Source of the DNA: Octopus vulgaris
Taxonomy: Eukaryota
Length of the DNA stretch: 64,000 nt
Assembly: GCA_951406725.2 (NCBI GenBank)
Contig: OX597820.1
Location: 122,884,001 to 122,948,000 of the forward strand
Direction: 5' to 3'
The notes below the pieces were generated by a model, which worked only from the letters and a program-made list of their open reading frames with translations, ran no database searches and had not been told where the DNA came from. Within the stretch, counting starts at the first letter, position 1, and each line of letters begins with the position of its first letter. Shown one piece after another: positions 1 to 64,000 of this stretch. The position numbers and the translations under genes are program-made.

Positions 1-344
1 ATGGCAGGTAGTAAATATATGAACGCCATAGACAAATATGTGAATAACAAATAGCATACAACAGCACTTCTTGATTTATTAGAATTATCTCCTCATCTAG
101 AGGAAGTGTAACAATTACCAAATTGCAATTAAAACCAGCTCCGCTGAACAAGGGAGATAATCTCAAGTGTAAAGAATTTCTCCAAACCTGACACACCATT
201 AAGGATAAGAACAGACTAACAGTGTATCTATGAGGACAGTCATTAATTATTAACACTACGATAGACCTCTCGATATATATATATATTATTTATTTAAAGG
301 TACTTTTTGCTGAATTTTCTATCACGGATCAGTACATTATATAT

Positions 345-704
345 ATCTCTCTCTATATAAACGGCAGTTTGTCTGTGCGTGTTTCTGTGTGTCTGTTTGC
401 TTGTACCCTCACCCTGACCACGGCTTTCAACCGATTCTGATGAAACTTGATACACACATAGCCCAATGTCATAATTCAAAACTAACGCAGCGAAAATTTT
501 GAAAAGTTCCCCCAGTTCTGAAAAAAATCGATAAATTCGACATGGGGTCGAGAATCAGAAACACGAACCACAAACTGTCTAGGGGTCGCAACTCCACCTT
601 TTTTAAATCTCAAAAAAAAATTTACCATCATTTTTTTTCCATTTTTTGCTATTTTTTGGCTATAACTCTCTAAAAATGCTTTATAGTTATTTCCCTTACA
701 AACC
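345..704 (+). mobile_element. Non-autonomous Helitron, truncated just before the 3' hairpin
   Basis: 5' TC(TC)..TATATAAA..GTCTGTG start. 3' part 'TAACTCTCTAAAAATGCTTTATAGTTATTTCCCTTACAAACC' matches the complete Helitron at 51251-51552. Confidence 0.7.
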
Positions 705-1719
705 TGATCAGTACATTATATATATATATATATATATATACTCAGCATTGGTTGATCTCCGTGAGCAGTCAAGCGTGAGAGGAAACTTAGAGATGCTAGT
801 CAACATTTAATATAAACATACACACACATTCTCTCTCTCTCTTTCTCACACACACACGCGCTCGCACGCGCAAAGTCATTAACACACACAAACACATACA
901 CGCATACACACACACACACACACACACAAGCACATACATACATGCAGATGTCCGCGTTCATTTCATGTGTCTGTTCCTGAATATATTTGTGGTGTTAGAG
1001 CGTTATTTGAATTTGTATATCTTTGTATATTTGCACATTTTTCTTGAAAGCCGACTTTCTGTTTGTGTTTGATAAGGCTACGATCTGCTACTTTTTTCCA
1101 CTCTATGTAATCTAGTGGAACACTGTGTTGTCATGGCAACAAACATATCATTGATGCAATTCCATTGCTTAGAATTGTATAAAAGTGTCAGCGGAATCCA
1201 AAGCCCTATTGAACGATATCCAAATGCTTTTGTATCACTGGCTCTAATCCGTATTCTGTGTATGTGTGTGTGTATGCGTTTGCCCCAACGTGGCCGCTGC
1301 TCTCGAACTGAAAGAATAAAAGAATATGGAAGCAACTATCTCTCTAGCTATCATCCTGGGCCTTTTGCTCGATCCTCAGCTCTGTGGAATTCGTTATATG
1401 GGAATTTGATAGAAACCATTTACATGGATTTTGCTTGCACTTCAAAGGCCACGGCTAACAGTTATTGCGTCACACTGAATATCCTTGTTTAATATACGTT
1501 AATCGCTTATTAAACAACGAAGGAGATTAACCGATCACGTAACGTGAGTAATTCTCTACTTTCATCGCACCATAATATGTGACAAGTGACCTCGCAAGTA
1601 GATCTCAAAGGCCACTTTCTTTACTCCAACAAGTCCCACAGATAAAAACCCTGGTTAAGAAGAATACTTTTGTGGTTCGCTTATGATTTCTTTTCACCAC
1701 ACTAACTGCACAAGAGAAT

Positions 1720-1920
1720 CATTTCCCCATTAGGCTCAAAGCCTGAAATTTTGGAGGTCGGGACTAGAACGTTGACACCAACCCCAGTGCTCAGCTGTTG
1801 CTTATTTTATCAACCCCAGAAGGATGAAAGACAAAGTCGACCTCGGTGATATAACTCAATAACCGTAAAAAGTGCTGCTAAGACTTTATCCGGCATGGTA
1901 ACGATTCTACTAGCTCGCAG
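1720..1920 (-). mobile_element. Degenerate SINE family B
   Basis: Similar to 2811-3225 (GGATGAAAG.CAAAGTCGACCTCGG...AACGATTCT.C.AG.TCGC). Confidence 0.7.
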
Positions 1921-2810
1921 CTTTACGCTAAATGTTAATAATAAAACAAACGCTAATTTTAGTTAACTCCGAGCAAAAATTTCTCTCTTTTGTTCTATTT
2001 ATTTGACGTAGATCCTTCCACCTCTTATAGACATACAAAATATGCGTGCCTCTATGACACAGAAATTTGCTATTATTTTGCTGTAATACACGTCACTATC
2101 TACCTAGCGACTTGTCTTGTCGAGTAACATATATCATTCTTTCCACAATTCATCTGTCTCTCATCTGGAATACAGCAATAATAGCTTGTAGTTACTCTGG
2201 CACAAGTCCATATTCTAAGTTCATAAACCGTATCTACCGTTGTACAATCAAGTTTTTCATCGGTGAATAATCAACTGCCTCACCACCAGTATTGGGGATG
2301 TCTGCCTTAACTTCTCTCAACATCGTATAACCGCTGGAAGCTGTGTCACTGAATGTCAGTACCAGTTACTATAATATAACCATATACATCTCTGACACAC
2401 TGACACAGCAAATATTCTCGGCTTTTGCTTCATCATAAAGACCACCTCCCAAAGTCTCTTTGTTTAGTGGATCGGTCTGATCACAACCTGATGAAGACGA
2501 CAGCAACCCCTCTCCTCCACAACCTTCCGTGGCACAACATCACCACCGGGCCGAAGCGCCATACTTGCCACAAAACTTCCAAATGAAGATAATCTCTAGC
2601 TTAACTCAAGTCTTGCGACTAAACAACAGAAATGTGTATACAAAATCTGAACGACGCCCCACCCCCGCCATTCCCCGCAGACAATCACCTGGAGTGAGAA
2701 TACAATGTCTCTAAAGTAGAAAACATAATTTTTTACAAATCTTCATTTATCTCCACCCCAACCCCCCTTTTCCTTTTTTTCTCACCCTCACACAAGTTTA
2801 CCCAAGTTGT

Positions 2811-3225
2811 TTCTTCATTGCCCTCAAGGGGCTAAACACAGAGGGGAACAAACAAGGACAGACAAAGGGATCAAGTCGATTACATCGACCCCAGTGCGCA
2901 ACTGGTACTTAATTTATCGACCCCGAAAGGATGAAAGGCAAAGTCGACCTCGGTGGAATTTGAACTCAGAACGTAACGGCAGACGAAATACCTATTTCTT
3001 TATTACCCACAAGGGGCTAAACACAGAGGGGACAAACAAGGACAGACATAGGTATTAAGTCGATTACATCGACCCCAGTGCGTAACTGGTACTTAATTTT
3101 TCGACCCCGAAAGGATGAAAGGCAAAGTCGACCTCGGCGGAATTTGAACTCAGAGCGTAACGGCAGACGAAATACCGCTAAGCATTTCGCCCGGCGTGCT
3201 AACGATTCTGCCAGTTCGCCGCCTG
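2811..3225 (-). mobile_element. SINE family B with tandemly duplicated 3' portion
   Basis: tRNA-like head (rc GGCGGCGAACTGGCAGAATCGTTAGC...GAGTTCAAATTCC), a ~185-bp internal duplication, and a 16-bp TSD AGTTTACCCAAGTTGT at 2795-2810 and 3226-3241. Confidence 0.9.
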
Positions 3226-4364
3226 AGTTTACCCAAGTTGTCGCACGACTACCCTCGCACAGTATTCCATCCTATCAATGTAGTCAGTTTCTCGATTGTC
3301 CCCAAAGGTCACTATTTTCCTGCAAACGCCAACCTACATTTTACTAATTAAAGTTGACTTATCAACGCCTTAAGATTTGTCCTTTCTCATTTTCGTTATG
3401 TTGAATGTATGCGCACAGTGCCTTGTGTATATTGTGAGCGTGAACATGTGTAGAAGCATGTGCGTGCGTGAGAGTGTGTGAGCGTGAGTGTGGGCGCGTG
3501 TGCGTGTGTGTAAGCGCTTACAATGTTCTGTGTATGTATGCACAGAAGTGTTAGAAAAAAAATGTAGCAAAACAACGAAAGTATAGAATGAAGAATCAAC
3601 ATATCTATACAAGTTTTCTTCTTTTTTTATTCGAAACAAAATACTTTCCTCCACATTTGTCCCAATCACTAATAATCCAAAAAAAAACAACAATAAAAAA
3701 CAATTAAAATAGGGGAAATCAGCAAGCAAACCAAGCTGGCAAACAAAGCAAAGATTGTACCAATAGACGATACTTCTCTATTGATTTCGGACTAGTTCGC
3801 TACTGATACCGTTATTTGCTGATCGCCGATTCTCGTTATTATTTTTTGTCTTTTCTTGTATTCGTTCAGGAATATTTCACAAGACAATCGTTAATAAACT
3901 GGCCCCGAACAAACACTGATAGATTATATGCATACAGTTCGTTCATTGGTTCGCAATGCAAACTGACCTCGTCTTTCCTAAGACGTGATCTTGCACAAAT
4001 GCTTGAATGATTATAATGCAAGAGGACAAGCAGTAACCCAATGTCGGTCGAAACGGAATCTATTGGCACCCGTTGTCGCAACTATAGCAGCTTTACCAAA
4101 AACATTACCGTCTTCATATCACCAATACCTCGTCACCACCACCCACACCACCACCACCACCACCACCATTAAAATTACCACCACCCCCGTCACCTCCACT
4201 AACCCTCAATGTTCATTGGTAACTCCAATGCCAACACAACCATTACCTCTACTACCGTCAGTATCAACAGCATATTTCTTCAGCATCGATTATCACAACA
4301 TCGCCACTGATGATGGACAAGACGACGACAACAACCATCACCAACATCTCAACGGCTATCCGTA

Positions 4365-4925
4365 ATCCTAGGTCTATCTATAATCTCTGAGTCTTTCTGT
4401 AATCCTAAGTCTATCTGTAATACTCTCTCTATCTATAAATATTAGTATATGTATAATCCTCATTCTATAATCTTACGTCTATCTATAATTACAGGTCTAT
4501 CTATTAGAATAGATCTGTCTATAATTCTAGGTCTATCTATATAGGTTTGTCCTCTATCTATGATCCTATTTTTTTTCCATAATCCTACATATATTTATAA
4601 TTCTAGGCCTATCTATATTTATAGGTCTATATATAATCCTCGTTCAATAATGCCAGGTCTTTCTATAATCATGTGTCTATCAATAACTCCAGGTCCCTTT
4701 ATAATCCTAGATCTGTCATAATACTAGTTTTATCTCTAATCCTACGTCTTTCTATAATGTTAGGTCAATATATAACAATAATTTTCTCTATAATTCTCAG
4801 TTTTTCCATAATTCTAGGACTATAATACTTCGTCTCTCTAGAATCCTAGATCAGTCTATAATCCTACGTCTTTCTTCAGTCTTAGGTTTTCCTATAATCC
4901 TAGGTCTGCGTATATTTCTAGGCCT
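4365..4925. repeat. Degenerate ~20-bp minisatellite (consensus ~CTATAATCCTAGGTCTAT)
   Basis: About 25 or more diverged units visible by eye. Confidence 0.8.
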
Positions 4926-4964
4926 AACTAAAATATATATGTATTATATACACAGATATACATA

Positions 4965-5031
<67 letters not shown>

Positions 5032-5467
5032 GTGTCTGTCTGTATGTCTGTCTGTTTATGTGAGTGTATACGTGCTAATTCTCCGGTAAGTTCATGGTCT
5101 CCAACACACAGAAATGCGAAGGGAACAGGCCCAACTTATGGGTAGAAAAGGCTCTGAAGTCTTGGTTGACAATCTTGCAAGAGATTGTGTCTCGATAAAA
5201 AGTATCGATTTGTGGCTAACCTTGAAACACATACTGCAATGTCGAGTGAAAATGTCTAATGCAAATATATCAAATGATGGTGTTAATGAAACTGGAACAA
5301 AAGTTGAAAGCCTTTTGCTAGGCAGGTGCCTGTGGCTGAGCATTGCAGGCCCTGTCGTCATTCTGAGACTGCTTGTAAAGCCAGAGGCAGAGAAGAAGAT
5401 GGAATAAGGAGGCAAACCTAACGGTAATTGATGGCTGGTCAGGAGTGAACCCATTCTTTTGTTCTTT

Positions 5468-5815
5468 GTTCTTTTACTTGTTTCAGTCATTTGACTGCGG
5501 CCATGCTGGAGCACCGCCTTTAATCGAACAAATCGACCCCAGAACTTATTCTTTGTAAGCTTAGTACTTATTCTATCGGTTTCTTTTGCCGAACCGCTAA
5601 GTTACGGGGACATAAACACACCAGCACCGGTTGGGGGGGGAACCAAACACAGACACACAAATATATACACACATATACATACATATATACGACGGGCTTC
5701 TTTCAGTTTCCGTCTACCAAATCCACTCACAAGGCTTTGGTCGGCCCGAGGCTATAGTAGAAGACACCTGCCCAAGGTGCCACGCAGTGGGACTGAACCC
5801 GGAACCAAGTGGTTG
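5468..5815 (-). mobile_element. SINE family C (5'-truncated)
   Basis: High similarity to the copies at 5925, 18555 and 30277. Confidence 0.9.
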
Positions 5816-5924
5816 GATTCCGACAACGAATGAAAGCAAAATGGAATGAGATAGGACTCTTCGAAACAAGTGAGTAACGGTTAGCCGATCAGGTAATAAG
5901 AGTAAAAGGGTGATTAACAGACTC

Positions 5925-6345
5925 TCTCTCTTTACTCTTTACTCTTTTACTTGTTTCAGTCATCCGACTGCGGCCATGCTGGAGCACCGCCTTTAGTCGA
6001 GCAAATCAACCCCGGGACTTATTCTTTGTAAGCCCAGTACTTATTCTATCGGTCTCTTTTGCCGAACCGCTAAGTGACGGGGACGTAAACACGCCAGCAT
6101 CGGTTGTCAAGCAATGCTAGGGGGACAGACACACAAACACACACACATACAAATACATATATATATATATACATATATACGACAGGCTTCTTTCAGTTTC
6201 CGTCTACCAAATCCACTCACAAGGCATTGGTCGGCCCGGGGCTATAGCAGAAAACACTTGCCCAAGATGCCACGCAGTGGGACTGAACCCGGAACCATGT
6301 GGTTGGTTAGCAAGCTACTTACCACACAGCCACTCCTGCGCCTAT
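5925..6345 (-). mobile_element. SINE family C, full length
   Basis: rc head TAGGCGCAGGAGTGGCTGTGTGGTAAG..GGTTCAGTCCC (pol III A/B boxes). Tail GGCGGTGCTCCAGCATGGCCGCAG..GAAACAAGTAAAAGAG. Confidence 0.92.
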
Positions 6346-6598
6346 AGACGTAGAAATAGAAGAGATATAACAAGGAGATTAGAAGACTGAAATAATAGTT
6401 CACCAACAGATAACGTGACCAGTGAGAACAGAAACATCAAAAGCGGCAATGAAGAAGTAGAGCAAAATGTAAATGCATTCTTAGCAAATGCAGCAGAAGT
6501 ATTAGGAAGAGCTACGTCACGAGAATACGATGAGGACCAATTTGACATAGTGAGGACGACGCTGTACCGATATAATAGAGAAAACCAGGATCTGTATC

Positions 6599-6660
<62 letters not shown>

Positions 6661-6665
<5 letters not shown>

Positions 6666-7001
6666 TAGTTTTATTTTTATAGCGTGGTTTCACTTCACTA
6701 CCGAGCGCAGCTCGTGAGATTGTGAGCTTGAATCCCGGACCGGGATGCGTGTTGTGTTCTTGAGCAAGACACTTTATTTCACGTTGCTCCAGTTCACTCA
6801 GCTGTGGAAATAAGTTGCGACGTCACTGGTGCCAAGCTGTATCGGCTTTTGCCTGTATGTTATATGTGTTTGTAAGTCCTGGTGTTTTAGTTATGTATTT
6901 GTCTGAATATTTTTTTATCATACCTAATGCGCCAACTATGATAGGAATTGTTTCTGTTTTTAGATTCAAGCCCATGGTCAGTATCATGACCGAAGGGGGT
7001 C
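6661..7001. mobile_element. Interleaved mosaic of a Dong/R4 3' end (-) and SINE family A (+)
   Basis: 6661-6713 Dong 3'UTR, 6712-6854 SINE A body, 6853-6967 Dong RLE region, 6971-7001 SINE A tail. Compared with 7077-7420 and 30819-31160. Confidence 0.8.
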
Positions 7002-7017
7002 ACAACAAAAATCACAA

Positions 7018-7074
<57 letters not shown>

Positions 7075-7076
7075 GA

Positions 7077-7755
<679 letters not shown>

Positions 7756-9099
7756 CATCGTTCTGACAAACTCCTTGTAATGGGTATTTCTCGATAGCCT
7801 GCTGGAAGAAAATGAGTTCTGTCTATGAAAAAAAAAAGAAAAGTGATAAAAGTAAAATCATCAATTTCAACAGCAACCACAAAACACATTAAGAAAAATT
7901 GTTACAAATCGCAATTATTATAAGACATGTAAAAATCATCTCAACTTTTCCCCATCTCCATTCTCTCCTTCTCACCATCATCATCGTCGCCTTCTTCCCC
8001 GCCATCCTCCTCATCATCATCATCATCACCATCACCATCATTATCTGCGTCGCCGTCGTCATCGCCATCCTTTGTGTTATTCACTGCAATAAAGAAACCA
8101 AAAAAGTCAATATTGAATGATGAATCTAATCAATGTTATTAAACTAGAAAATTAATATTGATTTTACACGAACAGCAACGGCAATAACAACAACAATAAC
8201 AAAGTTGGCAACGAAAAAAAAATCGACAAAAGCAACCGACTCCTGTATGCGTATTTCTGTATGCGCATGCGTGTGTATATGTGCGTGCATGTATGCCATA
8301 ACGCTCATTTGATGTATGGCGGTGATGGTTTGGCTGTGTTTAAATTACCAATTTATTCCGTGTTAATTAACATTTATTACTTTTGTTCAACGTTATATAA
8401 ACATAATTTCAATACCTATGATGATATTTCACATTCCACTAAGGCAAATATAATCGCGTGTTAATCACTTCTGCTTGTCGCTCGTATCGAACTTAGCAGG
8501 GTTTTTTTTTTGTTTCATTTATTTTTGTTTTCCTCTTTTTTTTTTAGTTCATTGCACTTGTTCAGACATTATCATTTCACAAACTTCCTGTTTACTCCGA
8601 TTACACAGAATGTTCCATAAATGAGAATGCAGCATCTAAACATGTATTATGTTCGAAAATGTAGGGGAAAAAATGGGTGGCACCTACTCTTTCAGAACTG
8701 AAAACAAATTTCTAGCCCTGATATAAGCAATGTCTACAAGGTTGTTTCCGTTGTCATTTTAGAGGTTTTTTTAATGCTTCTTTTTATAATCTTACACCTG
8801 AAAATATCTATTGATATCACGAAAATATGATTGTCCTCTTGAAAGATCGTCGGATTTCTCTGGGAGATTTTCCAAACAAACTAGCAAAAATATAACTGAA
8901 TATTTGTTACGCTATCCACACTCTTATCCATGCAGTGTATATGCAAGACTAGTCTCCTCAGATAGGATATTAGGAGTTGTATGTTGTGTATGTATATATA
9001 TATATATATAATGCACCCATTTGAAAAAAGATTAAATCCACAAAACGCCTCTCGCTCATTCTGAAAATAATATTAATATTCAACATTTTTTTAGTTCAT

Positions 9100-9378
9100 C
9101 GCTTGGGTTAGTGCCTAGTATATTCGGCTTACGATCCTGAGCTCGATTCTTAGCGACCCTTGTGTCCTTGAGCAAACACTTTATTTCTTGTTGCTTCAGC
9201 TCACTGAAATAAGGTTTACCAGTAATTCATAGGGCGAGATTTGTAACATGCAGAATCTCCCTGAGATCTGCGTGAAGGCTACGCGTGTCTGTCGAGCGCT
9301 AAACCACTTACTTCAGTAGTAAATTGTTCGGTTGATCGCATCCACTGGAACACTCATGGTCGGATCCGGTGGAGAACC
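9100..9378 (+). mobile_element. Degenerate SINE with family A-like head/centre and family D-like tail
   Basis: GTGTCCTTGAGCAAACACTTTATTTC matches family A. ACGCGTGTCTGT..CCACTTAC..GTTGATCG..GGAAC.CTCAT matches the tail of 21638-21999. Confidence 0.6.
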
Positions 9379-10099
9379 ATATATATATAGCATTTGCCGA
9401 TGTCGTTTACACTATTAGAGCCACATTTAATTGTACATACAAGCACATGCACACACACACAAACACACACACACACATACACACACATATATATGTTTGC
9501 TCAAGGACACAAAGGCCACTAGGACTCGAGCTCAGGACCTGACGATCGTAAGCCGAATATTCTGGGCACTAACCCAAGCGATGAACTAAACAAATATTGA
9601 AATTTATTTTCAGAATGAGCGAGAGGCGTCTTGTGGATTTAATCTTTTTTAAAATGAGTGCTCTATATAATGCGTTTCATAATGATTTCAGAATGGGGAT
9701 ACGGTACAGTTATTTGGGCCAACTCTGTGGTTATTTTATGGCATAACGTACGTTCTCGGCAATAGAATTGATACTTTCGAGTAATCAAAATTCTGATCAC
9801 TGAATCAGCGTCTCTCCAGTCGAAAGAATATGGAATCATTTTCGCAACTTGAACTGAACACTCATCGCAACGGAATTCATTCGAACTGATACCGCCTGAC
9901 CAGTTTTCAAATGTCGTTTGCACATGTGTCTGATATATACCACTGACAAACGTACAGACAGACAGACACACATGCACACACACACATACACACACACTTA
10001 AACACACACTATCGTAAACAGTGTATGTATACATACACACAATATCCTATGTGTTGTACGTGAGCTCCTCAGTAAGTACTCTCAACCTGATGACCTTCC

Positions 10100-10952
10100 A
10101 TGCAATTCTAAAACAGCCGGACTAGCATACCACAAAGAAGACCTGGCAGTGCAACGCTCAGCATAGTTAAAAAAAAGACTATGCGTGGGTGTGTTTCCTG
10201 AAGACTTGAAGAAGATAGTAATATTGACATGGAGCAAAGCCTCTCTTGGATTCGTAACCACTACATCCCATCACGCTGCGAAAGCTATGAGTTTGTAATC
10301 CAAGAACAGGAGATTGCTACTAAATACCTAATCCACAGTAGAATCACTGAAGCCCTCGGAATTCTAACCTACAACCGAAAATATAGACTGTCATATTTCT
10401 GTGGAAGACAACACACATGTGGTTAGAAGCTGCCCAAAAGTGTCATCAAGGTTCTACCACCCTATGCAAAATGACGTCGCATAAACAATATACAATCACA
10501 TTCGGGAAAAAGTCTGTCAGGAATAAATGCAGATAATTCTCCAGTTATTGGATACATACACAAACATCAGCACAAGGAATACCGATGGAACATTCCCATC
10601 AAAACATCTCTCAAGTGTAAGCATAATAGGTTGGATATTATTGTTTGGGATAGACAAAAAAAACGTATCTACTACCAGAGAGGTCAGCTGTCCTGCTGAT
10701 GTGACTAATTCTTTGAAAGGGGAAGAGAAAGAAGACAACATGGAACAACTGCTTCGAACCATTCAGCTTCTCTATCCGGATTACAAATTTATACTAACAA
10801 TATTTGGAGCACTTGGTCTTGTAAGTAAATGCTTAACTGTTACTCTGGATAAGATTGGATTATCAGAAAAAGAAATCAACCAGCTGACTCGAACATTACA
10901 AATACAATCTATAAGCGGAACATTAAGACTATGCAAGACTTTTAAAATGTGA
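10100..10952 (+). mobile_element. Degraded RLE-type (R4/NeSL-like) non-LTR retrotransposon 3' end
   Basis: Frameshifted EVSCPAD..KEDN..YPDYKF..IFGALG..SISGTLRLCKTF, resembling a restriction-like endonuclease C-terminus. Confidence 0.6.
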
Positions 10953-11078
10953 CATTGTTTTCGTTATCTACATTCCACAGATGGGGATTTGTATCTTTAT
11001 TAGAAACCAGCTCCTTCTTCAGAGGAAGAATTTAAATGATTGAAAACAGAAGAAACACACACACACACACGCACACAT

Positions 11079-11575
11079 TTGCCGTAGAGAGCTATTGTCC
11101 GTTGTCAATCATTAGAAAATTGCTCTCACGTGGCTAAGGGTTGTTTTTGACCCTTTATTTTTGTAATGCTGGTGCTGACTAACACTCTTCGTCCCTTTAG
11201 TGACGACTGTGCCGGTTGCTTTTCGGTAGTAAATTGCGAATAATTATTTATAATTCTCGATTCATCATTTTCGGAATCAGTCAATGTTTCCTGTGGAGTT
11301 CTCTGTAAGACTGACAAGGTGAGATAAGTTTTTTAACCCCCGGCGACAGAATAATGGGTGACTGATGAAGATTAATCAAATCTGAAATCATCGCTGATAT
11401 AACCATCTCGCTTGCCGTAGGGAGCGTGTCTCCTTTGTCAGTCGTTAGAAAAGTGCTCTCACTTAGCTAAAAGTTTTGATTTTTATATCTAGCAATGGTG
11501 GTTGTGCTGACTAGCACCCGCCATCACTTTAGAGACGACCATATTTGTTGCCTTTCGGTTGTAAATTGAGAATAA
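11079..11575 (+). mobile_element. Retrozyme-like tandem repeat (~333-bp monomer x1.5) carrying a hammerhead
   Basis: 11079-11245 and 11412-11575 are diverged direct repeats (TTGCCGTAG.GAGC..TTAGAAAA.TGCTCTCAC..GTGCTGACTA.CAC..TTTCGGT.GTAAATTG.GAATAA). A hammerhead motif lies between them. Confidence 0.6.
11354..11406 (+). ncRNA. Type I hammerhead ribozyme (candidate)
   Basis: ATGGGTGA-CTGATGA-AGATT aatca AATCT-GAAA-TCA tcgc TGA-TA-TAACCAT. Intact core, 5-bp helix II, 4-bp helix III, AUA cleavage triplet. Helix I is imperfect. Confidence 0.65.
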
Positions 11576-12399
11576 CCACCCAAATAATTTATATATATAT
11601 ATATATATCATGAATTATATAAGGGTTGAACAGAAAGGACGCAACAAAGAGAAAAAGTTATACGAAAGCAGAGTCAACAGGAAACTAGACGAAAACTTAA
11701 CAGACAGGAAATTTAGACAAATACACGATACACGGAAGATTCGCAATTGGGTTTTCCTCGTCAGTCAATGACCCAAAATATCATAGTGGTTTCGTGCCAT
11801 TACCATTGAGACCACTCAATCTTGGAGACGCCAGTGCTGTTATTAAGCTACTGGAAAAAGCTACCTTATGTATACTAAGACAAAAAAAAAACAAGACATT
11901 ATTTAAATACAACAGAAAAAGAATTACGCATATAATAGCATGAATCCTTATGGCTATATAAAAAAAGAAGAAAAATAATAATTATGCATATATCACAAAT
12001 ATAACAGATGGAGCTTTGCAGCCATCGAAGGAATTTAGTGGGGGTGGTGCAAAGAGGAAATAGAGAAAGTCCTAGAGGACGTAGCAGGAGCCGAGACCAG
12101 TATGACCAGTCTGGCCAAAGGCAGGGTGACAAAGAACAACACTGCTTCGCCGAACACCGGTTACGTGGTAGGTAAGAGGAAGTATTGAAAGGGGAAAAGA
12201 ATGGGAGACAGAAAGGGAGAACGAAGGAACAGAGGGATTTAAGAAACAGAGTGAGAGAGAAGAGAAAGGTGCAAAGGAGGCAAGCAAGGGCGAAAAGAGA
12301 GGGTAAGAGTGCAACGCATTATGAAGCACAGGTCAAAGAAGACGGCGTAGAGCACGTGAGGTTCGAAACCAGCAATTTCGCGGGAAGCGGGTGAGTCAA

Positions 12400-12990
12400 T
12401 GGCATCGATCCCAGTACTCAACTGTTATGCATTTGATCGATCTTGAAGTGATTTGAGGCAAAGACGACTTCGATGAAAGTTTAATTTAGAACGTGAAGAG
12501 CTGTAACAAATACTGCTGAACACTTTGTCGGGCGCCGCCCAACTACATTTACCCTACTAATCACAATAAAATTAATTCTTACTATTATATGAATAAGACC
12601 TGAAAATTTGGTGGAGGACCTGGGCGAAAACATCGACCCCCTGTGATCAACTGGTACTTATTTCATTGACCTTGGAAGGAAAAATAGGTACATTCGACCT
12701 CAGCGGAATTTGAACTCACAACTTAAAGACAGAAGAAATACTGCGACCCATTTTATCCGAGGTGCTAACGATTCTGCCGGCTCACCATCTTAATAATCAT
12801 AATAGTGATTTCAAATCTTGGCACATGGCCAGCGATTACGGGGTCGGGAGTAAGTCGATTACACTGACCCCAGTGTCCAACTGGTACTTATTTCATCGAG
12901 CCCTAAAGGATGAAAGGTAATGTCGACCTCAGTGGAATTTGAACTCAGAACGTTTTGTCCGTCGCGGTTACGATTCTGCCAGTTCGCCAT
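12400..12990 (-). mobile_element. Cluster of three degenerate SINE family B copies
   Basis: Repeated TCGACCCC.GTG..CAACTGGTACTTATTT and GACCTCAG.GGAATTTGAACTCA motifs. Confidence 0.75.
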
Positions 12991-13051
<61 letters not shown>

Positions 13052-13109
13052 TTAATAATAATAATAATAATAATTATTATTATTATTATTATTAACATGG
13101 CGAACTGAA

Positions 13110-13275
13110 GAAAAAATGCTTTCATGAAAAAAAATGCTTTCTAATTGATGTATCAATACCGGCAGATGACAACGTGTCTCTAAAAGAAATGGAGAAACTT
13201 TCAAAATACAAAAACCTGGAAATAGAGGTAACTAGAATGTGGAATCTAAAAACAGAAACAATTCCTATCATAGTG
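13110..13275 (+). mobile_element. Dong/R4 subfamily B fragment
   Basis: Encodes CFLIDVSIPADDNVSLKEMEKLSKYKNLEIEVTRMWNLKTETIPIIV and follows a (TAA)n tract. Confidence 0.85.
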
Positions 13276-13378
13276 GGTGTTTTCGCTCAATAAACACTCA
13301 TAACGTCCGGTCTGGGAATCGAAACTGCGATCCTACGACCGCGAGTCCACTGCCTAACCCCTGGGCCATTGCGCCTCA
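13276..13378 (-). mobile_element. SINE family D tRNA-like head fused to the Dong fragment
   Basis: Matches 21897-21999. Confidence 0.85.
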
Positions 13379-13974
13379 ACACACGCACACACATATATAT
13401 TGCTTTAGCACTAGTTCTTTCATCCCTCTACTTTACTTATGCACACGGATTTTCATTTATTTCTTTTCCCCTTCTATTTCACAACTTCAACTAAAATATC
13501 TTCTAATCCTCTGAAATAACAAAAACAATTTCTACCATCCCCACTCGCCTAATACATCCATCCACATCTCTTCCCTGCTCTTGTGTTTCTCGTATCCTCG
13601 CACTTACATCAATCAATTTGACGATTCGTCCGCCCCATTCCGTCAGTTTTATGACAATATCTCACAGGCCACGTATTTTACAACCATTGCGCTATGCTAC
13701 TTCACACGCAACAACACTCACACCTCCGACTAGTTGCTTTTTTTTTCCTTGTCCCCAATTCATCTTTTATCACTTTCTTTGCCTATCTCTCTCGCGTAGA
13801 TCCACCCTCTTTATAAAATACAGCCACCTGTGATTCTATTTCTCCCCGTTCCCAAACTCATTCTCAGCTTCTTAACACTTTCTTCCTTGTGTCCCAACTC
13901 TTTATCTTATCCACTGCTTCACTCTGTCTCCATCGTCTAATCTACTTTGTCAGTCGGTGTGTACGTGTGTGTGT

Positions 13975-14023
<49 letters not shown>

Positions 14024-14259
14024 CGTGCGTGCGTTTGAATGGACGTATGTGTGTGCACGTACACACTCATACATACATACATATATATATATATATGTAT
14101 ATATATACCGATTCTAGATTTTTACATTACAATCTATATCTCAGGACAGGATCACAATTACATCAACAACATCATATGTCATGCTTCAAACGCAGGAATA
14201 AGGCACAGACACACAATAGAGATACGCACAACACACATATGAAGGCTATTTAAATCTCA

Positions 14260-15790
14260 CTCTTAGCTGCTGTCGTTAGTATTATCAGTTCTAAAACATA
14301 AATGTGCGAGATACTACAGAAACAGTACTGCTTTGTTTTCAGCAATCCTGATATGGCCGGTCTGGACTGTATCAGTAATGTTAATCATCAACACACTATA
14401 TTGGACATAACGTTTGGCGCCCCTGATATCTTAGAGGCAATAAACGAAAATAAACTTCAGCAGTCGGCCCTGATAGGTTCTCTGCTTGTGTCCTAAAGGT
14501 GTGCCAACACCAACTTGCATCTTTTCTTGCTAATCTGTGGAGCAATTCACTGGATGCTGGTTATATTCCTGAAAACTTTCTGTCCCGGTCTATTGTCCAT
14601 CCCAGTTTTCAAAAAGGGAAACAAGTCCTTTACAGTGAACTACCGGCCGATCTCGCTGAACTCTCATATCATCGAGGTATTTGAAAGGGTGGTGAGTTCA
14701 CGGATAACCCACGTTTTTGAAAGCAACACACTGCTGAAACTCCAAACAACATGGGTTCTGTAATGGAAGGAACTGACTAACACAGCTACTGCATCACCTT
14801 GATGACATTTTGAGAGCTTTGGGAGAGGGCTCGAATACTGTTGTCATCTACCTTGATTTCAGCAAGGTCTTTGACAGAGTGGATCATAAGATCCTCTTGA
14901 AAAAAACTATCCAAAATGGGGGTCTCTGGAAAGTTACTACAATAGATCGAGTGTTTCCGGACAAGCAGAACCCAACACGTTGTAGTCGAAGGAGTAAAGT
15001 CAAGCCCAGCCAAAGATCTACTGCCTGTCATCCAATGAACGGAAAAAAAATAATATGCTGCTGAACGAGGAGAAATTTGAATTAATCCACATCAGAAAAA
15101 AGGATATTCTGGTACTCCCATACTTCCTTCTCCCAGGTGAAACTCTCATGGCATCCAATAACATCACAGATTTGGGAGTAATTGTGGACAACAACATAAG
15201 CTGGGCCTCTCATATAACAGCAAAGATGACTTGGCCGGCAGAATGTGTTCCTGGATTCTTAGAACTTTCCAGTCGAGATAAAACCACACCATTATCTTCC
15301 TCTTCTCTACTTTTGCCCGACTTCACCTTGAATACTGTTGTCCTCTATGGTCTCCCTACACGAAACAAATTATCATGAAAACTGAAGCACCTCAAATGTC
15401 AATTGCAAAAAAGATAGATGACATTACAGGCCTTAATTATTGGGGTCGACTAGAAAAGCTTAAGCTTTATTCTCTCCAACGTCGCCGTGAGCGCTACATC
15501 ATCTGCATGAGGTGGACAATATTCCATCAGCATTGCCCAAATGATGTTGGCATCGCCTTTAAGATACACCCAAGACTTAGATCCCGTGCTACCCGCTCAC
15601 AACATAAATCATACTTACATCACATAACAACAATACGGCGCAATTATTTCACCGCAATTGGCCCCGCTCTCTTTAACATTACACCAAAACTAATTAAAGC
15701 AGAAACAGATCCCATAGACTTCAAGAATTCTTTGGATAAATTCCTTAAAAAAATCCCGGATAAACCTCCTACACCCGGATATGCAACAAA
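14260..15790 (+). mobile_element. Degraded CR1-type LINE ORF2 (RT)
   Basis: [47 protein letters not shown]. Same subfamily as 36457-37468. Frameshifted, with an internal deletion near 15015. Confidence 0.9.
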
Positions 15791-15941
15791 CTGCGTGATC
15801 TCGGCATAGCTGGAAAACTTGTAGAGTGGTTACATGACTTTCTGAAAGATAGAAGACAGGCATTATAATTTGAAAAAAAAAAATATAAGTAAGAGGCACA
15901 CGCTGGATTTGCCTCGTACTTATATGTTTAATCTAGGCATA

Positions 15942-16009
15942 CCTGTTGATGAAGACTTCGCCTAGCAAATTATTTCACTTGCTAAAAAAGACAGAAACCA
16001 TGGTCCAGG
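15942..16009 (+). ncRNA. Minimal type I hammerhead-like motif (core variant TTGATGA)
   Basis: CCTG-TTGATGA-...TAGCAA..TTGCTA..-GAAAC-catg-GTC-CAGG. Palindromic helix III as in PLE minimal hammerheads. Confidence 0.55.
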
Positions 16010-16124
16010 GAATAGATAGTAAATGTTTCTTTATTCCCTTCGAGTTTTTATCCCTAATAGTGGTTTAGACTTTAGCTGTTCCTTCTAGCGTAAAAGGACA
16101 CCTCTCGTGTATTTAAAGTACAAT

Positions 16125-16198
16125 GTATCTATATACACATATATATGTATATATATATTCATATATATAAATATATATATATATATATGTATATATAT

Positions 16199-16241
<43 letters not shown>

Positions 16242-16399
16242 TCATATATATATTTATATATATATGTAAATATATTCATATATATATATATAATATATAT
16301 ATATATATATGCATATATATATATATTCATATATATATATTGCATATATATATGTATATAATATATATATATATATATATATACATGCATATATATATG

Positions 16400-16476
<77 letters not shown>

Positions 16477-16489
16477 GCATATATATATG

Positions 16490-16546
<57 letters not shown>
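16125..16546. repeat. (TA)n compound microsatellite
   Basis: Directly visible. Confidence 0.97.
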
Positions 16547-16549
<3 letters not shown>

Positions 16550-17139
16550 TACGTACGTATTGCATGTATGTGCTTACGTGTATATTTGTAACGCATCGAC
16601 ACATGTGTGAGGCACCTTTTTTAACGTGACGAAGAATCGGCGCCGGAATATCGGAAGAATTCCGTGAGTAGATTTAAACTGAAACTTTGGTCTTCTCTAA
16701 TAATCATTTCAGCTACTTCGTCATTGTCCAGGGAAATTAACAGAGCTGACGTCTAGATAAACCTTCACATGTATAACCTGAGCAATGACTACTTGTTTAT
16801 CTTATTTGCTCGCCTCGAATCTATTAGCTATAATTACTAAATCTGACTTTATCATACTGTGTGAGATAGAGGGAGTTGCAGCACCTGTTTAACCTCTTAT
16901 GGGAAATATCGTATTGGCTAAATTGCTTGGTGTTTGGCGCTATGTAGATGTGGTAGTATTATCCTTGTGATGGTTGTGGTAGTAGTTCTGTTGAACGAGT
17001 GGTAAATATTTTGCATGGAGGATTACTGTTATGTGTATTAGCGTCGGTGGTACAATGGTAAAATAGTAAAATAGCAGGTATTTGTGGGACCTTTGGGGAA
17101 TAGTTAGACTCACTCATCTCAAATTGAGATCAACAGTTA

Positions 17140-17960
17140 CTGAGCTACAATCTCCCATGTAACGTATATGTAATTTTTTTGTATACTCCTTAAACCCTTA
17201 TGCTTATTAATACCCAGCTTTAAACAATATGACATATTTTTTTTCTCAAATGCATCCCATCCACTGTACCAAAAGGAAGTATCCTTATAAGCTTCAGTAT
17301 TAGTAATCTTTATACTAATATACCTAAAACCTTGGGCCCGGAACCAATCAAACACCGAGTACAAAAACAGAAAGAAAATAAATGAATGTTTGATCAAAAT
17401 CTCACGAAATATGTCAGAGAAAATTAGAAGCGTTTCCTTGATGACTTCTTTATTTAATGGTGGGGGGGGGGGAGGAATCAAATGATGATAGACAAACATT
17501 CAAAAGCATTCTGAACATCCTTCAGTCAACCATCAAATTGACGGGAGAAACCAGTCATAAGGAATTATCGTTGTTAGACGATCACGAAAAATATGCAACT
17601 CGAGAGTAACAACGGATATAAATTACAAAAAACAGACACACACTAATATTTACTCTTTTATTCTTTGCCAACCTCCGCCCTTCAAACGGAACATTTCATA
17701 TACGTAAGTTTCTGCCGAGCAAGACTCTGGAAAAATGCGGGAACAGCAGATTCCAGAACTTTCCTTCCTACAAATGCCCAAGGGATTATCTAAAGAACGG
17801 CAGCGCAATGAAACTACATTTGATAAAAATGTAATCACCCAGATTAAACGTATACAAAATAGATTAATCTACAGTGAGAAATCCTTATTTAAAAAACAAA
17901 TACTTTCCCAGATGAACCAAACCAGATTACCACAGAATATATTCTCTTTACTGCCTGTAT
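17140..17960 (+). mobile_element. Penelope-like element RT remnant
   Basis: Hand translation of broken frames gives ILLKPL, ILISFSISNLYTNIPKTLG, KRFLDDFFI, TIKLTGETSHKELSLLD, TTDINYKK.DTH and KRNISY, which are PLE RT and thumb motifs. Confidence 0.75.
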
Positions 17961-18242
17961 GATAGCAAGAAAAAATTCACTTAAGCAACTAAAACACAGC
18001 ACATACACACACACAAACACACACTCTTTCGCACGTGCATGCGCTTGAATTCACACAGGTACACATATGCACATTTCAAAACCTTCCAACACAATTTGGT
18101 AGATTTTATTTTCTACAGCTGGGTACCAAAACTGACCAAAATTACTGTCAGTGACAGAATGAGTAAAAGAATTGCGACTGTCATTAATTGCCCTGTCATT
18201 AATTTCAGAAAAATACCTGATTCTTTCTTTCTTTCTTTCCTT

Positions 18243-19700
18243 CCCTAGAGACAAGAAAACCCTTCTGAGACGCAGATCAAAGCTCTCGAAGCGGTTGAGT
18301 ATGCAACTGAAGGATAGGGAGAAGTCACAAGATGCGAGATCTTGGCATGGCAGGCAAACAGGAAGAGTGGCTGCAGGACTTCCCAAAAAGTCGGATTAAG
18401 GCGTTTGCAACTAATGGAGCCCTCTCTTAGGAAACACAAGTTCCGAGTGACGTCCCCCAGGGAACTGTCTTGGATCCATCACTGTTTATAATAACTCTCT
18501 CATATCTGCTTATGGTCATCTAGCCACTGTCAATAGCTATTTTTTTTCTTTATTTTTCTTTACTTGTTTCAGTCATTTGACTGTGACCATGCTGGAGCAC
18601 CGCCTTTTAGTCGAGCAAATCAACCCCAGAACTTATTCTTTGTAAGCCTAGTACTTATTCTATCGGTCTCTTTTGCCGAACCGCTAACTTACGGGGACAC
18701 ACCACCATCGGTTGTCAAGCGATGTTGGGGGGACAAACACAGACACACATGCATATATATACACATAAACGATGAGCTTCTTTCAGTTTCCGTCTGCTAC
18801 ATCCACTCACAAGGCTTTGGTCGGCCCGAGGCTATAGTAGAAGACACTTGCCCAAGGTGCCATGCAGTGGGACTGAACCCGGAACCATGTGGTTGGTAAG
18901 CAAGCTACTTACCACACAGCCACTCCTACGCCTATAGGGATGATACAAAATATTTGTAAACAATTTATGAACTCAGGCGATGCCGCAAGCTTACAGGATC
19001 CTAAACCTAAATGCAATTTACAACCGGGCTGAAGTAAACAACATGCAGCTTGATGCTGGAATATTTCAAGCACTGAACTATCAGTTCACAAATGCTCTGC
19101 AGCCTGATATACAGGACCTGCATACCGGAATTACAGACAATGAGGGACTTGGAGCTCAGTATGTGTAATGAGGCATCATTTCATATGCATATTACCAAGA
19201 TGGCAAGAAAGTGCAGAAAACAAGTAGAATGGGTATTAAGGTCCTTCAAGACAAGAGACCCTGCAGAGGGGCTTTGTTCTCAGTCGCCTGTAGTTACCAC
19301 ATAGCGCCAAACTAACAGCGGAGCTTGAAGCGGTCCAAACTCACTACACTAAAACGATTGTAAAAGGGCAGCAGATGAGTGGGATAGGCGTAAAAACTAT
19401 GACTGTAATACCTGGAGCGTAGACGCGACAGATATGTAATAAGATACTTCTGGAAAATTCTGGAAGGCCTAAGGTCAGGAACAATTACTACAACAGATTA
19501 GGGTTCAAAGATCCATAGTCCTTCAATGCCCGGCCACCAAAGATTAAGAAACCTACACAATGTGGACATGGATATCTTCGAAATGCAAGTGGACGTTCTC
19601 CTAGCTATAATACTGGCTGAACTAAGGTCGCGGTATGATGTGTAGATGAGGGCAGCAGAGTCAAATTCCCTCATACACCAACTAGCCAACAATCAGAGCA
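18243..19700 (+). mobile_element. Highly degraded CR1-type LINE interrupted by a SINE
   Basis: PRDKKTLLRRRSKL, PQGTVL, NSY|[SINE]|DDTK, HITKMARKCRKQVEWVLRSFKTRD. The 3' end resembles 43050-43130. Confidence 0.75.
18555..18934 (-). mobile_element. SINE family C inserted at the YxDD motif of the CR1 remnant
   Basis: Full-length match to 5925-6345. Confidence 0.9.
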
Positions 19701-19777
19701 AAACGTACATTCAGGAGTGCTGGTATGGAATCCCACCACTCTAAAGTCATTCAGCAAACAACAAAGATGCAGAAAGG

Positions 19778-19826
<49 letters not shown>

Positions 19827-20249
19827 TGTGTGTGTGTGTGAAAGAATAAATAAAAGAGTCAAAAGTAAGATGCTGTACGATTCGACAGCTTTTTAATGAC
19901 CACTACACGTGTTTCGATGCAACATAGATTCATCCACATATGTAGAGGATTTAAATTTTAATTAAGTAACGGTTTACCTGTATAATAGGAACTAGTTGTT
20001 TATTTTTCACATACGAGGAATGCCTAAACCTAGAATTGGCAGGATACCATAATACCGCCGGGTATCTGCTAATTCAAAGGCTGAACGAGCTCCATTTTGT
20101 ACATTACGTTCTTAACGGAATACAAAACTATATATATATATATATATAATTAATAATTTTTACTGTATCACAGTTTTTTTATGCTAGGCCACTTGGTGTT
20201 TTAAATTGACGTTATTAATTAATATTCAATTTTTTTCACCCTTATTGTG

Positions 20250-20313
<64 letters not shown>

Positions 20314-21211
20314 TACCAGCACCCACAAACCACACAGATCACACAGATGGAGCACATACACGCAAACAACCGTACAAATAGACTCACGCACACACAAACA
20401 CACACACACTCACGCATATTCTTCAACCTCAGCATACTCTAACGCGCTATCGTATTGTATTCCTTCGTTTATTTGATTCTAACAGCTTTTACCATTCGGT
20501 CTTCATTTGTCTCTGTCATATGTGTGTGTGTGTGTGTACGCGTGAATGTGCCTATATAAATATATTTATATATAAATATACATATTTATGCATGCATATG
20601 TGTGTGTATGTATGCATGCGTATATTTATGTATGTTTGTGTTTGTATATACTACACAAGCACATGAACAGATACACACACACCCATATACATGCATAAAA
20701 AAATATGCACATGGCATGATACACTTTTCGAAATCTATGTTCCTATCCTTAATCCTTCGACAGGGGCCCGCCTTGAACTCAACAATACTCTTTGTGTGTG
20801 GTCTGATATTATATTCTTTCGTAGTATGATAAGCTTAACTCTTAGATAAACAACGCTGCATTCAATGAGCGCCCCAGAATTGAACTGAGCCCCTCGCGAA
20901 CGTCCTGACCTGTCGGGCCTGTGACCTTGTTTCTGTTCGCGAGCATATTTGTTTCCTTTCTTTCATTACGGGTAAATCTTGAAAATGAAGCATATATCAT
21001 TTTGTCGTCGAAGATATATAAATATATAAATATATATGAAATTGTATTTTATTTGATACTTGGTACAATTTTAAGCTAATTTAACATTATGTGTCTTTCG
21101 TTTTTGTATGTGATTAGGAAGATTCTTAATGTGAACCTGTGTGTTGAAACAGATTTTGTTTTATCTGAAGCGAATAAAAACACATGCACTGGTTCAATTT
21201 CACATTTTTAT

Positions 21212-22021
21212 TATTCGTCAATTTGCTAAATGTTTAGCCAATTAATTAATCGATCGTTTGTTTAATCGATCAATTATTGAATCAGTCGGTTTTGTTTATA
21301 CAAGTCCTTTAGTTTCCATTCGCAACTACTATAATGACGTGTCTGGTAAAATTCAAACAATTTCGAATTTAAGAAATGCAACATCGTTTTACGAAAGGTG
21401 TGTTTTGTTCGTTATAATGTCCAGTGGTTCCACTGTCAAGAACTACTTCACCCGATTAGAATGGATGAATATTTTTAGTTCCGTTGTTTTTCTAGCAGGT
21501 TCTTAAAAAGATTATTATTTTCATATTTGTCAATGCTTCAAGCAAACTAAATTTATATGAGTATGTAATATATACAAATTCTATGGATTCATTAATCGAA
21601 CGATTAAACAAACGATCGATTAATTGGCTAAACATTTGGATGGATGGAAGCACTCCGTCGGTTACGATGATGAGGGTTCCGGTTGATCCGAATCAACGGA
21701 ACAGCCTGCTCGTGAAATTAACGTGTAAGTGGCTGAGCAATCCACAGACACGTGTACCCTTAACAGAGAGTTACAAGGCCGGCCCTTTGAAATACAGGTA
21801 CAACAGAAACAAGAAGAAAGTGTGAGAGAAAGTTGTGGTGAAAGAGTACAGCAGGGATCACCACCATTCTCTGCCGGAGCCTCGTGGAGCTTTTAGGTGT
21901 TTTCGCTCAATAGACACTCACAACGCCTGGTCTGGGAATCGAAACCGCGATCCTACGACCGCGAGTCCGCTGCCCTAACCACTGGGCCATTGCGCCTCCA
22001 CATTTAGCTAATGGACGAATA
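21212..22021. mobile_element. Foldback/MITE-like element with ~70-bp inverted repeats, right arm split by a SINE
   Basis: 21212-21283 is the imperfect reverse complement of 21586-21637 plus 22006-22021. Confidence 0.65.
21638..21999 (-). mobile_element. SINE family D (tRNA-Arg-like head)
   Basis: rc head GGAGGCGCAATGGCCCAGTGGTTAGGGCAGCGGACTCGCGGTCG..GTTTCGATTCCC. TSD ACATTT at 21632-21637 and 22000-22005. Confidence 0.9.
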
Positions 22022-22249
22022 TGGTGATTACACTGTTTTCCCTTCAATTTCAAGGCTTTCTGCCCCATCAGTTAGAATACTTCTGTTTGTAATGACTTAG
22101 CAGATAGCATACCTTCCTATACCCACTAGAAACCAAATAATTCTACATACAACAGAGCCTGTAATATTATATTTTATAAAAGCGCATCCAGACCGTTGAG
22201 ATGATTTGGAAATATAACATCTAATAACCTTACGGTATGTCTTTCCTAC

Positions 22250-22334
22250 TCCTCTGATGATGAGATTTTGCCTGATGAAATGTTTTAATTATTGAAATTT
22301 AATTCTTTGGGCAAAATCGAAACAGCTGTAAGAG
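22250..22334 (+). ncRNA. Type I hammerhead-like motif with long helix II
   Basis: CT-CTGATGA-tga-GATTTTGCC...GGCAAAATC-GAAAC-agct-GTA-AG. 9-bp helix II, palindromic helix III, weak helix I. Confidence 0.55.
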
Positions 22335-22410
22335 AATATGTTGAATGTTTGCAGTTAATAAATTATATTAATGCTACTTCTTTATTTTCTGAATTTTAAT
22401 TAGGGTATAT

Positions 22411-22917
22411 ATAGGCCACTGGATTCTCCAGCCCACTTGAGAGCCTTGCAAAATGGACATATTACAGACGTACCCCCGTAACAACCTCTCGATGAATGGC
22501 GTAATCCTCGGCAGGATCATAGTTGAGCGCCTTTGATGCCCATCGAATTGTCGATGGCCTCCAGTAGCATGATTGAAGTCTCAATCATTAGATTAAAGTC
22601 TCATCATTCGATGGTTATCGTTATCTGCCAACCTCGCGGTAGAAGTGGATGCAGTGTTGCGTGCTCCACAGAGAGCACTCTCTTCTGAGGCCTGTTCGGC
22701 CCTCGTGACAGAAGTGAATGCCGCGTTGCGTGCCCGACTGACAGCACGCTTTTGTGGGGGTTTCTGCAGCCCTTGCCTCAGCAGCACGCACTCTGTAGCG
22801 GCAGCTCTTACCAACAGTCTACAGGACCTCTGTTCCTCAGTTTCCTTAGTCTGCCAGCGTTGCAGAAGGCTTTCTGCCAATGCAGGCTCTCTTTTTAGGT
22901 GGCATGCTTGTATTATC
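22411..22917 (-). pseudogene. Helitron Rep/helicase N-terminal remnant
   Basis: After a splice-acceptor-like TTTTCTTTTCCAG, frameshifted MPPKKRACIGRK..KETEEQR..(repeats)..KALNYDPAEDY..VICPFCKALKWAGESSGL, typical of the Helitron RepHel N-terminus with its zinc finger. Confidence 0.7.
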
Positions 22918-23816
22918 TGGAAAAGAAAAATGGGTTTTAGTGTACCTAGTGATTATCGATTCTGTCATAAGCTAACAAAAACCCCTTTATTTTAGTCTTC
23001 CCACATATCCTGCGCATGACGAAACAGCGAATGCCGCATGAAGTGAAATTGGTATGGAGCTTTCTGAAAGATAGATATAGTTTTCGCTAGTGGTAGCAAA
23101 AGTTTTATTTAAAGGTTGATTCTTTGGGACGAATTATATGTGATTGTTTACAAAAGGTTAGAACGATAACGCTAAAACGTATTTGACAACGGTCGAAATA
23201 TCATAATGGATGGGTAAATAAGCATCCTTAAAATGAAACGACGCATTGGTAGGTAAACAAAGGTAATAACAAACAGAAGAGGAGAAAGGGATCATCACCT
23301 TTCAGGTGCGAATAGGTAAAGGTAAGCTTACCAAAGTTTAATGCAGCTTAAATATGGAGATTAAGATTGTTTGGTATTGAATATTCATCGCGTAATATTC
23401 CTAATCAATTTAATCAAAGTCGCAGGTGGACAGTGGAAATAAATGGACAAAATTCTTTCATTTTTATAATATTCTCTAACCAAAACTCAAATTATACATA
23501 CCAATACACATATCAAAAAATATAGAAAGTAATAATACAGAATTACAGCATATAAATAATTTTTTTTTAAATGTGATGGCCACTAAAACATTTTCTAATG
23601 CCAATATACGACCATATAGATTAACAAAGTTTGGAAGACCCTACATAAAAAAAAACTATGTACATACAACGAATTTGGATAAATATTTTAAATCAACGTA
23701 AACATTTATTTACATGAAAGGAAATTACCGGGGACATAACACGTGTCGTGCTAAAAACCCTTCTTTTTAATCGGAGCGTCTAAATAATTACAGTTGACTT
23801 CCATCTGAAAATCCAA

Positions 23817-24090
23817 TCTATACATATAAAGCGGAGGTTGTCTGTGTGTGTGTGTCTGTGGAAGGTTTGGTAGCCTTCAACTAACACTATCTCCTCCGAG
23901 ACCCTGCGGCGCAAGTTGGCCAAAACTGAGAGTATGATAGAAGAGGGCTTGCTCTTCATTCCGTAGAAGAAAAAAATTCAAATCTGACTATCTTAAGATG
24001 AAAAATTATTTACATCAAAAGTTGCTTTTTTTTCTATGAAAATCCCTATTTTTTACAATTTTTTTGACTGCTGTGTCACCATTTTCGGTG
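23817..24090 (+). mobile_element. Helitron-like 5' end fragment
   Basis: A|TCTATACATATAAAGCGGAGGTTGTCTGTGTGTG resembles the 5' ends at 345 and 51251. Confidence 0.5.
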
Positions 24091-24369
24091 TATTTTATCA
24101 CAACATCCAAGTTAATTTAAAGATATTTGGAAATAATTACTTTTTGATAATTATTTATTTAATATATTTAAATTATTCTTGGAACTAACATACTTGACCG
24201 ACAGTTTAAGAAGTTGTCACTGTTCTACTTTTGGCAAATGTCTTCCAAGTGTTTTCAATAAAATTAAGAAACAAAAACTGCTCGAAAGTCCGTTGGTTTT
24301 TAACTATAAGTTAAGGCACGTTGTTGTTGCACTCTGTTACTCTGTGTTTGCGTTCAGATTACGCTAAAG

Positions 24370-24621
24370 TAGTGGTTCATACCCAGGGTCCATATGACCC
24401 AAGGGAGTTCACATAAGATTTTACTGTTAAAATTTACGTGCAAGAAATTAGTTATAATTTTACAGTAGACAAAATATTTTCTTTTTATACAATTCCTGAT
24501 AATATTTAATTATAAAAATGCAGTAGGATTTGTTTAATATACATCGAATGGCTACCAAGGTCCAGTAAAGTAAAATAAGAGCCAAAGGGGCCCACAATTA
24601 AAAGCTGGTTGAGAACCATTG
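24370..24621. mobile_element. hAT (Charlie-like) MITE, degraded
   Basis: Ends TAGTGGTTCATACC and GGTTGAGAACCATTG resemble CAGTGGTTCTCAACC TIRs. No clear TSD. Confidence 0.45.
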
Positions 24622-25504
24622 TTCTTCAAGTTTCAAGTATATGTTGTGTAGTGATTCAAGATAATTATTTATTCGTCCGTACGCAACATATTCAAAAGTA
24701 TTTTTTGGATTTTATTGACTTTAACTTTTGACGCTTTTAATTTATCTTTTTTTTTTTTCATGTCTTGAAATTTATTACTTTGTTACGTAAAACCAAAAAT
24801 AACAAGATTGTCCCAGTAATATATTATTTATCACACAAAAAAATACCTTATAAGGAAATAAGATGTGCGAAAGTTCATGTCTTTCTCAGGCGCTTTGAAG
24901 ATGAAAGTGAAATTCAGTGAATTCCAATATGAATCGAAGCCCAGGCTGCCAAATTCGATCCAACATTCGTGTTTTCTTTTTTGTACATATTTATGCTATA
25001 TCGATTTCTCTTTGATCACGTACAAACGTATTATACATTTTGGGTCAAAAGAAATTGCATACTGCGATATTCGTCTCTCTCTAACTGTTTGAAAATAGTA
25101 GGAACAAACTTGTGCAATTATAAGTCACTCATTAATACACTGGAAACTGCTCCGGAAACTCACACAGATATATACATGTACACTTTTTGTACAAGAGAGA
25201 GATTATAGTGGTATGTAATATGAAGAATTAACGTAGGAAGGAAAAACAACTTACAAATGTGAAATCTTATAGGCTTACACACGACAAATCCCAAATGTCT
25301 GTGCATGCAAAACAAACGGTTAACTTGCCTCAAACGTTCCTTGTAAGGAGATTCAGCTGAACTACTAAAATACTTTACACTTGATAGACTTTCACCTAGT
25401 GGCCATTGGTTGTTTGGTATGATGCACTCACGCACACATGCGGCGGCTTGTGTGTATGTCTACTAGCTGTACATATTTTGGTAATGGAATGTGTAAATGT
25501 GTGC

Positions 25505-25557
<53 letters not shown>

Positions 25558-26469
25558 TATACGTTATTGGTATTTCACTTATGTTTATGAGAAGACGCAA
25601 TAAATTTTTCTGGATCTTTCTTCCATAGCAACAACGAGATTGCATTATTACTTTCCGCATGAACAAAATTAATTACAGAATGGGAAGTAATGTAAGAGTT
25701 TATTATTAATCGAAGAGAAAGAAAGTGGCGGAGAGGCAGAAATATGAGAATGTCCATTGAAATGGTTTGCAAGATTTAGTTACGGCCGTCTGCGTTTCTT
25801 AGTTCAAATCCTAACTAGTTTGACTTCCACTCCTTTCATGGTCGATAAATTAATATAAACTTGATAGAGTTCTACACCAGTGTCTGTGTGTGTAGTGGTA
25901 AGTCAATGACTATATCATTAATAAAAGGAGATAAATACGGTGGGAGGCTGGCCGAAGAAGTAGAAGTTTTTTCTTTTACCTTACACAAGTATGTAGGTTT
26001 GTATTTCCACGATCAAAATTCAAATCCTTCTGGGATTAGCAGCCTTATTTCGTTCAGTTATCCATAATTTAATTGCCATAATTTAATAGCCAAGCATCCA
26101 TCCATTTAGTTATACAGAGTTCGATTACAGATATCTGTGAACGCATGATTTCTATCTCAAATTTTATGTAAAAATGAATTTTATTCAACCGAGAATCGAA
26201 ATCGTATAGATTTCTTGCTCTGCAGCTCTCATTTAGTTTATTAGTTTACTTTTGATAGGGCACAAACTGTCGCTGATCTCGAAAAAGGAGAAATAATTTA
26301 TATTAAATCATCTCTGAGAGAAGTATAAACAGCAGCAATACGGAATCGTAACATATAATTGCCAACCTCGTGCGGTGTCCTATACAGGACAGTACTATTG
26401 ATGGGAGCTGGAAAAAGCATGAAGTATTTTGCGAGTGGAATGAGTTTTCTTTACTAGCTGGTGATTAAC

Positions 26470-26514
26470 ACACACTGAAGACGGGTAACCATCCAGAAAC
26501 TCGAGTCAATGTGT
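26470..26514 (+). ncRNA. Minimal type I hammerhead ribozyme (candidate)
   Basis: ACACA-CTGAAGA-cGGGT aacc ATCCa-GAAAC-tcga-GTC-aa-TGTGT. Confidence 0.65.
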
Positions 26515-27472
26515 ATCCTGTAAGGCTAGAGATGGGAGCGATGACCTCCCCTCACAAATACTAATCGGGCACAGAATGCGTATCGTTAGCCAGCTGGAAG
26601 AGATGTCTTTCTGAGGCTATAAACGTCAGCTAGAAGAGATGGCTTCTTCTGTGTGTGTGTGTGTGTGTGTGTGTGTTTGTGTGTATTTGTGTGTGTATGT
26701 GTGTGTGTGCGTGCATGTATATATGTATCTATTAATACGTATGTATATTGTAAGCTCGTATTTCAGGATTTATTCTACCTCACTCTTAAAAATAGACCAC
26801 AATACTTCGGAGAAATTTAGCCAAGAAATGTTCGTATCGTAGCTTGAGTTCAACGCGGCTGCGAACTATTTTACACCAGATAAACGATATTAAGTACCTG
26901 CTCCACTGGCATTTAACACGCTTGTGTAAGATAGCATAAACTGTAAAACTGTGATTAATTTAGAAAGGAAACAATTAGCTAATTGTTGAAGCATATGATT
27001 ATATTTTAGACTCAATGAAGATAATACACAAAATTGGCTGAAGTATGTGAAATCATTTGCTTTGAGAGAAAAAATATACGTCTGTCTAACATAAAGGATG
27101 CTTGCATGTCAATGACGTCTATTTCCATTTATTTATATTCATTGATAACTTAGACTTGTGGCTCTTGGTAAAAAAAAAAAGACGATGAATATCGGCAAGA
27201 GAAAGAAATTACTAAAACAAAAAGAATAACACATAAATAAGGATTTCTTTCTATTATTTCATCTAAAAATAATGAAAACAATGATAAGCTTAAAAGAAAA
27301 AGAATTGTCCAGCCTTTCGCCTGGCGATACATTTACGATGTAGCAACGTTTATCATGATATTGTTTATTGTCTGTCATTCAATGGAAACGTAGCATCTGG
27401 GTGGGCGATATTATGTTGTATTTGGTGGTGCCTTACTGCTTCGAGAAGAACGAGTTCAATGTATCTTTTGTT

Positions 27473-27778
27473 GGAGGCACATGGCTTAGTGGTTAGAGCA
27501 ACGGACTCGCAGTCGAGGGATCGCGTGTTCGAATCCCAGACCGGGCGATGTGTGTGTTTATGAGCGAAAACACCTAAGCTCCACGCGGTTCCGGCAGAAA
27601 GTAATGGCGAACTTCTGCTGACTCTTTCGCCACAACTTTCTCTCCCTCTTTCCTCCTGCATCTTGCAGCTCACCTGCGACGGACCGGCGTCCCGTCCAGG
27701 TGGGGAACCTATACGCCAAGAAACTGGCATACCGACCCTAATGAGCCAGGCATGGCTCGAGAAGGAACAAACAACAAA
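27473..27778 (+). mobile_element. SINE with family D head and a different 3' tail
   Basis: The 5' ~180 bp match 21638-21999 (rc). The tail ..GGCATGGCTCGAGAAGGAACAAACAACAA is unrelated. Confidence 0.85.
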
Positions 27779-27779
27779 T

Positions 27780-28260
27780 GTACGTGGTTGATGCCACGTA
27801 CATTTAACAGGAATGTCGAGGTAAAGGTAGTTTGATGTTTGCATTGTTCTAAGTTATGTTTTATATTATTCAGAGGTAGCAATGAGGGTAGTTTTTGTAT
27901 GGAATTGTGTGTGTATGATTTTCTAGATGGTGGTGGGTGGGTGTTCCTTGTGTTTTGCATAAATGGTTGCTGACAGCTTGTTGGATCTCCTGGCTTAGGT
28001 CGGCCTTCATATTTTCTAGATAAGTTAGTAAAAAAGAGTTGCCTCTTTGGTTTGCCATTTGGTCAGCAGATACATAGTTCATGTATATATTATTTGGTGT
28101 TATGGTCTTTCCATAGTTCTGTCTTCGTTGTTTGGTTTTGGGAGGTGAAATGTTGTTGTATTTTGTTTTTGTCGTTGTTGTAGGTCTCCTCTATTGCTGT
28201 TTATATTCATTTTTCGATCGCTTTGTGCCTTTCAGAGGGTGCTGGCTGCATATTACATAT
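27780..28260 (-). mobile_element. Probable LINE ORF1 C-terminus and ORF2 (APE endonuclease) start
   Basis: HPLKGTKR..FLLTYLENMKADL, then FLLNVRGIN (the NVRG motif at the APE N-terminus). Confidence 0.45.
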
Positions 28261-28308
28261 AAAATAATGATGATGATAATAGGGAGTATAACTCCAAACT
28301 TACAGGGA

Positions 28309-28339
<31 letters not shown>

Positions 28340-28441
28340 ATTCATATATATATACATACACACACATACATACATACATGCATACATACACACACATATA
28401 CGTCTGTATAGGTATATATATGATATGTATGTATGTAAATT

Positions 28442-28491
<50 letters not shown>

Positions 28492-28649
28492 ATGAGAGAA
28501 AGAGAGTGATAGATAGAGAGATATACATACATACTCCATAGACACGTAGACATACATCACCATCCCGTATACATCCATCTAGAATCATACTTATATATAC
28601 GCATTCATACGCGTATGTACACAAATATATGAATATATGTACGTGTGTA

Positions 28650-28710
<61 letters not shown>

Positions 28711-28712
<2 letters not shown>

Positions 28713-29034
28713 GACCCCCTTCGGTCATGAATGACCATGGGATTGCACCTAGAAAGTTACCCTCCTAGACACAAGTCCGGGCAAGGTTGTTTATGGAAGG
28801 CCAGCAGTCGCCCATGCATACCAGCCTCCCTCTCCACGCCACCAGTGTTATCCAAAGGAAAGGCAAAGGTCGATACAGCTTGGCACCAGTGACGTCGCAA
28901 CTCATTTCTACAGCTGAGTGAACTGGAGCAACGTGAAATAAAGTGCCTTGCTCGAGAACACAACACGCAGCCCGGTCCGGGATTCGAGCTCACAACCTCA
29001 CGATCGTAAGCTCGACGCTCTAACCACTGAGCCA

Positions 29035-29036
<2 letters not shown>
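28711..29036 (-). mobile_element. SINE family A within (TA)n
   Basis: Reverse complement of 30819-31160. tRNA-like head CATGGCTCAGTGGTTAGAGCG. Confidence 0.92.
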
Positions 29037-29110
<74 letters not shown>

Positions 29111-29675
29111 GTATGAATGTATGTATATGTATGTAGTTATGTATGTATGTATACGTGTATCTATGAATGTATGTATATATACGTAAGTATATGTGATGAG
29201 ACATAGTAATATGGAAGACATCAAACATTTTATATTATTATGTTAAACTCCTCTCACCATCAAAATTCCAAGTGACCAAAGCTTCTTGTTCATCAGTGCC
29301 CTTTTTTCTGACTTCCAAAATGTCAAGGATAGGACTCGTCGGCGCCACTCTTGTGCAAATATTCGCAAGACAAACACGCCACTTCATAACTATTCTATTA
29401 CCATTTCAATTCCAGTTTCAATTGTTGGAAACGACGAGCTTTTTGATGTCTCAATAGATTTTTACTTTTTTTCCGACTGACTTTCTCCTCCAATTTTTCT
29501 ACTAGTGTCTTCTAATTGTCTCTATGTATTTATGGCAATCAAGCCATATCTCTATAGCAATGTATCAATTGTACATACACACACACACACACGCACAACC
29601 ACTCACTCACACACACACACACAAACACTCACACACACACACACATATATATACGTACGTATACGTTATTTATAT

Positions 29676-29708
<33 letters not shown>

Positions 29709-29821
29709 CATAGATACGCAGACATACATCACTCTCCCGTATACATCCATCTAGAAGCATACTTACATATACGCATTCATACGTGTATGTACACAAATAT
29801 ATGAATATATGTACGTGTATA

Positions 29822-29851
<30 letters not shown>

Positions 29852-29857
<6 letters not shown>

Positions 29858-29969
29858 AAGGAGCTTCTACAGGACTAGAACTGTTTCATTCAAAAGAAAT
29901 CATCAGGAAGCTTCCTGACTATTTCTTTTGAATGAAACTGTTCTAGTCCTGTAGAAGCTCCTTCTATAA
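29852..29969. ncRNA. 118-bp near-perfect palindrome of two back-to-back hammerhead motifs (PLE-type inverted pLTR)
   Basis: Minus strand 29862-29912: AGCTTC-CTGATGA-tTTC tttt GAAt-GAAACAG..CTGTA-GAAGCT. The plus-strand copy (29909-29959) has core CTGACTA. Confidence 0.7.
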
Positions 29970-30238
29970 AATAAATTAATTTACTCTGCTATGTATTGAG
30001 TACCTTAGTTACTGTGGTTAACCCCGACTCAACTCGGGACCTAGATATATATATATATATATATATATATATCTGTATATATTGAGAGATTAATCAGCCG
30101 AAGATATATAGGATTAATCAGCCGAAATTGCGAAGATGATCCGGTTCTTGACTGGAGATTGATGGCTTCGAATGTCTCGTCCGTCTTTTTGTATCGTCTT
30201 CTAAATGTTTTGCGTTCTTGTCCCACTTTGTATTTTAT

Positions 30239-30818
<580 letters not shown>

Positions 30819-31158
30819 GGCGCATGGCTCAGTGGTTAGAGCGTCGAGCTTACGATCGTGAGGTTGTGAGCTCGAATCCTGGACGGGGCTGCGTGTTGTG
30901 TTCTTGAGCAAGGCACTTTATTTCACGTTGCTCCAGTTCACTCAGCTGTAGAAATGAGTTGCGACGTCACAGGTGCCAAGCTGTATCGGCCCTTGCCTTT
31001 CCCTTGGACAACATCGGTGACGTGGAGAGGGAGGCCGGTATGCATGGGCGACTGCTGGTCTTCCATAAAAAAAACAACCTTGCCCAGACTTGTGCCTCAG
31101 AAGGTATCTCTCTAGGTGCAAACCCATGGTCAGTGCCTGACCGAAGGGGGTCTTTACC

Positions 31159-31160
<2 letters not shown>
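30819..31160 (+). mobile_element. SINE family A within (TA)n
   Basis: GGCGCATGGCTCAGTGGTTAGAGCG..CTCGAATCC head and central GTGTTCTTGAGCAAGGCACTTTA..CTCAGCTGTAGAAATGAGT (CORE-like) domain. Confidence 0.92.
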
Positions 31161-31250
<90 letters not shown>

Positions 31251-31257
<7 letters not shown>

Positions 31258-31629
31258 AGGGCTTAGTAAAATAAATTACTTTGCCACATACTGAACTCAT
31301 TAGAAATAGCAGCTAAAGAAATTTCTTTAGCTATTTCTAATACTTAAAGAAGATTTCTCTCAGATAGTGTTTACTCAAAATAACCCACGAAGGTATGGGG
31401 GTAAAAACATTAAAAAATCAAGTGCAAAGGTTATTTGAGAACGTTCTCAATACCTAAAGAAATTTCTTTAGCTGCTATTTCTAATGAGTTCAGTATGTGG
31501 CAAAGTAATTTATTTTACTAAGCCCTTATATATAATGTAATATTTTGAATTCGCCTTAAATGGTCCCTTTACATACTGAATACTTGGTGAAATTGATTAA
31601 TAATTAATTAATTTTACCCTCAATTGTTG

Positions 31630-31630
<1 letters not shown>
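31251..31630. mobile_element. Element with a perfect 80-bp inverted repeat (PLE-like inverted terminal structure)
   Basis: 31251-31330 is the exact reverse complement of 31454-31533. A related sequence lies at 40519-40592. Confidence 0.6.
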
Positions 31631-31686
<56 letters not shown>

Positions 31687-31707
31687 GTATGTATGTGTGT
31701 AATAGAT

Positions 31708-32050
31708 GCAAGCGTGTCTGTGGAGTAAGAAGCTTGCTTCCCAACCACGTTGTTCCGGGTTCAGTCCCATTCTGTAGCGCTTTGAACAAATGTTTTCTAT
31801 TGTAGCCTCGGGCCGATTGAAGACTTGTGAGTGGATTTGGGAGACGGAAACTGAAAGATGCCCGTCGTATATACGTATATACATCTATGTGTGTATATGT
31901 GTGTTTTTCTAAACCTCCAGTCACGTCGAGCATACATACGCACAGGACGAAAAAAATCGTATATGTATGCGTATATGTGTGTATGTTTGTGTGTATGCGT
32001 GTTCGTTTGTGTTGATATTATTGCATGTGAATGGGCGCCAGTTAATGCTA
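31708..32050 (+). mobile_element. Degenerate SINE family C
   Basis: TTCCGGGTTCAGTCCCA..GCCTCGGGCCGA..GTGAGTGGATTTGG..GACGGAAACTGAAAGA. Confidence 0.8.
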
Positions 32051-32551
32051 GTTTTTTTAGCGAACCATATACAAAAAAAACCACACTCACACACACACAC
32101 ACACTGATCTAAACTGCTACATGTTTACATTCTTTACTTCGCTTATCTCATAGAACCATGAGATATGTTTGCGCTTTTTACACATTATATATCTTTGAGA
32201 GTGACTGAAACTTACACCCACATATTCACACACATATACACTCAGATCCGCACTCCTTGCCTGTCTTTATTCAATTCACACATATACACATATACATTTT
32301 TAGATTTGCGTTCATTGTTTGCATTCTTAGAAACATGTAGAAGACCCCACAAGCTACGCAGTAGTTGATCCCTTGAATACACATTTAAGGAAAGTAGTCC
32401 AAATTCACTAGCTTCAAGTGTCTCGTATTTTTGTGACTTTATACTGTTTAATATTCACGTCTGAATACGAACACGTGACCAATTTTGGATTCTGTAAATA
32501 TCTGAATTCATGAACACATATCCAACTTTGAAAATATTTTAATTTATAAAC

Positions 32552-32962
32552 GGATTTTTTCGGTTTGAGCGGCAGTTTTTTTCTAGCGGTGACATATGAA
32601 ATTGTCACCAATAATTATGATCCTAGTATCGATCTATTGCATTTCAATTTCTTTTAGGGTCAGGGTTAGTTAGGGTTAGGGGTGGGGGGAAGGGTATCTT
32701 TTTTTCTTCACAAATGTAAATAAACCCAATCTGTTTCTTAAACGAGGGACATATTAATACGGCACAGAATGTTGTTTACCTCAATAGACGTAAGTGATTG
32801 GTTGAAATATCAGAAATTGAAGAAAAAAAAAAACAAATATCTTGCTAACTATAGAATTTTCTCAATAAATCCAAGAGAAAAAGATGTTTTATAAACACAT
32901 TCTACTAGTATACGAAGTTTAAAATTTTTTAGTTACCTAGAAATTATGTTAAAAACTGCCGT
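32552..32962 (-). mobile_element. MITE with internal (TTAGGG)n, copy 1
   Basis: Reverse complement of 33404-33836. One TIR is truncated. Confidence 0.85.
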
Positions 32963-33403
32963 ATTATTATTATTATACACACACACATATGTATATATAT
33001 ATAATTTTGATACTAAATTAAGAATAACAACAGCAAATTCAATATGGTGACTGTGTATAGCGAAGGAGACTATAATAATACCTATCTTAAATTCAAGGTG
33101 AGCGAATCTTCAAGTCTTGAAAGGTGAATGCCGAAATTTCAAGAGCCAGTCAACAAGAATTCTACAATAAGCATACATATAAACTTATAACAATCTTAAT
33201 GTAAATACTATCAATTCACCATATAACAGAAAAAAATAATTATGTTCTCAGCCTCTGGTAATTCTAATAACAGACCAACTGCAACTATACAATATGGAAT
33301 CAGCAGGAGTGGGGAGCAACATACAGATGGCGCTCCGGTCCATCTCTAAGGAAAGTTTTGCCGAGTAAAAATACTAGAGAGTATCTTCGGATACAAAATA
33401 ACC

Positions 33404-33836
33404 GGATCTTTTCGGTTTGAACGGCAGTTTTTAACATAATTTCTAGGTAACTAAAAAATTTTAAACTTCGTATACTGGTCGAATGTGTTTATAAAACATC
33501 TTTTTCTCTTGGATTTATTGAGAAAATTTTATAGATTGTAAGATATTTGTTGTTTTTTCTTCTTCAATTACTGCAATTAAACCAATCACTGACGTCTATT
33601 GAGGTAAAAAACATTCTGTGCCGAATGGATATGTCTCTCGTTAAGAAACAGATTGGGTTTATTTACATTTGTGAAGAAAAAAAAGATACCCTTCTCCCCA
33701 CCCCTAACCCTAACCCTAACTAACCCTAATCCTAAAACAGATTGAAACGCAATAGATCGATACTAGGGTCATAATAATGGGTGACAATTTTATATGACAC
33801 CGCTAGAAAAAACTGCCGTTGAAACCGAAAAGATCC
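33404..33836 (+). mobile_element. MITE with ~27-bp TIRs and internal (CCCTAA)n, copy 2 (complete)
   Basis: GGATCTTTTCGGTTTGAACGGCAGTTTTT ... AAAAACTGCCGTTGAAACCGAAAAGATCC. Confidence 0.88.
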
Positions 33837-33879
33837 ACATAACCAATTGCCCCACCCATCAACGACATCAAAACGTGCT

Positions 33880-34130
33880 CTATGTTCTATGTCGTACAGG
33901 AAGTAGTCTGCAGTAAATGTGGAGCATCCTGCGTAGGGAGCACCGCCAGGAAATTGTACATCTGTATAAAAGAACATACCCTCACGGATACTTCAATAAC
34001 GAAACATCTGTCGAAGTGCCAAACCCAGAAATTTAAAGTTTGCATCAGGGCCATCTCAGAATCATGATGGCTCTCCTTCTCAAGAAATTCATACCAGTCA
34101 TTAACAACAGGAAAGAATTCTGAGGCACAC
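33880..34130 (+). mobile_element. Penelope-like GIY-YIG endonuclease remnant
   Basis: YVVQEVVCSKCGASCVGSTARKLYICIKEH resembles VVY..C..C..YVG.T.R.L..R..EH. Confidence 0.7.
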
Positions 34131-34404
34131 TGTTTGCTATTGCAACACCAGGCTGCATATTTCACGTTCTTTCTTCCTCCACCTTCCTTCTCCTTCCTTC
34201 TTCGTCCCCCTTCATTCTCCTTCCACCTTCCTTCTTCTTCTTCCTCTTCCTTCTTCCATCTCAACCCCCCCTTCACAAATCTGAGCAATGAGATTTTTGA
34301 ACTAATAGTTTCTTCCAACTGTCCTGAAGAAATCCTTTTGTAGTTTCTTTTCTACCTTGCGTTGTTCCGGCCATACGCAACAAATCCCTTAAAGTTATGC
34401 CATC

Positions 34405-36456
<2,052 letters not shown>

Positions 36457-36458
<2 letters not shown>

Positions 36459-37466
36459 GCTTGACATCATCAAGCACAGCAACATAAAAATCTTTGCAGA
36501 TGACTCCAAGCTACAGAAGGTCATAAATGAGGCGAGTGACCGGACATGCCTTCAGTCAGATCTACTGGCTGTTATCCAATGGGCAGAAAAAAACAATATG
36601 CTGCTGAACGAGGATAAATTTGAGCTAATCCACTTTGGAAAAGAGGATGCCCTGAAACTCCCATACTCCCTTCCTTCAGGTGAAACTCTCGCGGCGTCCA
36701 ACAACATCAGAGACTTGGGAGTAATTGTGGACAACACAAGCTGGGCCACTCATATAAACACCAAAGTTGACATGGCCCGCAGAATGTGTTCCTGGATTCT
36801 CAGAACTTTCCAGTCGAGAGATATCCACACCATTATCCTTCTCTTCTCCACTTTTGCCCGACCCCACCTTGAATACTGTTGTCCACTGTGGTCTCCCCAC
36901 ACAATACAAGGTATCATAAAAGTTGAAGCACCTCAAAGGGCAATCACAAAAAAGATAGATGGCATGACAGGCCTCGACTATTGGGGTCGGCTAGAAAAGC
37001 TAAAACTCTATTCTCTCCAACGTCGTCGTGAGCGCTACATCATCTGCATGATGTGGAAAATATTCCATCAGCATTGCCCAAATGATGTTGGCATCACCTT
37101 TAAGCTACATCCAAGGCTTGGGCCCCGTGCCATCCGCCCAAAACAAAAATCGCACTCTCATCTCATAACAACAATACGGCACAATTATTTCACCTCAATT
37201 GGCCCCGCTCTCTTTAACATTACACCAAAACACATTAAAACAGAAACTGACCCTATAGGGTTCAAGAAGTCTTTGGACAGATTCCTTCAAGAAATCCCGG
37301 ATAAACCCCCTACACCTGGATATGTCTCTGTAAACAATAACTCTCTACTTGAGTGGGCCATAGTGCCCAAATTCTGACTTGAAAGACTTCACCAGGTGGT
37401 GCTATTAAGTTAGACATGGCCTGGGCCAATAATGGCCGAAACCTATCAAAGTATCAAAGTATCAAA

Positions 37467-37468
<2 letters not shown>
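36457..37468 (+). mobile_element. 5'-truncated CR1-type LINE with open RT C-terminal frame (36457-37377) and (ATCAAAGT)3 tail
   Basis: [55 protein letters not shown]. Tandem 8-mer 3' tail. Embedded in (TA)n on both sides. Confidence 0.93.
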
Positions 37469-37517
<49 letters not shown>

Positions 37518-37551
37518 CATATATATATATACATATATATATACACATATA

Positions 37552-37583
<32 letters not shown>

Positions 37584-37590
37584 CATATAC

Positions 37591-37621
<31 letters not shown>

Positions 37622-37768
37622 CATATATACATATATATATATACATATATACATATATATATATACATATATATATACATATATATATATATACATATAT
37701 ATATACATATATACATATATATATATATACATATATATATACATATATATATATACATATATATATAC

Positions 37769-37806
<38 letters not shown>

Positions 37807-37841
37807 ATACATATATATATATATATACACATATATATAAA

Positions 37842-37919
<78 letters not shown>

Positions 37920-37966
37920 GAAAAAAAAAATACAAAGACGAATGTGAACAATTAATGATACATTTT

Positions 37967-38417
37967 ACGATATTGATAAGAAGACCATCGCGGTTTCGCC
38001 TCACAGTGAGACCCGGGCAGAAACGTTAGCACGGCGGGCGAAATGCGTAACCGTATTTCGTCTGCCGTTACGTTCTGAGTTCAAATTCCACTGAGGTCGA
38101 CTTTGGCTTTCATCCTTTCGGGGTCGATAAATTAAGTACCAGTTACGCACTGGGGTCGATATAATCGACTCAATCCGTTTGTCTGTCCTTATTTGTCCTC
38201 TCTGTGTTTAACCCCTTGTGGGTAGTAAAGAAATAGGTATTGCGTTTTAATGTGAAAAAGTCACTGTTCGTCTCACAGCGGGAGTGAGTCGAACAGCTTC
38301 ATTCTCATAAATTATTAATCAATCCATCAATCATACATCATTTGTTTTGCGTTCCCGTTTTGTCTTGTTTTGTCCCCTCTGTGTAATCAGGCCATTGTGC
38401 CTATAATAAAGAGAAAA
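37967..38417 (+). mobile_element. 3' end of a second copy of the Tx1-like element, interrupted by a SINE
   Basis: 37967-38015 plus 38236-38417 closely match 40031-40264. Confidence 0.8.
38016..38235 (+). mobile_element. SINE family B (5'-truncated)
   Basis: Matches the reverse complement of 2994-3215. Confidence 0.92.
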
Positions 38418-38434
38418 GGACTCGCTACCCTAGA

Positions 38435-40264
38435 TTTTTGTTGTTTATTGTGAGAAGGTGCTCGAAAGTTCGCGTGAGGCCGACGTTTGTCGGTGAAAGA
38501 AGAAATTGAAAATGAAGAGCTACACTAAAGTGACAGCGGAAGACCCGGAAAAAGAGAAATTAAGAAAGATAACACTGAAGTCGTTGAATTGGGACCCTGA
38601 AAAGATGAAGAGATACTTGAGCAAATTAGAAATAGAAGCAACGGATGTGAAGCTTGTAATGTCGGAGGAGAAAAAGAAAATGTTAAGGGATTCAACAAGA
38701 GTATACAGAACATTCTCCAACGAATCCAGGAGGATTGAAATAGCACCGGAATTTCAAATAGAAACAATGGTATCGTGCTGTATGGATAGAGTGGTTTTCA
38801 TAAATAGAGGAAGCCAATACGGCACGATAAATATTACATTTGAAAATGTGGAGGCGGCAAAGAAGAATGACCAAGTGATAGAAGGAAATAGGCGAACTCT
38901 CATTCCCGACAAACCAGGAAAAAAGTTTGGGAAAATTAGAGTTGGAAGAATCCCACCCATAATAGAGCCCGAATGGGTAATAGTGGGGATCTTCGGAAAG
39001 ATCTTGAAGAAAGGAAGTACAAAGTTAAACGTTCTAACAGCGAGTAAATCGCAATGTTTGAATTTTTGGGGTTATGAAATTGAAGCAGTTTGCGCTATAA
39101 CCGAAGAATACTATTAGGAAATACCGGAAACGGTAGAATTACCGACCGGTGAAAAGTTGGATATTGTGCTACAGGGAAGACCCCCAAAATGCTACATGTG
39201 TGGAATAAGGGGGCATATGTGAAGGAAATGCCCGAATACAGAAGTAGAGAAAAGGTTGCAAACAACGGTGGAAGAAAAAGCAGCCGATGAAGAGAAGATG
39301 GAGAACAATAATAGAACGAATATGGTGAAGAGAAGGGAGAGAGAACGTAAGAAGTCACCAAGTTTGGAAGAGGCAAACAGAGTAAAGGAGCGGCAGAGAA
39401 TACAACTTTTCAGAACGGTAACACCGAGGAGCCAACTATGGAAGGGATAGAGAGAGCGATGGAACTGCAAAACGAAGACGAAACAGAGCGAGAAAATTTA
39501 GAGTTGTGTGAGCTAAAAGATAGAGAACAAATGGAAGAGACGCATTTGAAAAAGTCACCAACTTTGGAAGAAACGGAAAAAAGTAGTGGAATGGCAGAGA
39601 ATATAACAGACCAGAACGGTAACACTGAGAGAATATATATGGAAGATGTGTTGAGAGCGATGAACCTGCAAAGCGAAGAAGAAGTGAGGCAGTGGTTTAG
39701 GCTCAAAGAAAAAGAACAGATGGAAGAGAAGTATTTGCAGTCGGGAGAAAATTGAGATACACAAACGGAGATGAACGAAGCAGTAGACTCGAGAAGAGAA
39801 ACACAAGAAAAGAAAGAGAACGAGAGGAAAATGAAATGTAACAACAATAAATGTGGGAAAAAAACGTAGACGGTAAGTATAATTACGAGTGTAAACGCAA
39901 CTAATTGTTTTAAAACAAATATGAATTGAACTGAGAATTGAACTTGTGTTATTTGTCTGTGAAATTTAATATATATAAAAAAAGAGGAAAATGTAACGCT
40001 GGAAAAAAAAAAGATAAAATAGAAAAGGAAACGATATTGATAAGAAGACCATCGCGGTTTCGCCTCACAGTGAGACCCGATGGTATTGAGAATTAATGTG
40101 AAAAACTTCACTGTTCGTCTCACAGCGGGAGTGATTCGAACAGCTTCATTCTCATCAATTATTAATCACTCCATCAATCATACATCATTTGTTTTATGTT
40201 CCCGTTTTGTCTTGTTTTGTCCCCTCTGAGTAATCAGGCCATTGTGCCTATGATAAAGAGAAGA
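38435..40264 (+). mobile_element. Non-autonomous Tx1/L1-like retroposon carrying only a decayed ORF1 (RRM-like plus zinc knuckle)
   Basis: ORF from 38512 read through stops: GTINITFEN..KIRVGRIPP..IPETVELPTGEKLDIVLQGRPPKCYMCGIRGHM*RKCP (CX2CX4HX4C), then an E/K-rich tail. No RT or endonuclease. Ends (A/G)ATAAAGAGAA. 17-bp flanking near-duplication. Confidence 0.7.
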
Positions 40265-40275
40265 GGACACACTAC

Positions 40276-40321
40276 CCTGGACTGACGACGGGCAAGACCC
40301 AGAAACATGCATGTCTCCAGG
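40276..40321 (+). ncRNA. Type I hammerhead ribozyme, intact core
   Basis: CCTGGA-CTGACGA-cGGG caaga CCCa-GAAAC-atgcat-GTC-TCCAGG. Perfect 6-bp helix I, palindromic ACATGCATGT helix III, GUC cleavage after 40315. Confidence 0.85.
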
Positions 40322-40596
40322 TTGCTAGTCCTAGCTGGTGGGGGTGCTTGCCTCCCCTTCGCAAATATAAGGACACAGGAAATGTGCCAAAGCCGAAAGG
40401 AGGCGTCGATGCTTCCTAGGGCTAAATAGCGGTGCGGTAATTCCCTTTACGGGACTGTCACGTTATGCTGACTTTATACAACCACTCTCTCTCTCTATAT
40501 ATATACACATATATAAAGGAAATAGCAGTCCTTTGGCTGCTATTTCTAAAATTTTTCGGTATGTGGTCAAGCAACTTGTTGCTAAACCCTTATTGT

Positions 40597-40651
<55 letters not shown>

Positions 40652-40898
40652 ATATAGGTGTGTGTATGTATATATATATATATATATATGTGTGTGTATA
40701 TATATGTGTGTGTACATATATATGTGTATATATATATATGTATATATATATATATGTGTGTGTATATATATGTGTATATATATGTGTGTGTATATATATA
40801 TATGCGTGTGTATATATATATACGTGTGTATATATATATATGTCTGTATATATATATATATATATATATGTGTATATATATATGTGTATGTATATATT

Positions 40899-40937
<39 letters not shown>

Positions 40938-40948
40938 GCACGTATATG

Positions 40949-40983
<35 letters not shown>

Positions 40984-41461
40984 ATAATTAGTTTCTGCTA
41001 TCTCTAACACTTATATATTCGAAATTTGAGACAAACAGAATTCTTTTTCGACCGACTTCGATATCAGTTGTTACTGCATTTCTAAATGGTCTGAAGCCGC
41101 ATGACTGCCTCCACTTCATCAAGTGTATTTATATAAATATCCGAATTAAGCAGGCTTTGAATCAATTCGCTAAACAAAAGTTATATTTCATTCACTAAGC
41201 ATAAAACACGCTAGGTCACCGTCTCTCCCATCCTAAACATCAACACAGACATCTCTTTCAGCGTGAAGCAGTTGTGATGGGCGCCAATCTGTCCGAGTTT
41301 CACTTGCTGCATTGACCTGCTTCCAGATCCGATAATCTGTCAAAATAATGAGTAAAACGGATTCAATGAATACCTATTTTTAACAGTACACACTCACACA
41401 CGCGCGGAAGCATACATACCAGCACACTGTATATATATTCATTTACGAAATATATATATAT

Positions 41462-41692
41462 GTTTCTTTACTACCCACAAGAGGCTAAACATAGAGGGGA
41501 CAAACAAGGACAGACATAGGTTTTAAGTCGATTACATCGACCCCAGTGCGTAACTGGTACTTATTTAATCGACCCCGTAAGGATGAAAGGCAAAGTCGAC
41601 CTCGGCGGAATTTGAACTCAGAACGTAGCGGCAGACGAAATACCGCTTAGCATTTCGCCCGGTGTGCTAACGTTTCTGCCAGTTCGTCGCCT
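41462..41692 (-). mobile_element. SINE family B, full length
   Basis: TSD TTTACGAAATATATATAT on both sides. Confidence 0.92.
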
Positions 41693-41776
41693 TTACGAAA
41701 TATATATATTTACGAAATATATGCCTTCATCTGCATGTATATGTGTAGCTCTTTCTCTCTCCCTCTATCTACCTGT

Positions 41777-42045
41777 ACTCTCTCTTTACTCTTTTACTTG
41801 TTTCAGTCATTTGACTGTGGCCATGCTGGAGTACCTCCTTTAGTCGAGCAAATCGACCCCAAAACTTATTTTTTGTAAGCCTAATACTTATTCTATCGGG
41901 GTCTTTTGCCAAATCGCTAAGTCATGGGCACGAAAACACATTAGCATCAGTTGTCAAGCGATGTTGGAGAAACAAACACAAACTTATAAACACACATACA
42001 TATATATATACATATATACGACGGGCTTCTTACAGTTTCCGTCTA
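41777..42045 (-). mobile_element. SINE family C 3' half
   Basis: Matches 5925-6205. Confidence 0.85.
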
Positions 42046-42061
42046 TATATGTTTCCGTCTA

Positions 42062-42382
<321 letters not shown>

Positions 42383-42396
42383 GTATATATATATAT

Positions 42397-43235
42397 GCAA
42401 TACCCAATGAATACACTGGACCCGGAGGGATTGCAATCCCAGAGGCACAATCAGTGCGTGACCTGGGTATTCACATGAGTGATGACGCGACCTTTCATGT
42501 ACATGTTGCTAAACTGACAATGAAATGTAGACGGCTGGCTGGATGGATTCTTAGAACCTTTAGAACAAGAGAACAAGAAACCATGATGGTCCTCTGGAAG
42601 ACACTTGTCCTAAGCCACTTTGACTATTGCTCTCAGCTATGGTCACCATCCAGTGTCAAGTTGATCACAGAACTTGAGGCGATCCAACGAAGCTACACAA
42701 AGAAGATAGCCTCTATGCAGAATGTAAGCTACTGGGAAAGACTCAAGAGATTAAAATTATATTCCCTGGAGCGTAGGCGGGAAAAGATATGCCATAATAT
42801 ACATCTGGAAGATCCTGGAGGGAAGTGTCCTGAACTTTGGCATCGAGAGTTACGCAAATGCCAGAACTGGGCGCCACTGCGTGGTGCCTAGGACTCCAAA
42901 CCTGCCATCAAGATGTAGGACAAGATTCTGTGATAGCCTGGGCTTCCGAGGCCCACAGCTCTTCAATATCCTCCCGAAGAACCTGAGAGACCTGCATGGG
43001 GTGGATACAAATGTCTTTAAAATGAAGCTGGATCTCTTCCTGTCAGGTGTCCCAGATGAACCAACTTCACGGCAGGAGGGGCAGATGAGGGCAGCTGCAT
43101 CGAACTCTCTCATGCACCAAATAGCAGTTGCTAGAAAGCCTCCATGAAGTGAAACCAAGTATGAACACCAAATGGCGGTGCCCCAGCATGGCCACAGCTC
43201 ATAAGCTGAAACTAGAATCAATCAATCAATCAATC
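42397..43235 (+). mobile_element. 5'-truncated CR1-type LINE (second subfamily) with (ATCA)n tail
   Basis: [48 protein letters not shown]. One frameshift. Starts in (TA)n. Confidence 0.92.
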
Positions 43236-43422
43236 ACAAGCTGCTTTCCGGGATCCCAGATGAACCCACTGCAAGGTACGAAGGTAACCTAAGGGCAGCA
43301 GCTACAAACTCTCTCTTAGATCAGTGGCCAGCCACGGCAAACTGGACTTAGAGAGGGTAGCAACAAGGGTGGTGCCCCAGCATGGCCTCAGCCGGATGGC
43401 TGGAACAAGTAAAAGAGTAAAA
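43236..43422 (+). mobile_element. 3' end of a third CR1-type subfamily
   Basis: [21 protein letters not shown], then GGTGCCCCAGCATGGCC..GGAACAAGTAAAAGAGTAAAA. Confidence 0.8.
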
Positions 43423-43428
43423 AATATA

Positions 43429-43727
<299 letters not shown>

Positions 43728-43738
43728 GTATATATGTA

Positions 43739-43845
<107 letters not shown>

Positions 43846-43846
43846 G

Positions 43847-43877
<31 letters not shown>

Positions 43878-43908
43878 GTATATATATATGTATATATATA
43901 TATGTATA

Positions 43909-44004
<96 letters not shown>

Positions 44005-44008
44005 CATA

Positions 44009-44082
<74 letters not shown>

Positions 44083-44085
44083 CTA

Positions 44086-44842
44086 CAGGGCTTCGACTAA
44101 ATAATGGGAATTTTTAAAATTTCATACAAATATATTTCAATATGGGGTAGGACCGCCTTTGGCAGTAATTACAGCTTGAATTCTACGAGGTATGATCTCG
44201 TACAAAGTTCGAATTCTTTCCAAAGGAATTTTTGTCCATTTTTCAGCTAAAACAGTCTCCAGTTCTTGCAGAGATTATGGTGGAGGATATCGACTTCTTA
44301 CTTGTTTTTATGAAATGCACAATAAATGTTCAATAATATTGAGATCTGGGGATTGTGGAATCCAGATAAGATGTTCAACTTCACTAGAATGTTCCTCGTG
44401 CCATTCAGTAACAACTTTAGCTGTGTGGATTGGAGCATCATCCTCCTGAAAGATTGCGTCTCCCTCTGGAAACAGTTCCGCAACCATAGAATGAATTTGA
44501 TCAGATAAAATACTTAAATAGTCTTCACTGTTAATTCTGCCATGAAACGAAACCATTGGGCTTGCGGATTTGCAAGATATAGCCCCCCCCCCCAGATCAT
44601 CAGAGATCGTCCTCCATGTTTAACAGTTGGAAAAAGGCATTCTGGGTCAAATGCTTCTTTTGGCTGTCTCCACAAGTATACTCGGCCGCTGGTCGGAAAT
44701 AAGGTAAAGAATAACCCGTCCAAAAAAATAACATTCTTCCACTGATCTAAAGACCAATTATATAGGTTTTTACTCCACTTTAAATGCTTTGCAGTGTTTG
44801 TTTTTGAAAGTGGTGGTTTTTCTATTGCAGCCCTCCCGTAAC
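44086..44842 (-). mobile_element. Tc1-family transposon, 3' half (frameshifted transposase)
   Basis: TA|CAGGG terminus. WKNVIFLD, PTVKHGG..IWG, IFQEDDAPIH, WIPQSPDLNIIEHL, AKGGPTPY* (stop 44137-44139). Confidence 0.92.
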
Positions 44843-44849
44843 CAAGTAA

Positions 44850-47340
44850 TAAAACAATAACTCACATAGAAGCGAAATCTAGCACAACAACTCAAGGGTC
44901 AAAAGTATCCCGTATGTGAGGTGACATTTCGTAGAAAAACTTTGAAAGTGAAAGGTTTTTGTATTAAAAAGTACGTCAAACTTATTTAGCCCAGACTGGA
45001 CGGAACTATTTAATTTATGGGACTTCCCCATCAATATATTTTGTTATAATGTAAACGGCTCTTATGCCAGTTCAAATAAGGCGTCGGAGGAGTTACAAAA
45101 GAAATCAAAAATGGTTTTTCCTTATGTTTTTTCTGAAGAAGTAAGTAGGTGTAAAAGTAAAATTTCAAGGGAAAGGAAACGCTGTGCCGGTATTTAAACC
45201 GAAGCGAGTTGTTCCTTTCGCGGCGTTGAATCAAGTCAACAAGGAATTGGATAGACTTGGAGAGCTTGGAGTTATAGAAAAAAATTGATTATTCAGAATG
45301 GGCATCACCACCTGTTTATATAAAGAAAAAAAAATACAAGTATTCACTGGCTTTTCAACAGAATTGAACGAATGTTTGATGACATACAATTACCCATTAC
45401 CTAGTTTGAAGGAAATTTTTGCGAAACTCAATGGAGGAAAATGTTTTTTAAAGTTGGACTTGTCGGAGGTGCATTTACAGTTCCAAATCGAGGAGGAATG
45501 TTCGAAATTATTAACGATAAACACCCATAAACGTTTATATAAATCCAGTCGGCTTCCTTTTGGGATAAAGCTGGTACTTAGTATTTTCCAACAGGTGATG
45601 GTCACTATGCTTGCGGATATGGATTTCGCTATAGCTTACTTGGATGATATACTCATAAAAAGTGCGTCTGGAGGCTAGCATGAGGAACATATTAAAAAGG
45701 TCTTTGAAAGACTAAAGGAGTATGGATTTAAACTTAGCGAGGGAAAAGGCAAACTTTTCATGCCAGAAATAAAGTATCTAGGGCTAGTTATCGATAAAAA
45801 TGGTCGCCGGGCAGATCTTTCAAGCCCCACTGCAATACAAAATATGCCTCCCCCGGAAAAATATTACAACGATACAAACATTCTTCGGGATCGCAAACTA
45901 TTACCAAACATATATACCGAATATACATGAGCTAAGAGCAGCCCTAAACAAACTATCGGAATAAAGACGTTAAATGGTATTGGTCGAAGAGGTGCCAAAA
46001 AGCTTTCGAAGAAATTAGAAAAGTTTTAACATCGAAACTGTCATTAACGCACTTTGATCCAAATTAAAAAATAGTAGCAGAATTAGATGCCAGCGAAAGT
46101 GGTGAAGCGGTAATTTTACACAAGTATGAAAATGGTTGCCTAAAACCCCTCGCTCATGCTTCACGTTGAAAAAGCTACAGCCAAATTGGGAAGGCGGCAT
46201 TAGCCATTATTTTTGCGGTGAAAAAATATAGTAAATTCATACATGGAAGGAAATTCAGTCTGCGGACAGATCACCACCCATTGTTGTTTATTTACGGATC
46301 GAAAAAATGTATCCCCACCCAAACAGCCAAACGATTGCAGCGCTGGGGGACGATCCTGCTAAATTATGACATTAAGATGGAATTTCTACCATCGGAAAAA
46401 ATTGGGGCATGCAGATGGGCTGTCACGATTGATACCTAAATACAATGAACCGTTAGAGGACGCAATAATAGCGGCATTAAAAACTGAAATCGAAATATAT
46501 GATATACTCTGCAACGTGGTACGCGAACTACCTGTCACTTGAGAGGATATAAAAACTAAAGCATAGAAGGATGTGCTAATAATAAGAATGAAAAAAATAG
46601 TGAAGTCAGAAAGAAATGCAAAAGCTCATGTGTCCGAGAGTACCACATTTACGAAATGGTATTCGATATGTGGTGACCTACATATGTACTCTCAGAGGAG
46701 GCATACCTGTTACTTTGCTAAATCGTATGCTAAAAGAACTCCACATGGGACATCTAGGAATCGCGAGAATGAAAGTACTGATGAGGAAAGAACTGATGAA
46801 AGTACTGATGAGGAAAGTACTGATGAAAGTACTGATGAGGAAAGAACTGATGAAAGTACTGATGAGGAAAGTACTGATGAAAGTACTGATGAGGAAAGTA
46901 CTGATGAAAGTACTGATGAAAGTACTGATGAGGGTCGAATATGGATCAGGATATTGAAAAAATGGTGAAAGCCTGCAGGGATTCTACCCTGGCAGCGAAA
47001 GCACCACCTATAAAAATTCAGCCCTGGCCCAAGACTGATCCAGATTATATATAGACTTTGCAGGACCGTTAAATGGAGGGTATTATCTAATAGTTGTGGA
47101 TAGTTACACAGAATGGCCGGAAATATGTAAATGTAGGAAGCCAACCCCCAAAATAACGATGGAATTTCTGGACGATCTTTTCGAGTTATATGGCGTCCCA
47201 GACACTATTGTGTCTGATAACGGAACATAGTTCACGTCGAAGGAATTTAAAACCTTTTGCAAATTGCATGCAATGGAGCATATTTCTAGTCCGCCTTACC
47301 ATCCAAGGTCGAATGGGACATTTTGTAGACTCGGAAAAGA
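44850..47340 (+). mobile_element. Degraded Ty3/Gypsy pol (RT, RNase H, integrase)
   Basis: YPLP..IFAKLNGG..KLDLS, RLPFGI, AYLDDILI, FSLRTDHHPL..RLQRW, LHMGHLGIARMK, IDFAGP, VSDNG. Order is RT-RH-IN. Confidence 0.92.
46768..46934 (+). repeat. 27-bp tandem repeat expansion inside the integrase zinc-binding region
   Basis: (ATGAAAGTACTGATGAGGAAAG[A/T]ACTG) x ~6, reading MKVLMRK(E/V)L. Confidence 0.9.
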
Positions 47341-47500
47341 AAGCAAACAGAAGTTTTGCAAATAGAGCCAAAGCAAAAGATATATTCCAATTTCTTCTCG
47401 GAGAATTATGTAAAAAAGAAAGTGGGAATGGTGGTAATAAATATATAATCAACAAAAGAAAGATATTAACTTTGAAGGAAGTCAAGCTCAAAAAGGGAGA

Positions 47501-47738
47501 TGTTGAGGTGAAATCTTGACACCCCTGCGGGAAAGCAAGTTAACTGTCCTAAACCTTATAAAGGTGCATGCAGAATGACAGTACGGGGTTAAGTGTGGTG
47601 TGTGTAGTCGTATGTGTGAAGACACTCGTAGAATTCGTTGAAAAGAGATGTGTCTGTTACGTGTTTGTTACTGATTTAGCTTTTCTAGTGTTATAAAACT
47701 GTTACAGTTTAGTCTATATCCAAACGCAAGGATATAAT
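47501..47738 (+). mobile_element. Gypsy 3' LTR
   Basis: Polypurine tract AAAAAGGGAGA immediately before TGTTG. TATAAA inside. The right end is approximate. Confidence 0.65.
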
Positions 47739-48692
47739 ATATATATGCATATATATTTATATGTACGTATATATCTATGTCTCTATGTGTGTGAGTGTGT
47801 GCGTGCGTGTATGTATGTATATATGTATGTATATGAGTGTATGAATATATGCCTACATACGACAGATTTCTATTTGGCCTAAAACATCTTGGACTCTTGA
47901 ATTTAGGCAGATTCCTGCAATTTGGGGTCTGCGTATTGGGGATATATTACAAATAAGAGATGCTATAAATCAATTTTCCTAGAAGTATGCCGATATCTGT
48001 GTTAAAAATTTCCATTTCAGAATCGGACAGCAATTTGCCTCACCTTATTTTCTAATAAATCGAATGTTGTATCCTTTTATTAAAAATAAAGAAAAACACA
48101 ACCGCAAATTTAAAAATACCAGACAAAGTCAGTACAATGTTTAAAATGTCTGCTGACTTGCAAACACTTTCATCCTTTCAGCCTAATATAAAAATATTAA
48201 AACAAAATAAAATAAAATATAACTTATCCTTTAACATAAAAGAAAAGCCATAAAGAATTCTATCAATGAACATGATCATAAAAAGTAAAGACAAAATGAA
48301 TTATAAACACGAACCGTGAACATGAAAATCTCAAACAGTCACAGAAAAACAGATTTTTTTTTTTATATTTAAATACGATATTCTTTTGGTGAGCACATAG
48401 AATTTTCATTTATGTTATTGATTTTTAGCACCCCAAATATTAAAATTTAATACATTGGCGAAAACATATAACAAATTTATTGGTGTAAATAAATAAAAAC
48501 TTTCATAGGCACATACATATGTAAATACACTGGAAACACGACGCATATATGGCACAAACACACACACACACACACAAATATGCATTCATCTATTCACATA
48601 TTAATTCAAATATATAAAATGAATGACGGTAAAAGCATGCATCATACGCGCATGCTTACAGACTGACAGTCGCACTCACACACATGCATATA

Positions 48693-48734
<42 letters not shown>

Positions 48735-50194
48735 TAGTGGTACTCACAGTTACATCAGTTGTTATCATTCTGCTTTTCTTTGTCTATGTCTATAAATATA
48801 GGAGAGTTTACTGTGCTTTTTTTTCCTATTTAGATCTCGCTATGCAAATACTCCTCTTTTACAGGCAGAGCTTCCATTTTAACACACATAATCGTCAGCC
48901 ATGAATATTCTATCTCGACCATTATGTATTTACTCTCGGCTATATTGATGTCGGCTACGCACTTGTTCGTATCAAAGAGATATATCAAAACATGCGTCAA
49001 CAGCAACATAAAATGAAAGATGAACAATTACATCAAAACACTGTAGCAATAAATAAAAACCAACATAAATACAGGGAACGAAATTGAATGTGTCTGAAAT
49101 GATTTCTGTAGAGTATTTCTGTCGATTAAAAATGTTAGAGGTTCGGTGTACAAAGGCAATCAAATAAGGATCGGTTTTGTGCGTGACTGTGTCCATGTGT
49201 TCATGCTTGCTTATGTGTATGTGTGTGTGTGTGTATGTACATATGTGCGTAAATGCAAGCATGAGAAAATGTACTGATTACATATAATTGAATTGCTTAT
49301 TCGACAAAGACTATAGGTTCTCAAGCAATACACTAAGATTTACTGTGCTGCTCTTTGGATCCTAAGACCATGTGCAAAAGCACAAATAAATAAAACTATA
49401 ATTTTGTGGGCTGATGTTTTCACCAGCAACACACCAAAAGCTAAATAGAATTACAATAATCTCTTGGAAGGATCCTTTTGTGCCACCGAATCAGCGCTTT
49501 CTACTAACAGCACATGGAAATGGAGAGACATGTATGAGGATACTAGTAACTGTTGGAAGAGCTGAATAAAGCACAGATATTTAAGAACGGATCAATTCTG
49601 TAACCGCTGACTTACAAATAATTCTTCACGCCATTCTCCATGTTAAATAAATCGTAATTGAAAGGGCGAATTGATTTCAACTTGCAGGGCGCATCTGCAA
49701 ATAAATTATTGTGAATTTGGAAATACCTAGCGGACAACATCGAATTACTGTTGTCGTTTTCTTACTTTCCAACTTCATGATATCTTACTTTGTGATTTTG
49801 TGAAGTGTTCCATTCTGAACGCCTGTCTTTATTACGTTTTCTGTAACCAAACATAAAACAGTAGACCTGATTATTTCTGTTTTCATTTGATAATCAACAT
49901 TCCAAACGGATTTCAGGAAAAATATTTATTTTTTATCATTTCTTTTTAACTGTTGTAAAATATTGAATGTGAAATGTGTTGGTGGTGGATTGTTAACGTA
50001 TGAAAACTATTTGAATTTTTAAAGGGCCCTGTCTTTTTTAGACAAATATTTATTTCTGTACAAAAAAGTTTAGAGATTTTTCCAGTGAAGTTGCAGCGAG
50101 CCAAAACGTTAGACCTGTATCCGGCACCAAACGTTAAACTTGAAACAATGATTTTCACTTATAATATTTTTTACTGCCATAAAATACTAATCTC

Positions 50195-50510
50195 ATTCTC
50201 CTTCTTCTTCTTCCTCCTCCTCCTCCTCCTTCTAATTCTTCTACTTCCTCTTCTTCTCCCCGCTTCTTCTCCTTCTCCTTCTTCTTCTTCTTTTTTCATT
50301 CTTCTTCTTCTTCTTCTTCTTCTTCTCCTCCCCTCTTCTTCTTCTTCTTCTTCTTCTTCTTCTCCTTCTTCTTCTTCTTCTTCTTTTTCTCCTTCTTCTT
50401 CTCCTCCTCTTCCTCCTCCTTCTTCTCCTTCTCCTTCTCCTTCCCCTTGTTCTTCTTCTTCTTCACATCCTCCTCCTCTCCTCCTCCCCCCCTCCTCCTC
50501 CTTCTTCTCC
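50195..50510. repeat. (CTT)n/(CCT)n polypyrimidine tract
   Basis: Directly visible. Confidence 0.95.
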
Positions 50511-51250
50511 TAGCCGCCTACTCAAAAATATATATTCTTTTCCTTTTCCCTTTGTCTCTTGTTCAAAACGCTTCCTTTCAGATATACAGGCACACACGCA
50601 CACGCAGGCATACACACACAAACACACTCTCTCTCACTTTCCCCCTCCACTATCTCCCCATTTCTCTACCTCTATTCCTACCCTATACACTCCACATTAC
50701 TCTACTTTCCCTCTCTCTCTCTCCACCACAACCCATTCACTAATACTGTAAAAAGAGACAAATCCCTTCATAAAATTATAATCCAAAGAATCTATTAGAG
50801 TAGATGAAAGCGCTTATATGTGAAGAGAGAGGAGAAAAAGAGGCATAAATGTTCACAGTTCAACTTCTCCATGTTGTAGAAATAAGTGCATAAGTCTAGG
50901 TGCAATCCTGCCTAGATCCATATGAGTTAAAGTCCTGGTATTGTAAACATCCAGAGAAAGACACGAACATGTCAATGTTCGATAACAGAATGGTAGCGGA
51001 GGAGGCTATTAAGTGGTAAAAGTAAGGACAAGTAAATAAATAGAGTGAGCGGGGGAAGTTAAGGATTGGTATAAGGATAAAGAAAGGTATATAAGCATAT
51101 AGTGTCTAAGAATATGGTGTACAGGGGTCGCCGAGATGACAAGAGAGAGGATGAGGAGGTAGAGGCAGACAACGTGAATAAATAAATAATATTTATATAT
51201 ATATATATGTATTACTTGATATTGAATTATTTTCATGCGCCTTTCTGTTA

Positions 51251-51552
51251 TCTTATATATAAAAGTGAAGTTGTGTGAGTGTCTGTCTCCTACGATTTAG
51301 ATTCCTAACTACTCACACATTTTGCGGTACAGTTTAACCAAAACCGGGTATCTTATAGTCGTGATTCATATCGAGCCCTTCTGGGTATTAGCGCGCGTCT
51401 ACGATGAGTCTACGATTTAAAAAAAGATTTACCATCATTTTTTTCCCATTTTTAATGCATTTTTTTGCTATTATATAAGGGAAGTAACTCTCTAAAATGC
51501 TTATATAGTTATTTCCCTTACAAACCCGAGCAACGCCGGGCGATACTGCTAG
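51251..51552 (+). mobile_element. Complete non-autonomous Helitron
   Basis: A|TC start, CCCGAGCAACGCCGGG hairpin, CTAG|T end, no TSD. Confidence 0.9.
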
Positions 51553-51954
51553 TATATGATAAATTTGAGTTAATACTTTTCAAAACTCGATGAGGAATCT
51601 ATGAAACAGATTTGAAATCCTTCGGAAGCTGTTTTACATCGAGGCCATATTTCTGTCAGAATAATCACTGGACAGCGCTGACATAACTGGCATTTTTCAT
51701 TCTCAATTCCATGATTTGATTGCGCTTCATGCTGGTGCGTACCTGAAGGCTACTGACCAAAGGTTGGGCTGCAAATTACTATCACCCTCTTATAAAATGT
51801 CGGTACAAACACATAACTAAAACCCGAATACCTGAACACTCGTATAAATATACGTACGCCTGCTCCAAAACTCAATTACATAGTCACATATATTACGTAT
51901 ACATATATATAAATATATATATATATGTATGTATATATGTTTGTGTATGTATAC

Positions 51955-52034
<80 letters not shown>

Positions 52035-52055
52035 ACATACACAAACATATATACG

Positions 52056-52094
<39 letters not shown>

Positions 52095-52657
52095 TCGTAG
52101 CTATGTTTATATCTATGTCATAACTATGTATATGTATGTACATGTGTGTGAATATGTCTGTATATGTGTGTGTAGGGGGTGGTGGGCATGGCTGTGTGGT
52201 AGGCTCGCCATACGAATTTAGCAATTAAATTATAAAAGCGAAACTACATTTGGCAACTTCTACTTCTCAGATTCACGAATTATGGATTGATCGTCTTGCT
52301 ATGCAACTTGCCTTCAGCTATTAAATAATTTGCTTCACTTAGCTTCCTGGCTTCGTAGATTCTCAGAACTATTTCCAATATTACAACAGGTTAGATAGAG
52401 TGCGAAGTGCTGTGTAATTTTCTATGTATTCACACATCTAATAATTCTCATTTATACACCCGCTTATTTTTCGGTGGTTATTTATCTTTCGTCATTATAT
52501 CTTACATTAACTGTCTCTCTCTCTCCTTCTCTCTCTCTCTCCTTCTCTCTCCCTCTCACTCTTTATTCCTCTGTCTCCTTCTCCTCGCTCTCTCCCAGAC
52601 TTGTCTCTCTTTCTAGTTGATACATTCACAATCTTTTTCTCCCTAACTCCAATATAC

Positions 52658-52710
<53 letters not shown>

Positions 52711-53126
52711 TGTGTGAGTGCGTACGCGCGCATGTGCGTGTCTTGGTATACATAATGAGGCTATTAAATCTATATTGTGTTTCTATGCAGATATCCCAGT
52801 GTTTACCACCAGGATTTGATATTTACTTTCTGGTATTAAAACTAGATTATGTTTCTATTTTTGACGATTCAGGTAACTTGTCTTTCGATAGATATGCGTG
52901 AGATATTTAGCACTTTCTGTTACGGTACTTCTTTCTCTTCAACGCACAAAGCATGGAAATTTGGGGCAAGGATTTAGGCGATTCCATCGACCCCACTGGC
53001 CAAATGATACTTCTTTCATCGACCCTGAAAGGAAGAAAAGTAAATTCGACCTTAGAAGAATTTGAACTCAGAACCTAAATGACAACAACCACTACCATCA
53101 TAACAACGACAGCAATAATAATAATG

Positions 53127-53172
<46 letters not shown>

Positions 53173-53205
53173 AGCGAGAAACGGAAGAAAATTTGAAGGA
53201 AAAAC

Positions 53206-53255
<50 letters not shown>

Positions 53256-55907
53256 CAAAAGAAGAAGTGCAGAGATTTTGGAATAAAATCTGGGCAGAAG
53301 AAAAAACACACAACGAAAAGGCCCCCTGGATTGACAGAATATCTACAGAACTGGACCCCTTAGAAGAGCAAAAGTGGGAGGGTGTCAAGGTAGAAGATAT
53401 AAGATCTGCTCTCAGGAGGTCAAGCAAATGGAAGTCTCCAGGAAAGGATAAAATTCCTAACTTCTGGCTGAATGCCTTCCCAGAGAGCCATGAACTGCTA
53501 ACAGAACTGTACAATGATGTTTTGCAACACCCTAGTAGGATGCCTCCTTGGCTAGTTAATGGGTTAACATTCCTGCTTCCAAAAAGTGAAGAAACAAATG
53601 AACCAAAAAACTATAGACCCATAACCTGCTTAACAACTATGTACAAAACACTAACATCTGTCCTGACGGAATATACCTATAGTTTTTTAACAGACAGCAG
53701 CATATTCCCTAATGAACAGAAAGGATGTAAACGTGGATCCTACGGCTGTAAAGACCAACTACTCATCAATAAGATGATCTTAGAAGATTGTCACAAACGA
53801 CACAAAAACTTATCAATAGCCTGGATAGACTATAAAAAGGCTTTTGATAGCCTACCACATAGCTGGATTAGGAAATGCCTTGAAATGTATAAGATAGCAC
53901 CAACTCTGCGAAACTTCTTGACTGTAAGTATGAGATCATGGAGAACCACACTAACTCTGAACAGTGACAGTGAATCCCTAAATGCTGGTGATGTAAAAAT
54001 TTCGTGTGGCATTTTCCAGGGTGACTCACTGTCACCACTCCTCTTTTGTTTATCCTTAATACCTCTCTCAAAGCTGCTCAATGATGCGCAGTACGGGTAT
54101 AAAATGTTTGATAAAAATATAAATCATCTCGTTTACATGGATGATTTAAAGCTTTTTGCAAAAAAATGATCAACAACTCAAGGGCTTACTAGCGATAGTC
54201 AAACAATTCAGTGACGACATCAGAATGCAATTCGGCCTCGATAAATGTGCAAAGGCTACCTTTATCAAAGGAAAAATGACAGAAACATCTAACGTTAACC
54301 TTGACCAACAGAATGTCATAAAAGAACTAGACCCAGCGGAGAGCTACAAGTACCTAGGGATAATTGAAGGGAACGGAATAAGGCATTCAGAGATGAAGGA
54401 AAGGATCAGGAGAGAATGCTATCGAAGAGTGAGAGCAATACTCAAGACAGAGCTGAATGCAAGAAACAGGATCGAAGCAATCAATGCATTAGCTATACCA
54501 GTCGTGACTTACAGTTTCAATATTGTTAACTGGTCAATTACTGAAATATGTCAGCTCGACAGAAAAATAAGGAAACTGTTGACAATGCATAGAATGCACC
54601 ACCCTAAGGCAGATACAGAACGACTCTATCTGCCAAGAAAAGAGGGAGGCCGTGGTCTTTTGCAACTGGCAATAACAATGAAGATTGCTACAATTGGCCT
54701 AGACACCTACCTGAAAAACTCTGAGGACTGGATGTTAAAACTTGTCTCAAAACATGAAAACAAGAAAGTATCATACTCAGTCACAAAACAGGCAAAGGAA
54801 TATCTAAGTGAATTCCGAATACAACCAATTTCGGAATTAGAGATAGATATACAAGAAACAAGCACAGAAAAAGCTAGGCGCATGAAAACCCGTGCCAAAA
54901 CTGCGGCCTTAGATATCCTGAATAATAAATGGCAAGAAAAACCTCTCTATGGCAAATACCCAAAGAGAGCGAATAATGCAGATATCGACAAAGCCCTGAC
55001 CCATCAATGGCTAATGGCCTCTGGCTTAAAATCTGAAACAGAGGGGTTTATCATAGCAGCTCAAGATCAATGCCCACCAACAAGAAACTACCAGGCCAAC
55101 ATATTAAAGATCAGAAGCAGTCCAACCTGTCGTGTATGCAAGCAACAAAATGAAACCATTGACCATGTGGTCTCCAAGTGCAGTCTTCTAGCGCCTACAG
55201 AGTATCTCAACAGGCACGATAGAGCTGCACAATATATTCACTGGGTAATCTGTAAAAACCTGGATTTGCCCCATGAAAAAACTGGTGGGAACACAAACCA
55301 CCCCCAGTGCTTGAAAATGACCACATCTCACTCCTCTGGAACTTCACCATTCAAACTGACAGGAAGATAGATGCAAATAGGCCAGACATCATATTGAAAG
55401 ACTTCAAACAAAGAACATGCCTCCTCATTGATATGACTGTCCCAATCGATATAAACGTATCTGTCAAGACCTACCAAAAACTGAGCAAATATAAAGATCT
55501 TGAAATAGAAATCAGCAAAATGTGGAAGCTGAAGACTAAAACAATACCTGTTGTCATAGGTGCCCTGGGAATGATAGCAAAAGGGGCTGATAGCTACCTA
55601 ACTCAGATACCAGGAAACCCAAAAATGGCAGAAGTTCAAAATATAGTGCTCATGGGAACTGCTCATATCCTACGCAAAATACTCTCTATGTAATCTCAAG
55701 GTTTAAAACAAACATAATTTTCGGTTTAAAAAAAAAAAAAAAAAACACCTTTTTTTTAGACATTCATTAGTACAACATCCCCACCCCCCAAATATATGGC
55801 ACACTAGGCATAACAACAACATGAACTTCCAACCCTGTTGTCTCTTGAGGTCTCTGGGTGAGACTTGGAGCCAACTTGTACAAATATAAAGCAAAAGTCA
55901 AACATAG
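53256..55907 (+). mobile_element. Dong/R4-clade LINE (5'-truncated): RT, CCHC and restriction-like endonuclease
   Basis: SPGKD, NYRPITCL, WIDYKKAFDSLPH, GIFQGDSLSPLLF, YMDDLK, CRVC..ETIDHVVSKC, RHD, RPDII..IDMTVP..KYKDL. Only two frameshifts, at homopolymer runs. Flanked by (TAA)n. Confidence 0.95.
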
Positions 55908-55926
55908 AATAATAATAATAATAATA

Positions 55927-55984
<58 letters not shown>

Positions 55985-56070
55985 TAATAATAATAGTAAT
56001 GATAATAATAGTGATAATAATAATAGTAATAATAATAATAATAGTAATAATAATAATAATAGTAATAATA

Positions 56071-56257
56071 GACAAATACATAACAAAAACACCAGGACTT
56101 ACAAACACATATAACATACAGAAAATTGCACACATCCTACGCAGAACACTTTCCATACAATAACCATCAGAGCATCACAACAAATCACAGCACATACCCA
56201 AGGCACACAGAGCTGCGCTCGGTAGTGAAGTGAAAGCACGCTATAAAAATAAAACTA

Positions 56258-56260
<3 letters not shown>
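56071..56260 (+). mobile_element. Dong/R4 subfamily B 3' end in (TAA)n
   Basis: Reverse complement of 7077-7285. Confidence 0.9.
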
Positions 56261-56328
<68 letters not shown>

Positions 56329-56968
56329 TGATGATGATGATTTTCGTACAAGGCTAGTAATGTCAGTAGAAGCGGTAATTCATTTACCACGGCTCAGTAT
56401 ATAACTGCTACTTATTTCATCGACCCCGAAAAGATGAAGGACAAAAACGACCCCAAAGGAATTTAAACTCAGAAGCTCAATGAAAACAACAACAGCAATA
56501 ATGATCCCTTCTACTAAAGGCACAAGGCCTGAAATTTCGTGGGAGGGGGCCAGTCGATCAGATCGAGCCCAGTACGCAATGTGATGACAGAAGAAATACC
56601 GCAAAACATTTCGCCCGGCGTGCTAACGATTGTACCAACTCGCCGCCTTGACCCCATTTAAGATCCCTACGTAGACAACATATAAAAGAAGAGTTTCTAA
56701 GATAAAATTTCACACATTTTGTTAGCTATGCACAAAATATGAGAACAAATTGCTTTTAGTTTACAGGTTTTTCTGATTCCTTAATTTTTGACTTCCAATT
56801 CTTAGTATTTGATAACATGGATATTCACATTAAAACCGGTAATATTTTATAAAATGTCACTCAATGTAACAGATATGAAACAATTTTTTAACATACTTTC
56901 ATGCTGTTTTCACCTTTATTTTTAATATACATGCATACATACATACATGCATGCATATATATATATAT

Positions 56969-57040
<72 letters not shown>

Positions 57041-57171
57041 TTTCAGCAAAATTTAAATTCAAATGAATATGGTACTTAAGTTAGATGCACCAGAATTTTG
57101 TATGGTATTATCCATATAAATCCACGGGGTGATTACAATCAAAATAAGCAACAAGAATATCTACGGTAATT

Positions 57172-57255
57172 TGGTACGATCGTTTCACGCTACATCATTT
57201 TATTAAACATTGTAAGTATTACAACAGTTTTAAAATGTTGAGCAATCATCAGCCA
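57172..57255 (-). ncRNA. Type I hammerhead-like motif with long helix II (PLE inverted pLTR)
   Basis: TGG-CTGATGA-[long stem CAACATTTTA..TTGTAA tac TTACAA..TAAAATGATG]-GAAAC-gatc-GTA-CCA. Confidence 0.65.
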
Positions 57256-57329
57256 TTTATAGAGGTTTTCCATCAATACATATACTTATTTTCATGTTAA
57301 TTGATAACATTATAAAGAGGGTAGATATA

Positions 57330-57670
57330 TAGACAGAGATGTTGATTTGAGAGTTATAGTAATAGCTTTCTTTAATACGGTTGTTTGGTGGATCTAAAAC
57401 AACGTTTAAACAATCATTTTCCCTCCTTTAGGCTTAAACACAAGGCAGGGTGCACAACACTGTCCAGTAAAATTTGGGAACTGAAAAGAAATAATATAGA
57501 ATTTGACCTGAAATAGGATATAGTAAGGAAGGCACGGCCTTATAGAAATAGTAGAGATGGTAGTGAACTTTGTTCTATGGAAACATTTTAAAACAAGAAT
57601 AATATAAATTTGTTAAATAACCGTTCTGAACTAGGTGGTCTTGCATACATCGCACAACCCGTACGTTTAA
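57330..57670 (+). mobile_element. Penelope-like GIY-YIG C-terminal remnant
   Basis: LKQRLNNHFPSFR..TTLSSKIWELK..IEFDLK*DIVRKARPY..LCSME..LLNNRSEL. Confidence 0.8.
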
Positions 57671-58371
57671 ATATTTTAAATAATAATATTGTGATCATTC
57701 CTAAATTTCCAAATTCTAATTCTTTATAACTAAATAAGAATGAATATACTATACTAGCTTTTATTCAACATGCACAGATTACTAAAGAACTTCATTGCAT
57801 ATTTCGAATTAAATTCTCTTTTTTTTTTCTGTTTATCTCCTATATTAAATAGTAAAAATTCTATGTCTCTAAGGAAACTACTCAGTTCATCTCGATTACC
57901 TCACTTCTATTTTTTATTATATCATTAACCCCGGATATTTTTACCTAACTGATTAGTTTTTTCTCCGCGCGTAGTAAATATTATGTCTAACATTCTTTAA
58001 CTTAATTCATTAATAACAATTCACCATCTACTAAATCGAAGAAAATTACTCATCTTGATTACTCCTCTTCCGCTTTTTGTAATATATATCATTGACCGCT
58101 AATATATTCACTTAATTAATAAGACTTTTGTCCACGGTTATTGAGTATTATGCCTACTCATAATAAATTATAGGTTTTTTCTCCAAAATTAAGTCTTCTT
58201 GATACAAAATCTGTTTGCCAAATAGCAATAAATAGCATCTAAGACAATATAATCCCCTTTCCACTTTAATTTCTTTAGGAATAACTTCTAACATTTATTT
58301 CACCCCTGCCTACTTCTATAAATAGAAAATCTCTTTTGTCTCCATTCAACAGAATATCCCTCCCAATATAT

Positions 58372-58646
58372 ATTTCAACCAATCACTGTCGTCTATTGAG
58401 GTAAAAAACATTCTGTGCCGTATGAATATGTTCCTCGTTTAAGAAACAGATTGGGTTTATTTACATTTGTGAAGAAAAAAGATACCCTTCCCCCACCCCT
58501 AACCCTAACCCTAACCCTAGCCCTAACCCTAACCCTAACCCTAAAACAGATTGACATGTAATAGATCGATACCAGGGTCTTAATTATTGGTGACAATTTC
58601 ATATGACACCGCTAGAAAAAACTGCCGTTCAAACCGAAAAGATCCG
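58372..58646 (+). mobile_element. MITE with internal (CCCTAA)n, copy 3 (partial)
   Basis: Matches 33575-33836. About 7 telomeric hexamers at 58497-58543. Confidence 0.85.
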
Positions 58647-59379
58647 AGAAATCTTCTATTCGATCACACGATCTATTAGAATCAGTACCCACATTTTCAT
58701 GAAACAACGCTCTAACGGCTTAAAAAGAGAAGGAAGTATTGGACATAGATGCGATGGTCAGGACGGGACTGTTTTTGATCTTATGTCTGCTGGGAGAAGA
58801 TTGATCTGATGCTAAAAAACAACAACACAATATTGTAACATCCGTCTCTCTATCTACTTTACATGCACGATTCTTTATCATATTCTACTTAACATCATCT
58901 TAAAACTCGGCATTTTGTATTGTACTTGTCACTTAGTTTTAAGATTATCGGAAAAATCTGCTCTCAGATTCACAAACAACGACACACCTTCCACTTGGAG
59001 GTCATATAACCGGGGGACATACTTCTCTGACGACTTATTATGTCTGGGAAAACGTATCTCTTTTAACCCCGAGGTGAAATAAACTGCTTAACAAATAATT
59101 CTAGATGTGGCTTTGCAGTAGACCATCTCTTTCTTCTTTTCTTTCCTACCATATTTCTTCGTCTCCTCTCTGCTACTTCTTAAAATCGCTTTTACCTTAT
59201 CTTTCGCTCATTTATTCTCAGACAACAAAAGAAATGACTCTTGTATCTTCTCTCTTCACCCATACATACATTTAAAATTTTACAACGTACATATACATAG
59301 ATACATACATACACATATAAAATTCAAATATATACATTTATGCACACATATGCCTATGCATACACAATCATTTATAAGC

Positions 59380-59805
59380 GCAGGTTTCGCTGTACGGATA
59401 AGCAGCTTACTTTGCCACTATGTTGTTTCGGGTTCGGTCCCATTGTGCGCCACCTTGAACAAGTGTCCCCTACCATAATCCCAGCTAATTCACGCCCTGT
59501 GAGTGAATTTGACGAAGAGAAAATGTGTGGAAGTCTGTCGTAAACATAAGCGTTTGAGTGAGTGTGCGTGTGTGCATGTACATATGCATGTGTGCGTCTC
59601 TTTGCTTATGTTTGTGTTTGTGTACCGCTTCGCTTGAAAACGATTTTGGCTTGTTTACATCTCTGAAACTTAGCAGTTAGAAAACAAGAACAATAGAACA
59701 ATTACTAGCGTTAAGATATAAGAACAGGTGGCGAATTGTTCGACTAAACCCATCTAAGCTTTGTCCCAGTACAGCTGCAGTCCAGTCATTAAAACAAGTA
59801 AAATT
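59380..59805 (+). mobile_element. Very degenerate SINE family C
   Basis: GGGTTCGGTCCCATTGTG..ACCTTGAACAAGTGTC..TGCAGTCCAGTCATTAAAACAAGTAAAA. Confidence 0.6.
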
Positions 59806-60872
59806 CAAAGATAATATGTGTGTGTGGCAAAGGCGGGGGTAGATTACACGTGATCGTTATTTCACATTCCAAGTCGAAGTTCTCCTTTTACAATTTAAGA
59901 GCAGGAATTCGTAACAAAATATTAAATGAACTAAGGTGACTCTTATCTTCTGAAGTTACAACTGAAATGATCGGTTATGCCACACTTCGTCGGAAGACTT
60001 TGTACACGTGATCAACAGCTCTGCCAAAACCAGGATCTTCCATTGTAATGTAATGCTAATAATATACTCTGAGAGCCGTACGATGCACTGCTTTGGGATG
60101 AATATAAGCAATACCTCTATTACTGGATATTTTAAAGAACAAAAGGAACATTACTATCAAAACGTCTGCGTAGCACAAAATGAAGGTGCTCAGTATAAGT
60201 GCTTGAAGCGGAAATTATCTTGTGTTATGGTAGAGGCTAGGAACACTACACATGTGATTATTTATCCAGAAGCAGTGAAAATTGAATAAAATTTTCGGCC
60301 TGCTGCTGATTGTGGATTAATACCCATAGCATTAATTGTCAGTGCACTAAGGTGCAATAATAAAGAGAGACAATTTTCTAAACCGAAGATTTTCAGGAAC
60401 GGAGAGCGAGCACCTAACACACACTTTACAAATACAATCTACAACTGGATCAAGATATGCAACACTTTTCTAAAGTTTAGCTTTTAACGCCTAAGCTTTA
60501 TGCTGTCAAAATAGAGGTTGAATTTTTGTTCGAAGCTAGTTTTTCTCTTGTAACAAGAATTTAAATACTTTGAAAAAAAAGGCGTTATATTTATGAATAT
60601 AAGTATATCTGTAGGAAGGTAGGGATGTAGTATATGCATATAAATATGTGTGTATGTGTTATATATGTATATGTGGTTGGAATTTACAAAAAAATACATT
60701 GGCTAAACAGTCGATGATGTCGCGAGAATCTGGCGGACTGTGTATAAATTATCCATTACCGACCGGAGCAGTCCTAGTAACGAGTGTTAATTATAACACA
60801 AAACTTAACTTCGATGTGTTGTTCATGAAGCCGTAGAATGCGACAAACATCCCAAGAAATCATCTGGTGTCC

Positions 60873-61019
<147 letters not shown>

Positions 61020-61413
61020 CTAGCAGTATCGCCCGGCATTGCTCGGGTTTGTAAGGGAAATAACTATATAAGCATTTTTAGAGATGTAAAGTATAATAGC
61101 CATCTCTATATGGCTAACCACAAAGGGGGGGGTGTTACTGTAGCTTTTAACGTTCTGAGATTTAATAATAAATTTTTAGAGAGTTACTTCCCTTCTATAT
61201 GCCAAAATGCATTAAAAATGGAAAAAATTCATGGTAAAGTTTTTAAAATCGTAGGCTCATCGTAGACGCGCGCTAGTACCCAGAAGGGCTCGATATGAAT
61301 CACGACTATAAGATACCCGGTTTTGGTTAAACTGCACCGCAATATGTGGGAGTAGTTAGGAATCTAAATCGTAGGAGACAGACAGCACACAACCTCACTT
61401 TTATATATAAAGA
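61020..61413 (-). mobile_element. Complete non-autonomous Helitron (longer variant)
   Basis: Reverse complement of 51251-51552 with an ~85-bp extra segment. TC...hairpin...CTAG ends, inserted at A|T. Confidence 0.9.
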
Positions 61414-62879
61414 TATATATAAATATATATATATGTATATATATATGTATATAAATATATATATATAAAAAGTGTGTTTGTAAATATATATATATGTCTA
61501 CCAACACACACACATATATGCATGTATATACACTAATATATATGCGTATGTGCGTGTATACATATATGCACTCACACATATACACACACAGCATGTAATA
61601 TCGATGCATACATCCATTCATGGCTTTCTACTTTAGCACTTATATAATAAGCCGTTATTCTGTATTTTAGCACTAAAATCAAATTTACAATATTATTGTA
61701 ATGCTTCGAATATCCTTCGGGAATTCACAATATAAACCATTTCAAATGCCCACAATTACAATTTTATATGTGTGAGCATTTTAATATGTGACTGTGATTG
61801 CGTGCGTGTGCGCTTGCCTTTATCTATATGAGGATATATCAGTTAAAAACGAGAATTTATATCATTATTTTGATTTTCTTCCTGAGTAGCTAGCGAAGCC
61901 ACATGTGTCTATTTGATAAGTTTAGAAAGCTTTAAGTCATAATACATTAAATAAGAAACTATAGTGTGTGATCAGCTCTTCAAACAAATAAGTACATTTT
62001 CTGCTAGAATTGTTATTGTCTGGCGAATATAAACAATTTTCTTCTGATTTTACAAATGATTTGATTTTGAAAATGATCCAAGGGACTTAGACTTAATGCG
62101 ACTGTGATAAAGATCAGAGGAAAATAATATCAAATAAATATAATGCAATCTATGTATAGATACATTGATTAGGAAGATCTTAGTTTATATTAGCTTTTAG
62201 AGTGAGAGTAATTGCGATCGTGCAAAGGACACTGCAATGCCGGCAGTGAACTATGATTTGATAACTAATTCCACAAGAGCTATGGAATACCTCTACTAAA
62301 TTCCATTTTGCTTTTAGTTTCGGCACTGCAGTATTTCAATTCAAACCCACTTGAGAACAAGTTTCATTTTCATGATTCTGACGTAGCATATAGTTGCATA
62401 AATACAATCAAACGCTTCTGTCTGTTGGTTGCTCTAAGTAACAATGATAGACCAGGAGTAATGGCTCTCGATTGCTGGAGTTTCAGTGGAAGTGCCACGG
62501 TTTCCAAATCTTGTTTGTTACAGCTTCATTAAGGAAACGTTGGATTTTCCAATGACGATTTTAAAGACTTTTATCTGCTTCTTTTTTTATCTTGTCCGTA
62601 ATTTACGACTATGAAAGTGATAATGAAATTCAAATTAGTTATGGACAAAGTAAAATATAAGGTCATATATGCGCGCACCTGTGTTGTAACTGAATCAAAT
62701 AGTTCGTTTTGTTGTTATGTAGTCCAGCACTCACTCGCTTACCTGTCTCCTGTAATCACCTATACTCTATCCCTAACTCCAAAACACACACACACACACT
62801 TTAATATCTTTACAAACTACCACTGCACCTCGTCCTTTTTCTTGGTAGCTGTGGTGTGTGCGAGAGATTCGAAATAAAG

Positions 62880-63200
62880 GCACCTACCTTCTCTTCGCTC
62901 AGAGGGAGACCTTTCAGCGGTAATGGATCCTTCAACGCAGCTCGACCAGAACACTAGAAATATCAGCTGCTTTTCCCCTACCTTAACAACGTGCTCACAC
63001 GTCTTACTCGCTCGGCGACCTCGATCGAAAAGGCCGATTCCTGCCCTGCCTGCGCGCGCGTCATCCCTGTCCCTTCCGGTCAGCCCCAAGTTCCGGTCAG
63101 CTCCCCAGCTGCTGACGTCATCCCACAGTAGCATAAGTGACAGCAACTACATCGGTGGCAGAGAGACTAGGAAGGTCACAGGCACAGCCTGATTTTCTCG
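62880..63200 (-). promoter_or_regulatory. Probable CpG-rich promoter and first exon of a minus-strand host gene
   Basis: GC/CpG-rich island. TGACGTCA (CRE) at 63113-63120, twin TTCCGGTCAGC (ETS core) at 63074 and 63091, GCGCGCGC. Minus-strand donors AAG|GTAGGT (62888) and AAG|GTAGGG (62982). Confidence 0.45.
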
Positions 63201-64000
63201 ACTAAAACCAATTGAAAAGATCAACCCTTCTTAAGCTCTCTTATAACCACAGGTACTCTCGCTGTGACCAGTCTCTACTTTTTCATGCTTAGTGAATAAA
63301 ATACTGAATGATTTAATATGTTCTTCACTATTCAAAGCAGTAGAGTATGGTTGGAAGAGACTTGGCTGTTATTTCTATCAGAGTAAGTCACAATATGAGA
63401 GTCTGCTTCGTAGTATTTAGTATTGGGTTATGGAATGTATGGCAGAGCAAAGTTAGTTCCATCTGAGCTGAGGACAGAGATGCGTTACAGCTGTAATAAT
63501 ATAGTTCTTACTAATGTTAGTCTATATTTCCATCGCCAATTGGTTCCACCCATTTAAGGAATACGTATAACTACGACTAATATTTCTCACTCTCAAAAAA
63601 CTACCAGGTGCATTCATTCATTCAAAGATATCAGCTGTTGATTAACTTCCAATCTGCCATGATAGACTACACGGTGGAGTTTCAACAGAAACCATTCCAT
63701 ATTTTTATATATATGGGTCTACATTATTATTTCTATTCTTCCATTCGTTGAGATGACAGTTTGTGACTTAAAAACCGTTCGGTTACTATTTCTTGCTGAT
63801 CTAGTGACTGCTTAGAAAGAGTTTGTTGAGGCAAATGTTGACATTTCGCTAACTCACAAACTTTCCATCATATTCATCCAAAAATATTTAAAACTGCTAT
63901 TTTATGATGATTTGCACAACATATATTGAATTCAAAGATGAAATATTTGTTTTAATTTAACACTCTCAATGGAGTCGATATCTAAGGCGGGGTAGTGGGA

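Follow-up and report, generated by a model that had tools for sequence, protein, structure and literature searches.

Features of the composite locus

The window, i.e. the whole 64,000-nt stretch of Octopus vulgaris DNA that was analysed, contains a composite in which two tandem copies of an ORF1-only retroposon (family A) are followed by part of a hammerhead repeat (Table 1). The upstream copy begins at approximately position 37913, immediately behind the (TA)n microsatellite, and the hammerhead repeat extends to approximately 40488, where it terminates in (CT)n(TA)n. The 3'UTR of the element is present twice, with 37967-38015 identical to 40031-40079 (100 %) and 38236-38434 matching 40082-40281 (92 %). 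The original prediction held that the element is flanked by two 17-mers identical at 14/17 positions and that the 3' end of a second copy directly precedes the upstream one. Sequence comparison agrees on both points, with the 3'UTR duplication extending through 38434. Likewise, the right 17-mer, which had been proposed to carry the 5' arm of hammerhead helix I, runs directly into the CTGACGA found at 40282, the sole CTGANGA motif within 37901-40600. The 220-nt SINE in the upstream 3'UTR is presumably an OK-SINE; further copies are found in the same 64-kb window, and it occurs at very high depth in sequencing runs.

Table 1. Coordinates of the features of the composite locus in the 64,000-nt window
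Feature	Position	Strand	Remark
(TA)n microsatellite	37468..37912	.	Left flank of the whole composite
Upstream element copy, 5'-truncated, 3'UTR only, ending AATAAAGAGAAAA	37913..38417	+	Left edge by comparison with L062
SINE inside the upstream 3'UTR, 220 nt	38016..38235	-	Missing in the downstream copy
Left 17-mer, target duplication separating the two tandem copies	38418..38434	+	
Family A ORF1-only retroposon, full-length, 1830 nt	38435..40264	+	5' and 3' ends match other copies
ORF1, decayed: two RRM-like domains (modelled), CCHC knuckle, acidic tail	38512..39755	+	
Imperfect internal duplication, ~200 nt, 70 %, in the ORF1 tail	39349..39737	+	
3' tail: poly(A)-signal-like GATAAAG, short A-rich end	40145..40264	+	Weak similarity to the L180 tail
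Right 17-mer, hammerhead helix I 5' arm of the target repeat	40265..40281	+	
Type I hammerhead (predicted)	40276..40321	+	Predicted cut after 40315
~355-nt hammerhead repeat, right part	40316..40488	+	Free copies usually end here too
(CT)n(TA)n right flank	40489..40512	.	

ORF1 of the element

As had been proposed, the full-length element carries a decayed RRM/zinc-knuckle ORF1 without an RT: the frame starting at 38512 is interrupted by two stops (39115-39117 and 39220-39222), with a frame change further on, and no similarity to ORF2 or RT was found inside 38435-40264. A CCHC knuckle is located at approximately 39191-39231, with a weak Pfam score. No Pfam match to an RRM was obtained in ORF1, and the RRM assignment thus stands on a structure model. 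This was built for copy L087, which retains a 296-codon open ORF1 (mean pLDDT 74.8; alignment of 12 sequences), and the PDB structures it matches best are those of tandem-RRM proteins (E 3e-4 at best, low TM-scores). By this model, ORF1 encodes a pair of RRM-like domains, in addition to the CCHC knuckle. One or more RRMs and a CCHC knuckle in ORF1 are typical of Tx1 elements. Only four similar proteins were found, all labelled Octopus vulgaris. The ORF1s of other ORF1-only families share 26-50 % identity with that of family A, and the ORF1 of the candidate helper described below can also be aligned with it, with a weak zf-CCHC match there. Full-length ORF1-only copies occur as inserts of 1.6-2.1 kb between duplications and do not include an ORF2.

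The predicted hammerhead at the junction

The predicted window hammerhead comprises a helix I of CCTGGA/TCCAGG, the CTGACGA box, a 3-bp helix II (GGG/CCC) closed by C-A, a GAAA box, a palindromic helix III (ACATGCATGT) and GTC at 40313-40315. The Rfam hammerhead models returned no match at the locus at E<=10, and Rfam analysis of the whole window yielded microsatellite matches only, among the matches listed (150 of 200). Furthermore, free folding to minimum energy does not yield the hammerhead structure (z -0.69). The evidence for a hammerhead accordingly consists of the core boxes and of base-pair changes between subfamilies. Scanning of the retrieved loci for the core plus helix I gave 60 distinct matches, a few of which represent chance or other repeats. 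Among 21 hammerhead rows from 20 chosen loci, 4-6 pair types are observed per helix I position; these rows were pre-filtered for pairing at helix I positions 1-5, so that only the variety of pairs is informative, and not the pairing itself. Positions 2-4 of helix II are paired in 19/21 hammerheads, and 13/21 have a perfectly palindromic helix III. The closing pair of helix II (10.1-11.1) is C-A in 12/21, including the window, A-U or U-A in 6/21 and G-C in 1/21. The accessible text of Cervera and de la Pena (PMC4209133) describes G10.1-C11.1 as highly conserved and minimal PLE hammerheads as having low activity.

On the basis of these features, 40276-40321 has the anatomy of a type I hammerhead and is a putative ribozyme. 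The original suggestion that the target duplication leaves the ribozyme intact stands in part: the core and a 6-bp proximal helix I are kept, but the distal helix I stem, which comprises ~14 bp in empty copies, is reduced to 4-5 bp in the window.

The target repeat is a separate and often empty unit

The 45 matches to 40031-40480 include 22 which span the whole query and 14 which start at the 17-mer. Inspection of five of the latter revealed the element upstream in none and the repeat's own upstream arm in four. A head-to-tail unit of 355 nt is evident at L026 and L131, and when this unit was used as query (40 of 2418 first-look candidates scored) the site was uninterrupted in 32 of the best 43 rows, with the next monomer often following. 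The empty hammerhead repeats that the original prediction called for are present, with 21 exact matches to the empty-site pattern in the genome compared to 0 for the control, and an empty site of another subfamily lies within this window (26385-26624). The hammerhead repeat thus exists independently of the element, as head-to-tail monomers belonging to several subfamilies. Its unit size, tandem layout and non-coding nature fit the metazoan non-LTR retrozyme type.

Independent insertions into the helix I arm

In most of the full-length copies among 21 matches to the 5' end of the element, the left repeat half and the duplication precede the element, with the join at the core boundary. For 28 chosen loci a junction script produced 26 rows (none for L038 and L198), of which 18 are two-sided insertions (repeat arm, element, repeat arm) with duplications of 11-20 nt and seven are tandems; in the remaining one, L099, the match was to a separate copy lying upstream. 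Downstream of the two-sided insertions, the core and proximal helix I are restored. At L130, L132 and L133, each copy shows its own repeat variant on both sides, with 20/20 identity. Tandem arrays occur at L083, L084, L085, L096, L143, L148 and L182. A second ORF1-only family (family B) has 3' ends in three subfamilies (L086, L108 and L095/L096), occupying those with the arms GGACACGCTACCCTGGA, GCCATGCTACTCCAGA and GGTGATTGTCGTGCG. Furthermore, L141 is a 5'-truncated copy with a duplication, and the L087 copy meets the target at an A run within the element; both are predicted by priming at the target.

The spacer between AATAAAG and CTGA measures 22-24 nt in 11 rows, 26 nt in three and 30-33 nt in 11, and such variable junction positions are unusual for one strict endonuclease site. 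The two 17-mers of the window differ at 3/17 positions (p 0.08-0.15, given a pairwise divergence of 6-8 %), and the left one is similar to a variant which is frequent in empty copies. Insertions of both ORF1-only and APE-RT elements fall in the arm 0-30 nt upstream of CTGANGA and show duplications of 11-20 nt. As many relatives, including full-length enzyme-coding ones, are found in the same arm, these elements are likely to aim for it.

Strength of the target preference

Of 40 matches to a query consisting of the 3'UTR only, 30 were examined, and these continue into the 17-mer and hammerhead (25), into the 17-mer and another element (3) or are off target (2). Random 3' flanks, which would have spoken against the original prediction, are not the rule, as 28/30 copies are followed by the target or by another element. 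A pattern built from the terminal 23 nt of families A and B, which cannot detect ends carrying C at a certain downstream position, has 28 matches, assigned by eye to the hammerhead (17), another element (5) or off-target and unclear contexts (6). Similarly, the 59 matches of a related 3' end were distributed by eye among hammerhead (23), another element (14) and off-target or unclear contexts (22). A pattern joining tail and core was matched 36 times, compared to twice for the control, and the target makes up approximately 0.03 % of the genome as a lower bound (2418 first-look candidates x 355 nt). The loose pattern AATAAAG-N14-34-CTGAYGA-N10-16-GAAA, matched 349 times versus 484 times in the control, indicates no enrichment and served for locus finding only.

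All 3' ends of one autonomous (APE-RT) type that were found by pattern are on target (11/11), a sister 3' end is mostly located elsewhere (2/30 clearly at a hammerhead), and of 20 loci selected solely for the repeat, two (L226 and L227) contain an insertion at the core boundary. Since composites of element and repeat have probably also moved as such, these tallies overcount independent insertions. Targeting is a strong preference and not absolute. The proposal of a non-autonomous retroposon whose target is a ribozyme-bearing repeat is upheld by the 3' flanks, the empty sites and the APE-RT relatives in the same arm.

Autonomous relatives and the candidate helper

Elements with both ORF1 and ORF2, 4.9-5.7 kb in size, lie directly before a hammerhead in 8/20 regions inspected (L130-L133, L135, L137, L138 and L143). 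The L132 element has a 926-codon open frame with PF03372, PF00078 and PF13966 above cut-off (APE, RT and zinc motif, respectively). Comparison of the L132-type RT against the PDB returned only L1 and R2 among the matches (L1 ORF2p, E 2e-59; R2, E 4e-25). By its best PDB match the helper RT belongs to the L1 group, and the elements are likely to be of Tx1 type. No Tx1 label occurs in the names, cluster members or atlas of the listed homologs. An RT tree of 39 rows, to which 29 of 120 listed homologs were offered and which includes no named Tx1 reference, was midpoint-rooted on the unrelated long branch L126 and used only as an unrooted split; a branch with 95/97 support parts the 12 rows flanked by a hammerhead from L082 and from the external homologs. 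L082 was rejected as helper: its ORF2 element has its own 3' end, is nested in a family A 3'UTR and falls outside the hammerhead-flanked RT group.

The junction of the L130 type is located 25-26 nt before the core, with the top-strand end 6-11 nt before it. The RT-bearing elements L180 and L181 share an identical junction with the family A copy L177. The 3' tail of the window element aligns with the L180 tail at a score of 80 (300 shuffles, mean 45, max 69), which is a modest match, and with that of L132 at 67 against a shuffle maximum of 69. The APE-RT family of L180 and L181 is thus the likely helper of family A, judging from junction and tail. A reading of the locus as a Ngaro/DIRS or LTR element was also rejected, as unrelated elements occur at the same site and the relatives carry APE-RT.

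Probable movement of element and repeat as cargo

The closest relatives of the window element (L002-L013) have truncated or inverted 5' ends, do not include a left repeat half, and terminate at the two usual 3' ends of the repeat, beside microsatellites. In a right-flank tree of 50 rows, from which L009 was left out as a duplicate, L002-L013 group together in a single clade (12 rows, 10 loci; support 98/93). The shared flank clade and the missing left half suggest that one insertion was likely amplified as element plus repeat cargo. The right flank of the window groups weakly (89/75) with empty repeats and not with this clade, and the window is thus likely to represent a different insertion. 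The claim that the element inserts at the target is consequently sustained by the two-sided copies with duplications, but not for every copy as an independent event, as 12 rows from 10 loci share a flank clade.

The window is likely to be a moved tandem composite of (TA)n, truncated copy, full copy, right repeat half and (CT)n(TA)n. Movement as cargo would depend on a transcript left uncut by the hammerhead it traverses, or on a religated circle. The accessible text of PMC8557442 lists partial tandems, inverted 5' copies and neighbouring microsatellites as traits of Penelope-like elements. No Penelope-like ORF attached to the repeat was found in 12 examined of 148 GIY-YIG matches, nor in the scanned loci.

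Proposed mechanism and alternative explanations

The arrangement can probably be explained by helper-driven, target-primed insertion in the helix I arm, which was repeated at the duplicated arm and followed by movement as cargo. The APE of the helper would nick the bottom strand approximately 17 nt before the core (approximately 26 nt for another family), and its RT would start on the 3' tail shared with the ORF1-only RNA and copy the latter. A top-strand cut at the core, or at most 14 nt before it, would give rise to the duplication, and the duplicated arm would provide a fresh target, leading to tandem arrays. RNA of the tandem may then extend across the hammerhead as far as the 3' end typical of the repeat, either uncut or as a religated circle, and would be copied by the machinery that mobilises the repeat, which is probably Penelope-like, into (TA)n, with truncation at 37913. 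Copying as cargo with this truncation would account for the absent left half of the target. The benefit of this target is likely to be that it is multicopy, transcribed and dispensable, with its core regenerated downstream.

As the main alternative, a choice of target made by the RNA, and not mainly by the endonuclease, is conceivable but unlikely. Here, the element would be co-transcribed with the repeat, and the junction would be set by base pairing between a ribozyme-cut 3' extension and a new, loosely nicked target, the other steps remaining as above; hammerhead cleavage 51-60 nt beyond the element end would yield such a target-derived extension. The constant distance between junction and core across subfamilies with different arms is consistent with RNA guidance, as are the regeneration of the core and proximal helix I, the one junction common to autonomous and ORF1-only elements, and the resemblance of the left and right 17-mers of the window to different repeat variants. 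Co-transcription with the target can also strengthen specific integration, according to the accessible text of Kojima 2015 (PMC4494074). However, the duplications at L130, L132 and L133 display the recipient's own variant on both sides, as plain TPRT predicts, while the closing pair is non-canonical, helix III is of the dimer type and the distal stem is shortened by the insertion. It is less probable still that no dedicated targeting exists, and that a loose taste for A-G or A-C cut sites in hairpin-prone DNA produces an excess through transcription and re-amplification with the repeat. Off-target ends, the several junction positions and counts inflated by composite amplification would be accommodated by such a process, whereas copy-specific duplications at at least 18 loci and in several families, all confined to 30 nt out of the 355-nt unit, argue against it, together with the 11/11 on-target ends of one autonomous type and the filled sites (2/20) among repeat-picked loci.

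The case which the original prediction had named as its refutation, in which the 17-mer and hammerhead are an integral, LTR/pLTR-type terminal repeat of the ORF1 element and no target exists, is very improbable. It would agree with the 22/45 matches to 3'UTR plus repeat which span the full query, with truncated copies that stop at the 3' end of the repeat, and with Penelope-like inversions. Empty head-to-tail repeats are common, however, and this interpretation is largely refuted, being valid only for secondarily moved composites; furthermore, unrelated 3'UTRs, 5' ends and APE-RT elements are found in the same arm, and the duplications follow the local subfamily. A broader picture may be tentatively drawn, although it is doubtful as a whole. 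A LINE lineage would be parasitic on ribozyme circles, homing by distance to the core, borrowing the ribozymes for unit-length RNA and finding its next target by means of the cut 3' extension. The ORF1-only dependants would in addition ride retrozyme circles via Penelope-like enzymes, and two unrelated integration systems would thus be involved.

Comparison with known systems

L1/Tx1-type elements and their ORF1-only dependants prefer the helix I arm of the hammerhead repeat, and this preference is well supported. Among the Tx1 clade, the accessible text of PMC4494074 names as targets Tx1D (for Tx1L), Mariner-N4_AMi (Tx1-Mar), U2 snRNA (Keno) and microsatellites (Kibi and Koshi). As described there, elements of this clade and SINEU-3 resemble those reported here in combining APE-RT with one site in another multicopy sequence and a duplication of ~16-20 nt, and in forming tandem copies parted by the duplication, with non-autonomous riders on the same target. 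Unlike in those accounts, the target here is the hammerhead helix I arm of a retrozyme-type repeat, across differing arm sequences, and the composites have probably also spread as cargo of their target. HAL1 (half-L1) is similarly a non-autonomous, ORF1-only element of the L1 group, but the elements described here have two RRM-like domains (modelled) and a CCHC knuckle, form several families and are site-preferring (compared with the accessible text of PMC5753468).

The metazoan non-LTR retrozymes, as presented in the available text of PMC7229834, consist of non-coding tandem units of 150-450 nt with one type I hammerhead each, as does the target repeat. Retrozymes have been tied to Penelope-like pLTRs, and Penelope-like mobilisation has been proposed (PMC7229834, 10.64898/2026.07.22.740005); the words 'Tx1' and 'octopus' are absent from the text available of these two sources. 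Penelope-like pLTRs share with the present locus a palindromic short helix III, partial tandems, inverted 5'-truncated copies and microsatellite neighbours (from the accessible portions of PMC8557442, PMC4209133 and PMC6765202). They differ in that no attached Penelope ORF was found here and G10.1-C11.1 is mostly replaced. R2 in 28S rDNA, as far as the accessible text of PMC6765202 describes it, is also site-specific, with a transcribed repeat as target and a ribozyme in the co-transcript. Its HDV-like ribozyme is situated in its own 5'UTR, whereas the putative ribozyme here is that of the target, behind the 3' end of the element.

No description of a hammerhead repeat as LINE target was found in the openly accessible literature, as judged from titles and the starts of abstracts; a figure of Kojima 2015 also lists unnamed 'satellite' targets. 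Similarly, ribozyme, retrozyme and hammerhead are absent from the accessible main text of the 2026 octopus repeat annotation (PMC13282606). Within the literature so covered, the hammerhead target may be new, while target-specific Tx1 elements in repeats, tandem dependants and ORF1-only elements were already known.

Implications

The known safe-harbour targets of site-preferring LINEs gain a ribozyme-bearing retroelement. A dependence on three levels emerges, with the ORF1-only element depending on a LINE and the LINE on a retrozyme, which is itself likely to need a Penelope-like enzyme. As the distance between junction and core is kept while the nicked sequence varies, these insertions offer a direct test of whether APE site choice follows sequence, DNA structure or RNA guidance. 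Retrozymes may furthermore carry a coding cargo of approximately 2 kb, a point relevant to how retrozymes move.

Other hammerhead-like motifs and reverse transcriptase gene fragments

Several further repeats occur in the window alongside the ORF1-only retroposon (family A). The empty hammerhead repeat, a copy of the repeat in which family A lies but lacking an inserted element, retains its native upstream arm. The distinct hammerhead-like motif lies inside an inverted duplication with (TA)n tracts on both sides, and near-identical copies of it are present at two other loci (L147 and L188). Many CTGATGA and GAAA words are found in the tandem array, where no helices are visible; this array is probably not a ribozyme. 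A young family of GIY-YIG elements, including many 781-codon open frames, is distributed over many contigs of the genome (e.g. loci L206 and L211). These elements terminate in (TA)n, and no hammerhead was found in the twelve loci of this family that were searched.

Additional features of the window
Feature	Position	Strand	Core
Tandem of the SINE also present at 38016-38235, 184-nt	2810-3176
Hammerhead repeat of another subfamily, empty and somewhat decayed	26385-26624	+	26475
Hammerhead-like motif, long helix III	29858-29963		29906 (-)
LINE reverse transcriptase gene fragment	36460-37380
SINE in the family-A 3'UTR	38016-38235
LINE reverse transcriptase gene fragment	42400-43150
Tandem array, 12/15/27-nt	46769-46933
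LINE reverse transcriptase gene fragment	53378-53965

Element clusters, shared flanks and a possible SINE partner

At five loci (L096, L148, L182, L083 and L084), between two and four distinct ORF1-only elements are arrayed with nothing but the duplicated arm of hammerhead helix I between neighbours. Near-identical composites of element and hammerhead repeat are clustered on C17:67.3-79.7 Mb of G000, the genome containing the window (L034, L036-L039, L041 and L045). All share an upstream neighbour, and this cluster probably reflects local duplication. One common non-hammerhead sequence follows a sister L1/Tx1-type 3' end in 15/30 matches, clustered on G000 C2:14.65-14.72 Mb and C27:22.8-26.3 Mb; this flank represents either a second target or segmental duplicates.

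Within the family-A 3'UTR, the SINE is inserted at one and the same GGTATT site both in the window and in a second locus (L027:1270-1500), and the 5' ends of the two SINE copies differ. Since its 3' end is similar to the tail of an ORF2 element nested in the family-A 3'UTR of L082, an L1/Tx1-type partner is suggested for this SINE.
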